Notes under the pieces: generated by a model | What the model was told of the DNA's origin: nothing | Database searches by the model: none | What the model saw: the letters and a program-made list of their open reading frames with translations, nothing else | Origin: an uncultured Trueperaceae bacterium | GTDB lineage: Bacteria > Deinococcota > Deinococci > Deinococcales > Trueperaceae | Direction of reading: 5' to 3' | Assembly (NCBI GenBank): GCA_963815215.1 | Contig: CAWFFU010000011.1 | Span: 64,001-128,000, forward strand | DNA: 64,000 nucleotides | Program-made: the position numbers and the translations under genes | Shown: one piece after another, positions 1 to 64,000 of the stretch | Numbering within the stretch: the first letter of the stretch is position 1 | How the letters are laid out: the number at the start of each line of letters is the position of its first letter

Positions 1-799
1 CGTAGACCCCGCAAGCTCCTCCCACTTGCCCCTCCCAGCGCACCAGGGCGAAGTCCTCCACCCACAGCACGCGGCCCCCTTTGCTCCGCAGCCGGTAGGC
101 ATGGTGACGGTCGCGCTGGGTGGGCAGGCCTCGCAGTGCGGCGTCGTAGGCCTCGCGATCATCTTCCAGAACGTGAGCTTGCAGCCCCGTCGAGAGGAGC
201 TCCTCGACTCCGTATCCAGTCACCGCGGCGCTCGCCTCGGACACCCACGTCCACCGTGCTCGACCGTCCTCGCCGAGGAGCAACGCGTACGCGAACGATG
301 CCCCCTGCCCATCCAGCCGATCGGCGAGCGCGCTCCTCGCCGCCTCCGCCCCGGCGGCGTGCTCGGAGGCGGTCGCATCGCGTTGCAGCACCAGCAAGTG
401 GCCGGGCCGGCCGTTCGGGCCCGGAATCGGCAGGTGGCGTTGCTCGTTGAAGAAGAGCGTGCCGTCCTTCCGGAAGTTGCGCAGGGTGACGGTCACCGGG
501 CTACCACCCTCGAGCGCCTCCCGGATGGCCTCGTTACCGTCCTGTTCGCTGTCCTCGCGTTGCAGGAAGCCGAGGTTGCGGCCGGTCGCCTCGTCGGGTC
601 GATAGCCCGTCAACTCGACGAAGCGCTCGCTGGCGTGCACGACAGGGTGACCGACTTGCGTCAGGTCCGAGACCGTGAAGCAGGCGTCACCGAACAGGCG
701 CCGTACGGTCTCGACCACTTCCGCGGTGTCCGGCGTGCCGGATCCGCTCATCAGCTTCCTAAGGATGGCGCGATCACTCGTCGCGCTGTCGGCCTTCAT
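1..799 (-). CDS. PAS-domain sensor protein (LOV-like PAS plus a second PAS domain), 3' end outside window
   Basis: Not in the ORF track because it runs off the left edge. Manual translation from ATG 799 gives ...HPVVHASERFVELTGYRPDEATGRNLGFLQ...VTLRNFRKDGTLFFNE...LVLQRD, then WVSEASAAVTGYGVEEL...YRLRSKGGRVLWVED. Confidence 0.8.
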   Translation of the reverse strand, partial: MKADSATSDRAILRKLMSGSGTPDTAEVVETVRRLFGDACFTVSDLTQVGHPVVHASERFVELTGYRPDEATGRNLGFLQREDSEQDGNEAIREALEGGSPVTVTLRNFRKDGTLFFNEQRHLPIPGPNGRPGHLLVLQRDATASEHAAGAEAARSALADRLDGQGASFAYALLLGEDGRARWTWVSEASAAVTGYGVEELLSTGLQAHVLEDDREAYDAALRGLPTQRDRHHAYRLRSKGGRVLWVEDFALVRWEGQVGGACGVY

Positions 800-1075
800 G
801 GGTCCTTCGCGCCTCCTCCGCGCCTTGCGGCCGCCGCGGCTGGCGACGACCGCAAGTGGAGGTCACGGGACTAGCGTCTGGGCCGGGGCTCCCATCCACC
901 GGCCGACCGACTCCCGTACCCTCCCACCTCGTCCGAGCACGACCCTACCACCTCGCGGCCCCGCCGCCCGTGACAAATCTGTGACGCACAGGGCGTTCCT
1001 GGCGTATTGAGGGTGCCGCGGCGCATCTTCCCGGCAATCGGGCGCACGGCCCGCGCGCGCGCCGACGGAACCCCC

Positions 1076-1759
1076 TCAGCCGGCGTCGATCCCACCGAGG
1101 ATCAACCTGGCGAGGTCACGCGAGATCGACAGATGCTTGTCCCCGAGCGCGACCGTGAGCAGGTCACCGACGGGCTCCTTGGACTGCACGCGCAGCCGCG
1201 TTCCCGGGTGGATACCCAGCTCCGTGACGTAGGCGAGCACCTCGGCGTCCTGGCTGAGGATGCGCGAGACGGTGAACGTCTCGCCCACGGCGACGTCGCA
1301 CAGGCCCGTGCTCGGGGTCGACGGCACGCTTCCGTCGTCGCGCGGGATGGGGTCGCCGTGGGGGTCGTGCGTCGGCCGGCCCAGATGCTCGGCCAGGCGC
1401 TCGGTGAAGCGCACCGACATCACGTGCTCCATCGCCTCCGCCTCCTCGTGGACTTCGTCCCAGCTGTAGCCGAGGTCACGGATCAGGAAGGTTTCGAGCA
1501 GACGGTGTCGGCGGATGAGGCGCAACGCCTCGGCGCGACCGGCGACGCTGAGCTGCGCGCCGTAGTAGCGCCGGTACTCGATGAGCCCCATGCGCTTGAG
1601 CTTGCCGAGCATGCCGGTGACCGACGACGCCGTGACGCCCAAGGCGCGGGCGATATCGCCCGTGGCCGCCGGGCCGTCGCGGGCGATGACCCAGATCGCC
1701 TTCAGGTAGTCGCCGACCGATGTCGACAGCGACGCCTTCCCGGGCTCCACTCTCGTCAC
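1076..1759 (-). CDS. DtxR/MntR-family metal-dependent transcriptional repressor with C-terminal FeoA-like domain
   Basis: DYLKAIW HTH start, RRHRLLETFL, EAEAMEH, PTHDPHGDPIP motifs. Confidence 0.92.
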   Translation of the reverse strand: MTRVEPGKASLSTSVGDYLKAIWVIARDGPAATGDIARALGVTASSVTGMLGKLKRMGLIEYRRYYGAQLSVAGRAEALRLIRRHRLLETFLIRDLGYSWDEVHEEAEAMEHVMSVRFTERLAEHLGRPTHDPHGDPIPRDDGSVPSTPSTGLCDVAVGETFTVSRILSQDAEVLAYVTELGIHPGTRLRVQSKEPVGDLLTVALGDKHLSISRDLARLILGGIDAG

Positions 1760-1767
1760 ACCGAAGT

Positions 1768-2715
1768 CTACGGGCTGCGCCCGGGGGCTGCAACCGGCGT
1801 CGCGCCCTCGTCCGGGCTGCCGTGTGTCCCCTGCAGGAGGTGCTCCGCCAGAGCCCTGGCCGCCCTCGACGCCAGCTCGGGCGGCCGATGGAACAGCGTA
1901 AGGGGCCGCAGCAACGCATCGGAGTCCAGCGGCACCACTCGCAGCGCACCCGTCGCCACCTCCCGACGTACCGCGGACTCGGAGAGGAACCCCGCACCGA
2001 GGCCGGCCAGCACTGCCTGCTTGACGGTGTCGAGACCGGTGGCCTCGAGCGTGGTGGTGAGGTCCACCCCCGCGGCCGACAGCGCACGATCCACCACCTC
2101 GCGGGTGCCCGAGCCGCGCTCGCGACGCACCACTTCCAGTCCCGCCAGGCGAACCAGCGGCAGCGGCTCGCTCGCGGCCAGCGGGTGATCGGGGCGCACC
2201 ACCAGCACCAGCCGATCGATCCCGTAGAGGGCGACCTCGACCTGGGCCGGCGGTTCGCTCACGGGCCCCTCGACGATCGCCAGGTCGGCCTCGCCGCCGG
2301 CGAGTAGGGCGACGGCATCGGCCGAGTTGCGCGTCAACAGTTCGATGCGCAGTCCCGGGTGAGCGGCCCGGAAACGGGCCAGCGCCGAAGGCAGGCGATA
2401 GACGGCCACCGTCATGCTGGAGGCGATCCGAAGGCCGCCCCGAAGCAATCCTCCGAGTTCGTCGGACCAGCGCTGCGCGCCCGCCACCGCGTTCGCCACG
2501 GAGCGCGCGTAGGGCAGGAGCGCCTCACCCGCCTCGGTGAGATGAACGCCGTGACGGTGTCGGCGGTAGAGAGGCTCACCGACGGCTTGGGTGAGCTTCC
2601 GTAGCTGGGCCGACACGGCCGGTTGCGTGCGGTGGAGTCGTTCGGCCGCCGCGGACACGCTACCTGCCTCGGCCACGCGTGCGAACGCTATGAGAGGCTC
2701 AGCTTCGATGCGCAC
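1768..2715 (-). CDS. LysR-family regulator (CysL/YeiE-like)
   Basis: N-terminal HTH (GSVSAAAERLHRTQPAVSAQLRKL), RERGSGTR motif; divergent from a YeiH-family gene. Confidence 0.92.
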   Translation of the reverse strand: MRIEAEPLIAFARVAEAGSVSAAAERLHRTQPAVSAQLRKLTQAVGEPLYRRHRHGVHLTEAGEALLPYARSVANAVAGAQRWSDELGGLLRGGLRIASSMTVAVYRLPSALARFRAAHPGLRIELLTRNSADAVALLAGGEADLAIVEGPVSEPPAQVEVALYGIDRLVLVVRPDHPLAASEPLPLVRLAGLEVVRRERGSGTREVVDRALSAAGVDLTTTLEATGLDTVKQAVLAGLGAGFLSESAVRREVATGALRVVPLDSDALLRPLTLFHRPPELASRAARALAEHLLQGTHGSPDEGATPVAAPGRSP

Positions 2716-2720
2716 GTCCC

Positions 2721-2789
2721 ATTATAAGCTTCACTGATATCTACTACTCGAACCACGACTTTGATTTATGGCGCGCCCGCGACTAGACT
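2721..2789. promoter_or_regulatory. Divergent lysR/yeiH control region: LysR T-N11-A box and two leaderless -10 elements
   Basis: ATAA-N7-TGAT at 2724-2738; TATAAT on the minus strand at 2721-2726 just before GTG 2715; TAGACT on the plus strand just before ATG 2796. Confidence 0.55.
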
Positions 2790-2795
2790 CCTCGG

Positions 2796-3839
2796 ATGCG
2801 ACTGCTCGCTCGTCCCTCGCTGCCCCCACTCTCCGCCCTCCGCACACTTCCGCGCGGCCTCGTCCTGGCGGGCGCCCTTGCGCTAGTGGCCAGCCTGGTG
2901 GCGCGCCTGCCCGGGCTCGCCACGCTCGGCCCGCTCGGGATCGCCATGATCCTGGGCGTGCTGTGGCGGACTACGGTAGGTCTCGGGAACGCGCTGCTGC
3001 CGGGAACGACCTTCGCCGCCCGCACGTTGCTGCGTGCGGGGGTGGTGCTGCTCGGGGTCCGCCTCGACTTCGCGCTGCTCGTGCACGCCGGGCCGCGCGT
3101 GCTCCTGCTCGATCTGCTGGTCGTCGTCATCGGAACGCTGGCGATGGAGCGCCTCGGCAAGCTGCTGGGGCTCGGACGCGGCGTGCGGCTCGGCCTGGCG
3201 CTCGGATCATGCATCTGCGGCGCGGCCGCCATCGCCGCCGCCGCTCCGATCATCCGCGCCAGCGACGACGATGTCTCGGTCTCGGTCGGCATCGTGAGCC
3301 TGCTGGGAACCGTGGGCGTGATCGGATTCGCCGTGCTCGCCCCGTTGATCGGCATGAGCGTGCAGCGCTACGGCCTCATGACCGGTTCGACGCTGCACGA
3401 GGTGGCCCAGGTCCTGGCCGCCGGCGCCGCCTACGGCGCCCGCGCGCTCGACCTGGCAACCATCACCAAACTGACGCGCGTGGCGCTGCTGGCGCCCACC
3501 CTCCTCGTGGTCGGCGCCATCCTGCATCGTCGCGACGCCTCCGCTACGCTCGGCAGCGACCGCCGTGCGGAGCGCCGACCGCCGCTCCTCCCCGGCTTCC
3601 TGATCGGCTTCCTGGCCCTCGGCGCGCTCCGCAGCGTGGGCTTGGTGGCGGGGCCCCTGGTACCCCTCTTGCAGACCGGCAGCACCGTCCTCATGACGAT
3701 GGCCATGGCCGGGATCGGGCTGGCCGTCGACCTCCGGGTCGTCCGCCGGATCGGTGCGCCGGCCGTGGTGCTGGCGGTGGTCGGCTTCGCTCTCACGCTC
3801 AGCATCGCCTCCGTTGCGACGCTCGGCCTGCCGGGATAA
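2796..3839 (+). CDS. YeiH/UPF0324 family membrane protein (putative sulfate exporter family)
   Basis: Multi-TM; LLRAGVVLLG, GSCICGAAAIAA, GSTLHEVAQV, ATITKLTRVALL motifs. Confidence 0.9.
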   Translation: MRLLARPSLPPLSALRTLPRGLVLAGALALVASLVARLPGLATLGPLGIAMILGVLWRTTVGLGNALLPGTTFAARTLLRAGVVLLGVRLDFALLVHAGPRVLLLDLLVVVIGTLAMERLGKLLGLGRGVRLGLALGSCICGAAAIAAAAPIIRASDDDVSVSVGIVSLLGTVGVIGFAVLAPLIGMSVQRYGLMTGSTLHEVAQVLAAGAAYGARALDLATITKLTRVALLAPTLLVVGAILHRRDASATLGSDRRAERRPPLLPGFLIGFLALGALRSVGLVAGPLVPLLQTGSTVLMTMAMAGIGLAVDLRVVRRIGAPAVVLAVVGFALTLSIASVATLGLPG

Positions 3840-3989
3840 CGATGCCGAGCGCCACCCGCGTGTTGGCATCGACCGCGGGGACCGTCGAAGCATCGCCGCA
3901 CCCCTCCGAGAGATACCCCCCATAGGTATTCAACATGACAGATCGGCCGTGCCGCCGGGTGCTAGCCTTGAGCACGGATGGAGGGTGCC

Positions 3990-5015
3990 ATGCCCAAGAA
4001 CGAGCAGCACCACGACGTCGTGATCATCGGCGGCGGACCGGCGGGGCTCACCGCCGGCATCTACGCCGGGCGCGGCCAGCTCGACACCGTGATCATCGAG
4101 AAGGGCCTTCCCGGCGGGCAGATCGCCCAGACGGACGAGGTCGAGAACTACGCCGGCTTCCCCGAAGGCATCACCGGGCCCGAGTTGTCGCAGCGGATGG
4201 TCCAGCAGGCGGAGAAGTTCGGAGCGTCCATCGTGATGGACGAGGTGACCGCCGTCGAACGTGAAGCGACGGGCGGGTTCGTGGTGCGCGGCTACGACGC
4301 CGATTACCACGCGCGGTCGGTCATCGTCGCAACGGGAGCGAACCCGCGGCGGCTGGGCGTTCCCGGGGAGGACGAGTTCTACGGGCGCGGCGTCTCCACC
4401 TGCGCGACCTGCGACGGGTTCTTCTACCGCGGTAAGCGCGTGGTCGTGGTCGGCGGCGGTGACGCGGCCGTCGAGGAGGGCACCTTCCTGACGAAGTTCG
4501 CCGACACGGTCACGATCGTGCACCGGCGGGACGAGCTCCGGGCCCACAAGGCCGCACAGGAGCGCGCCCTGGCCAACCCGAAGATGCGCTTCGTGTGGGA
4601 CACCGTGGTCACCGAGGTCCTCGGCGAGGACGGTCAGGTGAGCGGGGTGCGCACCCGCAACGTGGTGACGGGTGAGGAGGGCGTACTCGACACCGACGGC
4701 GTGTTCGTCTACATCGGCCACGTTCCGAACACCGGCTTCGTGGAGGGTGCGGTGCGCCTGCGTGAGAGTGGGTACATCGACGTCCGCGATGAGATCTATA
4801 CCGACGTCGAGGGGCTCTTCGCTGCCGGCGACGTCTCCGACGAGGTCTACCGTCAGCTCGGGACGTCGGTCGGAGCCGGCACGCGCGCGGCCATGGCCGC
4901 CGAGCGCTGGCTGGCCGAGCAGGACCTCCCCGCCGCCGTCCGGCCCGTCAAGGAGTCGGCGCCGTCCGAGGCCCGCGCCACACTCGCGTTCAACGTGCCG
5001 GTGCGGGAGGCCTGA
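3990..5015 (+). CDS. trxB: Thioredoxin-disulfide reductase
   Basis: GGGPAG FAD motif, CATCDG active site, [22 protein letters not shown] before ATG 3990. Confidence 0.96.
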
Positions 5016-5034
5016 GCGCTCGAGATACCGTGCG

Positions 5035-6084
5035 TCAGCGCGGCAGGAAGTCGTAGAAGAGGAACGATCCGCGGTAGGAGGTCGCCAGCACATGGCCGTC
5101 GGTCCACAGGGGGGTGCCGACGGCCTCCCGCCACGCCCTGCCGTCGCTCGCGGTCAGCGTGATGAAGGTGCCGTCCGCCTTCGCGGTCCAGCCATCGCCC
5201 GTCAGCGGGGCCGCCGACGGCGCCTGTAGCGCCAACGCCGCACCCTTGGGCGCGACCGGCAACTCGCCTTTCTCGAGCCCCAGGTACTGGACCGGGCCCT
5301 GTTGGGTCATGCCCAACTCAGGGACGCCCAGCGCCAGCAGCCTGCTCGTCTCGTTGCCGCTCTGCCCCACCGTGACGCGCTCCAGGACCACCAAACGCGG
5401 CGCGGCGTCGGGCTGGGGACGGTAGACGGTCGCCTTGACATCCGACAGCGGCAGGCCGAGACCGTCTGCGACCAGCGAAAGCACGGAAGCCTCGAACGCG
5501 TCCCGGGCCTCACTGCTGTCCTGCTGATAGCTGTCGGGCCACAACGCCAGGTTACGTAGGCGCGTGATACTTCCGTCCGCTGCCGGTACCGCCAGCCACG
5601 CGTCGAACGAGTCGACCTGGTCGCCCTCCAGAGTGACGTAGCGGGCCTCCGTCAACGGGGCCGACTGCTGAAGCCGCACCGCCACCCCGCTGCGCCAGGG
5701 AAGCACCGTCACATCCCGCCCGTCAGGGATGATGCGCGTCAAGACCCGTGGCGCAAGCGAAACGATCCCGGGCGGGATCGCCTCGGCCAGCGCCGGTACC
5801 GGACGCCCCCCGGCGACCGGCGGCATGGAGTCGGCGAACACCAGCGCTGCCTGGCGGTTCGCGAACGCGCCCACCCGCACCCGGAAGACGTCGCCGAGCC
5901 CGGTCGTCGACCGCACCACGTAGGCGGGAAAGCCTTCCGTGTTGAGCTGCGTCTGCAGCGCCAGCGCCGAGTCCTTGTCCGACAGCGCCACCACCTGAAC
6001 GGTGTAGGAGATGGACTGGGCGGAGGCCACCGCCACCCACGCTACGAGTACCGTGAGCGCGGCCGACCGGAGCCGGAACGGCAC
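5035..6084 (-). CDS. Exported SPOR-domain protein
   Basis: GTG start overlaps the upstream stop; signal peptide (AVASA|Q), then SPOR-like YTVQVVAL...FRVRVGAFANRQAA. Confidence 0.75.
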   Translation of the reverse strand: MPFRLRSAALTVLVAWVAVASAQSISYTVQVVALSDKDSALALQTQLNTEGFPAYVVRSTTGLGDVFRVRVGAFANRQAALVFADSMPPVAGGRPVPALAEAIPPGIVSLAPRVLTRIIPDGRDVTVLPWRSGVAVRLQQSAPLTEARYVTLEGDQVDSFDAWLAVPAADGSITRLRNLALWPDSYQQDSSEARDAFEASVLSLVADGLGLPLSDVKATVYRPQPDAAPRLVVLERVTVGQSGNETSRLLALGVPELGMTQQGPVQYLGLEKGELPVAPKGAALALQAPSAAPLTGDGWTAKADGTFITLTASDGRAWREAVGTPLWTDGHVLATSYRGSFLFYDFLPR

Positions 6085-6857
6085 TAGAAGTCCTTCCGCT
6101 CGAACAGGACGACCGAAACGGCCGCGAACGCGGCGCAATACAGAGCGATGAGCGCCGACACCCAGCCCATGTTGGCCACCGGCTTGGCGTAGGCGTTGAG
6201 TTGCGTGGTCAACAGGTACGGGGTGAGGCCGGGGAACACCACCAGGAGTTGCATGAAGATGAGCACCGACAACGTCGCCAGCGCGCCGCCCGCGGCGTTC
6301 ATGAACACCACTGTGAACAGCACTCCGAGCAAGCTCACCGGCACCAGGCTGTAGGCGGCCACCAGATAGGCGCCCGCCACCTCGCGCAGCGCGTGTGCGG
6401 CCTGCATGGTGCCCTGCCCGAGAAGTCCGGCCTGGCCGAGCCCGGTCCCGCCCACGAACGAGCCGTAGCCGTAGGGCGCACCCGCGATCAGGGACACCAC
6501 GAAGAACAGCGCGAGGACCGCGAACGGGTAGACCGATGCGACCAGTAGCTTGGCGAGCAGCCACTGCGAGCGCGATACCGGCCGGAGCAGGACCGTCGGC
6601 AGGGTCCCGTGGGTCAGCTCCATGCCGAGCAACTCCGCGGATGTGATCGCCACCAGCAACGGCAGCAGGAACTGCATACTCGACAGCAGGCTCAAGGCGG
6701 GAACCTGGTAGGCCGACACCAGATAGAAGCCATAGACCGAGTAGATCCCCGGAGCGTAGGCCCACAGGATCGGGAACAGGATGAGCAACACGGCTGAGAA
6801 GCGCACGCTCGCCAGGCGAGCGACCTTGCCGAACTCCATGGCCAGCAGGCTTCTCAC
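6084..6857 (-). CDS. ABC-2 type transporter permease
   Basis: Hydrophobic; ELTHGTLPTVLLRPVSRSQWLLAKL and C-terminal FERKDF; GTGA overlap with the ATPase stop. Confidence 0.85.
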   Translation of the reverse strand: MRSLLAMEFGKVARLASVRFSAVLLILFPILWAYAPGIYSVYGFYLVSAYQVPALSLLSSMQFLLPLLVAITSAELLGMELTHGTLPTVLLRPVSRSQWLLAKLLVASVYPFAVLALFFVVSLIAGAPYGYGSFVGGTGLGQAGLLGQGTMQAAHALREVAGAYLVAAYSLVPVSLLGVLFTVVFMNAAGGALATLSVLIFMQLLVVFPGLTPYLLTTQLNAYAKPVANMGWVSALIALYCAAFAAVSVVLFERKDF

Positions 6858-7822
6858 GCCTCGCCCTCCCTCTCCCCGCTCATCCGGGGATCGGCCGGCG
6901 CCCAGGCACCGCTGCGCCGAGAGCGCTCGTTGGAGACCCTCTCGCGGTAGTAGCCGCGCAGGTCGAAGATGTCCCGCGTCAACTCGAACACGGCGATCCC
7001 CGCTTCGGACAGGGCGGCGGTCACGCGGCCGATCACCCCCGCCTCGGCAGGGATGAACACCACTTCCTCGCCCCGCACCGCGGCATGGCGGATCCACGGC
7101 TGGGTCTCGAGCAACGCACGGGCATCGTGCGGCCGATCGACCCAGACGCGGTAGCGCTCGCGTCGGTCGAGCAAGTTCACCTCATCGATGAGCGCCCCCT
7201 CCTCCATGATCGCCACCCGCGTGCAGTAGGCCACCACCTCGTCGAGGTGGTGGGTCGACAGCAGCACCGCCGTTCCAGACGACGCCGCTTCGCGCAGCAC
7301 CGAGTGCACCAGATGAAGGCTGAGCGGGTCCATGCCACTGGCGGGCTCGTCCAGGATCAGCACCTCGGGACGCGTCAGCAACGCTGCCGCTACCCCCAGG
7401 CGTTGCCGCATGCCGAGGCTGTACACGCCCACCCTGCGCTCGGCGGCATTGCCAAGCTCCATCATGTCCAGGACCTCGTCGATGCGCTCGTCCGCGACGC
7501 CGCCGGCCAACCTGCCGTGGAGGTGCAGGTTGCCGCGCCCCGTCAAGTAGGGGTAGAAGGCGGCCGGCGCCTCGACCACGGCCCCGAGCTTGCGCCGCAC
7601 GGCCGGCTCCTGGTGCGGGTCGGTGCCGAGCATGCGCACCGACCCTTCCGAGGGAAAGGCCAGGCCTGCCACCAGCCGGATGACCGTCGTCTTCCCCGCT
7701 CCGTTCGGTCCCACCAATGCGTACACCTCACCCGCGTTGACGGTGAAGCTCATGTCGCGGACGACCGGACGCTTGCCGTATCGCTTGGTCAGGTGGGCGA
7801 CTTCGATCGATGGCGTGGGCAT
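6854..7822 (-). CDS. ABC transporter ATP-binding protein
   Basis: Walker A GPNGAGKT, YSLGMRQRL signature, ILDEP Walker B. Confidence 0.95.
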   Translation of the reverse strand: MPTPSIEVAHLTKRYGKRPVVRDMSFTVNAGEVYALVGPNGAGKTTVIRLVAGLAFPSEGSVRMLGTDPHQEPAVRRKLGAVVEAPAAFYPYLTGRGNLHLHGRLAGGVADERIDEVLDMMELGNAAERRVGVYSLGMRQRLGVAAALLTRPEVLILDEPASGMDPLSLHLVHSVLREAASSGTAVLLSTHHLDEVVAYCTRVAIMEEGALIDEVNLLDRRERYRVWVDRPHDARALLETQPWIRHAAVRGEEVVFIPAEAGVIGRVTAALSEAGIAVFELTRDIFDLRGYYRERVSNERSRRSGAWAPADPRMSGEREGEA

Positions 7823-7921
7823 GGGGTTCCTCGGCGAAAGTGTACGTCCTGACGGTCCATTGGCACGGTTAATTCTTCATCACGCCGCCGCCGGCGCCAT
7901 CCCTGTGGGCGTTCTCCGCTC

Positions 7922-9397
7922 TCAGGCCGACCCTTCCTGAGGCGCGCCCACCATCCCGTCTTGCTCCACCAGCATGACGTCCAACACGTGCTCGATGGTC
8001 TTCTCGACGGCGCGGTCGAAGTCGGAGGCCTCCACTACGGGCACGCCCTCCAGTTCGGCCTGTTCGACGACGAAATCCTGCAGGATGCGGATCTCCTCGA
8101 AATGCTCCAGGTAGGGCTGCTGGCGGCGGCGGTGGAAGGTCTGCCCCTCTCGCACGCCGAAGTGACGCCGGTGGTCCTCCTCGTCGGCGACCGCCATCAC
8201 CACCTTGATGAGGATGGCGTCCGGCGTCTCGCGGCTGGGCGCGATGCCGGGGACCAGATGCGCTCCCTCCATCACCAGCGAAGTGGCCTCCGTGACATTG
8301 CGATCGATGATGGCGCACACCGCCGGATCGAGCTGCTGGACCTGCGCCAGGAACCCGCGCAACACGCGCTTACGCTTGGGCCTGACGGTGTCGCGCTCAC
8401 TCGGAAGAAGCTCCGCGCGCCAGGCGGAATAGCTGGAGCTGTGCAGCACCGGGCTCAGATCGGGCCCGATGAGCGACCGCAGCGCCTGGCGCACCGAGTC
8501 GGTCGACACGTTACGTGGGATGCCCAGCCGGTACCCGACCTCCGAGGCGATCGCGGACTTCCCGACCCCGGGCGCGCCCCCGACCACCAGGATGATCGGC
8601 CGGTCGGGCCGTCGCACCGCCCGCATCAGGTCGTAGCGCCGGGCGAACTCATCGCCCGCCTCGTCGCGAAGCAGCCGGCACGCCTCACGACGCACCTCAA
8701 CGCGCTGCACGATCGGCTGCTCCGAGCGGTACAGCGCCTCCTCCACCCGCTTCGCCAGGTTGTGGGAGAACTCCGGTCCCAGGCCGACGGCCATCACTGA
8801 CTGCGCCAGGATCCCGCGCGAGAAGGGCATCTCTACGCCGTCCTCCTCGACCACCTTGAGCTCGAGGCTCTGGCGCGTCAACGCCTCGTAGCGTAGGCGC
8901 AGGTCACGGCCGTAGCGACCCTCCAACGCGACCGCCACGCGCCGCGCCAGCTCCGCCTGGGGGATGCGCTCCACCCCCTCGGCGCGCAGCCCCTGTTCGA
9001 CGAGATTGGCAACGGAGTGCGCTTCCTTGAAGCCGAGGTCGAGCTTCTCCAGCGACGCCATCAGGGTGCGGCGGGAGAACGGCTCCTGATCTCCGTCGAC
9101 GTCGATCAGCAAGGGCACGAAGGGAGGTGTCTGGTGACCGAGCCGTTGCGCAACCTCGGGCGCGACGCGCTCCTCCACCATGGCGGCGAGCATGTCCATG
9201 AGCTCAGCCAGGTCGATCCGGCGCGTCCCAGCCTCGCGGAGCCGACGCTCCGCCTCTCGCGCCATGCGGATGGCCTCGTCTGTGAGGACGCCGGCCGACT
9301 GCAGCGCCTCCACCACCTCGCCGGTGGTGTAGACGTAGGCCTCGTCGCCGCGGATCACACGAAGATCGCGCCGCTTCACCTGCTGGCTCCTCTCCAC
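7922..9397 (-). CDS. 2-phosphoglycerate kinase-like protein with multiple ATP-cone domains
   Basis: Repeated PFSRRTL/PFSRGILAQS cone starts, P-loop GGAPGVGKS, STDSVRQALR, LHSSSY, MEGAHLVPG. Confidence 0.85.
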   Translation of the reverse strand: MERSQQVKRRDLRVIRGDEAYVYTTGEVVEALQSAGVLTDEAIRMAREAERRLREAGTRRIDLAELMDMLAAMVEERVAPEVAQRLGHQTPPFVPLLIDVDGDQEPFSRRTLMASLEKLDLGFKEAHSVANLVEQGLRAEGVERIPQAELARRVAVALEGRYGRDLRLRYEALTRQSLELKVVEEDGVEMPFSRGILAQSVMAVGLGPEFSHNLAKRVEEALYRSEQPIVQRVEVRREACRLLRDEAGDEFARRYDLMRAVRRPDRPIILVVGGAPGVGKSAIASEVGYRLGIPRNVSTDSVRQALRSLIGPDLSPVLHSSSYSAWRAELLPSERDTVRPKRKRVLRGFLAQVQQLDPAVCAIIDRNVTEATSLVMEGAHLVPGIAPSRETPDAILIKVVMAVADEEDHRRHFGVREGQTFHRRRQQPYLEHFEEIRILQDFVVEQAELEGVPVVEASDFDRAVEKTIEHVLDVMLVEQDGMVGAPQEGSA

Positions 9398-9437
9398 TCG
9401 AACACGCCCTCAGGCGACACCGGAATCGTCTGCGAGG

Positions 9438-10022
9438 CTACCACGGATCGAAAGGGTCCTCGGAACGGCCCTCAAGCACGTCCAGCAGGTTCTTCACGAC
9501 GTTCCCGGTGAAACCCCAGATCTCGCGGCCCTGCCAGGGGTAGGTGTAGATGCGTCTGCGGTACTCGCGCAGCTGCCGCACCTCCGTGCGAGGCTCGATG
9601 GCAGCGAGAGCGCTCAGCGGGGCGGTGAATACGTCGGCGACCTCCCGCGGGTTCACCGCGAGCGGTTGGGGCCAGGGGATGCGCGCCACCACCGGCGTGG
9701 CGACGTAACCGGCGGGGGACGGATGGTCGCTGAGGACGCCGAGCACCGCCTCGGCCGGCACACGCAGCCCCACCTCCTCCTCGGTCTCGCGCAACGCGGC
9801 TTCCACCAACGCCTCGCCATCCTCCATGCGGCCGCCGGGGAACGCGATCTGGCCGGCATGGTTGGAGAGGGACGAGGAGCGCACCGTGAACAGCAACTCG
9901 AGCCCGCCGGGGGCCTCGAGCAGCGGCACCAGCACGGCCGCCCGCCGGAACCCGGGGATCTCCATCACGACCCGCTCCATACGCTCGAGCCGCTCCTTCA
10001 GCCCCTGGAGCGTCGGAGTCAC
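9438..10022 (-). CDS. Nudix hydrolase, CoA pyrophosphatase (NudL/PCD1) family
   Basis: AAVLVPL, HAGQIAFPGG, Nudix box ALRETEEEVG, IWGFTG. Confidence 0.9.
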   Translation of the reverse strand: MTPTLQGLKERLERMERVVMEIPGFRRAAVLVPLLEAPGGLELLFTVRSSSLSNHAGQIAFPGGRMEDGEALVEAALRETEEEVGLRVPAEAVLGVLSDHPSPAGYVATPVVARIPWPQPLAVNPREVADVFTAPLSALAAIEPRTEVRQLREYRRRIYTYPWQGREIWGFTGNVVKNLLDVLEGRSEDPFDPW

Positions 10023-10154
10023 GTGCGCCCCGTACAGCGTCGAACGGCGGAATCCACGACCATGCCGTCAGGATATCCCGGCCGCGGGAGGCGGCCCGTC
10101 GCTGCCCGTCCCCGGCAGACGCCACCGAGGCACCGTCCGCCGGACGAGCGAACG

Positions 10155-10964
10155 CTATCCGCGCGCCACCCCGATGAAGGCCCAGTGCCGCCCCGTCACG
10201 CCCGCGTCGCGCCGGTGGCTGAAGTAGTCCTCCGGCTGGCAGTGGGTGCAGATGTCGGCGCTCCAGATCCGCTCGGCCGGAACGCCCGCCTGCTGCAACG
10301 ACCAGCGGTTGGCCGTCACCAGGTCGAGCCGGTGTCGCCCGTCGTCGTCCGGCATCGCCACCTGAGGCGGGAAGTCCGCGCTCCGATAGGCGTCCACGAC
10401 CTCGGGCCCGACCTGATAGCAGGCGCCACGGATCCCCGGCCCGATGGCGACGCGAAGGTCGGCCGGGCGGCTGCCGAAGCGTTCCACCATGTGCCGGACG
10501 ACGGTCCCCGCCAACCCGGCCACGGTGCCACGCCAACCGCAATGCGCCGCGGCCACCGCGCCCCGCACCGGGTCATGGAACAGTAGCGGGAAGCAGTCGG
10601 CGACGCTCACCACCAGCAGGCGACCCGGCACGTCGGTGGCGGCCGCGTCAGCGCTCTCCGCGAACCAGGTCGCGTCACCGCTCAGCACGCGGTCGCCGTG
10701 CACCTGGTCGAAGGCGCAGACGTCCGACCGTGCGAAGCCGAGCGCGGCCAGCAGGCGGTCCCGGTTGGCCTCCACCGCCTCGCGAGCGTCGCCCGAGCTC
10801 AGGCCCAGGTTCAGCGACCGGTACGGCCCGTCGCTCACACCTCCGCCGCGCAGCGTGAAGCCGTGAGGCCAGGGCAGGTCGGGCGCCGTGAGGACGACGA
10901 CAGGGGTGCCGGCTGGGTCGCCGGCTCGGTCGCTGCGGGTCGACGTCAGCTCGCGCAGAGGCAT
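10155..10964 (-). CDS. pgeF: PgeF/YfiH family (purine nucleoside phosphorylase / laccase-domain protein)
   Basis: HGFTLRGGGVS, QVHG, ADCFPLL, AAHCGWRG, CTHC..YFSHRR. Confidence 0.9.
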   Translation of the reverse strand: MPLRELTSTRSDRAGDPAGTPVVVLTAPDLPWPHGFTLRGGGVSDGPYRSLNLGLSSGDAREAVEANRDRLLAALGFARSDVCAFDQVHGDRVLSGDATWFAESADAAATDVPGRLLVVSVADCFPLLFHDPVRGAVAAAHCGWRGTVAGLAGTVVRHMVERFGSRPADLRVAIGPGIRGACYQVGPEVVDAYRSADFPPQVAMPDDDGRHRLDLVTANRWSLQQAGVPAERIWSADICTHCQPEDYFSHRRDAGVTGRHWAFIGVARG

Positions 10965-11007
10965 GCGTCGATGCTAGCGCGAAGCGCGGGCCCCATGCGC
11001 CGCCGGC

Positions 11008-12063
11008 TCAGTAGTTGCGGGCCCGCAATCGGAGCGTGGTCGCCGCCGCGAGCCATTCCGAGACGGCGTGGACGGCCCCGCGCACGGTGGGCGTGATGAC
11101 GGGATCGCCGAACGGTTCGAGCCGCACGATCACCTCATGCTCCGCACGTTGCTGCACCAGCACCAGCAGGTGCTGGCGGATGTCGGGCTCGTCCACGCTC
11201 GCGCGCACCCACCAGCGCGGCCGGATCACCTCGTCGTCGCTGGGGGCGGCGATCGCCGCCGCCTCGGCCGGCGTGTGCGCGTGCTCGGAGGCGTCACTGC
11301 CGAGCGGACCGAAGCTGCGCGCGACCTCATGCAGGATCACGTGCCCCGCACCGTAGGGGAGAACGACCTTGGCGAAGGGCGCCGCCGTCGGCAGCGTCCC
11401 CGTGAACAACGCGTGGGGCATGGCAGTGGGCCTTTCGAAGTGCGGGAAGGCCTGCGTCGGCGAGCCGTTGTAGCGGAACTCGACGTAGTGCAGGGCCTTG
11501 CCCTGGGCCTTCCACTTGAGGGCGTACTTGGTCTCGAACACCGCTTCCGGCGGCGTAGTCGGGCGGGCCTCGAAGCTCCCGGACACCTCGGCCTCGGCCA
11601 GCGCGAAGGCAAGGTAGTCGGGGTGATCGGTCGCTAGGCGCACGGCCCCGCCATGACGCAGCCGGCTGGCGGCCAGATCGAAGAAGGAGTGCTGCAACAG
11701 GCGCCGGTCGACGTGTCGCTCCTTCGGCCAGGGGTCCGGAAAGTTCACCACGATACCCGCCAGCGCGTGCTCGGCGAAAAGGTGGCGCAGCGCGAACTGC
11801 GCCCCGGCCTTGGCCATGCGCACGTTACCGACGCCTTCGCGGCGTACCCGCCTGAGCGCACGTTGCACGCTGGCGCTGGAGATCTCGAGCCCGACGAAGT
11901 CGGCATCCGGCTCGTCCACGGCGCGCCGGACGGTGTAGCGCCCGTCGCCGAAGCCGATCTCCAGGTGGAGATCGGCCGATCGACCGAACTCGGCCGACCA
12001 GTCGACCGGGAACGGGCGCGTGCGCCAGGGCAGCAACGGGCTGAGCGAAGCTCGCTCGTCCAT
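11008..12063 (-). CDS. trmB: tRNA (guanine-N7)-methyltransferase with C-terminal extension
   Basis: LEIGFGDG, NFPDPWPKERH, LATDHPDY, ETKYALKW. Confidence 0.9.
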   Translation of the reverse strand: MDERASLSPLLPWRTRPFPVDWSAEFGRSADLHLEIGFGDGRYTVRRAVDEPDADFVGLEISSASVQRALRRVRREGVGNVRMAKAGAQFALRHLFAEHALAGIVVNFPDPWPKERHVDRRLLQHSFFDLAASRLRHGGAVRLATDHPDYLAFALAEAEVSGSFEARPTTPPEAVFETKYALKWKAQGKALHYVEFRYNGSPTQAFPHFERPTAMPHALFTGTLPTAAPFAKVVLPYGAGHVILHEVARSFGPLGSDASEHAHTPAEAAAIAAPSDDEVIRPRWWVRASVDEPDIRQHLLVLVQQRAEHEVIVRLEPFGDPVITPTVRGAVHAVSEWLAAATTLRLRARNY

Positions 12064-12085
12064 GGGAACGCTCCTCGAAAGGGTC

Positions 12086-12898
12086 TCAGTCGCGCTTGAC
12101 CACGGGCCGCACCAGCAGGGCCTCGTTGGCGGCCAGATCGGACCGGAAGAGGGTATCTCGGGAGAACAGGATGTAGGGCCCGGCCCCGTCGACGGCACTC
12201 GCCCGGAACACCAGCACCTTGCCGTCGGCGCGCCTGCAGGCGACGCGCTCGGCGGGGCCGCCGCTGGCGCGCTCCCAGGTGTTGAGGATGCCCGGATCGA
12301 GCCCCGCAACCCCAGCGGCCAGCTCGCGATCGGTGAGACGCGCCACCAGGCGCGCGGTGCGGGGCCGCCGCCCGCGCATCTTCAGCACTCCGAGGCGAGA
12401 CAGCCGCTCGACGATGGCGAGCGTGTCATCGGGATCGAGGCCCGCATCGAGCGCGATGCGGGTGACGTTGCGTTGAGCATTGACGTGGGCGAGAACCGCG
12501 CGCTCGTCCTCGTTCAGGGTGAGTTCCTCGGCACGCTCGAAGTTGGTGTCGAGCACGGGTACAGCGTCGCGTGCCACGGTAGGGCCACCCTCGCGACGCG
12601 CTTCGTCGAGACGCCGGATCGCTTCCAGCACCAGATTCTCGGTGCCACTGTGGATCGTGGACTCGGGCGCGGGGATCCCCATGCGGAACTCGAAGCTCCC
12701 CCGCTCGTCGGCGAAGAGCGCGTAGACCGCGTTCTCCCCCGTGAGCTCGCCGAACTCCGCGTGCACGACCTGCCCCTTGTCGAAGTACACCCGCGCCAGA
12801 CCGGCCGGGTGATCGATCCCCAGCCGTCCCGAGCGCTGCGAGCCCGACAGCAGCTGGAACAGGTCCACCAGCGAGAAGAGGCCCAAGGTCCCGGTCAC
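12086..12898 (-). CDS. DUF4388 (PatA-N-like) domain protein
   Basis: MTGTLGLFSLVDLFQLL...RVYFDKGQVVHAE...GSFEF...ENLVLEAIRRLDE. Confidence 0.8.
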   Translation of the reverse strand: MTGTLGLFSLVDLFQLLSGSQRSGRLGIDHPAGLARVYFDKGQVVHAEFGELTGENAVYALFADERGSFEFRMGIPAPESTIHSGTENLVLEAIRRLDEARREGGPTVARDAVPVLDTNFERAEELTLNEDERAVLAHVNAQRNVTRIALDAGLDPDDTLAIVERLSRLGVLKMRGRRPRTARLVARLTDRELAAGVAGLDPGILNTWERASGGPAERVACRRADGKVLVFRASAVDGAGPYILFSRDTLFRSDLAANEALLVRPVVKRD

Positions 12899-12907
12899 GG
12901 CCGCATT

Positions 12908-13948
12908 CTACCTTCGAGCCGGGCGAACGGGACCGTGACCTGCCGTGTGATCGGGCAACTCCACCGAGGCGCGCACGATCGCCTCGCGCTCGGCGTCGGG
13001 CGCCAACGCGACCACGCCTTCACGCCCCTCGGCCCAGGGGCGGCGCACCAGCGTCGCGTTGGCGAGCACGCTCGAGCGCCCGCGGGGCGCGAACCCGAAC
13101 GCCTCCCCCACCAGCATCGGGTTGAGGCCGTAGCGGAGGTTGACGCGCCCCTGGAGCAGCGCGCGCAGCCCGCGCCCCAGCCATGCCTCGCCCTCGCTGA
13201 CACTCGGATCCGGCGGCCACGGACGGGTCCACGCGGCGTCGTTGGCGCTGGGCTGGACCAGCACCTCCGCCCCCTGAGCGTCGAGCGCGGCCACCACCCC
13301 CTCGTGCCAGCCGTCGAGACACACCGCCACCCCGACCCTGCCGCACGGCGCACGCATCACCGGCAGGTCGCTCATCGCGCCACCGACGAGCCCCACGTGC
13401 GACTCGAGTCCTGGGGTCAGGAACACCTTGCGGCTGCGCCCGAGCAGGGCACCCCCCGGCGCGAAGGTATAGGCCACGTTGTGGACGCGGCGGCCCGTCA
13501 CGTGGCTGCCGCGCGATGCTTCGACCTCGATGTCGGGCAGGAAGGCCGTGCCTGCCACGACGGTGGCGCCCGTCGACCTCGCCACCGCACGGAAGGCGCT
13601 CACGTAGGCCTCGTGCACGTCGAGCGCGCGTGCCAGATGAACGGCGGCCGGTCCGGGTGCCCGGTGGCGCCAGGCCGCTGCCAGCACCTCCGCCCAGCGA
13701 CCCCGCAACGACCGCCGGGCCGCCTCGGCCAGGGTGCCGCTGCCGGCCACGTCGCGCGCGCGGCCCAGCGTGAACAGCAGCGGCATCGCGATCGCCTCGG
13801 GGAAGGCCAGGAGCACCGCACCCCCGTCATCCGGCACGCCGGCCACTGCCTCTCGAGCGAGGCGCATCGTCCACGCCGCGAATCGCTCGGCACTGCCGTA
13901 GGGATCCTCGGAGAGAGCCGCCTGGACGGCTACGAGGTGGACGCGCAC
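12908..13948 (-). CDS. Carbon-nitrogen hydrolase (nitrilase superfamily)
   Basis: AFPE, RSRKVFLT and VAVCLDG supply the Glu/Lys/Cys triad; GTG 13948 follows a TAGACT -10. Confidence 0.85.
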   Translation of the reverse strand: MRVHLVAVQAALSEDPYGSAERFAAWTMRLAREAVAGVPDDGGAVLLAFPEAIAMPLLFTLGRARDVAGSGTLAEAARRSLRGRWAEVLAAAWRHRAPGPAAVHLARALDVHEAYVSAFRAVARSTGATVVAGTAFLPDIEVEASRGSHVTGRRVHNVAYTFAPGGALLGRSRKVFLTPGLESHVGLVGGAMSDLPVMRAPCGRVGVAVCLDGWHEGVVAALDAQGAEVLVQPSANDAAWTRPWPPDPSVSEGEAWLGRGLRALLQGRVNLRYGLNPMLVGEAFGFAPRGRSSVLANATLVRRPWAEGREGVVALAPDAEREAIVRASVELPDHTAGHGPVRPARR

Positions 13949-14041
13949 GCTCCAGTCTAGCCGTCCGCGGCGCACCACAGAAGCAACGACCTGGACGCGT
14001 CCCAACGCGGCGTCGCGGCGCCCCGAAGGTATACTGCGCTG

Positions 14042-15106
14042 GTGCCCGCCCGTTTGGCGCGTTACCTGCTTCGCGAGACCGCGGGGCTCTATTTCCTCGG
14101 TGTCGCGGCCTTCTGCCTGCTGCTGTCCATCGACCTGCTGAGCGTGCTCGCACGCTTCCTGATCCAGCAGGACGCCACCCTTGGACAGGTCGGGCTTCTG
14201 CTGCTGTACAAGCTGCCCTACTTCTTCCATCTCAGCTTCCCCATCGCCGTGGTGTTCGCGGTGCTGCTCGCTACCGGCAGGCTCGCCAAGGACTCGGAGC
14301 TCAAGGCCGCCTACTCGCTCGGCGCCCGACCGGCCGACCTGCTCGTCCCGCTGGCCGCGCTCGGACTGCTGGTGGGAGCGGTGAGCCTGGTGAACAACGG
14401 CTTCCTCGAAGCGCGAGCCGAGACCGCCTACCAGCACATGATCGACCGCTTCATCTACGTTCGCCCCCCCGCACAGGTGCAGACGGACGCTTCGTTCCGC
14501 ATCGCCGGCGAGGGGGTCTTCTACGCAGCGCGCATCCGCGGGAACCTCACGGATCTCGCGGAGGCCGACCTGCAGGGCGTCCTGGTGCTGCTCGACGACG
14601 GCACCGTGCTGACGGCGACCCACGGCAGGTGGTCGAGCAGCGCCAAGACCTGGACGCTCCTCGACGCGCAGCGCAGCACGCCCGGGCAGGCGCCCGCGAA
14701 CGCCGGCACCGTCACCGTTCCGTTCCTCTTGGAGGCGACTCCCAACCAGACCCTGGCGCGCAGCGTGACCCTTCCTCTCGACGAGCTGTGGGCGCAGATC
14801 GGCCGCCTGCGCCTGGCGGGGGGCGATGCCGGGCCTCTGCTGTTCCAGTTCCACCGACGCGTCGCCGACGCCTTCACCGCCGTGGTGTTCGCCATCATCG
14901 CCGGGGCGCTCGGCCTGCGCGTCCGCGGGCGCGCCTCTGGCTTCGCCTGGACGATCATCCTGCTGGTGCTGTTCTGGGCGATGTGGTTCTTCGCGCGCAG
15001 CCTGTACCAGGCGGGCGCGTTGGGCCCGGTGGAAGCGGCCTGGATGACCCCGCTGGTCGCCGGCGTTGGGGCCGTGCTGTTGGCCATCTGGAGCCTGCGA
15101 ACATGA
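14042..15106 (+). CDS. LptF/LptG (YjgP/YjgQ) family permease
   Basis: RLARYLLRE, GRLAKDSELKAAYSLG, three TM + periplasmic domain + three TM layout. Confidence 0.88.
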   Translation: MPARLARYLLRETAGLYFLGVAAFCLLLSIDLLSVLARFLIQQDATLGQVGLLLLYKLPYFFHLSFPIAVVFAVLLATGRLAKDSELKAAYSLGARPADLLVPLAALGLLVGAVSLVNNGFLEARAETAYQHMIDRFIYVRPPAQVQTDASFRIAGEGVFYAARIRGNLTDLAEADLQGVLVLLDDGTVLTATHGRWSSSAKTWTLLDAQRSTPGQAPANAGTVTVPFLLEATPNQTLARSVTLPLDELWAQIGRLRLAGGDAGPLLFQFHRRVADAFTAVVFAIIAGALGLRVRGRASGFAWTIILLVLFWAMWFFARSLYQAGALGPVEAAWMTPLVAGVGAVLLAIWSLRT

Positions 15107-16173
15107 ACCGCTTCAGCCGCTACCTGTTCCGCGAGATCCTGCCCCTGTACGGCGCCGGCCTGGCGGTGCTGTTGGTCCTGCTGCTCATGAGCTTCCTGCT
15201 CGGCGTGCTGGCCGACGCCCTGGCGCGAGGCGTGCCCGCCCCCCTGGTGGCCCGATTCCTGCTGTTCAAGCTACCCGCGGCTGCGGGCCCGGGGCTGCCG
15301 CTGGCGCTGCTGTTCGCGGCCCTGCTGGGGCTGACCCGTCTCGCCCAGGACGGCGAGATCAAGGCGGCCATGCTGCTGGGGTTGAGCCCACGCCGCTTCC
15401 TGATGCCGATGCTCGGCCTGGGACTGCTGGTGAGCCTCCTCGCCTTCGCCAACGACGAGCTGGTCGTGCCGTGGAGCGAACAACACGCTCTCGAGGTCCA
15501 GAAGGACATCCTGCTGCGAAGCCCCGAGACCGTCATCAAGGCCGGCTCGTTCTTCACGGACGCGCTCGGCCGCAGCATCTACATCGGGTCGGTGGCGCCC
15601 GGCGGGCACCTCCGCAACGTGACGGTGATCAGCCCGGGAGGTACGCAGGGCCCTCGCGACGTCATCCAGGCCGCAAGCGGCGATCTCGACCAGGCCGCCG
15701 GTGTCTGGCGCCTGCAGGACCTGCGCTTCCGCGTGTTCCGGGCCGGCCGGCTGGTCCTCGACTTCCACGCCGCCAGCGGCGACCTGCCGGTCCGCGGCCT
15801 GGCCGCCGGCGTCACCGGCACTCCCGATCTGGTGTACCTGCCGCTGGGCGAGTTGATCCAGCGCCTCCGGAGCGATCCGGGCCGACCCAAGCCCGCGGAG
15901 TGGACCGCGCTGTACCGCAAGCTCGCTGAGCCGCTCGCCGCCACGGCCTTCGCCCTCTTCGCCCTGTCCGTCGCGCTCTTCACCTTCCGGCGCGGGGTGC
16001 CGCTCGGGCTGGTCTCGGTGCTGTTCCTGACGTTCATCTATTACGCAACCGGCAGCGTCTCGAAACTCCTCGGGGCGCAGGGCACCATCCCCGCCTACGT
16101 TGCGGGATGGGCGCCGGTGGCCCTCTACGTCGTCGCCGGCGGGATCCTCCTAGCGCTCTCCTGGAGGCGCTGA
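15103..16173 (+). CDS. LptF/LptG (YjgP/YjgQ) family permease
   Basis: MNRFSRYLFRE, TRLAQDGEIKAAMLLGLSP, AYVAGWAP; ATGA overlap. Confidence 0.88.
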   Translation: MNRFSRYLFREILPLYGAGLAVLLVLLLMSFLLGVLADALARGVPAPLVARFLLFKLPAAAGPGLPLALLFAALLGLTRLAQDGEIKAAMLLGLSPRRFLMPMLGLGLLVSLLAFANDELVVPWSEQHALEVQKDILLRSPETVIKAGSFFTDALGRSIYIGSVAPGGHLRNVTVISPGGTQGPRDVIQAASGDLDQAAGVWRLQDLRFRVFRAGRLVLDFHAASGDLPVRGLAAGVTGTPDLVYLPLGELIQRLRSDPGRPKPAEWTALYRKLAEPLAATAFALFALSVALFTFRRGVPLGLVSVLFLTFIYYATGSVSKLLGAQGTIPAYVAGWAPVALYVVAGGILLALSWRR

Positions 16174-19104
16174 ATGCGGCGCGCCCTGCTTCTCGGCGCC
16201 CTCACCCTGGTGCTCCTGGTCGGCGGAAGCGCCCAGGCCGTGCGCATCACCATCGACACCGGCGGCGACCCCACCAGCCGCCTGGAGATCCGAACCCTCA
16301 CGCTCCCCGACGGCACCGAGGCGCAGCTCTACGTCCTGGAGGGACACCAGGTCCACGTCACCATCGGAGACAGCGAGCTGGTGGCCGACCACGTCGAGTT
16401 CGACCTGACCAACCGCATCGTAAGGGTGGTCGGCTACGGCAGCTACACCGCCAACGGGGAGACGGTCACCGGCAACGACATGGTCATCGATCTCAAGGGG
16501 GAGAGCCTCCAGGCGAAGGACGTCATCATCAGCACCTCGGCACTCGACGTCACGGGCGACAGCGCCAGCCGGGTCCCCGGCCAGATCAGCATCCTCAGCG
16601 GGCACTTCAGTCCCTGTTCGCGCTGCGACCAGACCGTGCAAGACTACGGCTTCGACGCCACACGCATCGAGCTATATCCGGGAGATCGCCTGGTGGCCTA
16701 CGGCGTGACGGTGCTGCTGCGCGGCCGCCCGCTGTTCCATCTGCCACTGCTGGTGGTGCCGTTGGCCCCGCCGAACCGGCAGCCCCTGCTCTCGATCACC
16801 TCCGGTACGGCCACGACACGCGCCGAGATCGCCCTGCGCTGGCCCTACGTGGCCGGACCGAACGCGTTCGGCAACGTCGACCTCCACTACTACGCCGACG
16901 TTCAGACGGGCGCCGGCGGCGGGCTGGAGAAGAGCCTGCTGGGGGGCCAGGTGCAGACGTCCTACCTCGGCGGCGGCTTCGATCACCGGTTCTACACCGA
17001 TCGCGGCAAGGGCGAGTTCAAGGTGGAGTACACCCCGTTCACGCTCGACCGCAACGCCGACGGCAGTGTGCCCAGCGGACAGAAGGGCGAGAGCACGCTC
17101 CAGTTCGACCTGCACTACGCCACCGAGCCCACGCTCGGCCCCCCGGCGGTGTCGTTCAGCCTCAAGCGGGACGACACGGTGCGCAACCGTATCTGGGAGT
17201 ACGCGTGGTCGACCACCGCGCAGAACGCCGGCCTGGAGGGAACGTTCAGCAGTCAGGGTTTCCTAGATGTAGCGCCCGGCGACACCGTGACCACACCCAG
17301 CTACGCCAACAGGACCACGCCGCTGTGGACCGTCGGCCGCCTCGAGGTCAAACCCACCAACCTGAAGGACTACACCTTCGGTCCCTTCCAGGTGCAGAGC
17401 GCCTTGCTCGACCTCGGCGTCTTCCGCGACACCAGCAACCTCAGCAACCGCAGCGCGGCCGCCACCCCGACGTTCACGGCCGCCCGCGCGCTCGACAACT
17501 ACACCCTGGCCATGAACCCGGTCTCCCCCTGGAACGGCATGACGGTGTCGGGCAAGAGCGTGTTCACCGGCAGCTACTACGGCACCGGCGAACGCCTCGT
17601 GAACTGGGACGCCAACCTCACGGCGAAGCAGACCACCGAGGGCGTAGGCTCCCTGTCCCTGACCTTCCAGCGCAACACCGCTCAGGGGGAGACCCCGTTC
17701 GCGTTCGACCAGATCCCGTTGAGCACCCGAACGGGGACGAACGCGACGCTCCTGATCGACCCCCTGGCGTGGGCCAGCCTCGAGGTCAAGAGCGGCTACG
17801 TGTTCGTCGACAGCCGCGATCAGCAGAACGTGGGCGTGCAACCGGTCGACTCCACCCTGCGCCTGTTCGGAAACACCAACTGGGTCAACCTCAGCGTCAG
17901 CAACAGCTACGACGTGAAGAACCAGGATCCCGGCACCATCGACACCAGACTCGACCTGACGTCGCGCGGCGACCTCAAGGCGGCCCTGAGCCTCGAGCAC
18001 GTCCAGGACCTCAAGCCCACCCCCGATCGTCTCAGCGGGATCGTGACCAATGAGACCCACTCCCAGGCGAAGGCCAGCCTTGCCTACGCGGGCGTGGCGG
18101 AGCTCTCGATCAGCGGCGGCTACAGCTACGCGCCGCCTCCTCCTCCGACCGGAGAGCCGCCGCAGGCCTGGGATCCCCTGGACTTCTCGCTCACCCTGGG
18201 GACGCTCCAGCAGGACGACGCCGTCCCGGGCGTCAAGCTCACCTACGAGCGCGACCTGAACGCCGGCAAGGTCACGGCCCTTCGCGTCGATGCCGCGGCG
18301 GCCGTCGGCCCGCTGCAGTTCAGCGCCTCGGAGCAGCTGGGATTCCCAGATGGCACGGTGGCGTCGAGCTCACTGAGGGTCGCGTGGCCGGGGATCGCGG
18401 CGGCCGAGGCCGACGGTCTGGCATGGCTCGAGCCGGGGTGGCTGGGCTTCCCCGGCGATCCCACCTTCAGCCGTGCCATCGCGTTCAGGTTCGAGGATGC
18501 ACCGACGAGCGGATCGCCTGTGTGGCAGGTGCGCTACGACACCATCTTCGATCCCACCCTGAACGGCGGCGCGGGCGGCTACCGCAACACCGACCTGACC
18601 GCCCGCGCCGTCCTCACCGACCGCCAGGTCGGGCCCGCCAACTTCAGCGTCGATCTGTTCTACGACATGCCGCTGCGCGACGATCTGTTGCCCCTGTCCT
18701 ATCTGCGTCGCGCCAGCCTGACCTTCGGGCTCGACCTGTACCAGACGGTCGGTCTGCAAGGTGCGTTGGGCTACAACGGCAGCTACTCGAGCGCCACGCA
18801 GAGCGTGACCAGCCAAGTGCTGACGCTGGGTGACGTGGCTCTCATCGTCCGCCCCCTCAAGGACCTATATGTTGGCGCGGTGGTGAACGACACCTGGGAC
18901 TTCAGCGGCAACGATGCCAGCCATCCGGCCTTCAACCTCCAGCCGACCTTCGTGGCCGCCTGGAACCGCTGCTGCTGGGCGCTCTACAGCTCGTGGAACA
19001 GCGCCACCGGCCAGTTCAAGATCGCGCTCACCACACCGGGCGCGCAGAAGGGTCTGCTTCAGATGTTCGATACCGGCCTCACTCTGCCGGGAGCGAAGCC
19101 GTGA
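16174..19104 (+). CDS. LptD-like outer-membrane protein
   Basis: Signal peptide, OstA-like N-terminus (GHVHV-type strands, GHFSPCSRC), long beta-rich body, C-terminal WNRCCWAL; in an operon with lptF/G. Confidence 0.65.
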   Translation: MRRALLLGALTLVLLVGGSAQAVRITIDTGGDPTSRLEIRTLTLPDGTEAQLYVLEGHQVHVTIGDSELVADHVEFDLTNRIVRVVGYGSYTANGETVTGNDMVIDLKGESLQAKDVIISTSALDVTGDSASRVPGQISILSGHFSPCSRCDQTVQDYGFDATRIELYPGDRLVAYGVTVLLRGRPLFHLPLLVVPLAPPNRQPLLSITSGTATTRAEIALRWPYVAGPNAFGNVDLHYYADVQTGAGGGLEKSLLGGQVQTSYLGGGFDHRFYTDRGKGEFKVEYTPFTLDRNADGSVPSGQKGESTLQFDLHYATEPTLGPPAVSFSLKRDDTVRNRIWEYAWSTTAQNAGLEGTFSSQGFLDVAPGDTVTTPSYANRTTPLWTVGRLEVKPTNLKDYTFGPFQVQSALLDLGVFRDTSNLSNRSAAATPTFTAARALDNYTLAMNPVSPWNGMTVSGKSVFTGSYYGTGERLVNWDANLTAKQTTEGVGSLSLTFQRNTAQGETPFAFDQIPLSTRTGTNATLLIDPLAWASLEVKSGYVFVDSRDQQNVGVQPVDSTLRLFGNTNWVNLSVSNSYDVKNQDPGTIDTRLDLTSRGDLKAALSLEHVQDLKPTPDRLSGIVTNETHSQAKASLAYAGVAELSISGGYSYAPPPPPTGEPPQAWDPLDFSLTLGTLQQDDAVPGVKLTYERDLNAGKVTALRVDAAAAVGPLQFSASEQLGFPDGTVASSSLRVAWPGIAAAEADGLAWLEPGWLGFPGDPTFSRAIAFRFEDAPTSGSPVWQVRYDTIFDPTLNGGAGGYRNTDLTARAVLTDRQVGPANFSVDLFYDMPLRDDLLPLSYLRRASLTFGLDLYQTVGLQGALGYNGSYSSATQSVTSQVLTLGDVALIVRPLKDLYVGAVVNDTWDFSGNDASHPAFNLQPTFVAAWNRCCWALYSSWNSATGQFKIALTTPGAQKGLLQMFDTGLTLPGAKP

Positions 19105-20375
19105 GGCGGCTGCGGGCCCTGGCGCCGCTGCTGCTCCTGCTGCTGGGAGTGGTGGCCGGCTGCACCGGCACCACCGAGAACGTGCCACCGCTGCTGCTGG
19201 CGATCGGGCGCCAGGATCCTGCGAACGCCGCGGCCTACCAGATGGTGCTGGTGGAGGACAACTACACCGCCAACCAGTCCACGCAACGAACGCTGACGGT
19301 GGTGGCGGGCAGCGAGCGACCACTCCCCTACCCGGCGATCGCGTCCGACGTGGTGGGCCGGGCGGGGGCGCGCACGAGCATGGTGGTGCTGACGCGCGAC
19401 CTGGCGCCGGGCACCGACCCCCCGTCCGCGCTGGTGAGCTTCAGCCTTACCGGCATCGATCCCGCTGCGCCCACCGCCTTCCAGGAGCTGCCGACGATCC
19501 CCCTCACCGGAGCCGGAGGCGCGCTGCAGGCCTATGCGCCGCTGTGCCTGACGGGCCTGACCGTGTCGGCGACGGGGCGCTACGTGACGCTACTCAGCGA
19601 CCCCCGGGCCTGCAACGACACCAGCACGAACGTCGCTCAACTCTTCCAGCTCGACACCCAGACGCGCAGCGCGGTACCGGTGGTGCTCGCGAGCGCCGTC
19701 CAGGTGACGCAACCGACGGTCCCCTTCGACGACCAGCAGAGCACCGGCGAGACGCTCTCGTTCCTCGTCTCCGGCACGAACAACGCCCAGGTCTACACCG
19801 ATCCCGTGCCGCACGACGCGAGTCAGGCAGCGATCGCGGGGACGCTGCCAGGGCAGGAGCAACTGGCGCTCGAGGGCAGCGGCGGCGTCCTGACGGCCGC
19901 CACCAACCCCTACCCGTACGCACCCAACTCGTACCTGCAGTCGTACCTGCAGACGGTGACTCCGGGACTGCTGACCCCGGCGGGGACACAGGTCGACACG
20001 GTCTTCGGCGCGACCGCCCTGGCCATCGACCCCACGGGAGCCACATCGCAGGTGGTGGTAGCGGGCTACAGCTCCGGCGGGGCCGGCGAGATCGCCGTGC
20101 ACCCCGACCCGGGCACCAAGGCCACGGCCATCACGCCCTACGTCTACGGCCTCACCGGCGTGGCGGCCGCCATCGATCCGGTGAACCGCTTCGCCTACGT
20201 CGTCGACAACGAGCGCATCGTGGTGCTCGACCTGCTCACCGTAGCGAGCCAACAGGGAATCTGGTACCAGTCGTACCCCTTCTCGACGGGGGGCGACCTA
20301 CCGCTGCCGGCCGATGCTTACGGACGCTACGTCACGACCGTGCAATGGGCGCGCGCCAAGTCGACGACGCCGTGA
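19101..20375 (+). CDS. Lipoprotein of unknown function (beta-propeller-like)
   Basis: Lipobox MRRLRALAPLLLLLLGVVAG|C; GTGA overlap with the upstream gene; beta-rich repeats (LAIDPTG, AAAIDPVNRFAYV). Confidence 0.7.
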   Translation: MRRLRALAPLLLLLLGVVAGCTGTTENVPPLLLAIGRQDPANAAAYQMVLVEDNYTANQSTQRTLTVVAGSERPLPYPAIASDVVGRAGARTSMVVLTRDLAPGTDPPSALVSFSLTGIDPAAPTAFQELPTIPLTGAGGALQAYAPLCLTGLTVSATGRYVTLLSDPRACNDTSTNVAQLFQLDTQTRSAVPVVLASAVQVTQPTVPFDDQQSTGETLSFLVSGTNNAQVYTDPVPHDASQAAIAGTLPGQEQLALEGSGGVLTAATNPYPYAPNSYLQSYLQTVTPGLLTPAGTQVDTVFGATALAIDPTGATSQVVVAGYSSGGAGEIAVHPDPGTKATAITPYVYGLTGVAAAIDPVNRFAYVVDNERIVVLDLLTVASQQGIWYQSYPFSTGGDLPLPADAYGRYVTTVQWARAKSTTP

Positions 20376-20405
20376 AGCCTGCTACCGCCCCGGCCGGCGC
20401 GGGCC

Positions 20406-21407
20406 TCAGGCCGGCTGGCTGAGCTCGCCCAGACCCGCGATCCCGCTGCGGATGTGCTCGACCAGCCGGCCCTCGACCGCCCGATGGGCCGTGCGCAGCG
20501 CGCTCGCCACGGCGCGGGCGTCGGCACTGCCGTGCCCGATGAAGGCATGGCCGTCCACCCCTAGCAGCGGTTGAGCGCCGTACTCGGCCGGGTCGAGGCG
20601 GGCCGCGATGGAACGCAGGCGGGGCCGGACCAGCATGCCGCCGATGCGGCTGCGCAGGTCGGCGCGAAGGGCGTCGCGCACCCAGGAGAACAGCTCCCTG
20701 GCTTCCCCCTCGGCCAGTTTGAGGATCACGTTGCCGGTGAAGCCGTCGGTGACCACGACGTCAGTCAGCCCGCGGAAGAGGTCGCGCCCCTCGACGTTGC
20801 CGTAGAAGCGCACGCCGGATGTCTCCCGCAACAGCGCGTGGGCGCGCACCACCAGCTCGCTGCCCTTCTCGGGCTCCTCGCCGATGGACATCAACCCCAC
20901 GCTGGGGGACGCCACGCCCCACATGGTGCGCGCGAAGACCGAACCCATCACGGCGAACTGTTGCAGGTGCGAGGGGCGGCACTCGGCGTTCGCGCCCACG
21001 TCGATGAGTGCCACGTAACCGTCCTTGACGGGGATGTTGGCCAGGATGCCGGGTCGCTCGACGCCGCGCAAGCGCCCCAGCACGAACAACGCGGCAGCCA
21101 TGGTCGCGCCGGAGTGACCCATCGACACCGCGGCCGACGCCTTGCCGTCCTTGACCATGCGCATCGCAACCATCACGCTGCTGGACGTGCGCCGGCGCAC
21201 GTCGGCGGCGTGCTCGGTCATGGCGATGACGTCGTCGGCGTGCCGGATGGGAAGCGTGGCCCCGCGCTCGGTGAGACCGGCGCGCAGGACCTCTTCGTCG
21301 CCCACCAGCACCACCGGCACCCCTTCCGCCGCAGCGGCAAGGGCGCCGTCGAGCGCCGCTGCGGGCATCCGGTCGCCCCCCATGGCATCGAGTGCGATCG
21401 GCTCCAT
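20406..21407 (-). CDS. plsX: Phosphate acyltransferase PlsX
   Basis: IALDAMGGD, GHSGATM, DVGANAEC, GNVEGRD, DVVVTDGFTGNV. Confidence 0.95.
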   Translation of the reverse strand: MEPIALDAMGGDRMPAAALDGALAAAAEGVPVVLVGDEEVLRAGLTERGATLPIRHADDVIAMTEHAADVRRRTSSSVMVAMRMVKDGKASAAVSMGHSGATMAAALFVLGRLRGVERPGILANIPVKDGYVALIDVGANAECRPSHLQQFAVMGSVFARTMWGVASPSVGLMSIGEEPEKGSELVVRAHALLRETSGVRFYGNVEGRDLFRGLTDVVVTDGFTGNVILKLAEGEARELFSWVRDALRADLRSRIGGMLVRPRLRSIAARLDPAEYGAQPLLGVDGHAFIGHGSADARAVASALRTAHRAVEGRLVEHIRSGIAGLGELSQPA

Positions 21408-21465
21408 ATCGCGCCAGTATAGCGCCGCCGCCGTGCGCTCCCGGCGAGCCGCTAGACTGACGGAC

Positions 21466-22404
21466 GTGGATGTTCGCTCCTTCGAGGCACCCGACGGCGA
21501 GCGGCTGGACGTGGCCATCGCCATGGCGCTCGAGCTCTCCCGAACCTACGCCAAGGAACTGGTCAGCGAGGGCTACGTGACCATCGACGGCATGCCGGTA
21601 GGCAAGGCCGCGCACAAGCTCGGTGGCCACGAGATCGTTTCGGTGCTGATTCCACCCCCCCGCCCCATGCTGGTGGAGCCGGAGGACATCGATCTGGACA
21701 TCATCTACCAGGACGAGGACCTCGCCGCCATCAACAAGCCTCCCAACCTGGTAGCGCACCCCACCGCCACCGTGCGCACGGGCACGGTGGTGAATGCCCT
21801 GCTGGGCCGAATGGACCTATCGAAGGAGAGGATCTTCGACCCCGCCGATGAGGCGTACCGACCGGGGATCGTGCACCGGTTGGACAAGGACACGTCGGGC
21901 GTGATGGTGGTGGCCAAGAACGACGCCGCCCATCGGCACCTGGCCGCATCGTTCAAGAAGCGTCTCACCGAGAAGGAGTACGTGGCGATCGCCGTGGGCT
22001 CGCTGGACGACGCCGTTCACCTCGACGCGCCCATCGGCCGGCACCCCGTCCAACGTCAGCAGATGACGGTCGGCGGCGAGAACCCGAAGTCCGCCGTCAC
22101 CGCGTTCCGGGTCATCGCCAGGATCCCCGGCTATGTCCTAGTGAAGGCCAAGCCACACTCGGGCCGGACCCACCAGATCCGCGTGCACCTGGCGCACCTG
22201 GGAGTGCCGGTGCTCGGCGATACCGTGTACGGCCGTGCCTCCGAGGTGATGGAGCGGCAGGCTCTGCACGCCTACCGGCTCACCCTGCCCCATCCGCGCG
22301 ACAACCAGGCCATCACCTTCCTCGCCCAGGTGCCCGTCGACATGGTGAGCGCCTGGCTGCGTTTGGGAGGCAGTTGGCCGCCCGGCAAGGACGAGGAACT
22401 CTGA
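21466..22404 (+). CDS. rluD: RluA/RluD-family 23S rRNA pseudouridine synthase with S4 domain
   Basis: INKPPNLVAHP, GIVHRLDKDTSG, GRTHQIRVHL, RQALHAY. Confidence 0.9.
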   Translation: MDVRSFEAPDGERLDVAIAMALELSRTYAKELVSEGYVTIDGMPVGKAAHKLGGHEIVSVLIPPPRPMLVEPEDIDLDIIYQDEDLAAINKPPNLVAHPTATVRTGTVVNALLGRMDLSKERIFDPADEAYRPGIVHRLDKDTSGVMVVAKNDAAHRHLAASFKKRLTEKEYVAIAVGSLDDAVHLDAPIGRHPVQRQQMTVGGENPKSAVTAFRVIARIPGYVLVKAKPHSGRTHQIRVHLAHLGVPVLGDTVYGRASEVMERQALHAYRLTLPHPRDNQAITFLAQVPVDMVSAWLRLGGSWPPGKDEEL

Positions 22405-22487
22405 GGCGCAGAGCCCGACGTCCGGAGCCGCGGTGCGCACACTCGGTAGACTGTCCCGCAGCGTCACGATGAAGGGACGGTGGTGCC

Positions 22488-24314
22488 ATGTCCCTGACGG
22501 ACATGCCCGCATGGCAACTGGACAGCATCTATCCCGGCCTCGATAGCCGGGCCTTCAACGACGACCGCGCCGGCCTCCTCGATGGCATCGACGAGCTGGA
22601 GGCGTTCCTCGACGAACACCACATCCGGGCGCCCGAGAACGGCGGTAAGGGTGAGGCGCAGATAGCCACGCTGGAAGCCTTGATCGAGCGCCTCAACGGC
22701 CTCTACCAGCGCTTCGCCACCCTCGGCTCCTTCCTCGGCAACGCCCTCTCCGTCGACGCCGCCAACGATCGCGTACGCGCCGAGCTCACGGCACTGGATC
22801 CGGCGGAGGCGGCGCTGACCGCGCACGCCGCTCGCGTGACCGCCTGGATCGGCGCCCTCGACCTCGACGCCGCCTGCGAGCGTTCGCCGCTGATACGTGA
22901 CCATGCCCACGCGTTGAAGCGGCTCCAGGCCGAAGCGCTGCACCTGATGGGCGAAGAGGCCGAGGCCCTCGCCGCATCGCTCGACGGCAGCGCGGGGAGT
23001 GCCTGGGAACGGCTCCATTCCGATCTGGTGAGTCGCCGCACGGTGACGGTGCGCCTGCCCGATGACGACGAGCCCAGGGCGTACGGCGTCGCCGAGCTCT
23101 ACGTGAGGCTCGCCGACGAGCGTGAGGACGTAAGGGCGGCCGCGTTCGCAGCGCAGACCGAGCTCCTCGAGCGGGATGCCGTGCCCTTCGCTGCCGCCCT
23201 CAACGGGGTCAAGGGGCAGACGCAGGAACTGGCACGCAGGCGCGGCTGGCCTTCGGTGCTGGCGAGCACGCTGTTCGCCAACGCCATCGACGCCGCCAGC
23301 CTCGCGGCGATGCGCGCCGCCACCGCCGAAGCCGCACCGACGATGCGCCGCTACCTGAGGGCGAAGGCCCGCTTCCTAGGCAAGCAGACGCTGCGCTGGT
23401 CCGATCTGCAGGCGCCTGTCGCCGTCGGGGAACCGCGGCGCTTCGACTGGAACGAGGCCAAGGCGTTCGTGATCGAGCGCTTCGAGCGCTACTCGCCGAG
23501 GTTGGCCGGCTTCGCCGAGCGCGCCTTCCGCGAGGGCTGGGTCGACGTGCCGCCGCGACCCGGCAAACGCAACGGAGCCTACTGCAGCCCGGTGCTCGGG
23601 CGCCGGGAGTCCCGTGTCATGCTCAACTTCGGCGGCCGCCTCTCCGACGTGTTCACTCTGGCGCACGAGCTCGGTCACGCCTACCACAACGACTGCCTGT
23701 ACCGGTACGACCGCACCACCCTGCAGATGCAGCTACCGATGACACTGGCGGAGACGGCCAGTATCTTCTGCGAAACGCTGGTAGCCAACGGGCTGCTGGA
23801 CGAAGCCGACGAGGCCATGGAGCTCGCCATCCTGGAGCAGGACCTGCGGCAGACCTCGACGCTGGTGCTCGACATCGAGGCACGTTTCCGCTTCGAGTCT
23901 GCGGTGTTCGAGGGGCGCTCCAAGCGCACGCTGACCCCGACGGAGTTCGACGAGCTCATGAGCGGCGCGCAGGGTGAGGCGTACGGTGACGCGCTGTCCG
24001 CCGACGGCCGGCACCGGCTGGCCTGGGCCGAGAAGCCTCACTACTACTTCAGTAGCCGTTCGTTCTACAACTACCCCTACACCTTCGGGTTCCTCTTCGG
24101 TCGCGGCCTCTACAGCGTCTATCGAGCGGACCCCGACGCCTTCTTGGAGCGCTACGACGCTCTCCTCGCTGGTACCGGCATGGCCGACGCGGCCGCCCTG
24201 GCCGCGGACTTCGGCATCGACATCCGGGACCCGGGCTTCTGGAGGAGTAGCCTGGCCGTAGCCGAGGAACGCGTGGCACGGTTCGAGACTCTCGTAGGGA
24301 GGATGACGTCATGA
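22488..24314 (+). CDS. pepF: M3 family oligoendopeptidase F
   Basis: WQLDSIYP start, RPGKRNGAYC, LAHELGHAYH zinc motif, LAETAS, FYNYPYTFG. Confidence 0.9.
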   Translation: MSLTDMPAWQLDSIYPGLDSRAFNDDRAGLLDGIDELEAFLDEHHIRAPENGGKGEAQIATLEALIERLNGLYQRFATLGSFLGNALSVDAANDRVRAELTALDPAEAALTAHAARVTAWIGALDLDAACERSPLIRDHAHALKRLQAEALHLMGEEAEALAASLDGSAGSAWERLHSDLVSRRTVTVRLPDDDEPRAYGVAELYVRLADEREDVRAAAFAAQTELLERDAVPFAAALNGVKGQTQELARRRGWPSVLASTLFANAIDAASLAAMRAATAEAAPTMRRYLRAKARFLGKQTLRWSDLQAPVAVGEPRRFDWNEAKAFVIERFERYSPRLAGFAERAFREGWVDVPPRPGKRNGAYCSPVLGRRESRVMLNFGGRLSDVFTLAHELGHAYHNDCLYRYDRTTLQMQLPMTLAETASIFCETLVANGLLDEADEAMELAILEQDLRQTSTLVLDIEARFRFESAVFEGRSKRTLTPTEFDELMSGAQGEAYGDALSADGRHRLAWAEKPHYYFSSRSFYNYPYTFGFLFGRGLYSVYRADPDAFLERYDALLAGTGMADAAALAADFGIDIRDPGFWRSSLAVAEERVARFETLVGRMTS

Positions 24315-25090
24315 ACTACCGTGATCTCTTCGATCTCTCGGGCAAGTCCGCCCTCGTCGTGGGAGCGGGTTCGGGGATCGGGCGAGCGGTGGCGGCAGGC
24401 CTGGCCGACTTCGGGGCCCGGGTCGTGTGCGCCGACGTGCACGCCCAGACGGCGGAAGCCGCGGCAGCCGAGGTCGAGGAGCGAGGCGGAACGGCACGGG
24501 CCGTGGGCGTCGACATCACCCAGGAGGATCAGGTCCGCGACCTCATCGGCGGGCTGGACGCCCTCGACATCCTCGTGAGCACGCCGTCGATCAACGTGCG
24601 CAAGCCCCTGCTCGAGGTCACGGCCGAGGAGTTCCAGCGCGTGATCGACCTCAACCTGAAGGGCAGCTTCCTGGTGATGCGCGAAGCCGGCAAGCGCATG
24701 GCCGAACAGGGCAGCGGCAGCCTCATCTTCTTCTCCTCCATCCGCGCCCAGGTGGTGGAGCCGGGGCAGGGCGTGTACGCCGCGACCAAGGCCGGAACGC
24801 TGCAGATGATCCGAGCGCTGGCCGCCGAGCTGGGCCCGAGGGGGGTGCGCGCCAACGCAGTGGCTCCGGGCGTCGTGGAGACGCCGTTGACGGCTCAGAT
24901 CAAGAACCGGCCGGAGTGGTACCGGGCCTACGCCGAGAAAGGGGCGCTCGGCCGTTGGGCGCAACCGAGCGAGATGGTCGGCGCGGTGGTGTACCTCGCG
25001 AGCGACGCCGCCAGCTTCGTGACCGGCTCACTGCTGTTCGTGGACGGCGGCTGGACGGCTGTGGACGGGCGTTTCACCCCGCCGCTGTGA
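24311..25090 (+). CDS. SDR family oxidoreductase
   Basis: GAGSGIG, YAATK catalytic motif, NAVAPG, VDGG. Confidence 0.92.
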   Translation: MNYRDLFDLSGKSALVVGAGSGIGRAVAAGLADFGARVVCADVHAQTAEAAAAEVEERGGTARAVGVDITQEDQVRDLIGGLDALDILVSTPSINVRKPLLEVTAEEFQRVIDLNLKGSFLVMREAGKRMAEQGSGSLIFFSSIRAQVVEPGQGVYAATKAGTLQMIRALAAELGPRGVRANAVAPGVVETPLTAQIKNRPEWYRAYAEKGALGRWAQPSEMVGAVVYLASDAASFVTGSLLFVDGGWTAVDGRFTPPL

Positions 25091-26355
25091 GCCTTGACGC
25101 ACGCGCTCGTCGTGCGGCCGAGGCGGTCGACCCGGACCGGGTCGCGGCCCTGGCGCAGGGCCTGGTGCGCGCGCGCAGCGTGTTCGAGCCCGGGCAAGGC
25201 GGCAACGAAACGGCGGCCGCGGCCTTCGTGGCGGAGGCGCTGCGTGGGATCGGACTGGAGCCCCTCGTCGAAGAGGCCGCTCCCGACCGTCCCAACGTGA
25301 TCTGCGACTGGTCGGGCAGCGCTTTCGACCCCGCCGTCCACCGCACGCTCATGTTCGAGGGCCACAGCGACGTCGTCACCGAAGGCGATCCCGGCCAGTG
25401 GCGCGTGCCGCCGTTCGACGGCCGCATCGAGGGTGACGTGCTCCACGGCCGCGGCAGCGCCGACATGAAGGCCGGCGTCGCCGCCGCCATCGCGGCGCTC
25501 GAGGCCGTTCGCAGCGTTGCACCGGATCTCCCCGGCCGCATCCGTCTCGGCATCGTCGCTGACGAGGAGGGCATGATGCTCGGCATCAAGCACTTCATCG
25601 AACGGGGCTGGGCCGACGAGGTGAGCGGCGCCATCATCTGCGAACCCGAAGAGAACGAGATCTGCCTCTTCCAGAAGGGAGCCATGCGCCTGCACGTGCG
25701 CGTCCGCGGGGTGATGAGCCACGGTGCGATGCCCTACGCAGGGGTGAACCCGATCCTTGGGCTGAACGACATCCTCACGACCGTTCGCTCCATCGAACGC
25801 TCCGAGCAGGTGCGCCTGGGTACCCATCCCCACCTCGGCCTGCCCTGGATCACCCCCACCATCGTGACGGCGCCGGCCGGCGGCGAGGCGCAGCACAACG
25901 TGATGCCGGAGGAGGCCTACCTGGCCCTCGACATCCGCACGGTTCCCGGGCAGGACCACGATGCTCTGCTGGAGCAGATCGCCACGCGGTGCCGCGAGCT
26001 GGAGCGAGCGACCCCCCGGCTGAAGATCGAGGTGGAGTGCTTCGAGTCGCGGCCGTGGACCGAGACGCCCGCCGACGACCCGCTGGTGCGGGCGTTCGAG
26101 GTCGCCTACCCCGAGATCTTGCAGCGCCCGCCCCGATACGGGGGCGTACCGGGTGCCACCGACGGCACCTTCCTGCGGGCATGGCGCGACATCCCCATCG
26201 TCACCCTGGGACCGGGCGACCGCACCATCCCTCACCAGGTGGACGAGTTCGTGCGGCTGTCGGAGGCGGTGACGTCGGCCCGCCTTTACGCCGCCGCGGC
26301 CGTGGAGTACCTTGGAAAGGTCACCTCAATCCGTCCCGTTTCCGCAGACGCTTAG
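25087..26355 (+). CDS. M20 family metallopeptidase/deacylase (ArgE/DapE-like)
   Basis: EGHSDVV, GRGSADMKAG, ADEE, ICEP, GATDG, HQVDE. Confidence 0.9.
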   Translation: MSLDARARRAAEAVDPDRVAALAQGLVRARSVFEPGQGGNETAAAAFVAEALRGIGLEPLVEEAAPDRPNVICDWSGSAFDPAVHRTLMFEGHSDVVTEGDPGQWRVPPFDGRIEGDVLHGRGSADMKAGVAAAIAALEAVRSVAPDLPGRIRLGIVADEEGMMLGIKHFIERGWADEVSGAIICEPEENEICLFQKGAMRLHVRVRGVMSHGAMPYAGVNPILGLNDILTTVRSIERSEQVRLGTHPHLGLPWITPTIVTAPAGGEAQHNVMPEEAYLALDIRTVPGQDHDALLEQIATRCRELERATPRLKIEVECFESRPWTETPADDPLVRAFEVAYPEILQRPPRYGGVPGATDGTFLRAWRDIPIVTLGPGDRTIPHQVDEFVRLSEAVTSARLYAAAAVEYLGKVTSIRPVSADA

Positions 26356-26399
26356 GCCGCGCCGATCCGGGGGCCGGTGATCCTCGAAGGAGGAACGAC

Positions 26400-27899
26400 A
26401 TGAAGCGAGTGCTGCTCTTCCTGGTTGCGTTGACCTTGATCGGGACCCTGGCATGGGCGGCCGATCCGCCTCCCCAGCGGGGCGGCACCGTAACGGTCGC
26501 CATCACGGCCGATCCGCCGGGATGGGACCCGACCGCCTCCACCTCGCAGGAGATCGCCCGCGTGGTCTACCACAACGTCTACGAGGGCCTGGTGCGCCTC
26601 GACCGGAACGGCAACATCGTGCCGGCGCTGGCGAAGTCCTGGACGACCAGCCCAGACGGCAAGACGCTGACGTTCCAGCTTCGGACCGGTGTGACCTTCC
26701 ATGACGGCACGCCGTTCACGGCCGAGGACGTGGTGAAGACCTTCGAGCGAGCCAAGGACAAGAGCTCGGGGCACACGCACCCCGAGTACTACGCGTCGAT
26801 CGATACCGTCGAGGCGGGGCCCGACAACACCGTCGTGTTCCACCTCAACGAGCCCAACTCCAGCCTGCTGTTCAACCTGGCACGACCGGACTCGGTCATC
26901 TACCCTCCGTCCGAGGCCAGCACCCAGCGAAGCCATCCGATCGGCACCGGGCCCTTCATGTTCGCCTCCTACACGCCCGGCAGCGAAGTCGTTCTGGTGC
27001 GCAACCCCCACTACTACATCAAGGGCGAGCCCTACCTCGACAAGGTCGTGTTCAAGATCATGCCGGATCCCAACACCCGCTTCGCGGCGCTGCAGGCCGG
27101 AGACATCGACATGATCGCGAGTTCGCTGCCGCCCGAGCAGTACCTTCAGATCAAGAAGGGAAGCGTGACCGGCGTCAAGGGCACCGAGGGCACGGCCACC
27201 ACCGAGATCACGTTGGCGCTCAACAACGCCCGGCCGCCGCTGAACGACAAGCGCGTGCGCGAAGCCATCACCATGGCGATCGACAAGAAGGCGATCGTCC
27301 AGGGCGCCATGTTCGGGCTGGGCACGGTGATCAGCACGCACATGACGCCCGCGGAGCCCTACTACATCAACCCCGATCCGTACCCGTACGACCCGGCGAA
27401 GGCGAAGCAGCTCCTGGCCGAGGCCGGCTATCCGAACGGCTTCAAGATCAAGTTCGAGCTGCCACAGCCCTACCCGATCGAGCGGCGCACCGGTCAGGTC
27501 ATCGCGCAACAGCTCAAGCAGGTGGGCATCGACGCGCAGGTCTCGGTGGTCGAGTGGACCACCTGGCTGCAGCGCATCTTCCTGGGCGGCGACTACGACA
27601 TGACCATCATCGGTCACTCCGAGCCGCGCGACATCGGCATCTACGGCAACCCCAACTACTACTTCCACTACGACAACCCGGTGGTGCAGAACCTGCTCAA
27701 GCAGGCGCAGGCCGCCACCTCGCCGCAGGTGCAGACGGCCGACTACCAGGAGGTCGGTACGATCATCGCGAAGGACGCGGTCAACGTATGGGTCTTCAGT
27801 CCGCCCTACCTGGTGGCGGCGCGCAACGATGTCTACGGCTTCTGGACCAACCAACCCACCCCGGCGATCGACATGACCCGCGTCTACCGCGCTCCCTAG
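26400..27899 (+). CDS. Peptide/nickel ABC transporter substrate-binding protein (family 5)
   Basis: Signal peptide; LRTGVTFHDGTPFTAEDV family-5 signature; AAGGAGG RBS. Confidence 0.93.
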   Translation: MKRVLLFLVALTLIGTLAWAADPPPQRGGTVTVAITADPPGWDPTASTSQEIARVVYHNVYEGLVRLDRNGNIVPALAKSWTTSPDGKTLTFQLRTGVTFHDGTPFTAEDVVKTFERAKDKSSGHTHPEYYASIDTVEAGPDNTVVFHLNEPNSSLLFNLARPDSVIYPPSEASTQRSHPIGTGPFMFASYTPGSEVVLVRNPHYYIKGEPYLDKVVFKIMPDPNTRFAALQAGDIDMIASSLPPEQYLQIKKGSVTGVKGTEGTATTEITLALNNARPPLNDKRVREAITMAIDKKAIVQGAMFGLGTVISTHMTPAEPYYINPDPYPYDPAKAKQLLAEAGYPNGFKIKFELPQPYPIERRTGQVIAQQLKQVGIDAQVSVVEWTTWLQRIFLGGDYDMTIIGHSEPRDIGIYGNPNYYFHYDNPVVQNLLKQAQAATSPQVQTADYQEVGTIIAKDAVNVWVFSPPYLVAARNDVYGFWTNQPTPAIDMTRVYRAP

Positions 27900-27916
27900 G
27901 CTCACCAGCGAACGGG

Positions 27917-27940
27917 GGACGACGTTCGGCGCCGTCCCCC
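27917..27940 (+). terminator. GC-rich stem-loop between SBP and permease (terminator or mRNA stabiliser)
   Basis: GGGGGACG...CGTCCCCC inverted repeat directly after the SBP stop; no strong U tract. Confidence 0.45.
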
Positions 27941-27950
27941 TCGCCGCTTC

Positions 27951-28895
27951 ATGCTCAGTTTCCTCACGCGCCGCTTCCTCACCGCCCTAGTCAGCGTGTT
28001 GCTGGCGTCCGTCGTGGTCTTCTCCGCGCTACTGGCGGTGCCCGGTGATCCCGCCGAGGCCATCCTCGGGCTTAACGCCAGCCCGCAGGCGCTAGGCGCG
28101 CTCCGCCACCAGCTCGGCCTCGACGAACCACCGGCGAAACGCTACGTTCAGTGGCTGGGCGGGATCCTGCATGGCGACTTCGGGGAGTCCCTGAACTACC
28201 AGAAGCCGGTGGGGTCGCTCATCCGCGACCGCCTGGCCGTCTCCGTGCCGCTGTCGCTGGGCGCCGCCCTGCTGGCGTGCCTCATCGCCCTGCCCCTGGG
28301 CATCCTGGCGGCCCTCCGCCGCGGCACCGTGCTCGATCCCTTGATCACCGCCGCGTCGCAATTGGGTGCCGCCATCCCGAGCTTCTGGCTCGGCCTGATG
28401 ATGATCCTGCTTTTCGCCGTGCGTCTGCACTGGCTGCCGGCCGGCGGCTTCGCGGGATGGCACGCCGATCCCGTGCGCTCGCTGCGCAGCCTGGTCCTGC
28501 CGGTCTTCGCCCTGGGGCTGGGGCAGGCCGCCGTGATCACCCGCATGACGCGAGCGGCGATGCTCGAGGAGCTGGATCAGGACTATGTCCGAACGGCGCG
28601 CGCCAAGGGGCTGGCGGCGCTCCGCGTAGTTCTCCTGCACGCGCTTCGCAACGCTCTGGTCACGATCGTGACGATCTTCGGGCTCAGTCTCACCAACGTC
28701 TTCATCGGCTCGATCATCATCGAGCAGGTCTTCGCCTTGCCGGGGATGGGGCGCTTGGTCCTCACCGCTATCGGCGCGCGCGACTTCCCGCTGTTGCAGG
28801 GTGAGATCCTCGTCTACGCCTCCACCATCGTGGCGCTGAGCTTCCTGGTGGACATCTCCTACGGATTCCTCGACCCGCGCATCCGGTACGAGTGA
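27951..28895 (+). CDS. Peptide ABC transporter permease (DppB/OppB-like)
   Basis: PGDPA, LGLDEP, DYVRTARAKGL EAA loop, RDFPLLQG, LDPRIRY. Confidence 0.93.
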   Translation: MLSFLTRRFLTALVSVLLASVVVFSALLAVPGDPAEAILGLNASPQALGALRHQLGLDEPPAKRYVQWLGGILHGDFGESLNYQKPVGSLIRDRLAVSVPLSLGAALLACLIALPLGILAALRRGTVLDPLITAASQLGAAIPSFWLGLMMILLFAVRLHWLPAGGFAGWHADPVRSLRSLVLPVFALGLGQAAVITRMTRAAMLEELDQDYVRTARAKGLAALRVVLLHALRNALVTIVTIFGLSLTNVFIGSIIIEQVFALPGMGRLVLTAIGARDFPLLQGEILVYASTIVALSFLVDISYGFLDPRIRYE

Positions 28896-29701
28896 TGCGG
28901 CGGCTCAACCTCGTCCTGGGAACGGTGCTCATCGGAACGGTAGTGGCCGCGGCGCTGCTCAGTTTCGTGTGGTTGCCGTTCGATCCCAACGCTCTGGACT
29001 TCGCCTCCCAGCTCACCGGGCCCTCGTCCCAGCACTGGCTGGGTACGGACGAGTTCGGACGCGATCTGTTCAGCCGCGTGCTGGTCGGGGCTCGGGGGAC
29101 CCTCTACGTCGGGTTCATCGCGGTGGGCCTGGCGCTCAGCGTCGGCAGCCTGCTGGGCGCCGTCGCCGGCTACACCGGGTCGCTTCTCGACGAGCTGTTG
29201 ATGCGGCTGGTGGATGTGCTCTACGCCTTCCCCGCCATCCTGATGGCGCTTCTCCTGGCCGCCATCTACCAGCCTGGCACGCTGACCGCCATGAGCGCGA
29301 TCGGCCTCGCCACCGTGCCGATCTTCGCGCGCCTCACGCGCGCATCCGTACTCTCGTTGAAGCAGCGGGGCTACGTCGAAGCGGGTCGGGCCCTGGGCGC
29401 GAGCCACGGCCGTTTGCTGCGACGCTACATCCTCCCGGGCGCGCTCGGGCCGATCCTGGTCCAGGCGAGCCTCAGCATGGCGGTGGCCGTGCTGGCCGAG
29501 GCTGCCCTCAGCTTCCTGGGGCTGGGAACACCCCCCGGCGTGCCGTCGTGGGGGAACATGCTGCGCGAGGCACAGGGCTTCCTTGCCATGAGCCCGTATC
29601 CGGCACTCGTGCCCGGGCTCGCCATCGTCTGGACGGTGCTGGGTTGGAGCCTCCTCGGCGACGGCCTGCGCGACCTCGCCGATCCTCGAAGCCGCCGCTG
29701 A
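28895..29701 (+). CDS. Peptide ABC transporter permease (DppC/OppC-like)
   Basis: HWLGTDEFGRDLFSR, YVEAGRALGAS, LSFLGLG, GDGLRD. Confidence 0.93.
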   Translation: MRRLNLVLGTVLIGTVVAAALLSFVWLPFDPNALDFASQLTGPSSQHWLGTDEFGRDLFSRVLVGARGTLYVGFIAVGLALSVGSLLGAVAGYTGSLLDELLMRLVDVLYAFPAILMALLLAAIYQPGTLTAMSAIGLATVPIFARLTRASVLSLKQRGYVEAGRALGASHGRLLRRYILPGALGPILVQASLSMAVAVLAEAALSFLGLGTPPGVPSWGNMLREAQGFLAMSPYPALVPGLAIVWTVLGWSLLGDGLRDLADPRSRR

Positions 29702-29931
29702 TGAGCCACCCGGGCGCGCCCGTGTCCGCCCCTAAGCACGAGCGCAGGCCGGCCCGGCTCGAGGCCTGGCGGCCACACGAACGTGTGTGGGATGCCTTCG
29801 GCCCGCGCGCCGCGGCTCCCCTCCAGGCTGTTGCCTTCGGATCGGCCCGCCTCGGCGGCAACCAAGGCGTAACCCGCCTCTGTCCACCATGAGACTCCCG
29901 GAACGGGAATCGAGTGGAGGAGGTCGAGAGC

Positions 29932-30471
29932 ATGTCGAGGAAGAAGATTGGCGTGAGGCTCAAGCTGGCTCATGAAACGTTCGGGAACCTTGTCGACGAG
30001 GTGCTGGCGCGCTCCGGCCTCTCGTCCCCCGATCCGTCCTCCGGAGGCGTGGCAGAGATCATCCTCGACTACCCCCTCGCCTGGGCCTTCGGACAACTCG
30101 ACACCATGAACAGCATCGAGCGCGCCCGCACACTGGTGGTGACGCAATCGGCTCATCCCGCCTACCACGACTGCCTCGCGAGCTACCACGTCAGCGGTGT
30201 CGTCGAGTCCACCAACGAGCCCGCCCTGCTGAGCGGCGTCTACGCAGCTGCAGCATCGCAGCGCACCTACCAGTGGAAGTCCGGGCTCACCTACATGGAG
30301 CTGCGAGTAACGCGCTTGCTGCTCAGAGGCTTCGATACCGGCCGGGCGGCCGCTCAACTCAGCATCTCGTTCAAGACCGTGAACGCCCACGTCTCCAACG
30401 TTCTGGGCAAGCTCGGCTACGACAATCGCGCCCAACTCGTTGCCGGTCTACTGAGCCATCACCAAGCCTGA
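29932..30471 (+). CDS. LuxR/NarL-type HTH regulator with degenerate receiver-like N-terminus
   Basis: C-terminal LTYMELRVTRLLLRG...LSISFKTVNAHVSNVLGKLG..NRAQLV; the N-terminus has IILDY but lacks the acidic pocket; GGAGGAGG RBS. Confidence 0.82.
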   Translation: MSRKKIGVRLKLAHETFGNLVDEVLARSGLSSPDPSSGGVAEIILDYPLAWAFGQLDTMNSIERARTLVVTQSAHPAYHDCLASYHVSGVVESTNEPALLSGVYAAAASQRTYQWKSGLTYMELRVTRLLLRGFDTGRAAAQLSISFKTVNAHVSNVLGKLGYDNRAQLVAGLLSHHQA

Positions 30472-30498
30472 CCCAGAGTGGTCATCCCATCTCCCCAA

Positions 30499-30530
30499 GC
30501 GCGCCGTTCCATCTCCCGCGAACGGCGCGC
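30499..30530. terminator. 11-bp perfect stem-loop between convergent regulators, C-rich loop on plus strand
   Basis: GCGCGCCGTTC-CATCTCCCGC-GAACGGCGCGC. Confidence 0.55.
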
Positions 30531-30622
30531 CCATCGTGCCGGGACGAGCGTTCGGCCCGAGCGCCCATCCCGGCACGACACCGCGCCGCACGAACCGACG
30601 ATCGACGGCGGAGGGTCGGTTC

Positions 30623-33097
30623 CTACCCCTGCGTCTCGGCACGCCAGCGCTTGCGGATGCGCCGTATGCGCGCGTTCGCGAGCGGCCGCCGAGGATCGTT
30701 CGGTGGAAGGTGACGCCGCGTCTCCTCCCACAGCTCCAGGTCGTCCCCTTGCTGGTTGGCCAGGTCGATCATTGCGTCCGGATCGCCCGACGCCAACACG
30801 GCCTGCCGGAGGCTCTCCTCGAGGTGCTCTCGGAGCTCCACCACCGCCGGAGCCTCCGACTCGGGAAGGAGCGGACCCCGATACAGCTCGAGTGCCGCCT
30901 GGACCTTGCCTTCGTGGAGGAGCTCGAGCACCTTCACGAAGTCCGCCTCGTACGCTTCCGCGATGTGATACGGATGCGGCTCGATCGAGATCACCTTGCG
31001 CGCACGCGAGATCGTCGCTTTCAACGTGCTGGGGTTCGCGCGGTCACCGTACAACGCCAACGCGAGGGGCTCCCCACGAATCCCTTCACGGTTCGACGCC
31101 AGAACCGCGATGAGCTCCGCGAATCGCAGGCTGAGCGGTGTCTCCCCGTCGGCCCCGTGCAACGAACGCTTCCCCAGCAGCCGGATCTTCACCTCCGGCT
31201 CGTCATGCCTGAACAGGGCCTTCAGTTGTGCGACTTCCGGTCCATCGCCACCCAAGAGCAGCCAGCCCGAGTCCCCCAGTTGCCTGAGGTAGCGAGCGTT
31301 CTTCTCCATGAGGGCGCGGGCTTCTTCGGGGCGGTCCCTCCGGACAAGGGATCTCGCAAGGTGAAGCGTCGCGCGAGCATTAAACGGTCCAATCGGCCTC
31401 GTTTGCATGCCAGCAAGAGCGGCCCTCAGGTGCTCTTCACCGTCGCGCCATTTCGAGTGAACCAACGCCGAACCCAAGTTGAGTCGCGCAACGTCCCGCT
31501 GGAACCCAGGTGCAAGGTCCGAAAGCTCACTTGCCTTCGTTGCAGTCTCGAGAGCCGCGCCCGTATCCCCAATCATCAGATATGCGAACACCAGGTCGGA
31601 TGCCATACTCGGAAACATGCCAGCCGGCGAAGCTTCCACGTTCAGGCTGTAGTACTCCAATGCCTCGTCATGCCTTCCTTCAACGATCGCAAGGTCGCCC
31701 AGAGTAGACCGGATTCCCTCGGTAGACGGAATCCCGAGGGTACCTTCCGTGAGTCTCACGGTATCCAGCAACTGTCTGGCAGCCTTCACGGCACCGGTCA
31801 GAATCTTCGGGTAACCCGCGACGCCTACGACAAGTAGCCGCAATAGCTCCTCGCGCAATTCATGCATCTGATATTGCTGTACTGCCCACGCCCCCCAATG
31901 CCCCGCGCGCTCATAGGCACCGGAGAAGACATGAACCTGCGCAATTCCTGCAGCGGCCGAAACGGCCAGACGCGGTCTCGCCTCCCCCTCAGCCAATTCG
32001 ATTGTCTCCTTGTAGAGACGTTCGGCCGCGGTGAAGTCACCAAGAAACTCGTTTATAAATGCCAAGGATCTCGCTGTCTCCGGACTACGCCGTGTGCGGT
32101 GAGCTCGAGTGGCCTCGCCCAACGATCGGTCGTTGAATTCCACAGCCGCACGCAAAGCCCGAAGATCAGGCGCGTCATGAGCTTCAAGATACTTGTCGAC
32201 CCTTGGGAGCATTGAGCGCCACTTGTTGACCGCTATTGCACTGTTGAACATCCAATACATGAATTCCTCTTGCCTGAACATCCAACGGGGTACTTCTGAC
32301 ATATATCGCCAGAATCGCTCGAACTCACCGGCTTCAAAGTAGGCGTTTCCGGCCTCGCCAAGAACCTCGGCCAACCGGGTTTGAGCGTGGTCAAAAGCAA
32401 ATTCAAATGCTTCGATCCATCGCTTGCGTGCAATCAGCACGTCGATGACTCCGTTGACTCCTTCACGAAATGCGGCCCCGAGGTAGTCGCCCAAGAGACC
32501 CTGATTTGACTGCGTCCTCCGATTCAGCATGAGTGCATCTTCTATAGCGCTTAGCGCTCCGCCAGCGTCCATCACGGCCCGCTGAATATCGTGCGGGTCA
32601 CGCTCCAGCTCGAATAGTTCCTGAGCTTCCGCAATCGTGATTCGGAGATCAGACCCTTCGATAGGAGAGGTGACGATTGCCTCCGCTATCGAAGGAATCA
32701 CTTCGCAGGCATGCAGCACGAGTAGATTGGGAGAGCGAATCGACTCGAGAAGGCGAAGGGCCAGTTGGGGAGACTCGTCAGCGTTGACAACGGCAACAGT
32801 AATCGGCTCAAGGGCTGGCAGGAAGGACTCAAACACCGCAAACGCATACTCTTCACCAACCCCAAGACCGAACAAGGAGGAGCCTAGCCCGCGGCGGAGG
32901 GCTTCCGACAACGCGTTTCCAACGCTCACGGAGTCGCTGCACTCAACTTCGCGCAAATCCAAGAAGACAAGGGGCTGCTCTGGGTCACGTAGGCCAACGA
33001 ACACGCGCCGGAGCCCCCACTCGTCTCCTGCGACCACGAAGACCGGCGACGGCATCTCAAGAAGAGTGCGACGTACGCGCTCGAACCACGTATTCAT
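30623..33097 (-). CDS. Large (824 aa) regulator: degenerate MalT-like N-terminus, TPR-like helical middle, C-terminal winged-helix plus short BTAD-like region
   Basis: AAGGAGG RBS before ATG 33097; TPR-like helices (LGDLAIVEGRHDEALEYY); C-terminus IRLLG...RFAELIAVLAS...TLKATISRARK...YRGPLLPESEAP. Confidence 0.75.
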   Translation of the reverse strand: MNTWFERVRRTLLEMPSPVFVVAGDEWGLRRVFVGLRDPEQPLVFLDLREVECSDSVSVGNALSEALRRGLGSSLFGLGVGEEYAFAVFESFLPALEPITVAVVNADESPQLALRLLESIRSPNLLVLHACEVIPSIAEAIVTSPIEGSDLRITIAEAQELFELERDPHDIQRAVMDAGGALSAIEDALMLNRRTQSNQGLLGDYLGAAFREGVNGVIDVLIARKRWIEAFEFAFDHAQTRLAEVLGEAGNAYFEAGEFERFWRYMSEVPRWMFRQEEFMYWMFNSAIAVNKWRSMLPRVDKYLEAHDAPDLRALRAAVEFNDRSLGEATRAHRTRRSPETARSLAFINEFLGDFTAAERLYKETIELAEGEARPRLAVSAAAGIAQVHVFSGAYERAGHWGAWAVQQYQMHELREELLRLLVVGVAGYPKILTGAVKAARQLLDTVRLTEGTLGIPSTEGIRSTLGDLAIVEGRHDEALEYYSLNVEASPAGMFPSMASDLVFAYLMIGDTGAALETATKASELSDLAPGFQRDVARLNLGSALVHSKWRDGEEHLRAALAGMQTRPIGPFNARATLHLARSLVRRDRPEEARALMEKNARYLRQLGDSGWLLLGGDGPEVAQLKALFRHDEPEVKIRLLGKRSLHGADGETPLSLRFAELIAVLASNREGIRGEPLALALYGDRANPSTLKATISRARKVISIEPHPYHIAEAYEADFVKVLELLHEGKVQAALELYRGPLLPESEAPAVVELREHLEESLRQAVLASGDPDAMIDLANQQGDDLELWEETRRHLPPNDPRRPLANARIRRIRKRWRAETQG

Positions 33098-33230
33098 CTT
33101 GCCCTCCTTGTCAACTACTCCTCCTTGCTGTAGCCCCCGTGGGTCTGGTCTGAGTCCCCAACCCCCGTACAGCAAGCCTCAACTACTTGTTCCTGATCTT
33201 CCACCTCGGCAACCATCTATGCTCAGTTCA

Positions 33231-34418
33231 ATGCCGCTCTCCCCCCAGGCACTTAGGCGTCGCGCAAAGAAGTTCCTCGTGCGGAATCAGCTCCAGCTGT
33301 TTGTCCCCGTCCTTCCTGGACTAGAGCGCCTGACGGCCGAGCAGGCGAAGTCTATTGGCCAAGAGATCCGAATCGTGCACGGCGGCATTGAGTTTCGAGG
33401 TGACCTTGCCTCAATCTATCGGGCCAATCTCGCAGTGCGGACGGGAAACCGCGTGCTCCTCCGTCTGGGTCAGTTCCTATCACAAAGCTACCCCATGCTC
33501 TACAATCACGCACGCAGGATTGACTGGCCCGCCGTTCTAGGCAATTGCCCAGACGTCAGTATTGACGTATCGGCCCGCGAGTCTCGCCTCAATCACAAGG
33601 AAGGCATTCGTCAGGCAATTCTTGACGCAATTCGCAGTTCCATGGCGGAGCACGACGTCAACACTGTTCTCGTCGATGGCGGTCCCCTCACCGTGAAGGC
33701 GAGGCTCTACCAAGACAGGTGCACGCTAAGTCTCGACACAACAGGGGAACACCTTCACAAGCGGGGATATCGAAGTCACGCAACAACTGCGCCGATCCGC
33801 GAAACAACGGCAGCTGGCATGCTTCTCCTTGCCCAATCTAAATCGTATGACGTCATAATCGATCCATTCTGTGGGTCCGGAACATTCGCAATTGAGGCCG
33901 AGCTAATCGCTAGGAACTATCCCCCCGGGATGTCCAGACGCTTCGCAATCGAGAACAGTCCTTTGCACGCGCCCGGAATGCTTCGCCACATCGGCCGGCA
34001 GCTGCTCGCGAGTGCTAGCGACCATTCCACTCAGACTGTTCTCGGCTTCGACATCTCGCCGACTGCAATACAATCAGCCAAATACAATGCCGACAAGGCC
34101 CCCACGACAGGGGTCAAGTTCGCTGTGTGCGACGCTTTGGCACTGGACTTCAGCAGTCTCCTACCCGAAGGGACGAAAGGGTTGATCGCGGCCAACCTTC
34201 CCTATGGAGTCCGGCTTGGAACGCGCACGAAGACGCAGTCCTTGGTACGAGCCTTCTGCTCGGTCGTCGCCCGAACTGCTGTGGGATGGGACTTTCTGCT
34301 GATCATGCCAGAAGCAGACCCGGTTCGCGAACCGGGTCTGCTGGTTGAGCGTACACTTTCATTTTCCAACGGAGGCATCCCGGTAGTCGCTTCGTTGGGA
34401 CGTGTGGAGCAACGGTAA
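33231..34418 (+). CDS. THUMP-domain SAM-dependent RNA methyltransferase (RlmL-like)
   Basis: SLDTTGEHLHKRGYR, APIRETTAAGML, DPFCGSGTFAIEA, ANLPYG; TATGCT -10 shortly before ATG 33231. Confidence 0.85.
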   Translation: MPLSPQALRRRAKKFLVRNQLQLFVPVLPGLERLTAEQAKSIGQEIRIVHGGIEFRGDLASIYRANLAVRTGNRVLLRLGQFLSQSYPMLYNHARRIDWPAVLGNCPDVSIDVSARESRLNHKEGIRQAILDAIRSSMAEHDVNTVLVDGGPLTVKARLYQDRCTLSLDTTGEHLHKRGYRSHATTAPIRETTAAGMLLLAQSKSYDVIIDPFCGSGTFAIEAELIARNYPPGMSRRFAIENSPLHAPGMLRHIGRQLLASASDHSTQTVLGFDISPTAIQSAKYNADKAPTTGVKFAVCDALALDFSSLLPEGTKGLIAANLPYGVRLGTRTKTQSLVRAFCSVVARTAVGWDFLLIMPEADPVREPGLLVERTLSFSNGGIPVVASLGRVEQR

Positions 34419-34456
34419 CGGTTGCGCGCAGCCCGCAGTCGCAAGTGCCCCGCATA

Positions 34457-35446
34457 TCAGATCGCGAACGGCGCGACCGACTCAGCCTTGGCCGACCCGT
34501 TGACCGAAGGGCTAGCGATCGCGGTACCATACTCGACCTGGCCTGCGTCTATCAACGATTCGAAGACAGGCACGATACTCGGATCAAACTGCGTTCCTGC
34601 ACCGTTCACAACGTACCTCAGGGCCTGTCCAACAGGCATGGGGCTTCTGTAAGGCCGCAAACTGGTCAGAGCCTCAAAGACATCCGCGATAGCGATGATG
34701 CGGGACAACTTCGGAATCTCGTCTCCTCGATATCCGAGAGGGTACCCGAGCCCGTCCCATCGCTCATGATGAGCTCGAACCACGTCAGCAATTGGTCTGA
34801 AGCCCTGAGACACGGACGCCAATAGATCTGCGCCATAACCGGGATGCCGCCGGATCTCGGCAAATTCGTCTTCCGAAAGTCGACCATTCTTCATAAGGAT
34901 GTACTCGGGCACAGCAATCTTTCCAATGTCATGGAGAAGGGCGGCCCAGTAGAGCACGTCCAAATCCTCCGCGCTCAATCCCAGGGCTAGGCCGAGAGCA
35001 ACCGCGTTCTTTGCTACGCGACGAGAATGTCCTTGGGTATGATCATCGCGGACCTCAACCGTGCGCGCAAGGCTTTCGAGAACCCTGTCTCGACCGAGAC
35101 TCGACGAACCACGGTCGATGTGCTGCATGGCCGAGGATGCTTTCGGCGCATGCCGACGTCGCAAGAGCCACGCACTCGCCCCAGCAAAGGCGACATACAG
35201 CACCGCCTGTACTACCCACGGTTCGCGTACTTGCACGAATGTCGGAATTGTCGCGTCCATCGCAGCAACCAGGCCTACCCCAAGAGCAAAGGACAGCCCC
35301 CACGAGTACGCGGCTAGCAGGATTGGAATATACAGCAACTGGAGCGCGGCCAGACGAGTCGAAGGAATCACGATGGACACGATTACCAGGACCATCAGTA
35401 GCGCTAGAACACCAATTCCCTTGGCCGGCAGGCCGTTTGAGCGCAT
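34457..35446 (-). CDS. Membrane-anchored HD-GYP phosphodiesterase (start uncertain: 35446 or 35527)
   Basis: About four N-terminal TM segments; HTQGHSRRV, ALLHDIGK, HHERWDGLGYP, IADVFEALTSLRPYR. Confidence 0.88.
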   Translation of the reverse strand: MRSNGLPAKGIGVLALLMVLVIVSIVIPSTRLAALQLLYIPILLAAYSWGLSFALGVGLVAAMDATIPTFVQVREPWVVQAVLYVAFAGASAWLLRRRHAPKASSAMQHIDRGSSSLGRDRVLESLARTVEVRDDHTQGHSRRVAKNAVALGLALGLSAEDLDVLYWAALLHDIGKIAVPEYILMKNGRLSEDEFAEIRRHPGYGADLLASVSQGFRPIADVVRAHHERWDGLGYPLGYRGDEIPKLSRIIAIADVFEALTSLRPYRSPMPVGQALRYVVNGAGTQFDPSIVPVFESLIDAGQVEYGTAIASPSVNGSAKAESVAPFAI

Positions 35447-35614
35447 CGCCGATCCAGAATCAAGAATCGCGCGCAGCCGCGATATGGCCTTGATTGCGCT
35501 CCTCACGTTGAAGCTCCGGATCTCCACCCCATGATTGCCAAATGCGACAACTCAGGTTTGAGGAAGACGCGTACTCCCACGGCTGACGCCTCCTTTCGGC
35601 GTAACCGCAAAGTA

Positions 35615-35653
35615 GCAGGGTGACGCTTATTGTCCGTATAAACGCCACCCTAC
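35615..35653 (-). terminator. 16-bp hairpin downstream of the propeptide ORF
   Basis: Minus strand GTAGGGTGGCGTTTAT-ACGGACA-ATAAGCGTCACCCTGC followed by TACTTT; three G-U pairs form only on the minus strand. Confidence 0.55.
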
Positions 35654-35722
35654 ACGCACGTCTGGCAAGTTCTCAATCCGTTACGGCGTGCCTACTCCTC
35701 AAGCTGAGTCAGACTGCCAAAG

Positions 35723-35824
35723 CTACCTCTTGATCATGCTCACACCAGCCGTTGCAACGAACGGCATGGCGGCAAGGGCAGCAAACACGATTGCGGCAAA
35801 GATGCGCTTCCCAGTGTTCTTCAT
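35723..35824 (-). CDS. 33-aa secreted propeptide MKNTGKRIFAAIVFAALAAMPFVATAGVSMIKR (candidate signalling-peptide precursor)
   Basis: Below the ORF-track cut-off; translated manually. Basic n-region, 16-aa h-region, A-T-A cleavage motif, 7-aa tail; GGGAGG 12 nt upstream; own sigma70-type promoter. Confidence 0.75.
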   Translation of the reverse strand: MKNTGKRIFAAIVFAALAAMPFVATAGVSMIKR

Positions 35825-36072
35825 ATGTGGTCCCATCCTCCCGTTTGGCCTGCGAAAGGCCACAACTACCTACACAGGTCTCCCAAAGCCTGAGTAGTCG
35901 CCTGCTGGTCTCCCAACCTCGCAGACAAATGACTGGCGGTACTCCGCCACCCTACGAACTGTTTGGAGCTTGAATTAGGAGTGAACCGAACCTCTCCTAT
36001 TAGCTCCCATCTCTTCCTGCACGGCGCCCAGAGGACCCCGAATCAAGCTGGCCTCCCAACCACCTTGATATG
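35825..36072 (-). promoter_or_regulatory. ~245-nt structured 5' leader of the propeptide mRNA
   Basis: Six consecutive hairpins, three with UGGGAG at the apex (36053-36058, 35910-35915, 35880-35885); G-U pairs favour the minus strand. Confidence 0.6.
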
Positions 36073-36078
36073 CGTTAC

Positions 36079-36108
36079 AAGCTACCACGTTGGGCAATGT
36101 ATCGTCAA
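36079..36108 (-). promoter_or_regulatory. sigma70-type promoter for the leader and propeptide
   Basis: TTGACG (36103-36108), 18-nt spacer, extended -10 TG-G-TAGCTT (36079-36084). Confidence 0.65.
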
Positions 36109-36144
36109 CGACGCTGGCATTCATCAGGAGCTTCGACCTAGGCG

Positions 36145-36150
36145 TATAAT
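36145..36150 (+). promoter_or_regulatory. -10 element for the divergent TPR regulator
   Basis: Perfect TATAAT about 170 nt upstream of ATG 36318; no clear -35. Confidence 0.45.
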
Positions 36151-36317
36151 GGCGCTTCCACACGGCTTTAGTGGGATGCGCCTGTGGTCAATTGCGCGCA
36201 CCTAGAGCACCGAATACATTATCGTCGCCTAGGGTAGCCTCTCGGTTCAGTAGCAGCGGGCCTCTCACCTCAGCCCTGAGGCGCACCGCGTGGGCTAGAA
36301 AGGCCCTTGGAACAACG

Positions 36318-37982
36318 ATGAGTGAATCCGTACAGATGATGGTTACTAGGAGATTCCCCGGAATCCATCTCGAAAGTGAGGTCCAGGGTTGGGTCTTCCT
36401 CGAGGAGTTCGAGAAGGGCGTGGCAAGCTACGAAGCCACTACGACGCCCACGGCCAAAGACGATCGTTGGCTTGGTGTCTGCTACTTCCAGCTCTTCCGT
36501 GATCTTGATGCACTTGAGGCATTCTATCGAGCGATCAATCGCGGTGAAGACGCAGCTCGGGTGAACGCGGCGCATCTTCTCAAGTTTGTCGAACGATCTG
36601 AGGAAGCCAAGGAAGAACTCTCGAAGGTCGACCCCGAAACTCTCTGCACGTACGACAGGGTTCTATATCATCGGGTCCTTAGCATTCATGAAGAGAACAG
36701 CGGAAATCTTCGAGATGCCCTGAATGCTGCGGAAGAGGCGTGGCGACGTGTCCAGGGCATGCCTGAGTTCGGCCTACTTGCGCCAGCAATTCTTGTTCAA
36801 TTGGCAATCCTCCACGGGCGCATTGGAAGATCCCAGAGGGCCCTATGGTTTCTCGAACGGGGGCTGCAGTTCACAGGACCACTGGAGAATCTGAAGGTCA
36901 GATTGGGGCGGGCCGCCCTACTCATCAACCTTGGTCGATATCAGGAGGCACATGCAGAGCTAGAGTCAGTCGACCTAAGCGAGGCCCCTGCTTACCAGGT
37001 CCAGCAGCGCCTCCTTCACGGGGAACTTGATTGGGCGACTGGAAATCTGGAGCGCGCGATCCAGCAGTTCACGGCAGCATCTCAATCCGCCTTCGCACTC
37101 CAGGCCACGTACGAAGAGTTCCAGTGCCGTTTGTCGCTCGCATGCATTGTGGGAGCACGGAGGGACTTCTCCGTCGCGACGGACCATATGACCCGGGCAC
37201 AAGCACTTATTACCGACCGATCGGACCGCTTGGTCTACCGGTTCCGGGAAGTGCTCTTGCTCTATTGGATGGGCACGTATAAGCCGCAACATGCTCTTGA
37301 AGAGTTTGGGGCACTGGTGGTCGAGTTTGGTGAGATGGGCCTTCTTCAGGAACAGTGCTCCGTACACCTCCACATCGCGAACATCCTGTTTGAGATGGAG
37401 CGAGATGACTACACCCAAGAGCTTGACCGCGTGCAGGCGCTCAGCGTGTCCCTGCAGAACCAGGCTTTCCTATCGAAGGAATGGACGCTGCTCCCAAGAC
37501 TTCAGAAGGCCTCCCAGAAATCGCATGCTCGGATCGCTGGTCGAAGGAACATAGTCTTCGAAGTATTCACGCTTGGCAGCGAGAGGCTCCTTCTTGCAAA
37601 ACGGCCTGTGAACATCCCACTTCGCAGAGGCGTCGAAGTCTTGGCGTTCTTCCTGGAGAACAAGGCCGTGACCCTCAAGCAACTCCTCGCAGAGGTCTTC
37701 CCCGACGACAAGCCACGGAGCGCCAAGTCCTATTTCCATCAGTTCCGCCACCAGCTGCGTGAGAACGTCGAGGGCCTCGAGATCGAGTACGACGGTGAGT
37801 CGAAGATGTACCGGCTCAAGAGCGAGATCGACATTGTCTGGGACGTGTCGGAGCTGCGGGCAGGGCGGATCATGGGCAAGACCGGGTTGTTCCTGCCTAG
37901 CTCCGGGAACGACTGGGCGCTTGCCATCGACCGCTCTCTGGACACGTACAGGGAAGCCGCCGGAGTGCTCGAGATCGCCTGA
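36318..37982 (+). CDS. TPR-repeat protein with C-terminal SARP-like winged-helix and truncated BTAD-like region (candidate peptide receptor/regulator)
   Basis: Serial TPR-like helices (WLGVCYFQL..ALEAFYRAI, RAALLINLGRYQEAHAEL, GELDWATGNLERAIQQF); C-terminus EVFTLG...EVLAFFLE...YFHQFRHQLRE...WDVSEL...GLFLP...W. Confidence 0.8.
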   Translation: MSESVQMMVTRRFPGIHLESEVQGWVFLEEFEKGVASYEATTTPTAKDDRWLGVCYFQLFRDLDALEAFYRAINRGEDAARVNAAHLLKFVERSEEAKEELSKVDPETLCTYDRVLYHRVLSIHEENSGNLRDALNAAEEAWRRVQGMPEFGLLAPAILVQLAILHGRIGRSQRALWFLERGLQFTGPLENLKVRLGRAALLINLGRYQEAHAELESVDLSEAPAYQVQQRLLHGELDWATGNLERAIQQFTAASQSAFALQATYEEFQCRLSLACIVGARRDFSVATDHMTRAQALITDRSDRLVYRFREVLLLYWMGTYKPQHALEEFGALVVEFGEMGLLQEQCSVHLHIANILFEMERDDYTQELDRVQALSVSLQNQAFLSKEWTLLPRLQKASQKSHARIAGRRNIVFEVFTLGSERLLLAKRPVNIPLRRGVEVLAFFLENKAVTLKQLLAEVFPDDKPRSAKSYFHQFRHQLRENVEGLEIEYDGESKMYRLKSEIDIVWDVSELRAGRIMGKTGLFLPSSGNDWALAIDRSLDTYREAAGVLEIA

Positions 37983-38025
37983 TGGGCTCCGGCCCTGTCG
38001 GCAGCGCTTGTGGTAAGCTCATCAC

Positions 38026-38090
38026 AACGGAAGAGACGGTGGTAGGGAGATCCCGGAGCTGCGGTTGGGAGCCACACGCTCCGGGTTTTT
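38026..38090 (+). ncRNA. Candidate ~65-nt G-rich sRNA, or 3' UTR/terminator of the TPR gene
   Basis: Extended -10 TG-G-TAAGCT (38014-38019); terminator CCCGGAGC..GGT-TGGGA-GCC..GCTCCGGG-TTTTT (38052-38090). Confidence 0.45.
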
Positions 38091-38404
38091 CTGTCGCGGT
38101 ACCGATGGTGATGGGGCCTCCGACCGGCTCCCCGCCTGGCCCGCCACGTGACCCGGCATTGTTCTAGGCCCCAAGTCATAGGGCCCAAGGCGTCATGGCC
38201 CCGCCATACGCGCGTTCCCAATGGTTTCCCGGGGCTGCTCCTTGGCATTCGTCTTGGACGTCATCCTGAACGTCGTTGCAGCGCAATCGTCGCGCGCAGC
38301 ACGTCGACCGTCGCGCCCGGGCTACGTGCCGGCTGCTGGACGGTTGCGTGCCGGCTGCGGGACGGCTGTAAGAATCCCGTAAGACGAGCTGGCTATACTC
38401 GCTT

Positions 38405-38493
38405 CGTGGACCTGAGGTAACTCTCCCAGTACCTCTTCCCATCTCTTCCGAAAACCGGGCTCCGCGCCTCCCACGCGGAGTCCACCCTTTTTT
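38405..38493 (+). ncRNA. Candidate ~88-nt C-rich sRNA, or attenuated rpsA leader
   Basis: TATACT -10 at 38394-38399; hairpin with CUCCC loop; linker UCCCAUCUCUUCC; terminator GGGCTCCGCG-CCTCCCA-CGCGGAGTCC-ACCC-TTTTTT. Confidence 0.6.
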
Positions 38494-38717
38494 GGCAACC
38501 CCACGATACAGGCGATCGCCTTCGCGCGCCGTAAAATCCAACGCAGAGTAGTTGTCGGTCCCCGACGCCGTGAAAGGCGTTTGGAGGGCCGGCATGGGCT
38601 GCGCAATCACCGTCACGTCGACCGCGCTTCCGTGCCGCCTTTGCTTGCAGGAGGCACCGGAATTGTGTTAGAAAAGGTAGTTGCCAGCTTAAACGAAATG
38701 AGGAGGAAGCCCCTTTC

Positions 38718-40955
38718 ATGGACGAAAAAGCAAACCCGGCCGAGGGAAGCCCTGTCCCGGCCACCGACCAAGCCCCGGAGGAAGTCACGATCCAGGCCCC
38801 ATCCGCGGCAGCTGATCAGGGAACAGGCACCGCGATGGCGAACGAAAAGGATCTCGACCCACAGGAACGGGCTCCCCAAGAAGACGCCGCAGCGGATACG
38901 ATAGAGAGCGTCGACTCCGACGCAAACGCAGTCACCGAACCGGTGGCTGATGTGCCCGTAGCGGCGCAAGCCGACAACGCGCAAGACGACAACGCGCAAG
39001 ACGACAACTCCGAGATGACGATGGAGGACGTGCTGGCTGCCAGCGATGAGCAGCTCGCGCGCAAGCCTGTCCACCGCGGCATGATCACCAACGGACAGGT
39101 CATCATGCTCTCGCAGGACGGCATCATCGTCGATGTGGGCGCGAAGATCGAGGGCATCCTGCCCTACAACCAGCTCTTCGAGTTCGAGACGAACGCCGAA
39201 GACGCTGCGAAGTACTTCAAGCCCGGCGACGAGATCCAGGTCTACGTCGTCCGCTCGGACATCCCCAACAACACCATCGTGCTCTCCAAGAAGCGGGCTG
39301 ACCAGGAACGCGCCTGGAACCTGTTGCAGGAGATCCACGACAAGGAGAAGCCGGTCGAGGTCGAGATCATCGAGAAGGTTCGCGGCGGGCTCGTCGCCAA
39401 CCTCGGGATCCGCGCCTTCCTGCCGGCCAGCCAGGTCGATGTGCGCCGGGTCAACGACCTCGCGCCCTTCGTGGGGCTGCGCCTCAAGGTCAAGATCATC
39501 GAGCTCAACCGACGCCGCAACCGCGTCATCATCTCGCGTCGGTCGATCCTCGAAGAGGAGATCGCCGAGAAGAAGTCCGAGACGCTCCAGAAGCTCGAGC
39601 CCGGTATCAAGCTCGACGGCGAGGTCGTGGAGATCACCGACTTCGGGGTGTTCGTCAACCTCGGCGGGATCGACGGCCTGGTCCACCGCAGTGAGCTCAC
39701 GCACGGGCGCTTCAGCCACCCACGCGATGTCGTCAAGGTGGGCGAGAAGGTGCGCGTCGAAGTCCTCGACATGGACCTCGAACGCGAGCGCATCAACCTG
39801 TCCATGAAGTCGCTGCTGTCGAACCCCTGGGACAACGTCCTGGCCAACTACAGCATCGGCCAGCGGATCTCGGGCAAGGTCACCAACCTCACCCCGTTCG
39901 GTGCCTTCGTGGAGATCGAACCGGGCCTCGAAGGACTCATCCACGTCAGTGAGATGAGTTGGACCAAGCGCGTGCGTCACCCCAAGGAGATCGTGACCGA
40001 GGGCGACGAGGTCGAGGCCATGATCCTCAAGGTCGACACCAGCCAGCAGCGCATCTCGCTCGGTCTCCGTCAGACCCAGCCCGATCCCTGGAGCAGCCTG
40101 CCGGACCGCTACCCTCCCGGCACCGAGGTCACCGGCCCGATCACCGGCATCACCGACTTCGGCGTGTTCATGGAGATCGAAGAGGGCATCGAGGGCCTGG
40201 TCCACATCAGCGAGCTGAGCCACGACCACATCGAGAACATCAACGACCACTTCAAGCGTGGCGACGAGGTCACCGCGGTGATCCTCAACATCGATCCGGT
40301 CGAGCAGCGCGCCAGCCTGTCGCGTAAGCGGCTCCTCCCCTTCTCTGCCACCGACCTGGAATCCGTCGGCACCGGAGCCCCCGCCTCTCGCGGCGGCGCC
40401 CGTCGCGGCGGCCGGCGCAGTCGGCGCGGCTCGGACATCGACTACGATTACAGCTACGCTTCGTCCGATGCCAGCAACAAGGCCACCACGAAGCTCGGTG
40501 ACGTCTATGCTGACCTCTTCGCCCAGTTCGGTCTGACTGACAACAAGGGCGATCAGGATGAGGACTCCAGCGGGACCGACGAGGCAACGGCCGGCGCTGC
40601 CGAAGCGGCCGAGGCCGGTGCCGAAGCTTCCGCCGACCAGGGGATCGCAGCCGACGAGCCGCAGGCCGCCGTTGAGGCGACCGACACGCAGAGCGAGCCC
40701 GTCGCCGCCGCCCCGGAGGAAGCCGCCCCGGAGGAAGCCGAGCCGGCAGCGGTGAGCGCGCAACCTGAAGTCGCCGTCGAGGCCAAGAAGGCCGATGCCG
40801 ACGAGGTCGACCCCGAGAACGCCATCGATGCAGCCGAGGCCGCGGCCATGCTCACGGCCGCCTTCCGCGAGGGCAAGCGACCCAAGGCAGAGCAGAAGGC
40901 CGAAGCCACGGTCGAAGAGGAGAAGGCGGAGGACGCCGAAACCTCGAACGCCTGA
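38718..40955 (+). CDS. rpsA: 30S ribosomal protein S1 (five S1 domains, long acidic N- and C-terminal extensions)
   Basis: Repeated S1 motifs ([66 protein letters not shown]); GAGGAGG RBS. Confidence 0.95.
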
Positions 40956-40971
40956 TCTCGAATCCGCACTA

Positions 40972-41010
40972 CAGAAGGGGCGTCGCTCATCGCGAGCGAC
41001 GCCCCTTCTG
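40972..41010. terminator. 17-bp perfect inverted repeat between convergent rpsA and htpX
   Basis: CAGAAGGGGCGTCGCTC-ATCGC-GAGCGACGCCCCTTCTG. Confidence 0.8.
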
Positions 41011-41096
41011 CTTGCGGTCACGCTGACGGCGCGCTGGCTCGCCCCCCTCCCGGGAACCCCAGCGCCCCGTCCCCGGTTGGGAGGCCGCAGGAGCCC

Positions 41097-42083
41097 TTAC
41101 ATCCGCCGCAGACGGTCGATTCTCTGTTGGATCGGAGGGTGGGTGGCGAACAGATCCATGCTGTTGTGGTGCGCGAGGGGATTGACGATGAACATGTGGC
41201 GCACGCCTTCGGAGACCTCCAAGTCCTCGCCCTGGTAGCCGCCGAGCTTCTCCAGCGCGCTCGCCAGCCCCTCCGGATTGCGCGTGATGTAGGCGCCGGT
41301 GGCGTCCGCCAGGAACTCACGGCGGCGACTGACGGCCAACCTCAGGATGGTCGCCAGGATCGGCCCGAGCACGAGCAAGGCGATCAGCAGGACCACCATG
41401 ATGCCCTGACCACGGTTGTTGCCCTGGCCGGACCCGCCCCCGCTACCGCGCCGGCTTCGCGATCCACCGAACGCACCGAACTGGAACCAGCGCAGCACCA
41501 GGTCGCGCAGGATCACGATGGCGCCGACGGTCGCCGCCAGCATCGACAGGAACCGGATGTCGTAGTTGCGCACGTGCGCCATCTCGTGGGCGACCACCCC
41601 CTCCAGCTCCTGCCGGTCCATCATGTCGATGAGACCTCGGGTGACCGCGATCGAGGCGTGCTGCGGGTCGCGCCCGGTGGCGAAGGCGTTGGGGGCAGGC
41701 GAGTCGATCACGTATATGTTGGGCGTCGGAACCCCTGCCCCGAGGGCGACTGCTTCGGTGACATTGACGAGATAGCGATGCTCGTCCTTGGTGGCCTTGC
41801 GGGCGCCTGCCGCGCCCAACGCGATCTGATCGCTGAACCAGTATGCCGCCACGCTCTGCCCGGCGCCGATGAACCCCGCTACCGACACGAAGAACAGCGC
41901 CGAGCCCGGATTCGTGACTTGCGCCAGAAGGTATCCGATGGCACCCAACAGCGCCACCATGATCAATCCCAGGACCCAGGACATCCTGCGATTGGACGCC
42001 TGCCAGTCGAGGAGGTTGATGCGCCTCCCGGTGGCCCTGTCAGTGATGACGTTCGGCAGGACCCCTGCGCTGCGTGACGTCAT
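41097..42083 (-). CDS. htpX: Zinc metalloprotease HtpX (M48)
   Basis: PNAFATGR, VAHEMAH, SRRREFLADA, FATHPP. Confidence 0.92.
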   Translation of the reverse strand: MTSRSAGVLPNVITDRATGRRINLLDWQASNRRMSWVLGLIMVALLGAIGYLLAQVTNPGSALFFVSVAGFIGAGQSVAAYWFSDQIALGAAGARKATKDEHRYLVNVTEAVALGAGVPTPNIYVIDSPAPNAFATGRDPQHASIAVTRGLIDMMDRQELEGVVAHEMAHVRNYDIRFLSMLAATVGAIVILRDLVLRWFQFGAFGGSRSRRGSGGGSGQGNNRGQGIMVVLLIALLVLGPILATILRLAVSRRREFLADATGAYITRNPEGLASALEKLGGYQGEDLEVSEGVRHMFIVNPLAHHNSMDLFATHPPIQQRIDRLRRM

Positions 42084-42106
42084 GATGGGTCCGTCGCCGG
42101 CTCAGC

Positions 42107-42661
42107 TCAGCCCGCGAACGACACCTTCGGCGCTTCGCGCTCGGCTTCGGGGATCTCGAGGAAGACGGCCTTCTTCTTGTTCATCGGGCCCGCCATGAAC
42201 ACGCCCGGCACCGTCTCGATGGCGTTGTTGAACTGGAGCACGGCGTCGTTGTAGAACTGCCGCGCGTAGGCGATCTTGTTCTCGACGCTGGACAGTTCCT
42301 CCTGGAGCATCTTGAAGTTCTCGTTGGCCTTGAGCTCGGGGTAGTTCTCGGCGATAGCGAACAACCGACCCAGCGCACCCGTCATCTGGTTCGCGGCCTC
42401 GGCCGACTCACCCACGTTCTTCGCGTTCATGAGGGCCTGCCGCGAGTGCGCGACCTCCTCGAACACGGCCTTCTCGTGGGCGGCGTAGCCTTTGACAGTC
42501 TCTACGAGGTTGGGGATCAGGTCGACGCGTCGCTTGAGCTGAACGTCGATCTGGCTCCACGCGTTCTCGTAGCGATTCTCCAAACTGATGATCCGGTTGT
42601 AGACCCCAACCGCCGAGATCACCAGGATGGCCAGAATGACCAACACCACGATGGTCGCCAT
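42107..42661 (-). CDS. lemA: LemA family protein
   Basis: AWSQIDVQLKRRVDLIPNLVETVKGYAAHE, ENYPELKANENF. Confidence 0.95.
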   Translation of the reverse strand: MATIVVLVILAILVISAVGVYNRIISLENRYENAWSQIDVQLKRRVDLIPNLVETVKGYAAHEKAVFEEVAHSRQALMNAKNVGESAEAANQMTGALGRLFAIAENYPELKANENFKMLQEELSSVENKIAYARQFYNDAVLQFNNAIETVPGVFMAGPMNKKKAVFLEIPEAEREAPKVSFAG

Positions 42662-42753
42662 AAGACCTCCTGGCGTTCAGTCTACTGGACAGCGCCGATT
42701 GCACAGAGCGAAAATCTACGCCGCCCCGCTGTCACGACCTGCGGCGGACGCCG

Positions 42754-43857
42754 TCAGGACGATCGACGGCGGATCACGCCGCCGCCCAGCAGACGGTCGC
42801 CCTGGTAGAGGACGGCAGACTGACCGATCGTGACCGCGAACTGCGGTTCCTCGAAATCGAGCCGGAAGCCGTCACCCGTGGCCGTCAACATCGCCGGCAC
42901 CGGCGCCTGCCGGTAGCGGACCTGAGCGTTCACCTGCCGCGGCAGCTTCGCTTCGTCCACCAGGAAGTTGCCGCGTTCCGCCGTGAGACCCGACCAGAAG
43001 CACATCTCGCGAGGGCCTACCACGACCGTGTTGTCGGCGGGGCGGAGGTCGATGACGAAGCGCTCCAGGTGCGACTTCCACAGCCCCAACCCCTTCTTCT
43101 GGCCGATCGTGTAGAACTGCACGCCGCGGTGCTCGCCGACCACCGCGTCCCCCTGGCTTGCATCCACCACCGGGCCCGGCCGTTCCCGGCTCGCGTCCTG
43201 GAGATAACCGCGGACCGTGTCCGGCACGAAGCACAGACCCGATGAGCTCTTCTTCTCTGCCGTGAGCAGACCGCGATCGGCCGCGAGCGAACGTACGTCA
43301 CGCTTGCTCAGTTCCCCGAGCGGGAACAGCAGGTATTGCAGGATGTCGCGCGGAAGCGCCCACAGGAAGTACGTCTGGTCCTTGTCGTCGTCCCGGCCCC
43401 GGTGCAGCTCGACTCCGTCGGGCCCGTCCACCCGCCGCACGTAGTGTCCGGTGGCAAGGAAGTCGCACCCCAGGACTCGCGCCCGCTCGATGAAGGCGCC
43501 GAACTTGATGTGCCGGTTGCACCACACGCACGGGTTCGGCGTCTCCCCGGCCTCGTAGGTCGGCACGAAAGGATCGACGACGATCTCCTGGAACCGGTCG
43601 CGGAAGTCGAGCAGATAGAAGGGGATGTCCACCGCGTCGGCGACACGACGGGCGTCGTACGCGGCCGCCGGGCTGCAACAAAGGTCGAAAGCGCCGCTCG
43701 GGCCCTCGTCGGGCCAGAACCGGGCCATGGTACCGACCACCTCGAAGCCCCCCTCGCGCAACAGTGCGGTGGCCACCGACGAGTCGACGCCGCCCGACAT
43801 GGCACTCAGGACCTTCGGGGCGACAGCACGCTTCGGGATGGGATCGAACCGTTCCAC
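42754..43857 (-). CDS. mnmA: tRNA 2-thiouridine(34) synthase
   Basis: AMSGGVDSS, TPNPCVWCN, ATGHY, KDQTYFL, YTIGQKKGLG. Confidence 0.95.
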   Translation of the reverse strand: MERFDPIPKRAVAPKVLSAMSGGVDSSVATALLREGGFEVVGTMARFWPDEGPSGAFDLCCSPAAAYDARRVADAVDIPFYLLDFRDRFQEIVVDPFVPTYEAGETPNPCVWCNRHIKFGAFIERARVLGCDFLATGHYVRRVDGPDGVELHRGRDDDKDQTYFLWALPRDILQYLLFPLGELSKRDVRSLAADRGLLTAEKKSSSGLCFVPDTVRGYLQDASRERPGPVVDASQGDAVVGEHRGVQFYTIGQKKGLGLWKSHLERFVIDLRPADNTVVVGPREMCFWSGLTAERGNFLVDEAKLPRQVNAQVRYRQAPVPAMLTATGDGFRLDFEEPQFAVTIGQSAVLYQGDRLLGGGVIRRRSS

Positions 43858-43962
43858 GGCCCATCAGTCTAGCTGACCGGCTCGCGCATGACCCGGGATG
43901 GGCGACACCCTCTTCGGGGAGCGCGGCGCACGTGCGGTAGACTGGTCCGCACGGAGGTGGAT

Positions 43963-44331
43963 GTGAAAGGCGCTCGCATCCTGCAGCTCGTCTTGGTCAT
44001 CGTGTTGGCGCTCTATCTGGTGGCGTTCAACAACGTGAACCCGGACCCCCTGACGCTGCCGCTTCTCCCCATGCTGATCCCGATGCCGCCGGTGATCGTG
44101 GTGATCGTCGCGTTGCTGGGCGGCTGGCTGGTGGGCTGGCTCCCCACCCGGATCGCGCTGTGGCGCCGAGCTCGCGAAGTCCGTCGGCTGCGCCAGCGCT
44201 TGAACGAGCTGGAGGGTGAGCACACCGCACGGGAGACCGATGCCGGCGAGCGCGCCCCCGTCATCCCGGACCGCTTCCCCGTCATCCCGGACAGGCCCCC
44301 ACAGCGCGACGAGGGAACCGAGTCGTCGTGA
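43963..44331 (+). CDS. LapA/DUF1049-like small membrane protein
   Basis: Two TM segments, then a basic coiled coil (RRAREVRRLRQRLNELE); GGAGG RBS; GTGA overlap with recJ. Confidence 0.65.
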   Translation: MKGARILQLVLVIVLALYLVAFNNVNPDPLTLPLLPMLIPMPPVIVVIVALLGGWLVGWLPTRIALWRRAREVRRLRQRLNELEGEHTARETDAGERAPVIPDRFPVIPDRPPQRDEGTESS

Positions 44332-46655
44332 GCCCGGCCGACGACGCTCGGCCGCCTTCGCCTCTCTGGTTCCTGCGTCCGCCCGCGCCCCCGCACGCCG
44401 TCCGCTCGCTGGCGCGCAGCCTCGGCGTGCCGCCGTTGCTGGCCGCCATGTTGTGGTCGCGCGGGTTACGCGACGACGCCCCAGAGCACCTCAATCCGCC
44501 CCTGGAGCTCACCCGGATCCCTCACCTGGACGCGGCCGCCGAACGGCTCGAGCGAGCCATCCGCGGCAGCCAGCGCATCCTCGTGCACGGCGACTACGAT
44601 GCCGACGGCATCAGCGGCACCGCGGTCCTGACCCTGGGCCTGCGGGAGCTGGGGGCCAGGGCCGAACCCTTCATCCCCAACCGGCTCACCGACGGCTACG
44701 GCATCCACCCCGAGCGCGTGCCCGAGCACGCGGAGCGGTGCGAGCTGTTCGTCACGGTCGACTGCGGCATCACCAACCTCGCCGAGATCCGAAGCCTCCA
44801 GGACGCCGGCGTCGAGGTCATCGTCACCGATCACCACACTCCCGGCGACGCCCGCCCCGATTGCCTGGTGGTCCACCCGGCCACCTCGCCGCTGGCCCGG
44901 GACGGCCTGCCGCAACTGACCGGGGCCGGCGTCGCGTTCCATCTGCTGTGGGCGCTGCGCCGACGTCTCGGCCTGGATCGGCCGGACGACTATGCCGACC
45001 TCGCGACCATCGGCACCATCGCCGACGTCGCTCCGCTGCTCGGCGAGAACCGTGCCCTCATCGTTCCGGGGCTGCAGCGCCTGGCCAACTCGCGCTGGGC
45101 CGGCGTACGCGCGATCGTCCGGCAATCGCACCTGCGCGGCGATATCACCGCCCGCCAGGTGGCCTTCGTGGTGGCGCCCAGGCTGAACGCCGCCGGCCGC
45201 CTGGGCGAGGCGGAACTGGGGCTGGAGCTGCTCACAACGGCCAGCGAGCGCCGCGCCAACGAGCTCGCCGCCTACCTCGACGCCCGCAACCAGGACCGGC
45301 GCCGGATCCAGGACGAGATGTTCGCCCAGGCGCTGGAGATCGTGGATCCGGACGCCCCGGCGCTGGTGGTCGAGGACGCCCGCTGGCACCCCGGCGTCAT
45401 GGGGATCGTCGCTTCCAAACTGCTCGAACGCTTCTACAAGCCCGTCTACATCATCGCCAAGGGGAAGGGCAGCGTCCGTTCCACGCCCGGCATCTCGGCG
45501 GTGAACGGGCTCCGCGCAGCCTCCGAGCACCTGCTGCGCTATGGCGGCCACGCCCAGGCCGCCGGCTTCGCCCTGGACATGGCGAAGCTCCCCGCCTTCC
45601 GTGACGCCATCCACGTCTACGCCGCGCGCTTCCCACGTCCGCAACCGCAGATCACGGCCGACGCCGTGCTCTCCGGAGGCGAGGTCGAACGCGGGCTATG
45701 GCAGGCCATCCGCACCCTCGAGCCCTTCGGAGAGGGCCACCCGGCCCCGGTCTTCGCGCTCACGGATCGCCTCGACAGCGCCCGCGCCGTCGGCCGTGAC
45801 GGTGCCACCCTGCAGCTCAGGATCGGGGGCGTCAAGGGCGTGGCCTGGCAGATGGGCACGCTGGCCGAGGCCCTGCCCCTGGGCGAGCCCGTGAACGCGG
45901 CCGTGACACTCGCGGAGAACGAGTGGCGGGAGCGGAAGACCCTGGAGTTCGTGGCGGAAGCGGTGCGCCCCGCCGAACGTCTCGGCCTCGCCCCCACGCA
46001 CGACGGTCACGGCGCCACCGACACCGCCACCCTGCGCGTGGTTCGTGGCGCGCTGCCCGGGCTCCGTCCCCTGGACCCGCCCGACCTCGGCAGCCTGCTC
46101 GAGGCCCTGAACGGCGCGTCCAACGGTGCCCCCGATGCCGCGCCCGACGTGTGGTTGCGTGGCCTTCCCGACGACGGCGCCGTGCCTGCGCTGCGCGCGC
46201 TGATGCAGCGGGCGTCACGGATCGGCCTCGACTTCGAGGAGCCGGCGCTGGCCGCCCTGCAGGCCGAGGCCTTGCGCTTCCCCACCCTCGACGAGGTACG
46301 CCGCGGGTTCGTGGCGTTGCAGCGGGGCCTCGCGCTGCCATTCGAGGAGATCAAGGCCCAACGCGTCCGGGCGGTGCTCGAGGAACTCGCCTTGCTCGAC
46401 GGGAGCGGCCACGTGCTGAGCGGCCAGAAGCGTGACCCCTACACCTCGGACACGCTGCTCGACGGTCTTCTGCGGCGCCACCTGCTGCTGCGCTTCGTCA
46501 CTGCGTTCCGCTTCCTGGACGACGCCGGCTTCGCGTACAGCGTTCACACCCTGTTCGGCTCCGACAGCGCGCCGGAGGCGACCGGCCCGGGTCGGGCCGG
46601 AGCCGGCGAGACGGCCCCAGCCGGCATCGCGGCCGACGGCGTGCCCACCTCCTGA
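44328..46655 (+). CDS. recJ: Single-stranded-DNA exonuclease RecJ
   Basis: HGDYDADG, TVDCG, TDHH, GTIADV, PRLNAAGR, GGHAQAAG, LEPFGEG. Confidence 0.95.
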   Translation: MSPADDARPPSPLWFLRPPAPPHAVRSLARSLGVPPLLAAMLWSRGLRDDAPEHLNPPLELTRIPHLDAAAERLERAIRGSQRILVHGDYDADGISGTAVLTLGLRELGARAEPFIPNRLTDGYGIHPERVPEHAERCELFVTVDCGITNLAEIRSLQDAGVEVIVTDHHTPGDARPDCLVVHPATSPLARDGLPQLTGAGVAFHLLWALRRRLGLDRPDDYADLATIGTIADVAPLLGENRALIVPGLQRLANSRWAGVRAIVRQSHLRGDITARQVAFVVAPRLNAAGRLGEAELGLELLTTASERRANELAAYLDARNQDRRRIQDEMFAQALEIVDPDAPALVVEDARWHPGVMGIVASKLLERFYKPVYIIAKGKGSVRSTPGISAVNGLRAASEHLLRYGGHAQAAGFALDMAKLPAFRDAIHVYAARFPRPQPQITADAVLSGGEVERGLWQAIRTLEPFGEGHPAPVFALTDRLDSARAVGRDGATLQLRIGGVKGVAWQMGTLAEALPLGEPVNAAVTLAENEWRERKTLEFVAEAVRPAERLGLAPTHDGHGATDTATLRVVRGALPGLRPLDPPDLGSLLEALNGASNGAPDAAPDVWLRGLPDDGAVPALRALMQRASRIGLDFEEPALAALQAEALRFPTLDEVRRGFVALQRGLALPFEEIKAQRVRAVLEELALLDGSGHVLSGQKRDPYTSDTLLDGLLRRHLLLRFVTAFRFLDDAGFAYSVHTLFGSDSAPEATGPGRAGAGETAPAGIAADGVPTS

Positions 46656-46698
46656 TCGACCGGGCAGAAGGCCGTGAGGCGCGTGCGATACTGACGGC

Positions 46699-49611
46699 AT
46701 GACCAGCCCCGCCGCGTCGCCGCTTCCCGTGGATCGTTCGACCGCCGTCACGCTGGAACGCGAGCTGAAGGCGCGCCTGCAGGGTGAGGTGCGCTTCGAC
46801 GAGACCGCGCGCACGCTCTACGCGACAGACGCCAGCCCCTACGAGATCCGTCCGATCGGCGTCGTACTGCCCCGCAACGCCGGCGACGTGCGCGCGACGG
46901 TCGAGCTCTGCACCCGCCACGGGGTGCCGCTGTTGCCGCGCGGTGGGGGCACCAGCCTGGCGGGTCAGACCGTGGGACGGGCACTCATCCTGGACGTGTC
47001 GAAGTACCTCGACAAGGTGCTCGAGGTGAACCTCGAGGAGCGCTGGGCGCGCGTCGAGCCCGGTGTCGTGCGCGACCGGCTCAACGCCTTGCTGGAGCCG
47101 CACGGTCTGCAGTTCACGCCCGACATCTCGACCACCAGCCGCGCCAACATCGGCGGGATGGTCGCCAACAACGCCGCCGGCACACGCAGCATCAAGTACG
47201 GCAAGACGGTCGACCAGGTCCAGAGCATGCGTGTGCTGCTGATGGACGGAACCGAGCTGGAGCTCGGACCCGTCGACGAGGCCGGGCTTCACGCCCGGCT
47301 GGGCCAACAGGACCGCGAGGGCGAGCTCTACCGCACCGTGCACCGGATCACCACCGAGCACGCCGACGAGATCGACGCGCGCTACCCGAAGATCATGCGG
47401 AGGGTGGGCGGCTACAACCTCGACGAGTTCGCACCGGGCCGGCCGTTCAACCTGGCCAAGCTGGTGTGCGGCAGCGAGGGTACCCTCGCCGTGATCCTGG
47501 AGGTCACGATCCGGCTCGATCCCATCCCCACCCACCGCCTGCTCGCCATGCTGCACTTCGAGACCCTTCACAAGGCACTCACCGCGGTCCAGCACGTCAA
47601 TCGCCACGGGCCTTCGGCGGTCGAGCTGATGGACCGCGACATCTTCGTGCTCGGCCGGCAGAACCGCACCCTGGCACCGCTGCTCGGCTGGCTGCAGGGT
47701 GACCCGGGCGCGGTTCTCATGGTGGAGTTCGACGGCACGTCCGAGGAGGAGATGCGGGCCGGGCTGGAGAGCCTGCAGCGGGACCCGGAGGTCGCCGGAC
47801 TCGCCTATGCCACCTACCTCGCCGACGCGGCCGAACAGCAGTCGGAGATCCTCGGGTTCCGGCGCGACGGACTCGGCATCTACTCGACGGTGAAGGGCCG
47901 CAGCAAACCGACTCCGTTCGTGGAGGACAGCTCGGTGCCGGTCGAGAACCTGCCCGCCTACATCGCCGACATCACCGAGGTCTGCCGGCGGCACGGCGTT
48001 CATGTGGTGTTCTACGCCCACGCCTCGGTGGGCGTGATCCATCTGCGACCCCATCTGGATCTGAAGACCGAGCACGGGGTCGAGACCTTCCAGGCGATCA
48101 GCCGCGAGGTGTTCGAGCTGGTGAAGAAGTACGGCGGCTCCTGGAGCGGCGAGCACGGCGACGGCCTGATCCGCTCCTACCAGAATCCCGCCATGTTCGG
48201 CCCGTTGCTCTACCAGGACTTCCGCGCCATCAAGGCCGCCTTCGACCCGGCTGGGTTGATGAACCCCGGCAAGGTGGTCGACGGCCCGCCCATGACCGAG
48301 GATCTCCGCTACGGCGCGGGATACCCCGAGGTGGACGTGCCCACTCACTTCGACTTCTCCGCCGACGGCGGCTACCTCGGCGCCATCGAGAACTGCAACG
48401 GCGTGGGCGCGTGCCGGAAGGTCGGCACCGGCACCATGTGCCCGAGCTACATGGCCACACGCGACGAGGACCACAGTACGCGCGGGCGCGCCAACGTCCT
48501 GCGCGACGCTCTCAACGGCCGCATGCCCGGCGGGCTCACCAGCCGCGAAGTCTACGACGTGCTCGACCTGTGCCTGGAGTGCAAGGCCTGCAAGGCCGAG
48601 TGCCCCAGCCAGGTCGACATGGCGACGATCAAGTACGAGTTCTTGCAGCACTACTACGACGATCACGGCACCCCGCTGGCCGTGCGTGCCGTCGGCAACG
48701 TCGCGCGCATCGCGCCGCTGGCGCAGCGCCTGGCCCCGCTCAGCAACGCCCTGTTGCCCAGCGCGCCGGTGCGCTGGGCCATGGAGAAGCTGGTGGATGT
48801 CGACCGGCGGCGGGTGATGCCGCGCTACGCCAGCGAGACGTTCCGGCACTGGTTCGAGCGTGAGCGCGCAGCGGCGCCGACCGCGGGCGTCGACCGCCGG
48901 GTGGCGCTGTTCGCCGACACCTGGACGATGTTCAACGAGACCGCGCCGGGCCGAGCGGCGGTGCACGTGCTGGAGGCGCTCGGTTACGCAGTCGAGCTGG
49001 TGCCGTACGGCTGCTGCGGTCGCCCACAACTGTCCAAGGGCCTGCTGCGCGAGGCCAAGGGGATGGCGCGGCGCAACGTGGAGCGGCTCCACCCCTACGT
49101 CGAGCGCGGCATCCCTGTGGTCGGGCTCGAGCCGTCCTGCGTCACCGCCCTCGCCGACGATTACCGGGGGTTGCTCCCAGGCGCCCGGACCGATGCCGTC
49201 GCCGACAACGTGGTGATGATCGACCAGTTCCTGGCCAAGGCCTGGACCCGGGGTGAGATCGATCCGTCCACGGCCTTCGAGAAGCGGCCGGGAGAGACGC
49301 TGCTGCACGGCCATTGCCAGCAGAAGGCCGTGTTGGGGACCGCGTCGACGCGAGCCGTGCTGGAGTGGGTATCCGAGGAGGTCCGCGAGCTCGACTCCGG
49401 CTGCTGCGGCATGGCCGGGTCGTTCGGCTACGGCCACCACGACCTGTCGATGGCCATCGGCGAGCAACGCCTCTTCCCCGCCGTGCGCGAGCACCAGGGG
49501 GGCACCGTGGCGTGTGGCTTCAGCTGCCGTGGCCAGATCGCGGACGGCACCTCCAAGCAGGCGCGGCATGTCGTCGAGGTGCTGGAGGAGGCGCTCGCCC
49601 CGCGTCGCTAG
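46699..49611 (+). CDS. FAD-linked oxidase fused to Fe-S/CCG domains (YdiJ / GlcD-GlcF-like)
   Basis: PRGGGTSLAGQ, GSEGTLA, SGEHGDG, CNGVGAC, CLECKACKAECP, CCG motifs. Confidence 0.9.
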   Translation: MTSPAASPLPVDRSTAVTLERELKARLQGEVRFDETARTLYATDASPYEIRPIGVVLPRNAGDVRATVELCTRHGVPLLPRGGGTSLAGQTVGRALILDVSKYLDKVLEVNLEERWARVEPGVVRDRLNALLEPHGLQFTPDISTTSRANIGGMVANNAAGTRSIKYGKTVDQVQSMRVLLMDGTELELGPVDEAGLHARLGQQDREGELYRTVHRITTEHADEIDARYPKIMRRVGGYNLDEFAPGRPFNLAKLVCGSEGTLAVILEVTIRLDPIPTHRLLAMLHFETLHKALTAVQHVNRHGPSAVELMDRDIFVLGRQNRTLAPLLGWLQGDPGAVLMVEFDGTSEEEMRAGLESLQRDPEVAGLAYATYLADAAEQQSEILGFRRDGLGIYSTVKGRSKPTPFVEDSSVPVENLPAYIADITEVCRRHGVHVVFYAHASVGVIHLRPHLDLKTEHGVETFQAISREVFELVKKYGGSWSGEHGDGLIRSYQNPAMFGPLLYQDFRAIKAAFDPAGLMNPGKVVDGPPMTEDLRYGAGYPEVDVPTHFDFSADGGYLGAIENCNGVGACRKVGTGTMCPSYMATRDEDHSTRGRANVLRDALNGRMPGGLTSREVYDVLDLCLECKACKAECPSQVDMATIKYEFLQHYYDDHGTPLAVRAVGNVARIAPLAQRLAPLSNALLPSAPVRWAMEKLVDVDRRRVMPRYASETFRHWFERERAAAPTAGVDRRVALFADTWTMFNETAPGRAAVHVLEALGYAVELVPYGCCGRPQLSKGLLREAKGMARRNVERLHPYVERGIPVVGLEPSCVTALADDYRGLLPGARTDAVADNVVMIDQFLAKAWTRGEIDPSTAFEKRPGETLLHGHCQQKAVLGTASTRAVLEWVSEEVRELDSGCCGMAGSFGYGHHDLSMAIGEQRLFPAVREHQGGTVACGFSCRGQIADGTSKQARHVVEVLEEALAPRR

Positions 49612-49830
49612 AAGGCCAGCTTCCGTCCCGAACGTAGGATCCGAACGTAGCGCCCACGTGCGCCGACCGCCCCCCAACCCCGGGCGATGGAGGCCGCGGA
49701 CGCCCGGCGGGACGCGGTGACGGCTGCCCGGCGTCCGCCAGAGATTGCGCGTACCATGCGTTAGATCGGCTTCGTGGAGCGGCCTGTCGTGCCGCGGTCA
49801 ATGCCGCGGCGTTTCCCTAGGAGGGGTCTC

Positions 49831-50811
49831 ATGATGAGACGGGCCGTGTTGTTGTGCCTTGCGCTGGCGGCCTCGGCATTGATGTTGTCGGCGTGCAGTA
49901 CCTCGAGCAGTGGCGCGGCGAAAGCCACCTTCAACGGGGTGACCGCGCTCGACCCGGTGGCCGGTTCCGCCGACTTCAGCGTCAGCGCCCTGGACAGCCA
50001 GGGCAAGGTGGTGACCACCGGGACGCTCTCGGACGTCGCCATCACGGTGACGTCGGTGGCTGACAGCGGTGGGCCGATCTCGACGTCGTACTCGGCCACC
50101 GCCACGATCTGCGGCCAGATCACCGGCAGCAGCGGCGACATCACCGGGATCCTGACGCTCGACGCCACCGGCTCGATGTCCTCGAGCGACCCCACCATGC
50201 TGCGCGCAGACGCGGCCAAGGGGTTCGTCGCCCGCATGGCCTCGACCGATCGCGCCGCCGTCGCCTCGTTCGACACGAGCGTGACGCCCACGTCCGGGTA
50301 CCTGGCCATCTACCTGCACCAACCGCTCACGTCGGACAAGACCCTACTGGACACCGCCATCGACGCGGCAACGTACAACGGTGGCACCACCAACCTGTGG
50401 GACGCCGGCGTCGACAGCGCCAACTACCTCGCCTCGGTCACCGGCAGCAACAAGATGGCCTTGCTCCTCACCGACGGCGCGGACAACGCCTCCTCGAGCA
50501 CGCCGGCGAACGTCGTCTCGGCGGCCCAGTCGGCCGGCGTGAAGGTCTACACAGTGGGTCTCGGGAGCTACGTCGACTCGCAGGATCTGATCGACATCGC
50601 CTCTCAGACCGGCGGGACCTACACCCAGGTGCAGGACGCCACCGACCTCAGCGCCCTGTTCGACAGCATCTTCAACGCCACGCAGGCCGCGGGCTGCATC
50701 CACGTGCAGTTCAGCCCCGTTCCTGCGTCCGGCCACATCATCACGGGCCGGTTGACCTTCAAGCTCGACGGCCAGCTGCTGACCGCCGACTACGTCGTGT
50801 ACTTCCCGTAA
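49831..50811 (+). CDS. VWA-domain lipoprotein
   Basis: Lipobox LSA|C; MIDAS-like DATGSM, GGTTNLWDA, LLTDG, VYTVGLG; AGGAGG RBS. Confidence 0.85.
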   Translation: MMRRAVLLCLALAASALMLSACSTSSSGAAKATFNGVTALDPVAGSADFSVSALDSQGKVVTTGTLSDVAITVTSVADSGGPISTSYSATATICGQITGSSGDITGILTLDATGSMSSSDPTMLRADAAKGFVARMASTDRAAVASFDTSVTPTSGYLAIYLHQPLTSDKTLLDTAIDAATYNGGTTNLWDAGVDSANYLASVTGSNKMALLLTDGADNASSSTPANVVSAAQSAGVKVYTVGLGSYVDSQDLIDIASQTGGTYTQVQDATDLSALFDSIFNATQAAGCIHVQFSPVPASGHIITGRLTFKLDGQLLTADYVVYFP

Positions 50812-50856
50812 CCCCTGTCTTCGGGTGGGCCGTGGCCTCGCGCCATGGCCCACCGG

Positions 50857-52694
50857 TCACATCTCCTCCGGAGCCTCGATCCCCAGCAGCCCCAGCGCCT
50901 CGACGAGCGTCGACCGCACCCTGTCGACGAGCGCCAGGCGCGCTTCGCGCAGGCCCGCCCCGGCCTTGAGCACCTGCGTGTCCGGGCGCCCGTCGGCGCC
51001 CTTGTGGTTGTAGTAGGCGTTCCACGCCGTTGCCAGCTCGAGCGCGTACTGCGCCAGCAAGTGGGGCGCCAGGTCGCGCGCGGCTGCCTCCACGACCGTC
51101 CGGAAGCGGAGCATCACCCGGGCGAGCCGCACCTCCAGACCGCCTAGCGCCGCGAAATCGGCGCCGTCGCGGGCAACGCCCTCGGCCCCGGCCGCACGGA
51201 GGATGCTGCACGCGCGGGCGTGGGCGTACTGCACGTAGGGGGCGCTGTCCCCTTGCAAGGAGAGCGCCTGCTCCCAGCGGAAGTCGATGACCTTGCGGGC
51301 CTCGCTCTTGAGCATCCCGAAGCGCAACGCACCTACCCCGACCTGGCGCGCCACCGTGTCGATGCTCGGCAGCTCCGGGTTCTTCTCCTCCACAACGGCC
51401 CGGGCACGACGCACGGCCTCGGTCAGCACGTCGTCGATCGAGAGCGTCACACCCTTGCGGCCGCTCATCGGCTGCCCCTCCAACGTGACGACCTCGTAGG
51501 CCAGGTGGTGGGAGTTGCGGTACGCCCGCTGCCCCTCTTCGGTGTTCGACAGGGCCAGCGCAGCCCGGACCAGAGTCTGTGGGTGACTCTGGCGAACGTC
51601 GATGACGTTGATGATCTCCTGCCCATGGGCGAAGGCACGGCCCTCGGGGTGCGTCTCGCCCTCCGGCGAACTGGTGTAGAGCACCTTGCCCGAGGGCTGG
51701 CGCTCGAAGCTCCGGAACCGCAGACCCTCGAAGATCCCCGCCTTCCAGAACTGATAGCCGATGTCCTTGGCGACGTACATGGCGTTGCCGTCGCTGCGTA
51801 CCAGCACCACGTGGGTCTCCTCGAGGCCGGGGAGGAACTCCGACACGTCCATCACGAGCGCGCCGGCGAACTTGCCCTCGCTGGGCCGGGAGACGTAGGG
51901 ACTGGCCTCCAGCACGTCGAGCCCGCGGCGCAGGAAGCCCTCGTGCACCACGTCGGACTCCCACACCAGCAGGTCGTACTCGACGCCCAGGGCGTGGAAC
52001 GTCTCCAGTTGCGCCGCCACCACCCGCTCGACCTCCGCCCGCAGCTCGCCGCGCTCGAGCCGCTGCATCACCGCCGAGACGCCGCTGTCGACGCCCTCGC
52101 CGTCGCCCTCTTTCGCCTCGCCCAGGCGGACGTAGAGCTCGCCCAGCCAGTGGTCGTATTTGCGCGCGCCGTCGTAGGGCTCGCCGAAGTACTCTGCCGC
52201 GAACAGGCTCTCGGCCGCCTGCCGTCCGGTGTCGTCGATGTAGTTCTGCACCTCGACATCGTTCCCGGCGGCCCGCAGGATGCGGGCGCAGGCGTCTCCC
52301 AGCACGATGTTGCGCAGGTGGCCGACGTGCGCCTCCTTGTTGGGGTTCACCGAGGTGTGCTCCACCACCACCTTGAGGCCTGCCCCCGCCGCCGGCGGGG
52401 GCGCCTGCACCACCTGGGCGACGAAGGTGCCGGGATCGAGGTGGAAGTTGATGTAGGGGCCGACGGCGTCGGCGCGCTCGACCCCGGGGGAAGCTCGAGA
52501 GCATCGATCAGGTCCTGAGCGATCGCTGCCGGGTTCCGGCGCAGGGCGCGCGCGAGCGTGAAGGCGACGGCGGTACCGTAGTCGCCGGGCTTGTCGGCGG
52601 GCACCTCCTGGATGGAGACCTCGCCGGCTTCCGCCCCGAGGCGCGCAAGGGCGGCCAGGACGGCCTCTCGTAGGGCGTGGGTGACGTCGGCCAT
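50857..52694 (-). CDS. argS: Arginine--tRNA ligase, apparently frameshifted at ~52482-52490
   Basis: N-terminal ORF (GDYGTAVAF..LRRNPAAIA) switches frame into VERADAVGPYINF and continues with VEHTSVNPNKEAHVGHLRN, MSGRKG, GDSAPYVQYAHAR, IEAPEEM. Confidence 0.92.
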
Positions 52695-52908
52695 GGCGCG
52701 CTCACGCTACCACAGGGCCCTGTCGGCGCTTCCCCGCCGGATGGCGCCCTCGGTCGGGAGTGCCTGGGCGGCGCCGGGACGGGCGGCATATACTGTTGGG
52801 ACTGGCGCGACGCCCCTGCCTCGAGGGCGCCGCCGGGAGCGCGAGGTGGCATGCGGCGGCCAGCCGGAGATGGTAAGCCACCTTCCAGCTGAGTCAGTGA
52901 ACTGCAGT

Positions 52909-52935
52909 AAACTTGATAAGTGTTGACTCAGGTTT
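52909..52935. promoter_or_regulatory. HAIR-like (HspR) operator upstream of lon
   Basis: AAA-CTTGATA-N7-ACTCAGG-TTT versus consensus CTTGAGT-N7-ACTCAAG (11/14 match). Confidence 0.65.
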
Positions 52936-53029
52936 CACCGCTCCTTCCGTGCGCGGACCGCACGTCCGCACACCGCCACGTTGACCCTCGTTCCCAGCGC
53001 CCCGCGCCCCGCGCGGTCTAGGAGAGCCC

Positions 53030-55501
<2,472 letters not shown>

Positions 55502-55527
55502 GCCCACCGCATCCCCATGTCCTGAAC

Positions 55528-55558
55528 GAGGGGTCGGGCCGCGCGGCCCGGCCCCTTC
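55528..55558 (+). terminator. Stem-loop downstream of lon
   Basis: GAGGGGTCGGGCC-GCGC-GGCCCGGCCCCTTC. Confidence 0.5.
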
Positions 55559-55611
55559 ACGTGGGCTCTGCCGAGTGCCGGGGACGCCCCTCGGCTGCGG
55601 TATCCTGGCGC

Positions 55612-56388
55612 ATGGCATCGTCGCAACATCGCATCCGACCCCTCATCGCCGGCAACTGGAAGATGCACAAACTGCCCAGCGAGGCCACCGCCTGGCTGCG
55701 CGCATTCCTCGAGGATCTGGCAGCCAGCGAGCACGGCCACTGCGACATACTCCTCAACGTGCCTTCGACGCACCTCGCGCCGATGGCGGCACTGGCCCGC
55801 GGCACCGAGGTCATGCTCGGCGCCCAGGATGTCAGCGCCCACCAGCAGGGCGCCTACACTGGCGAGGTCTCGGCTGCGATGCTCCGTGACGCCGGGGCGC
55901 GCTACGTCGTCGTGGGTCACTCCGAGCGACGCGCCTATCACGCCGAGGACGACGCCCTCGTCAACGCCAAGCTGGTGCGTTCGCTCGAGGCCGCGCTGGT
56001 GCCCATCCTCTGTGTCGGCGAGCGCGAGGACGAGCGCGTCGCGGGTCGGGCCCGTGAGGTCGTCCTGCGACAGCTCGAAGGCGGCCTTCAGGGCATCGAA
56101 TTGGCGGGCCCGGAGGCCCTTGTCATCGCCTACGAACCCGTCTGGGCGATCGGCACCGGCCGCACCGCCACGGCCGACGACGCCCAGGAGATGGGCGCCG
56201 CCATCCGCGCTGCGGTCGTCGAGCGCTTCGGCGACGCCGGACGCGCCTTGCGCTTGCTCTACGGCGGCAGCATGAAACCCGACAACGCGGCCGAGCTGCT
56301 CGAACGCGACGACGTGAACGGCGGCCTCATCGGCGGCGCCAGCCTCGACGCCGACCAGCTCATGTCGATCGTGGAGGCCGCACGATGA
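55612..56388 (+). CDS. tpiA: Triosephosphate isomerase
   Basis: IAGNWKMH, GHSERR, AYEPVWAIGTG, LYGGS, GGASL. Confidence 0.97.
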   Translation: MASSQHRIRPLIAGNWKMHKLPSEATAWLRAFLEDLAASEHGHCDILLNVPSTHLAPMAALARGTEVMLGAQDVSAHQQGAYTGEVSAAMLRDAGARYVVVGHSERRAYHAEDDALVNAKLVRSLEAALVPILCVGEREDERVAGRAREVVLRQLEGGLQGIELAGPEALVIAYEPVWAIGTGRTATADDAQEMGAAIRAAVVERFGDAGRALRLLYGGSMKPDNAAELLERDDVNGGLIGGASLDADQLMSIVEAAR

Positions 56389-57434
56389 ACCTGCTCCAAG
56401 ACGTACGGAACAAGCTGGCCGGCGTCAGTGCCGAGGCGTTGCTGGTCACGGCGCCGGCGAACGTGCGGTACCTCTCCGGCTTCACCAGCCCCGAGGACGG
56501 CGCCGTCGTCGTCACCGACGAGCGAGCGGTCCTGCTCACCGACGGTCGCTACACCGCCCAGGCGGGCGAGGAGTCGCGCCTGGACGTCGTCATCACCCCG
56601 AACTGGGAGGAGCACCTGCCCGAGGTGGTCGGGGCACGGCGCCTGGCCGTCGAGAGCGAGCATCTCAGCCTGCAACGCTTCAGGCGCATCGCCGAGCGGC
56701 TCGGGGGCGAGCCCATGGCGACCGAGGCGTTCCTGGCATCGTTCCGGCTCGTCAAGAGCGACGACGAGATCGCCAGACTGCGGGAAGCTGCACGCATCAC
56801 CGACGCGGCGTTCGACGAGATCGTTCCGATGTTGCGACCGGGCGTGCGCGAGATCGAGGTCGCCCTCGAGCTGGAGCGCCATATGCACCTGGCAGGCTCG
56901 GGCGGCTCGGGCTTCCACATCATCGTGGCCAGCGGGATTCGTAGCGCCATGCCCCACGGCGTGGCCTCTGACAAGGTGATCGAGTCCGGCGACCTCGTCA
57001 CCATCGACTTCGGTGCGGTGTACCAGGGTTACCACGCCGACATGACGCGGGCGGTGGCGGTCGGGGAGATCGCGCCCGAGCTCCGGCGCCTGTTCGACGC
57101 CGTCCTCGAGGCTCAGCAGGCGGCTCTCGCGGCGGTCGCTCCGGGCCGCACGGGCCGGGAGCTCGATGCGATCGCACGCGACCTGCTGGCCGGGCACGAC
57201 CTCGCCGAAGCCTTCTCGCATTCGCTGGGGCACGGCACGGGGCTCGAGATCCATGAGGGCCCACGTCTCTCCACCCGCTCCGACGACGTGCTGGCTCCCG
57301 GCATGTCGGTGACCATCGAACCCGGAGTCTATCTGCCCGGCTTCGGCGGGGTCCGCATCGAGGATCTCGCCATCGTCACGGAGGACGGGCACGAGGTGCT
57401 GTCGAACAGCCCCAAGACGTTCCGGCAGCTCTGA
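56385..57434 (+). CDS. Xaa-Pro aminopeptidase (M24B)
   Basis: NVRYLSGF, TDGRY, IDFGA..GYHADMTR, HSLGHGTGLEIHE, TIEPG, GVRIED. Confidence 0.92.
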   Translation: MNLLQDVRNKLAGVSAEALLVTAPANVRYLSGFTSPEDGAVVVTDERAVLLTDGRYTAQAGEESRLDVVITPNWEEHLPEVVGARRLAVESEHLSLQRFRRIAERLGGEPMATEAFLASFRLVKSDDEIARLREAARITDAAFDEIVPMLRPGVREIEVALELERHMHLAGSGGSGFHIIVASGIRSAMPHGVASDKVIESGDLVTIDFGAVYQGYHADMTRAVAVGEIAPELRRLFDAVLEAQQAALAAVAPGRTGRELDAIARDLLAGHDLAEAFSHSLGHGTGLEIHEGPRLSTRSDDVLAPGMSVTIEPGVYLPGFGGVRIEDLAIVTEDGHEVLSNSPKTFRQL

Positions 57435-57496
57435 CCGTGCAGCGAGGTTGAGGTCAGGGTCGTGAAGCAGGGGTCGCCCGGAAGGTGTGCAAGAGC

Positions 57497-58906
57497 TCAG
57501 CCGAGCGTGCCGATCCACGCGCGGGCGGCCCCCAGCAGGGCTGTGACGTCGGCGGCGGTGGGCGCCTCGCAGTACACGCGGAGTACCGGCTCGGTGCCGC
57601 TGGGCCGGTAGAGCAGCCAGGCGTCCTCGTCCAGGTTGAGCTTGACTCCGTCGAGACGCTCCACCGAGCGGACCTCACGCGTGCCCACCCGTTGCGGCGG
57701 GTCGCGCAGCTCGGTCATGACCCGCTCCTTGAGGGCGTTGCCGGAAAGGTGGAGGTCGAGTCGATCGTAGGCGTGGCGCCAGCCGGTCTCGCGCTCGATG
57801 GCCGCGAAGCGCTCCGCCAGGGGCTGTGCGCTACGCACCACGCTCTGAACCAGCAGCAGCGCGTTGACGATGCCGTCGCGCTCGGGCAGATGCCCCGCCA
57901 CGCCGATGCCGCCGGACTCCTCCCCACCGATCAACACGTCGCCGGCCAGCATGGCGTCGACGATGTACTTGAAGCCGATCGGGGTCTCGACTACGGTACG
58001 GCCGCGACTGCGCGCCAGACGCTCGACGACGCGGGACACGCTGAAGGTCTTCACCACCGAGCCGGCGCGCCCGCCGAGGGCGAGCTCGTCGAGCAGCACC
58101 GCGAAGATCTGGTGCGCGTCGAAGAACGTGCCGCCGGGGAGCACGACGCCGAGCCGGTCGCCGTCGCCGTCGGTGGCGACGGCGAACAGCGCATCCGAGT
58201 GCCGCATGCGCTCGCGGGTCTCGGCCAGATTGACCGGGATCGGCTCGGGATTGACGCCGTAGAACAACGGATGCGGCTCGCCGCGCACCGGCCGCACCTC
58301 GAGCTCCAAGCCGCGCGAGGACGCGAAGCCCGTCAGCCAGCCGCAGGCCGCCCCGCCCATGGCGTCGTGGACCACGCTGCCCCGCGCCCGAGCCAGCACG
58401 TTCATGTCCAGCACGCCCTCGAGCGCCCGGTAGTACGCCTCGCGCACGTCGAATCGCTCGATCCGCGCGTCCCCCGCCCGGCCGGCGAGCGCAGCGGTCG
58501 TGACGCGCTGCGCCACGTCACGGTAGATGTCATCGGTGGCGGTGCCGCCGTAGGGTCCCTTGAGCTTGAAGCCGTGGTAGTGCGGCGGATTGTGCGACGC
58601 CGTCAACATCACGCCGCCGTCGGCTCCGAAGTGCGCCACGGCGTACGACAGCGCCGGCGTCGGTAGGTAGGTCTCGGAGAGCAACACCCGCAGCCCGTGA
58701 CCCGCCAGCTCACGCGCCGCCGCGGTCGCGAACAACTCGCCCCCGAAACGCGTGTCGTGTCCGACCACCACGAGGTTGGCATCCCGCACGAGGAGGTGCT
58801 CGGCGTAGGCTGCCGCGGCGCGGCGCACGTTGGCGACAGTGAAGCGGTCGGCGATGACGTCCCGCCAGCCATCGGTCCCGAAGACCAGCGATGTGGAAGG
58901 GTCCAC
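57497..58906 (-). CDS. Phosphoglucomutase/phosphomannomutase family
   Basis: FGTDGWR, TASHNP, DGDGDR, GGEESGG, RPSGTEP; GAGGAG RBS before GTG 58906. Confidence 0.93.
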   Translation of the reverse strand: MDPSTSLVFGTDGWRDVIADRFTVANVRRAAAAYAEHLLVRDANLVVVGHDTRFGGELFATAAARELAGHGLRVLLSETYLPTPALSYAVAHFGADGGVMLTASHNPPHYHGFKLKGPYGGTATDDIYRDVAQRVTTAALAGRAGDARIERFDVREAYYRALEGVLDMNVLARARGSVVHDAMGGAACGWLTGFASSRGLELEVRPVRGEPHPLFYGVNPEPIPVNLAETRERMRHSDALFAVATDGDGDRLGVVLPGGTFFDAHQIFAVLLDELALGGRAGSVVKTFSVSRVVERLARSRGRTVVETPIGFKYIVDAMLAGDVLIGGEESGGIGVAGHLPERDGIVNALLLVQSVVRSAQPLAERFAAIERETGWRHAYDRLDLHLSGNALKERVMTELRDPPQRVGTREVRSVERLDGVKLNLDEDAWLLYRPSGTEPVLRVYCEAPTAADVTALLGAARAWIGTLG

Positions 58907-59018
58907 CTCGTCTCCTCTCCCCCTCGAGCAGCGTTCGGCGCCGCGGCGGGGCGCGCCCGAATCTACCACGCACCCCGTGCGGCACGCTGGAACCGCGCGC
59001 GTCGGGCTAGACTGGCGC

Positions 59019-59789
59019 ATGCCCGTGGTCGTCAAGTACGGCGGTAACGCCATGACCGATGACGCCACCCGCTTGGCGGTGGCTTCGGAGATCCGCGCCC
59101 TGTTCGAGGCCGGCGAGGACCCGGTCGTCGTGCACGGCGGCGGCCCTTTCATCAACGACGCGCTCGAGGAGGCCGGCATCGCCCACCACTTCGTGCGCGG
59201 CCTGCGCGTCACCTCGCCCGAGGGCCTGGCCGTCGTGGAGCAGGTGCTCACGCTGCTCGGGAAACGGCTCGCGCAGGACATCGGCCCCGCCCTGGGCCTG
59301 AGCGGACGCGACCACACGCTGCTGAGCGCCGAGCTGCGCGACCCGGCCCTGGGTCGCGTCGGTCGCGTCACGGGCGTGAACCGCGGGGCGCTCCGGGCGC
59401 TGCTCGCGGCACACGTCGTACCGGTGCTGGCCTGTCTCGCGCTCGACCCCGACGGGGGGCTCCTCAACGTCAACGCCGACGACGTCGCCGGTGCAGTGGC
59501 GGGCACGCTGGCCGCAGGGTGCGTCTTCCTGACCAACGTGCCCGGCGTGCTGGACGACCCCTCGCGGACCGAAAGCCTGCTGACCACGCTCACGAGCCAG
59601 GGCGCCCGACAGCGGATCGACGACGGACGCATCGACGGCGGCATGATCCCGAAGGTCGAGGCCGCCCTGCACGCGGTCGAGCTCGGCGCCCCGTTCGCCG
59701 TCATCGGCGACGGCCGCAGCGCCGAGGGCGCGCGTCTGGCCCTGCGGGGCTCGGGCGGCACCCGAGTGCTGGCCCACGACGACGGTTGA
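59019..59789 (+). CDS. argB: Acetylglutamate kinase
   Basis: VVKYGGNAM, VVHGGGP, NVNAD, LTNVPGV, GGMIPKV. Confidence 0.88.
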   Translation: MPVVVKYGGNAMTDDATRLAVASEIRALFEAGEDPVVVHGGGPFINDALEEAGIAHHFVRGLRVTSPEGLAVVEQVLTLLGKRLAQDIGPALGLSGRDHTLLSAELRDPALGRVGRVTGVNRGALRALLAAHVVPVLACLALDPDGGLLNVNADDVAGAVAGTLAAGCVFLTNVPGVLDDPSRTESLLTTLTSQGARQRIDDGRIDGGMIPKVEAALHAVELGAPFAVIGDGRSAEGARLALRGSGGTRVLAHDDG

Positions 59790-59842
59790 GAATGCCGTAA
59801 GCGGGCTGTTGCTAGACTCCGCTCGATCCGAGAGGAGCCGGC

Positions 59843-60043
59843 ATGTTCGAACGTCTCTCCCAGCTTCCGACTCATGCACTCGCCGACGAGGCGCGCAGGC
59901 TCGAGCAAGGACTCATCGCGGGCGTCGCAGACGCCGCCGACATCGATGCCTTCGTCGCGTTCGCGAGCGAGCTGGGCCGGCGCCAGCTACTGGCGTGCGA
60001 GCTTTCCGACGCGCTGGACGCGCTTCTCGACCCTCGGGACTGA
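59843..60043 (+). CDS. 66-aa hypothetical helical protein
   Basis: GAGGAG RBS, upstream TAGACT -10, fills the gap between co-oriented genes. Confidence 0.55.
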   Translation: MFERLSQLPTHALADEARRLEQGLIAGVADAADIDAFVAFASELGRRQLLACELSDALDALLDPRD

Positions 60044-60143
60044 CCGGACCCAGCCCGCGCACGCCGGTCGGCGGACCCCTTCGCCCTGTCGCACATGAAT
60101 TCTTTCCACTTCAGGAGCCGCAGCTTCTGGTAATCTGGCGGCG

Positions 60144-61307
60144 ATGCTTCGTCGCCGACCGTTCTTCGCCCTTGCCTCGCTGCTCATCCTCGTGAACTTC
60201 ACGGCCGCCTGGGCCCAGAACGCCACCATCACCGTGCATCCCGGTGACACTCTGTGGGGTCTGGCGCAACGCTACAGCACGACAGTCGACGCCCTGCGCC
60301 AAGCCAACAGCCTGGTGGGCAGCGCGCTGCAACCGGGCGCGACCCTGAAACTCCCACAGAACGGCAATGCCACCCCCGACGCCTACGTCGTCCAGCCGGG
60401 CGATACCCTCTACGACATCGCGCTGGCGTTCCACCTCAGCGTCGACGACCTCATCGCCTACAACGACCTCAGCGGCTCCACCATCAAGCCGGGTCAAACG
60501 CTCAAGCTGCAACCGAGCACGCCGGCTCCGGCGCCGCTCGTCATCACGGTGCAGCCCGGCGACACGCTGTGGAACCTCGCGCAGAGTTACCAGGTCACGG
60601 TCCCGGCCCTGGCGAGCGCCAACAAGCTGGGCTCCGCGGACGTCATCCACCCCGGCGACAGCCTCACCGTCCCGGGACGTTACGCCGGTCCCAGCACCGA
60701 TACCGGCGGTCCCGTGCCGCCGACGGTGACGGTCAACAAGGGCGACAGTCTATGGTCGATCGCGCACCATTACAGCACCACTGTGGCGGCGCTGATGAGC
60801 GCCAACGATCTCCCGTCCACCGACCTCTTCGCCGGGCAGACGCTGCGCATCGTGCCCGCCGGCGAACTGGGAGCCGCGCGCACCAGCTACGCCGCTCCGA
60901 CGCCCGTGCCCGCCACGGGCATGATGTGGCCCATCCACGGTCCCATCACCTCGCACTTCGGCTACCGCCAACTTCGCGTCGACGGCTCGAACTTCCATAC
61001 CGGCCTCGACATCGCCGGCAACACCGGCGAGCCCATCCACGCCGCGGTGAGTGGAACCGTGGTGCTGGCGGGCTGGAACGGCGGGTACGGACTGTGCGTC
61101 ATCATCAAGAACGGCAACACGGCGTACTACTACGGCCACGCTTCCGCTCTGCTCGTGCAACAGGGACAGCAGATCCAGGAGGGCCAGGTGATCGCACGGG
61201 TCGGTACCACCGGTCACTCGACCGGCCCCCACCTGCACTTCGAGATCCGCGTCGACAACGAGCCGGTAGACCCGCTCCCGCTCCTCCAAACGCAAGCCAG
61301 TCGCTGA
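60144..61307 (+). CDS. Exported LysM x4 + M23 metallopeptidase (cell-wall hydrolase)
   Basis: Signal peptide; four VxPGD(T/S)LW-type LysM repeats; HTGLD and GHSTGPHLHFEIR. Confidence 0.93.
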   Translation: MLRRRPFFALASLLILVNFTAAWAQNATITVHPGDTLWGLAQRYSTTVDALRQANSLVGSALQPGATLKLPQNGNATPDAYVVQPGDTLYDIALAFHLSVDDLIAYNDLSGSTIKPGQTLKLQPSTPAPAPLVITVQPGDTLWNLAQSYQVTVPALASANKLGSADVIHPGDSLTVPGRYAGPSTDTGGPVPPTVTVNKGDSLWSIAHHYSTTVAALMSANDLPSTDLFAGQTLRIVPAGELGAARTSYAAPTPVPATGMMWPIHGPITSHFGYRQLRVDGSNFHTGLDIAGNTGEPIHAAVSGTVVLAGWNGGYGLCVIIKNGNTAYYYGHASALLVQQGQQIQEGQVIARVGTTGHSTGPHLHFEIRVDNEPVDPLPLLQTQASR

Positions 61308-61404
61308 GCCCACCCCCGCCGATGGGCGCCGTTCCTCCGACCGAACCCTCGCGCAGTGACCTCCGTCCGGCGACAACATCCGGGTGGACGTTCCGAGGTG
61401 GGCC

Positions 61405-62190
61405 GTGCACCTGATCGTCATCGGAGACATCCACATGCAGGCCGGCAAGCTGTGGCGGATCCTGCAGGAGGCCGAGCTCGCCGACGAAGGGCACCGGCCC
61501 ACCACCGCGTTCGTGCAGGGGGACACGCGCCTGGTGCTGCTGGGCGACCTGGTGCACGCCAAGAGCCGCGAGCGCTACGCCGAGCTCATCAACGTGCGCC
61601 GCTACGACGAGTACAACCCGCGTCACCTGGAGCGTGCGGAGAAGGCGCAGACGACCTTCCTGCGCGAGGTCAAGGGCTTCCAGGACCGCTTGCCCCCGGA
61701 CAAGATGGTGATCCTCATGGGCAACCACGACTTCAACGCCGTCCACCCTGAACAGGGTCCGCTACGCACCGACGACGTCTCGCACCTGGAGTGGAAAGTC
61801 GGTTACGGCGGCGAGATGGACCCGGAGATCCGCCAGTGGATCCTCGCCTGGCCCTCTGAGGTCGTCGTCGACGAGTTGCACCTGGCGCACGTCGGTCCGC
61901 TCACCGAGCACAACACCTACGACAACGGCTTCTACCTGGACAACCGGCGCCGCTGGATCTACGAGGAGCGCGACTTCCTGGAAGGCACCCCCTACCGACT
62001 CGGCGTCTACGGTCACACGCCGGTGCGCGGCGGCGTCAACATCGCTTCCCAGGGGCGGGCCATCCTGCTCGACACCAACGGCTACCAGGACGAGTACAGC
62101 TTCCTCGACATCGACATCGCCGAGCAGCGTTACCGCCTCCGCATGCGCGGGCTGTTCTTCGACGAGACCGTGGCGCGCGCCGACGGCTGA
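61405..62190 (+). CDS. Calcineurin-like metallophosphoesterase
   Basis: IGDIH, LGDLVH, GNHD, GHTP motifs. Confidence 0.88.
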   Translation: MHLIVIGDIHMQAGKLWRILQEAELADEGHRPTTAFVQGDTRLVLLGDLVHAKSRERYAELINVRRYDEYNPRHLERAEKAQTTFLREVKGFQDRLPPDKMVILMGNHDFNAVHPEQGPLRTDDVSHLEWKVGYGGEMDPEIRQWILAWPSEVVVDELHLAHVGPLTEHNTYDNGFYLDNRRRWIYEERDFLEGTPYRLGVYGHTPVRGGVNIASQGRAILLDTNGYQDEYSFLDIDIAEQRYRLRMRGLFFDETVARADG

Positions 62191-62230
62191 GCTCGACGGG
62201 GTCCTGCTCGACAGGGTCCCGCTCGACCGG

Positions 62231-64000
62231 CTACTGCTCGACCCGCGAGTCGTAGGTCGGGGTCATCACGAACCACGTGCGGAACGGCGCCAGGTCGACC
62301 GGCTGCCCGTCGGCCGTGACGAATCGCAGGCCGTTCGCCAGGTCCCAGTGGCCGCGGACGGCGCGCCCGTGCAGGTAGAGCGTGGCCGGGCCCCCCTGCA
62401 ACGGTATGTAGAGCCTGCCCTCTGGATCGTCGGGTAGCGGCCGCGCGCTGATCTTCGCCATCACCACCGCCTCCACCAGAACGTTCTCGCCAGACGCATC
62501 ATTGGCCCCGACGCCGTTGCGGATCCACCGGTAGCGGTCGAGCGTCGGGAAGTACCGGAAGCCCGTCTTGTAGTTGGCGCCGATGCGGTCCGTGACGGCG
62601 GTGACGGTGGGAGCGTCGCTGGGCGGGCGGAACAGCGTGCCGCTCAGCACGCGGGTGCGTTGCGGCATCAGCCGGTTCACCGCGCGCCGGAGGGCATCAC
62701 CCTGGCTGTAGAGGTTGTAGGGCGCCTTCCGCTGGCCGGCTCGTTCGAACAGGTCGTTACGATGGAGAGCGTCGAGCGTTGGCAAGGCGCCGTGAGCGAT
62801 CGCGATCATCGCGCCTGGTGAGCCGCCATCATGCACCAGCACGGCGTTCATGGACTCGGTGATCTTGACGAAGTAGTCCCGCGCGCTGCGGATGGGGCCG
62901 ACCTGACCGGGATCGGTGCTGTCGTAGACGAGCATGAGCCGCGTCAGGCCGCCCTCGACGGGCATCTCCACGATGCTCGAGGCCTGCTTCAAGCCTGTCT
63001 GCGGGTAGCCGTGGACGTTGTCGACCAGCACCGCCAGTGGACGCTCGAGCTGTTGCCGGTAGGGCGCCGGAGCCGTCACGGGCGAACCCGTGCCGTTGGC
63101 GGTGCCGTCCGGGGACGCGGCGCTGCCGCGACCGGCGGCGTTGGCCTGGGTCGTTCCGCCGACCTGCCCCGCCGACGGGGCGTTCCCGCCCGGGGTGCGG
63201 TTACCGGCACGGCTGGTGGCGACGTCGGTATTCCCGGGGGGCGCGCCGCTGCTGCCGGGCGCGCCCGCAGCAGGCGTCGGCGCGCGCACCTCGGCCCGCA
63301 CCGTCGGGACGGGCACCTGGAGAGCGGCACTGACGGAGACCTGCGGGGTCACCTGCACGTTGCGAGCGGTGCCGGCCGAGGCACTCGCTCGAGGCGCCTG
63401 CAGAGCACGGGCGGCGGCCACGGAAGCCGACGCCTGCGGAGCGCTCAGCGTTCGCGGCGCCGCCACCTGGGCCGACGCCTGCGGCGCCTGGAGCGGCTGT
63501 GCCGCCGCCACGCGGGCTTGTGCCTGTGGCGCGCTGAGGCTCTGCGCAACACTCGCCGACGCCTGCGGTCGGGGAACCGTCTGAGCGGCGCTCACCTGGG
63601 CCTGCACCTGCGGCGTGGGCAGCTTCTGGGCCTGCGCCACGCTGGACTGCGGCGTGATGGCCAGGGTGGTCGCCTGCGGTACGTCGGCCTGCGCCTGCGG
63701 CCGGGGGATGGTGAACGCCGGCGGCGTCTGTTGGGGCGGGAGCTGCACCGGGTTGATGGCGGGAAGGGTGGCCGCGGTGATGTCCCCTGACGGCTGCGCC
63801 GTCGCCGGCGTGGCGGGTGCCGCCGCGCTCGGCGGGGTCAGGCTGGGAGCCGGCGCTTCGGCCGTGCGCGCGGGGGGGGCCTGCGGCTGTTCGGCCGGTT
63901 TCTGCGCCTGCGGCTGCGGCTGCACCGGTGTCGCCGGCTGCGCCGTGGCCGGCTGGGGCTCGGGCGCCTGCGGCTGCGGCTGCGGCGCGCTTCGCGCCTG
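62231..64000 (-). CDS. DUF3048-like domain protein with long Pro/Ala/Gln-rich repetitive stalk, 5' end outside window
   Basis: RPLAVLVDN, PQTGLKQA, EMPVEGGLTRLM, VGPIRSARDYF, RKAPYNLY; the frame is open to the right edge. Confidence 0.8.
   Translation of the reverse strand, partial: QARSAPQPQPQAPEPQPATAQPATPVQPQPQAQKPAEQPQAPPARTAEAPAPSLTPPSAAAPATPATAQPSGDITAATLPAINPVQLPPQQTPPAFTIPRPQAQADVPQATTLAITPQSSVAQAQKLPTPQVQAQVSAAQTVPRPQASASVAQSLSAPQAQARVAAAQPLQAPQASAQVAAPRTLSAPQASASVAAARALQAPRASASAGTARNVQVTPQVSVSAALQVPVPTVRAEVRAPTPAAGAPGSSGAPPGNTDVATSRAGNRTPGGNAPSAGQVGGTTQANAAGRGSAASPDGTANGTGSPVTAPAPYRQQLERPLAVLVDNVHGYPQTGLKQASSIVEMPVEGGLTRLMLVYDSTDPGQVGPIRSARDYFVKITESMNAVLVHDGGSPGAMIAIAHGALPTLDALHRNDLFERAGQRKAPYNLYSQGDALRRAVNRLMPQRTRVLSGTLFRPPSDAPTVTAVTDRIGANYKTGFRYFPTLDRYRWIRNGVGANDASGENVLVEAVVMAKISARPLPDDPEGRLYIPLQGGPATLYLHGRAVRGHWDLANGLRFVTADGQPVDLAPFRTWFVMTPTYDSRVEQ
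63290..63625 (-). repeat. Degenerate 45-nt (15-aa) tandem coding repeat, about 7 copies
   Basis: LSAPQAQARVAAAQP / LQAPQASAQVAAPRT / LSAPQASASVAAARA / LQAPRASASAGTARN. Confidence 0.7.

Follow-up and report, generated by a model that had tools for sequence, protein, structure and literature searches.

The window analysed here, a 64,000-nucleotide stretch of a Trueperaceae genome, carries on its minus strand a small peptide gene preceded by a long structured leader, and on its plus strand a divergent regulator gene and a gene for a candidate C-rich small RNA (sRNA). The coordinates of these features are collected in Table 1. The comparisons described below involved homologous loci of other Trueperaceae genomes and addressed the conservation of the leader, its complementarity to the sRNA and the nature of the encoded peptide.

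Table 1. Features of the peptide locus, its leader and the neighbouring genes (positions counted from the first nucleotide of the window).
Feature	Position	Strand	Remarks
HD-GYP-type (HD_5) membrane protein gene	34457..35527	-	downstream, context; assigned by Pfam
Terminator-like hairpin	35618..35650	-	partial U tail; 72 nt past ORF stop
Small ORF	35723..35824	-	33 codons + stop; MKNTGKRIFAAIVFAALAAMPFVATAGVSMIKR
Leader	35825..36072	-	~250 nt, 5' of the 33-codon ORF
SD-proximal site	35831..35843	-	CGGGAGGAUGGGA; -19 to -7 from AUG; second complement of sRNA linker
P7	35846..35862	-	plain hairpin directly 5' of ribosome-binding region
P6	35864..35899	-	hairpin; UGGGAG (35880-35885) inside loop
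P5	35900..35926	-	hairpin; hexaloop UGGGAG (35910-35915), then A
P4	35934..35949	-	hairpin UGGCGG-AGUA-CCGCCA; sequence differs between relatives
P3	35965..36007	-	GGAGCU/AGCUCC around inner hairpin; 5' strand overlaps mid-leader site
Mid-leader site	36004..36017	-	GGAAGAGAUGGGAG; single-stranded; 13 of its nt are a perfect complement of sRNA linker
P2 region	36018..36041	-	variable; plain hairpin in same genus, extra UGGGAG-capped hairpin in genus g12
P1	36042..36069	-	hairpin at leader 5' end; hexaloop UGGGAG (36053-36058), then G
Leader promoter (predicted from sequence)	36079..36108	-	-35 TTGACG (36103-36108), spacer 18 nt, -10 TAGCTT (36079-36084)
Divergent regulator gene	36315..37982	+	555 aa from conserved ATG; TPR superhelix + C-terminal OmpR/SARP-like winged helix
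sRNA promoter (predicted)	38368..38399	+	direct repeat GTAAGA-N5-GTAAGA (38368-38384), 9 nt, -10 TATACT (38394-38399)
Candidate C-rich sRNA	38406..38496	+	~90 nt; 2.4 kb from leader
sRNA hairpin 1	38414..38435	+	loop UCUCCCA
sRNA linker	38436..38456	+	contains CCCAUCUCUUCC
sRNA terminator	38457..38483	+	loop CCUCCCA; U run 38488-38493

The Small Peptide Gene

The ORF, given as 102 nt in the first-pass annotation, is real, and its precise count is 33 codons plus stop. An HMM search found it in one copy per genome in 47 of 127 other Trueperaceae genomes (the family label being taken from record titles), and within the order searched it was seen only in Trueperaceae. Codon-position entropies of 0.85, 0.64 and 1.45 over the whole ORF, and of 0.05, 0.11 and 0.92 over the first nine codons, indicate that it is genuinely coding. 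In 30 of 49 loci the stop codon is followed within 150 nt by a hairpin of 10 bp or more with a U-rich tail. The divergent regulator adjoins the peptide gene in all 30 loci tested, and the HD-GYP-type gene is found downstream in 11 of them.

The predicted peptide consists of one hydrophobic helix with charged ends, and the alignment has a near-invariant N-terminus, MKNxGKRIF. The overall layout is that of a signal peptide, with a K/R-rich N-terminus, a hydrophobic core, P21 and A26-G27; judged from the alignment, residues P21, V/A24 and A26-G27 resemble a site for signal peptidase and not a pore former.

Structure and Conservation of the Leader RNA

The start of transcription proposed in the first-pass annotation, at about position 36072, gains its support from comparison: in 42 of 49 homologous leaders a -35/-10 pair stands 17-26 nt ahead of the first GGGAG, whereas in the window itself a simple consensus scan flagged no leader promoter, because the -10 box TAGCTT is weak. 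The predicted fold of the leader has a minimum free energy (MFE) of -99.8 kcal/mol, compared to -85.8 +/- 4.5 kcal/mol for dinucleotide shuffles (z = -3.1; one of 200 shuffles equal). The MFE fold reproduces every stem and loop that had been listed for the minus strand, each at the place given for it.

The leader is built of two similar units. Unit A comprises P1 with its UGGGAG loop, P2 and the single-stranded GGAAGAGAUGGGAG; unit B comprises P5 and P6, both with UGGGAG loops, followed by P7 and by CGGGAGGAUGGGA just upstream of the AUG. In the predicted folds the G-rich motifs are placed in hairpin loops or unpaired stretches, and most folds of the 3' module leave the genuine SD region without a pairing partner. 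A cis-acting switch, in which the 3' strand of P3 (CUCCAA) would sequester the SD, was considered and dropped, as pairing by hand joined no more than about 4 bp in this genus and the SD was unpaired in most of these folds.

The long multi-hairpin leader described in the first-pass annotation is, like the ORF that follows it, conserved in relatives. The UGGGAG-capped hairpins P1 and P5 are retained in about 45 distinct leaders, and the substitutions in their stems are compensatory, pairing being maintained through changes on both sides (46 leaders for P1, 41 for P5). They score 0.55 for covariation, where shuffles give 0.23-0.25 (none of 500 as high), and slid registers give lower scores. The U preceding GGGAG is near-invariant (at least 90% in both loop alignments), and the distance from P5 to the AUG is almost constant, -76 to -96. 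Changes on both sides are also found for the P3 pairs (alignment columns 103-109/144-150), and in the 39 leaders folded P7 is kept as a hairpin of variable sequence.

The clustering of the motif is particular to this locus: four TGGGAG within a strand-specific 260-nt window occur only in the leader in the 3.3-Mb genome (1 of 1417 occurrences), and of the seven genomic occurrences of the pattern GRTTGGGAGRYC two are in the leader. Across the genome as a whole UGGGAG hexaloop hairpins show no enrichment, with 37 among 1417 occurrences and a rank of 12 among 30 permuted hexamers, and a genome-wide regulon of such hairpins was rejected for this reason. No Rfam 15 family matched any part of 35700-36110, even at E <= 10.

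A Candidate Family of C-Rich sRNAs in Trueperaceae

The first-pass annotation had supposed that the repeated loops bind an RNA or protein partner, and a candidate RNA partner is provided by the sRNA gene. It has the sequence attributes of the C-rich anti-SD class, namely its own predicted promoter, an intrinsic terminator and at least two exposed C-rich motifs, and it is probably transcribed. The promoter, composed of the repeat and the -10 box, is retained in the homologues inspected, and the terminator stem covaries, with changes on both sides in 4 of 10 pairs and 97% of cells paired. The perfect repeat GTAAGA-N5-GTAAGA has only two copies in the genome, one of them at the sRNA promoter; in the same genome, GTAAGA-repeat promoters also lie ahead of two pilus genes, one for a PilT-like ATPase and one for a type IV pilin.

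A covariance model of the sRNA (R1) matched 95 of 128 Trueperaceae genomes, a figure that takes in the unpublished genome G337 (94 of 127 without it), and matched none of the genomes sampled from three other families of the phylum (0/82, 0/48 and 0/8). The sRNA often occurs in several copies per genome. It belongs to no Rfam 15 family, the best scores being sub-threshold: 17.2 bits for ar14 (gathering 58.8) and 14 bits for FsrA (gathering 80). By these searches the candidate sRNA forms a new family, with a multi-site G-rich leader as its putative partner. That the sRNA arose as an inverted copy of a leader unit was not established, the local alignment scoring 38 against 24 +/- 3.9, maximum 40, in 300 shuffles.

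Complementarity, Synteny and Co-Distribution of Leader and sRNA

The sRNA linker matches positions 36005-36017 of the leader perfectly over 13 nt, with a predicted duplex energy of about -28 kcal/mol, and the SD-proximal site over 13 bp with one bulge (about -22 kcal/mol). The loops correspond as well: UCUCCCA of hairpin 1 complements UGGGAGA of P5 and P6, and CCUCCCA of the terminator complements UGGGAGG of P1. While each sRNA has three C-rich motifs, each leader has 4-7 G-rich ones.

These sites were compared in 19 same-genome pairs of sRNA and leader. The best linker duplex ranges from -23.7 to -41 kcal/mol and in 18 of the pairs is equalled by no more than 6 of 200 dinucleotide-shuffled leaders; the best site is the mid-leader one in 14. 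Pairing near the SD (-40 to +6) is predicted over 13-20 bp in all 19, and in 18 no more than 9 of 200 shuffles do as well. Short leaders with one unit, found in genera g6 and g9, retain the SD-proximal site alone. Changes on one side are in some cases accompanied by changes on the other: where the sRNA linker has gained one base (AUCUCUUCC to AUCCUCUUCC), the leader has changed from GGAAGAGAU to GGAAGAGGnU, and in genome G020 CCCACCC of the sRNA lies opposite GGGUGGG of the leader, giving 20 contiguous bp. Linker duplexes within a genome or genus average -33.7 kcal/mol versus -30.3 kcal/mol across genera, with none of 5000 genome permutations as low, a permutation that takes no account of relatedness; of the 6 genus columns, only 3 have the cognate genus as best partner. 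For the bases next to the loop cores, a test of lineage-specific covariation was null (2.14 extra pairs vs 2.16 in permuted genomes).

By single-site duplex energy the mid-leader is not unique, ranking about 13th of some 74,000 windows of 120 nt in this genome of 70% G+C. GGGAG is an ordinary SD here, present for example in the ribosome-binding site of rpmG, so some complementarity is expected for any anti-SD-like RNA.

The two genes are also linked by position and occurrence. In 19 genomes of 8 genera the contig of the peptide gene also carries, 1.65-4.15 kb upstream of that gene and on the opposite strand, a copy of the sRNA. The sRNA is present in 46 of 48 peptide-positive genomes, the two misses being genomes 80% and 85% complete, and in 49 of 80 peptide-negative ones. 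As the sRNA extends beyond the genomes that have the peptide, and often occurs in several copies, it must have targets besides the leader.

The Leader as a Probable Docking Platform and Alternative Readings

Conservation, structure, complementarity, synteny and co-distribution together form the basis of the reading favoured here, which we hold to be fairly probable: the leader would be a docking platform for the neighbouring trans-encoded C-rich sRNA, which would block translation of the peptide. Contacts between the C-rich sRNA loops and the UGGGAG leader loops would nucleate binding, and the linker would go on to pair along the SD-proximal site and occlude the region bound by the 30S subunit. 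Translation of the 33-aa peptide would thereby be repressed and the mRNA probably destabilised. Unit A may add affinity, or act as a built-in decoy that sets a threshold or titrates the sRNA. From these features we infer pairing of the two RNAs in the cell, with repression as its outcome, the direction of regulation being assumed from the position of the pairing.

The leader might instead act mainly as a sponge that titrates the C-rich sRNA family and frees its other targets, the same transcript encoding the peptide; this reading, compatible with docking, appears rather unlikely as the principal role. The surplus of G-rich motifs on the leader over the C-rich motifs of the sRNA speaks for it, as does unit A, which is unnecessary for occlusion of the SD and yet is often the strongest site. 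Other targets exist, considering the copy number of the sRNA and its presence in 49 of 80 peptide-negative genomes, and a precedent is known in RosA, a sponge of RoxS and FsrA (PMC8216469). However, it is the SD-proximal site alone that is kept in all 19 pairs, short leaders without unit A included, which points to control of the peptide itself, and known sponges of this type are mostly non-coding. The leader transcript may both encode the peptide and titrate the sRNA, and in that sense have the dual function proposed in the first-pass annotation.

The layout of a type I toxin-antitoxin module, such as tisB/istR-1 or shoB/ohsC, is present at the locus: a short peptide whose single hydrophobic helix stands between charged termini, which would be a membrane toxin, a long structured 5' UTR, and a nearby opposite-strand sRNA complementary to the leader and to the ribosome-binding region, which would be an antisense-like antitoxin. 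In genome G329 the sRNA model even matches the leader in antisense (31 bits), hinting at a common origin, but over the full length the antisense similarity falls short of significance (score 38, shuffle maximum 40). The gene is moreover single-copy, confined to Trueperaceae within the order searched and flanked by the same regulator in 30 of 30 loci; the peptide has the near-invariant MKNxGKRIF and residues resembling a signal-peptidase site; and the sRNA family is multi-copy, with a promoter motif common to pilus genes. A toxin-antitoxin function is considered improbable.

A role in ribosome standby or enhancement is less probable still. The exposed, SD-like UGGGAG loops would bind the 16S anti-SD and load the 30S subunit, the match to the sRNA being a by-product of SD/anti-SD mimicry. 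The use of GGGAG as SD in rpmG and the unpaired state of the true SD region in most folds agree with such a role; against it stand the U before GGGAG, conserved at 90% or above in both loop alignments, the matches of the mid-leader and SD-proximal sites to the sRNA over 13-20 nt that include non-SD-like flanks, and the synteny and co-distribution with the sRNA.

A protein-binding array of the CsrB/RsmZ type, with GGA loops that sequester a CsrA-like protein, would agree with a hairpin series having GGA loops and one motif at the ribosome-binding site, features that do not discriminate alone, and is very hard to credit, given that a six-frame search of the 97%-complete genome found no CsrA (PF02599; detected in 3 of 14 reference genomes as control), that no genome-wide UGGGAG-hairpin regulon is visible and that a complementary sRNA is the simpler account of the motifs. 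A search for ANTAR also found none, but its control search was equally empty and the result is uninformative. tRNA-Gly(CCC), whose anticodon loop UUCCCAA complements UUGGGA(G), was considered as a partner and dropped, because the loops conserve (U)GGGAG only, the second U not being kept in P2 and P6, and because the sRNA accounts for the loops and the linear sites alike.

The Divergent Regulator and a Possible Peptide-Signalling Circuit

Structural models of the divergent regulator (pLDDT 87 and 89) combine TPR and winged-helix domains. Pfam recognised TPR and, for the C-terminal part, NNH6 alone at 28 bits; no sequence match to Trans_reg_C or BTAD was obtained in Pfam, and sequence searches detected no RNPP family. 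The winged helix matches the folds of AfsR (8hvr_I, TMq 0.67, rmsd 3.4), EmbR and PhoB on the pho box, all marginally (E ~1e-3). Among the TPR matches, which are mostly generic, the best when normalised to the target is Rap bound to CSF (4gyo_A, TMt 0.74). PADLOC assigned no defence-system family to the regulator, to an 850-aa TPR protein or to the peptide, and matched the HD-GYP protein weakly to the Cas3/Cas10 HD domain.

The sRNA promoter, with a direct repeat of 11-nt period abutting the -10 box, is probably driven by a winged-helix protein of OmpR/SARP type, for which the regulator is the obvious candidate. Together with a product resembling a signal peptide, the divergent TPR and winged-helix protein suggests a peptide-signalling circuit. 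Prediction of a complex between the TPR region (residues 1-410) and the 33-aa peptide scored 0.60 (runs 0.02, 0.61 and 0.60), while the best of three controls scored 0.02, an outcome rated as weak support; the runs share at least 5% of contacts, with a partner pLDDT of at least 28. Of 157 solved complexes 116 reach the mark applied, as do 2 of 215 mismatched pairs; only 18 of the 157, and both passing mismatches, score 0.60 or under. This modelling is a slight plus for the signalling reading and is not taken as evidence of binding.

In its full form the proposal is a tentative one, and we regard it as unlikely: a three-part circuit outside the Firmicutes, made of a pre-peptide, a TPR and winged-helix sensor and sRNA feedback through the UGGGAG array. 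The 33-aa product would be a Sec-type pre-peptide cleaved after A26 to release a heptapeptide, G-x-x-x-S-Q-R, whose three middle residues differ between lineages. The regulator would sense the heptapeptide and activate GTAAGA-repeat promoters, including those of the sRNA, the PilT-like ATPase and the type IV pilin, and the sRNA would feed back onto the peptide mRNA through the UGGGAG array.

Relation to Known Systems

The first-pass annotation had likened the leader to RNAIII, a regulator of 514 nt; the C-rich partner at this locus is an sRNA of about 90 nt with three motifs. The analogy is to be inverted, since the G-rich loops resemble a target of RNAIII, rot (PMC4691137), or the sponge RosA (PMC8216469), and not a regulator of multiple mRNAs. 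In rot, three UUGGGA motifs are bound by the RNAIII hairpins H7, H13 and H14 (PMC4691137). Common to both systems are several hairpin-loop motifs of UUGGGA type on the target, facing C-rich sRNA loops, with one contact at the SD; the leader loops read UUGGGAG and the sRNA loops (U/C)CUCCCA. There is no kinship of sequence or family, however, and the phylum differs; the SD contact is here a predicted linear duplex of 13-20 bp instead of a loop, and the motifs of the leader, as many as 7, fall into two units.

In Firmicutes, RoxS/RsaE and FsrA have several C-rich unpaired regions, and the sponges RosA and RsaI neutralise them with two or three G-rich regions (PMC8216469). The confrontation of a C-rich sRNA with a G-rich partner RNA is shared, whereas the far sub-threshold Rfam scores exclude the sRNA described here from those families, and its putative G-rich partner is, unlike RosA and RsaI, the 5' leader of a conserved coding mRNA adjoining the sRNA gene. 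The alphaproteobacterial ar14/CcsR ("cuckoo") sRNAs have CCUCCUCCC loops, occur in several copies per genome and are tied to a small protein gene (PMC8034643). Anti-SD-like C-rich hairpin loops, multiple copies and a link to a small ORF are points of likeness, ar14 being also the best, though sub-threshold, Rfam match; motif, architecture and taxon differ, and the ar14/CcsR sRNAs are co-transcribed with the small ORF, while the sRNA described here is a separate gene whose presumed target is the leader of the ORF.

The gene arrangement recalls RNPP and arbitrium systems (Rap-Phr, AimR-AimP-aimX), in which a receptor with TPR and DNA-binding domains lies beside a short pre-peptide gene and a small RNA gene, aimX in the arbitrium locus. 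Here the modelled DNA-binding domain is a winged helix of OmpR/SARP type placed at the C-terminus, in contrast to the N-terminal HTH of those receptors, and the host belongs to the Deinococcota, not the Firmicutes. Literature searches covering the UGGGAG loops and small or C-rich RNAs of Truepera and Deinococcus gave no account of either the leader or the sRNA.

Significance

The locus has the look of a switch in which one RNA acts against another to control the gene of a very small conserved peptide, in a bacterial group that has received little study. It offers a family-wide RNA pair conserved on both sides, with putative binding sites that can be read from the sequence, and compensatory mutations at the named positions are testable predictions. 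Docking of the sRNA on the leader would show that the mechanism of C-rich sRNA versus G-rich loops, known in Firmicutes, arose independently in Deinococcota, and would add an uncommon arrangement in which a coding mRNA bears two repeated units of three motifs each. The locus is also a lead to a possible peptide-sensing regulator tied to pilus genes; if true, the circuit would bring RNPP/arbitrium-like logic, with an added RNA feedback arm, to the Deinococcota.

A conserved hairpin leader

The hairpin series that the first-pass annotation had placed on the minus strand from ~36072 agrees exactly with the sequence, and its hairpins were recovered in the minimum-free-energy structure. From 5' to 3' this 5' UTR of ~250 nt (hairpins P1 to P7) comprises P1 with a UGGGAG cap, the G-rich linker GGAAGAGAUGGGAG, P3, P4, P5 and P6 (both UGGGAG-capped), P7 and a G-rich ribosome-binding region. 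Its folding energy is -99.8 kcal/mol vs -85.8 +/- 4.5 kcal/mol in shuffles (z = -3.1; 1 of 200 as low). The stretch occurs once in the 3.3-Mb genome and is the sole window there with four TGGGAG on one strand within 260 nt; elsewhere in the genome, hairpins with a UGGGAG cap show no enrichment, and an Rfam search of the leader gave zero family matches, even at E <= 10. A long G/GA-rich low-complexity run by the end of contig C14, with up to 20 GGGAG per 260 nt, is possibly a simple repeat or an artefact of assembly.

The leader is real and conserved, as assessed over 49 distinct leaders. A simple consensus promoter scan detected none in the window; a -35/-10 pair lies 17-26 nt ahead of the first GGGAG in 42 of the 49 leaders, which supports a transcription start at the foot of P1. 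P1 could be aligned in 46 leaders, the other three lacking the motif within the range searched, and P5 in 41, the other eight lacking it at -100 to -70. Both alignments are gap-free around GGGAG, which is invariant and follows a U in at least 90% of cases. The proposed pairing withstood comparison across homologues, all eight inner pairs of P1 and P5 changing on both sides. Paired cells reach 77% in P5 and 74% in P1 (59% and 55% in shuffles), the covariation score is 0.55 vs 0.23-0.25 (reached by 0 of 500 shuffles), and all slid registers score below the true one. The 3' modules of 39 leaders fold into the same three-hairpin string, followed by a largely unpaired ribosome-binding region. Since the mid-leader stretch (UUCGGAAGAG-n-UGGGAG) is similar to that ahead of the AUG (UUCGGAAGGAUGGGA), long leaders apparently consist of two similar units, A (P1, P2 and the mid-leader site) and B (P5 to P7 and the site before the AUG); leaders of genera g6 and g9 have one unit of ~150 nt.

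The peptide gene

The small ORF claimed downstream proved to be a real gene, conserved and with coding-type codon entropies. A profile of 11 homologues detected one copy each in 47 of 127 further family genomes (titled Trueperaceae or Deinococci MAGs in their records) and just three weak partial matches (E 0.004-0.009) in 235 genomes of the order's four other families. Entropies by codon position over 47 distinct 33-codon copies are 0.85/0.64/1.45 (0.05/0.11/0.92 for the first nine codons), indicating that the DNA is selected as protein. The consensus starts with MKNTGKRIF, continues through a hydrophobic stretch with P21 to A26-G27 and, after three variable residues, ends in S-Q-R; it can be read as signal-peptide-like. 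In 30 of 49 loci, this one included, the first 150 nt past the stop contain a hairpin with 10 bp or more and a U-rich tail, so that the unit is apparently a short monocistronic mRNA.

A neighbouring candidate C-rich sRNA

A scan of hairpin loops for complementary motifs detected a 10-bp hairpin with the loop CCUCCCA, followed by a U run. It belongs to an sRNA-like gene consisting of a GTAAGA-N5-GTAAGA direct repeat, 9 nt, the -10 TATACT and a putative transcript of ~90 nt. The latter comprises hairpin 1, whose loop includes CUCCCA, then a linker that contains CCCAUCUCUUCC, and lastly a terminator. Identity is 76-100% over the 32 copies listed, promoter repeat included, and the terminator stem covaries. 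A covariance model of the sRNA, R1, matches 95 of 128 family genomes (94 of 127 without the unpublished G337), often with 2-6 copies, and 0/82, 0/48 and 0/8 genomes of the other three families in the phylum sample. Rfam returned only ar14 and FsrA, both C-rich sRNAs and both far below threshold.

The window's genome holds a second, diverged copy (R1 37 bits) upstream of an AAA-type ATPase gene, with a degenerate repeat (GTAAGA-N5-GTCAGC) and the -10 TAGAAT. In two genomes of genus g12, two tandem copies ~200 nt apart adjoin the module. The 735 nt that separate the regulator gene from rpsA contain the sRNA and a UUGGGAG directly past the regulator stop.

Coordinates of the features (window positions unless a genome or contig is named)
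Feature	Location	Strand
Leader	35825-36072	-
Mid-leader site	36005-36017	
Site 7-19 nt upstream of AUG	35831-35843	
Peptide gene (ATG at 35824)	35723-35824	-
Hairpin past peptide stop	35618-35650	
Regulator gene	36315-37982	+
Regulator-rpsA gap	37983-38717	
UUGGGAG	38063-38069	+
Candidate sRNA	38406-38496	+
CCUCCCA hairpin	38457-38483	+
850-aa TPR protein	30623-33175	-
Low-G+C island	31000-38000	
Second sRNA copy	G000 C3:870859-870938	-
Tandem sRNA copies	G020 C1:1781428-1781728	
Tandem sRNA copies	G319 C10:41657-41935	
GTAAG-N6-GTAAG repeat	G000 C3:356064	-
GTAAG-N6-GTAAG repeat	G000 C3:480903	-
GTAAG-N6-GTAAG repeat	G000 C3:618645	+
GTAAG-N6-GTAAG repeat	G000 C10:279779	+
GTAAG-N6-GTAAG repeat	G000 C3:1070132	+
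Possible further sRNA target	G000 C12:3914-3934	-
G/GA-rich run	G000 C14:80900-81260	-

Complementarity between leader and sRNA

Over 13 nt, the linker of the sRNA complements the mid-leader site perfectly, and it is predicted to form 13 bp, with one bulge, at the site before the AUG. The loops offer 7-nt complements, UCUCCCA of the sRNA to UGGGAGA of P5 and P6 and CCUCCCA to UGGGAGG of P1. In same-genome tests of the 19 genomes with both RNAs, the best predicted linker duplex has -23.7 to -41 kcal/mol, and in 18 of 19 pairs no more than 6 of the 200 leaders shuffled by dinucleotide were as good; the -40..+6 region alone gives 13-20 predicted bp in all 19. Cognate or same-genus duplexes average -33.7 vs -30.3 kcal/mol across genera (0 of 5000 permutations as low, the permutation ignoring kinship). 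Matched changes in cognate pairs include a one-base insertion and a U-to-C/A-to-G change; lineage-specific covariation of the bases flanking the loop cores was not detected. By single-site duplex energy the mid-leader ranks ~13th genome-wide in this G+C-rich genome, where GGGAG is an ordinary SD.

By coordinate comparison, 19 genomes from 8 genera have an sRNA copy at a distance of 1.65-4.15 kb from the peptide gene; it shares that gene's contig but is on the opposite strand, with the regulator gene in between. The sRNA is present in 46 of 48 peptide-positive genomes and clearly has other targets, because it also occurs in 49 of the 80 genomes that lack the peptide. One possible further target is the G-rich UUGGGAAGGGAUGGGAAGAA adjoining an ATG on contig C12, whose predicted linker duplex (-31.3 kcal/mol) is the best non-self one outside low-complexity DNA. 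That peptide gene and sRNA constitute a type I toxin-antitoxin system is improbable. CsrA was rejected as a partner, its gene not being found in this 97%-complete genome.

The divergent regulator

The regulator gene is present at 30 of 30 loci tested. Its model (pLDDT 87) shows a TPR superhelix and a C-terminal domain which, modelled alone (pLDDT 89), most resembles the AfsR, EmbR and PhoB winged helices (E ~1e-3, marginal; TMq up to 0.67). Winged-helix proteins of this class bind direct repeats of 11-nt period adjoining the -10, and the sRNA promoter matches this layout exactly. Copies of the sRNA promoter's repeat (GTAAG-N6-GTAAG) by a -10-like box precede genes for a PilT-like T2SSE ATPase, a type IV pilin (N_methyl) and a HAD hydrolase, and on contig C10 such a promoter has a C-rich stretch behind it; they may mark the regulon of one winged-helix regulator. 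By target-normalised score, the fold of the TPR part is best matched by a peptide-bound Rap protein, and a predicted complex with the 33-aa product received weak support. Taken together, the regulator model, promoter repeats, fold match and complex prediction are compatible with, but fall short of proving, a circuit that senses the peptide and has an RNA feedback arm.

The surrounding low-G+C island (56-62% vs ~70% for the genome) holds genes for the 850-aa TPR protein, an RlmL-like methyltransferase, an HD-GYP protein, the peptide and the TPR regulator. In 7 of 30 loci, in other genera, a relative of the 850-aa protein is encoded downstream of the peptide gene.

Proposed mechanism

As judged from sequence, the best explanation of the repeated UGGGAG loops is that they bind the newly recognised neighbouring sRNA. 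This base-pairing RNA would dock on the leader by loop-loop contacts and would cover the ribosome-binding region of the mRNA for the peptide, with unit A providing extra affinity or acting as a decoy; repression is the direction inferred from where the pairing sits. The likeness to RNAIII proposed in the first-pass annotation holds as pairing logic, with the roles swapped. As described in PMC4691137, rot carries three UUGGGA motifs whose partners are the RNAIII hairpins H7, H13 and H14; the leader motifs resemble those of rot, and the same docking logic would set the G-rich leader on the rot side and the C-rich sRNA on the RNAIII side. The same C-rich vs G-rich logic appears in the pairing of RoxS and FsrA with RosA, as described in PMC8216469. 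Mechanisms of this type are already known; the components and layout are new, in an under-studied phylum.

Follow-up and report, generated by a model that had tools for sequence, protein, structure and literature searches.

An 88-nt element on the plus strand (nt 38406..38493) of the window, a stretch of 64,000 nt of DNA from an uncultured Trueperaceae bacterium, probably encodes a trans-acting anti-Shine-Dalgarno sRNA that represses or destabilizes the mRNA of a small peptide gene nearby. Judged from sequence comparison, the sRNA most likely base-pairs with the leader and the ribosome-binding site of this gene, whose predicted product is a small secreted peptide. The element is conserved and structured, it is preceded by a characteristic promoter box, and it is complementary to the leader of the peptide gene. 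The complementarity co-varies across genera.

The element scores 104.7 bits against covariance model R1. It begins with GUGGACC, followed by hairpin 1 (nt 38414-38435), in which GAGGTA (nt 38414-38419) pairs with TACCTC (nt 38430-38435) and the loop is ACUCUCCCAG, with CTCCCA at nt 38423-38428. A C/U-rich linker (nt 38436-38456) leads to hairpin 2, the terminator, which has a 10-bp stem (nt 38457-38466 with nt 38474-38483) and the loop CCTCCCA (nt 38467-38473). The U6 corresponds to T6 at nt 38488-38493. The terminator was also recovered by a sequence scan, and transcription of the sRNA would end at the 10-bp hairpin and this U6. By their sequences, loop 1 (UCUCCCA), the linker (CCUCUUCCCAUCUCUUCCGAA) and loop 2 (CCUCCCA) are three pyrimidine-rich, anti-Shine-Dalgarno-like segments. 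The plus strand folds with -34.0 kcal/mol (z = -4.4), a value that none of 200 shuffles equalled, and the minus strand of the locus has a z of -2.6. The elements listed in a preliminary description of this DNA, namely TATACT, the hairpins with their CTCCC(A) loops, T6 and the GTGGAC/GTCCAC pair, are all present.

The covariance model matches 72 of the 101 Trueperaceae genomes, in 28 of the 36 genera, and none of 94 genomes of four sister families. Compensatory changes occur in 13 of the 16 base pairs among 44 distinct copies in 54 homologues, with 98% of cells paired, alignment A4 being fitted to the covariance model. In a smaller alignment of 13 sequences, 8 of the 16 pairs covary. The homologue alignment holds 24 G.U cells that are compatible with the plus strand only. 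A genome can carry up to five copies, in tandem in some genomes, and copies also lie at unlinked loci; the terminator hairpin covaries, and several homologues have a poor U tract. The strand, size, promoter, hairpins and terminator first proposed for the RNA are thus upheld by conservation and covariation, with the G.U pairs favoring the plus strand. Three of 27 pattern-matched loci, on contigs labelled Acidobacteria, were not matched by the covariance model. No Rfam family reached its gathering score anywhere in the window. The relaxed Rfam matches near the sRNA, ar14, GlsR24 and an L2 leader, are all at chance level, and no match to 6C RNA, RsaE/RoxS, csRNA or other curated sRNA families was found at E <= 10 between nt 35500 and 38800. 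On these sequence matches, the sRNA represents an RNA family confined to Trueperaceae, new but of a familiar kind. A search for Truepera small RNA and for Deinococcus C-rich sRNA gave nothing relevant by title or abstract among the matches listed, and no regulatory RNAs of Trueperaceae are described in the literature searched. To our knowledge, Deinococcota other than Deinococcus have few described regulatory RNAs.

The -10 hexamer TATACT lies at nt 38394..38399, and TAnnnT is kept at the same position in relatives. A direct repeat, TGTAAGA-ATCC-CGTAAGA (nt 38367..38385, plus strand), ends 9 nt 5′ of this hexamer. GTAAGA-N5-GT.A occupies the same place (-38/-39) in 31 of the 37 sRNA copies examined, and box and -10 hexamer occur together in 31 of the 37, among them copies remote from rpsA and from the cassette of the peptide gene. 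The box stands in for a -35 element and is common to a small predicted regulon. In the proposed promoter, the GTAAGA-N5-GTAAGA repeat would replace the -35 region and serve as the site of an activator of OmpR/SARP type. With a predicted promoter of its own, an intrinsic terminator and conservation independent of its flanks, the element has the features of a trans-acting base-pairing sRNA, and we infer that it is produced as such. Among sequencing runs listed for nt 35600-38800, no RNA run was found; near-identical DNA comes from soil, sediment and salt marsh.

The putative target gene encodes a peptide of 33 residues, MKNTGKRIFAAIVFAALAAMPFVATAGVSMIKR (nt 35723..35824, minus strand), with 29 homologues. 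Read by eye, the peptide resembles a signal peptide with a seven-residue tail behind it; it has what resembles a small-x-small cleavage site before a conserved G, and its tail ends in R. No Pfam or NCBIfam match was found for it. A promoter for its mRNA is predicted at nt 36079..36108 of the minus strand (TTGACG at nt 36108 to 36103, an 18-nt spacer, and TAGCTT at nt 36084 to 36079), which would give a transcript start near nt 36072 and a leader of about 245 nt. A TTGACN-N16-19-TAnnnT promoter is present on the strand of the peptide gene in 21 of the 29 homologous leaders, bearing out the earlier assignment of the leader to the minus strand. The ribosome-binding site, CGGGAGGAUGGGA, lies at nt 35832..35844. 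Hairpins with UGGGAG(A/G) loops lie within nt 35880..36058, where the plus strand reads CTCCCA at nt 35880-35885 and nt 35910-35915 and CCTCCCA at nt 36052-36058; GGGAG motifs number one to seven per 266-nt leader. CsrA was considered as a reader of the UGGGAG loops and ruled out, no CsrA gene being found in this genome (97% complete).

The peptide gene is divergent from a gene for a TPR protein (nt 36171..37982, plus strand, start likely near nt 36315), which adjoins it in all 23 loci. Pfam and NCBIfam identify only the TPR repeats of this protein and nothing at its C-terminus, and no PDB match was found by sequence. In its AF2 model (pLDDT 87.8), the C-terminal domain is predicted to be a winged helix of SARP/OmpR type, the top Foldseek match being the SARP domain of AfsR (8hvr_I, E = 4.8e-4). 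Downstream of the peptide gene lies a gene for an HD-GYP protein (nt 34457..35527, minus strand; Pfam HD_5, E = 6.4e-39), an arrangement seen solely in the genus of the window (7/7 loci). On the other side, rpsA (ribosomal protein S1, nt 38718..40955, plus strand, with Pfam S1 domains) starts 225 nt downstream of the sRNA terminator. The synteny of the cassette is stable across genera, with one copy of the peptide gene per genome, and in 17 genomes of eight genera the peptide gene and the sRNA are divergent and 1.7-6.5 kb apart. The count of 31/101 given by a DNA pattern for the peptide start is not a measure of the distribution of the cassette, because the pattern both over-calls (its matches in G110 and G081 and one in G103 belong to longer proteins of no relation) and under-calls (the diverged peptides of G024 and G012 are missed).

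The preliminary description had noted a 13-nt perfect complementarity between the sRNA and the leader. In the window, the sequence TCCCATCTCTTCC is found at two places only, nt 36005-36017 and nt 38437-38449, both on the plus strand, and none of 100 shuffles gave two or more matches. Genome-wide, 13 other sites have an exact complement to the sRNA of at least 13 nt, its own antisense strand excluded. The terminator stem, which is GC-rich, accounts for most of these, and the accessible part for three, about as many as expected by chance. An exact 13-mer is thus at chance level genome-wide and not significant by itself. The pairing extends past these 13 nt into a longer co-linear stretch, and the ribosome-binding site forms a second site. 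The distal leader element (nt 35981..36022, minus strand) is complementary to nt 1-50 of the sRNA, and the 13-mer, GGAAGAGAUGGGA (nt 36017 to 36005), is the core of 36-45 bp (about 40 bp) of co-linear complementarity between the 5′ half of the sRNA and the leader. Within the element, GGAGAGG (nt 35997 to 35991) faces loop 1 and GGUUCAC (nt 35987 to 35981) faces the 5′ end of the sRNA. In 20 of 26 genomes, the position of the element relative to the ATG is -165 to -199. Of 200 dinucleotide shuffles, no more than three equalled the duplex between sRNA nt 1-54 and the leader in 9 of 13 genomes. The sRNA loops show 6-8 nt of complementarity to the leader in 25 of 26 genomes, and loop-loop kissing between the two RNAs is possible. 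The covariance model matches the leader, on the strand of the sRNA, in all seven loci of the genus of the window (6.6-13.6 bits).

At the ribosome-binding site, the pairing in this genome consists of 7 bp, a 1-nt bulge and then 6 bp (-21.9 kcal/mol); perfect matches of 11-12 nt are found in other genera, for example genus g7. Where the sRNA linker differs between genera, both leader sites differ with it; this is seen in at least five lineages, also where the genes are unlinked. CCCAUC/GAUGGG (sRNA linker/target) is replaced by CCCACC/GGUGGG in G020 and G076 and by CCCGCC/GGCGGG in G053 and G102, and G045 has a matching one-base insertion on the sRNA side and the target side. In G012, where the two loci are 1.28 Mb apart, the linker is UCCCAUUUCUCUCCC; it matches GAGAGAAAUGGGA of the leader perfectly over 13 nt, and the ribosome-binding site reads GGGAGAGAAA. 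Such conservation and co-variation of target complementarity across species is what a trans-acting base-pairing sRNA is predicted to show.

Cognate pairs were stronger than permuted pairs at the distal site (-34.9 versus -32.1 +/- 0.8, p = 1e-4) and at the ribosome-binding site (-27.8 versus -25.2 +/- 0.9, p = 5e-4), and with one representative per genus p was 0.021 and 0.0024; the lineages in these tests are related, and the co-variation could partly reflect common descent of both elements rather than selection for pairing. The pairing first noticed therefore stands on its co-variation across genera and on the advantage of cognate over permuted pairs, and not on the 13-mer alone. Within this genome, of 70% GC, crude duplex energy did not discriminate targets: the distal site ranks about 38th of 3760 seed sites by energy, and the ribosome-binding site ranks 1841st of 21,639 candidate starts by crude hybridization energy. 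The expectation that the leader would come near the top of a target ranking is thus weakly borne out in this genome. The cofold gain of -20.0 kcal/mol is no better than that of composition-matched shuffled sRNAs (-19.2 +/- 4.0), and the same holds in G017 and G111.

In the mechanism that we propose, an sRNA of about 88 nt would be transcribed independently and act in trans, mainly on the minus-strand mRNA of the 33-residue peptide, whose gene precedes the HD-GYP gene in this genus. The 5′ half of the sRNA would pair co-linearly, over 36-45 bp, with the leader element that lies some 190 nt before the ATG, and the linker could also pair with the ribosome-binding site (GGGAGGAUGGGA). We infer that translation would be blocked and less peptide made, whether or not an RNase acting on double strands also cut the long duplex.

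The sRNA was found in 44 of the 45 genomes with the TPR gene of the cassette, versus 28 of the 56 in which the TPR gene was not found, and therefore other targets or roles of the sRNA must exist. This distribution would suit an anti-Shine-Dalgarno sRNA of general action, directed at numerous G-rich targets. The leader match would then be left over from an old duplicate of the sRNA gene, or be a by-product of the numerous GGGAG motifs of the leader, and the peptide would be under no specific control. It would also suit such an sRNA that the covariance model treats the leader element like a degenerate paralogue, aligning it with the full length of the sRNA in the same orientation, that composition-matched shuffled sRNAs bind the leader of the window about equally well, and that target rankings in its own genome are unremarkable. 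We nevertheless regard this explanation as unlikely, since the linker and both sites change jointly in at least five lineages, unlinked loci included, cognate pairs beat permuted pairs, and only one of the 45 genomes, 85% complete, has the cassette without the sRNA. The same dependence, in which nearly every cassette genome has the sRNA and the cassette is dispensable for the sRNA, recalls a type I toxin-antitoxin pair, with the peptide as a membrane toxin and the sRNA as an antitoxin acting at a leader standby site and the ribosome-binding site. The peptide is indeed small and hydrophobic with a structured leader of about 245 nt, and the sRNA is predicted to have complements in the upstream leader and at the ribosome-binding site. 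A signalling propeptide fits better than a toxin because the peptide, read by eye, resembles a signal peptide cleavable at a small-x-small site, with the conserved G and the seven-residue tail behind it, is always paired with the divergent TPR/winged-helix gene (23/23 loci), and is encoded by a single copy per genome in stable synteny across genera. A toxin-antitoxin function is accordingly quite improbable.

The commonest neighbor of the sRNA is rpsA: in 30 genomes, from 15 genera, a copy of the sRNA immediately precedes this gene on the same strand. The preliminary description would have given up the leader as a target had the element been conserved upstream of rpsA in genomes lacking the cassette and failed to pair with the leader; the former was found, and the predicted pairing with the leader was upheld. 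Its own alternative was an attenuator of rpsA, in which a GUGGAC/GUCCAC helix competes with the terminator. Such a cis-acting leader, with a regulated terminator, would perhaps sense S1 through the pyrimidine-rich linker. Protein S1 binds pyrimidine-rich single strands, and GTGGAC (nt 38406) and GTCCAC (nt 38480) are paired in 79.5% of cells among 13 homologues. That helix, though, has one covarying pair and is matched by 37 of 500 shuffles. An rpsA leader should always be contiguous with rpsA, whereas full copies with box, -10 hexamer and terminator lie far from it in G060, G056, G062, G077 and genus g36, as do the best-scoring copies of genus g6, and the distance to rpsA varies from about 0.2 to 1.7 kb. 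A promoter box of a regulated class common to pilus genes would also be odd for an essential ribosomal gene. Attenuation of rpsA is on these grounds very improbable.

The known system most like the favored anti-Shine-Dalgarno sRNA acting on the peptide mRNA is the streptococcal CiaR-csRNA-comC circuit. Two reports (PMC8186281, PMC4507080) describe the csRNAs as several related CiaR-dependent sRNAs of about 90-150 nt, with promoters that carry a hexamer direct repeat, TTTAAG-N5-TTTAAG, of 11-bp period; CiaR has a small regulon of 15 promoters, the strongest of which drive sRNAs, and the csRNAs pair around the SD-AUG of comC, the gene for a secreted signalling-peptide precursor. The likeness lies in the hexamer direct-repeat box (GTAAGA-N5-GTAAGA here) of a small regulon and in the predicted pairing at the ribosome-binding site. 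The target peptide here is signal-peptide-like with a short conserved tail, its gene adjoins a TPR/winged-helix gene, and it may serve in signalling. The Trueperaceae sRNA differs in belonging to another phylum with no sequence or Rfam relationship to the csRNAs, and in having a distal leader site of about 40 bp plus hairpin-loop motifs. The alphaproteobacterial CcsR or "cuckoo" RNAs (Rfam ar14, RF02344) consist of two hairpins with anti-Shine-Dalgarno loops and then a terminator, and occur in multiple and tandem copies (PMC8034643). In these respects they resemble the Trueperaceae sRNA, which likewise has two hairpins with anti-SD-like loops and multiple or tandem copies. Of the three weak Rfam matches around the element, ar14 alone is an sRNA family, and its 17.2 bits (E = 3.6) fall short of the gathering score, 58.8. 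The loops here are UCUCCCA and CCUCCCA and not CCUCCUCCC, no DUF1127 neighbor is present, and the single-stranded linker, besides the loops, carries co-varying pairing.

The staphylococcal RNAIII, RsaE/RoxS and the actinobacterial 6C RNA bind G-rich or SD sequences by C-rich or UCCC motifs, in loops or unpaired, and act without Hfq; RNAIII uses loop-loop contacts. The sRNA described here also has C-rich loops, and no Hfq gene was found in this genome (97% complete), but it differs from these RNAs in architecture and phylum and has no Rfam match to them at E <= 10. In the E. coli type I systems IstR-1/tisB and AgrB/dinQ, the gene for a small hydrophobic peptide has a long leader, and a nearby non-overlapping sRNA pairs with this leader at a distant upstream site; the dinQ/agrB complementarity stems from repeated sequence. 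The arrangement predicted here is similar in its nearby non-overlapping sRNA and far-upstream site in a long leader. It differs in that the peptide looks like a propeptide for secretion and goes with a TPR regulator, and in that the sRNA is multi-copy and also present without the peptide.

A Deinococcota circuit like the pneumococcal CiaR-csRNA-comC circuit, built independently, may be suggested by analogy, and only tentatively. The 33-residue precursor would yield a secreted heptapeptide, to be sensed by the divergent TPR protein with its SARP/OmpR-type domain. This protein, or another winged-helix activator, would bind the GTAAGA-N5-GTAAGA boxes and so drive genes for type IV pilin and pilT, c-di-GMP-II riboswitch genes and the sRNA, which would feed back on the propeptide (and HD-GYP) mRNA. 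The target site would have arisen as a duplicate of the sRNA gene read in antisense. We know of no peptide-signalling module in the phylum Deinococcota. For the sRNA, a covariance model is ready, the predicted target is backed by compensatory changes that arose in nature, and the promoter box links it with genes of type IV pili and c-di-GMP. Should it be confirmed, the sRNA would open a way into post-transcriptional control in Trueperaceae, a family rich in uncultured members, and may also reveal such a module. In this genome, the same GTAAGA-N5-GTAAGA box is found upstream of type IV pilus genes and c-di-GMP-II riboswitches, and a PWM scan for the box gave only 16 sites above 14 bits in 3.3 Mb, nearly all of them followed by TAnnnT.

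The candidate sRNA is an 88-nt RNA at 38406–38493 of the plus strand, and the features from which it had been proposed (TATACT, two hairpins with C-rich loops, a linker and U6) are all present. The −10 hexamer TATACT lies at 38394–38399, and the RNA begins near 38406 with GUGGACC. Hairpin 1 has the stem GAGGUA/UACCUC and the loop ACUCUCCCAG. It is followed by the pyrimidine-rich linker UUCCCAUCUCUUCCGAAAACC and by hairpin 2, a 10-bp GC-rich stem with the loop CCUCCCA, after which ACCC and U6 end the RNA at 38493. The rpsA gene starts at 38718 on the same strand.

The plus strand folds at −34.0 kcal/mol (z = −4.4), a value equalled by 0/200 shuffles; the minus strand fold is less exceptional (z = −2.6). 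BLAST against relatives found homologues in several genera, and in their alignment the RNA is conserved together with some 40 nt on its 5′ side, and the flanks are not. Across 13 aligned sequences pairing holds in 99% of cells, 8/16 pairs are changed on both sides, and neither shuffles nor slid registers approach this result. A second alignment, fitted to the covariance model built on 13 sequences, comprises 54 matches to that model (44 distinct); it has 98% of its cells paired and compensatory changes in 13/16 pairs. G·U occupies 24 cells of this alignment, where the opposite strand would read A·C. The element is a conserved, structured RNA bounded by a promoter and a terminator. The competing helix GUGGAC/GUCCAC, raised in the preliminary description as the mark of a possible rpsA attenuator, is weak, with 79.5% of cells paired, one covarying pair, and 37/500 shuffles as good.

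No family reached its gathering score in an Rfam search of the window. Three chance-level relaxed matches fell near the element, and the sole sRNA family among them, the alphaproteobacterial ar14 ("cuckoo"), was rejected (17.2 vs 58.8 bits). The model matched 72 of 101 sampled Trueperaceae genomes, a tally that takes in one unpublished genome (G057), in 28 of 36 genera and with up to five copies per genome; the element was found in 0/94 genomes of four other families of the order. A core-motif pattern search of public contigs returned loci labelled as Trueperaceae, Deinococcota or Deinococcaceae MAGs, and 24 of 27 loci were true model matches; three labelled Acidobacteria had no model match and were rejected. 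The window's own genome (G000) carries a second, divergent copy (38.9 bits) at L057:1501–1579 on the minus strand, equivalent to G000:C3:870859–870937, with the loops CUCCCCCA and CCCCCCA and the linker CCAUCUCCUCUCUUUG. Relatives carry equivalent copies. Tandem duplicates, separated by about 200 nt and with a separate promoter box for each copy, occur at L103:3132–3218 and 3343–3429, at L104:2961–3047 and 3150–3236, and in loci L037 and L043. One contig with tandem copies is labelled Ferruginibacter, probably a binning or labelling error.

Whether the element tracks with rpsA or with the cassette, namely the 33-residue peptide gene and the divergent TPR protein gene, was checked; it tracks with both, since the usual order is peptide gene (divergent), TPR gene, sRNA, rpsA, and rearranged genomes show every combination. 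In 30 genomes (15 genera) a copy lies immediately 5′ of rpsA and shares its strand, and the peptide gene is 1.7–6.5 kb from a copy in 17 genomes (8 genera). The TPR gene adjoins the peptide gene in 23/23 loci. Genome G012 has the sRNA beside rpsA and away from the cassette, G060 has it 6 kb from the cassette and away from rpsA, and in genus g36 the cassette adjoins rpsA with the sRNA located elsewhere. When the C-terminal domain of the TPR protein (E ≤ 1e-15) was taken as the cassette marker, the sRNA was present in 44/45 marker-positive genomes, the lone exception being 85% complete, and in 28/56 marker-negative ones (by genus, 20/20 vs 8/16); this marker overlooks some cassettes, such as that of genus g10, and a DNA pattern for the peptide gives both false and missed calls. 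Thus the cassette essentially always comes with the sRNA, and the range of the sRNA is wider. It presumably has further targets.

The preliminary description rested on 13 nt of complementarity to the propeptide leader. The 13-mer TCCCATCTCTTCC of the sRNA does recur at 36005–36017 of the plus strand, but it is unremarkable genome-wide: 13 other exact complements of at least 13 nt to the sRNA exist, three of them in its accessible part. Its meaning comes from its context, the leader (about 245 nt) of the peptide gene at 35824→35723 on the minus strand. A promoter TTGACN-N16–19-TAnnnT is present on the peptide strand in 21/29 homologous leaders. The match also extends well beyond the 13-mer. Read on the minus strand, the distal element, far upstream of the peptide ATG, is co-linearly complementary to sRNA nt 1–54 over 35–45 bp in 13 genomes, with duplex z-scores of −0.7 to −5.5 (200 shuffles each); none of the shuffles equalled the duplex in 5 genomes, and 3/200 or fewer did so in 9. 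The unfiltered model aligns the distal element, on the sRNA strand, with the entire sRNA in 7/7 loci of the window's genus (6.6–13.6 bits) and weakly in four further loci. The blocks common to both are GUGGACC, CUCCC, UCCCAUCUCUUCCGAA and CCAACC. A second complementary site is the RBS itself, CGGGAGGAUGGGA, at 35844→35832 on the minus strand. The leader also has hairpins with UGGGAG(A/G) loops, and its loops and those of the sRNA (UGGGAGG/CCUCCCA and UGGGAGA/UCUCCCA) are complementary over 6–8 nt in 25/26 genomes.

Two sites of a single mRNA are complementary to the single-stranded linker and the 5′ half of the sRNA and show natural compensatory changes; the linker changes together with its two sites across lineages. 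The reference state in the window's genus is CCCAUC in the sRNA and GAUGGG on the leader or RBS side. It becomes CCCACC and GGUGGG in G076 and in copy a of G020 (14 nt perfect in G020), and CCCGCC and GGCGGG in G053 and G102; G045 has a one-base insertion in sRNA and target alike. The linker matches the RBS perfectly over 12 nt in G015 (CCUCAACCCAUCC and GGAUGGGUUGAG) and over 11–12 nt in G065, G082 and G058. The 5′ end co-varies in G044 (GUGGAUCGAU, leader AUCGAUCCA) and G111 (GUGGAUUCG, leader CGAAUUCAC). In G012 the sRNA adjoins rpsA with the cassette 1.28 Mb off, and the sites still match: UCCCAUUUCUCUCCC pairs perfectly with GAGAGAAAUGGGA of the leader (13 nt) and GGGAGAGAAA of the RBS (10 nt). 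In genera g36 and g27 the sRNA and cassette lie on separate contigs, yet have matching sites. These two weak-RBS lineages retain strong distal sites, and the strongest RBS sites occur in lineages without a distal site (g9, g7, g6). Cognate pairs were more stable than permuted pairs at the distal site (−34.9 vs −32.1 ± 0.8 kcal/mol, p = 1e-4) and the RBS (−27.8 vs −25.2 ± 0.9 kcal/mol, p = 5e-4), and with one representative per genus p was 0.021 (distal, 8 genera) and 0.0024 (RBS, 9 genera), permutation values that overstate the case because the lineages are related.

Several results weaken the pairing reading. The leader had been expected near the top of a target ranking, and crude duplex energy in G000 places the distal site about 38th of 3760 seed sites and the peptide RBS 1841st of 21,639 SD-bearing candidate starts, most of which are spurious ORFs of a G-rich genome. 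The cofold gain of the window pair (−20.0 kcal/mol, 25 intermolecular bp) is equalled by mononucleotide-shuffled sRNAs (−19.2 ± 4.0); a gain clearly better than that of shuffles is confined to some genomes, G045 among them (−35.8 vs −16.7). As a side observation, an extremely G-rich stretch with GGGGAGG runs, at about G000:C14:80960–81170 (minus strand), tops every hybridisation ranking against the sRNA.

The initial observation is confirmed, and its interpretation as an sRNA acting on the peptide leader is supported by sequence comparison. The sRNA would be produced while a putative box-binding activator is active and would dock on the leader, possibly beginning with loop-loop contacts. Once bound, it may occlude the RBS or form a long duplex exposed to double-strand RNase, and peptide output would be lowered. 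In the predicted leader fold, a conserved downstream AGCUCCAA is the pairing partner of the distal site's 3′ part, so sRNA binding could also remodel the leader. Searches of G000 found no Hfq gene and no CsrA gene.

The sRNA promoter carries a direct repeat, TGTAAGA-ATCC-CGTAAGA, at 38367–38384 (plus strand), 9 nt 5′ of TATACT. GTAAGA-N5-GT.A is fixed at −38/−39 in 31/37 sRNA copies examined, with TAnnnT 8–10 nt on. In G000 (3.3 Mb, 70% GC) a weight matrix derived from these sites exceeds 14 bits at just 16 positions, and the box with TAnnnT defines about 16 promoters there. Such loci include L139 (G000:C3:480600–480930), the L057 region, G000:C3:356048–356065, C10:123864 and C10:266111. Downstream genes encode a type IV pilin, a pilin-like protein, a leaderless receiver-domain protein, and a pilT-like ATPase, the last preceded by four tandem repeats. 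Two box loci carry c-di-GMP-II riboswitches (RF01786, gathering score 53.5 bits): a tandem plus-strand pair at L136:64–146 (69.1 bits) and 252–337 (60.2 bits), and one at L137:244–327 (minus strand, 65.0 bits). The shared box places the sRNA in a small regulon, defined by the box and its presumed binder, that centres on pili and c-di-GMP. Behind the second-best box of G000 is an unrelated C/U-rich sRNA candidate, L138 (G000:C10:279750–280050, plus strand), in which CCCUCCUCCUUCCUCUU separates a first hairpin from a terminator-like hairpin downstream; an Rfam search of it gave no match.

RNAIII, RsaE, 6C, IstR-1/tisB and AgrB/dinQ are parallels to the Trueperaceae sRNA. In its workings, the pneumococcal CiaR-csRNA-comC circuit comes closest. 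The CiaR regulon comprises 15 promoters with the box TTTAAG-N5-TTTAAG, of which the five strongest drive sRNAs; the competence-peptide precursor is a target of these csRNAs, with pairing at its SD-AUG region (PMC8186281, PMC4507080). The CcsR/cuckoo RNAs likewise have two hairpins with anti-SD loops and tandem copies (PMC8034643). By Rfam search at gathering and relaxed scores, the Trueperaceae sRNA belongs to none of the compared families. Judged on its sequence, it is a new family of a known kind, with a predicted target that co-varies unusually well and an informative promoter box.

The N-terminus of the 33-residue peptide is basic and its core hydrophobic, and a small-x-small site precedes a conserved G. 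The last seven residues form a tail with R at its end (GVSMIKR in the window; GLHYSQR, GVHFSQR and GQFWSQR in others). We read the peptide as a putative secreted propeptide. G012 has a diverged propeptide, MKRIARF...AFAAGLEHRSAPGVQAGLEHR, at about 680–550 of L147 (G012:C1:2266300–2267600, minus strand); its signal-like part precedes two repeats of GLEHR, which suggests that the product is a short processed peptide. The TPR protein (36171–37982, plus strand), divergent from the peptide gene in all loci seen, matched only TPR repeats in Pfam, with no DNA-binding match. Its C-terminal 163 residues (predicted structure, pLDDT 87.8) resemble the AfsR SARP domain (8hvr_I, E = 4.8e-4, TM 0.65), EmbR, and OmpR/PhoB effector domains. 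SARP/OmpR-type proteins bind direct repeats. An HD-GYP gene lies 3′ of the peptide gene solely in the window's genus (7/7 loci), and on its far side is a second large TPR protein of 850 residues (30623–33175, minus strand).
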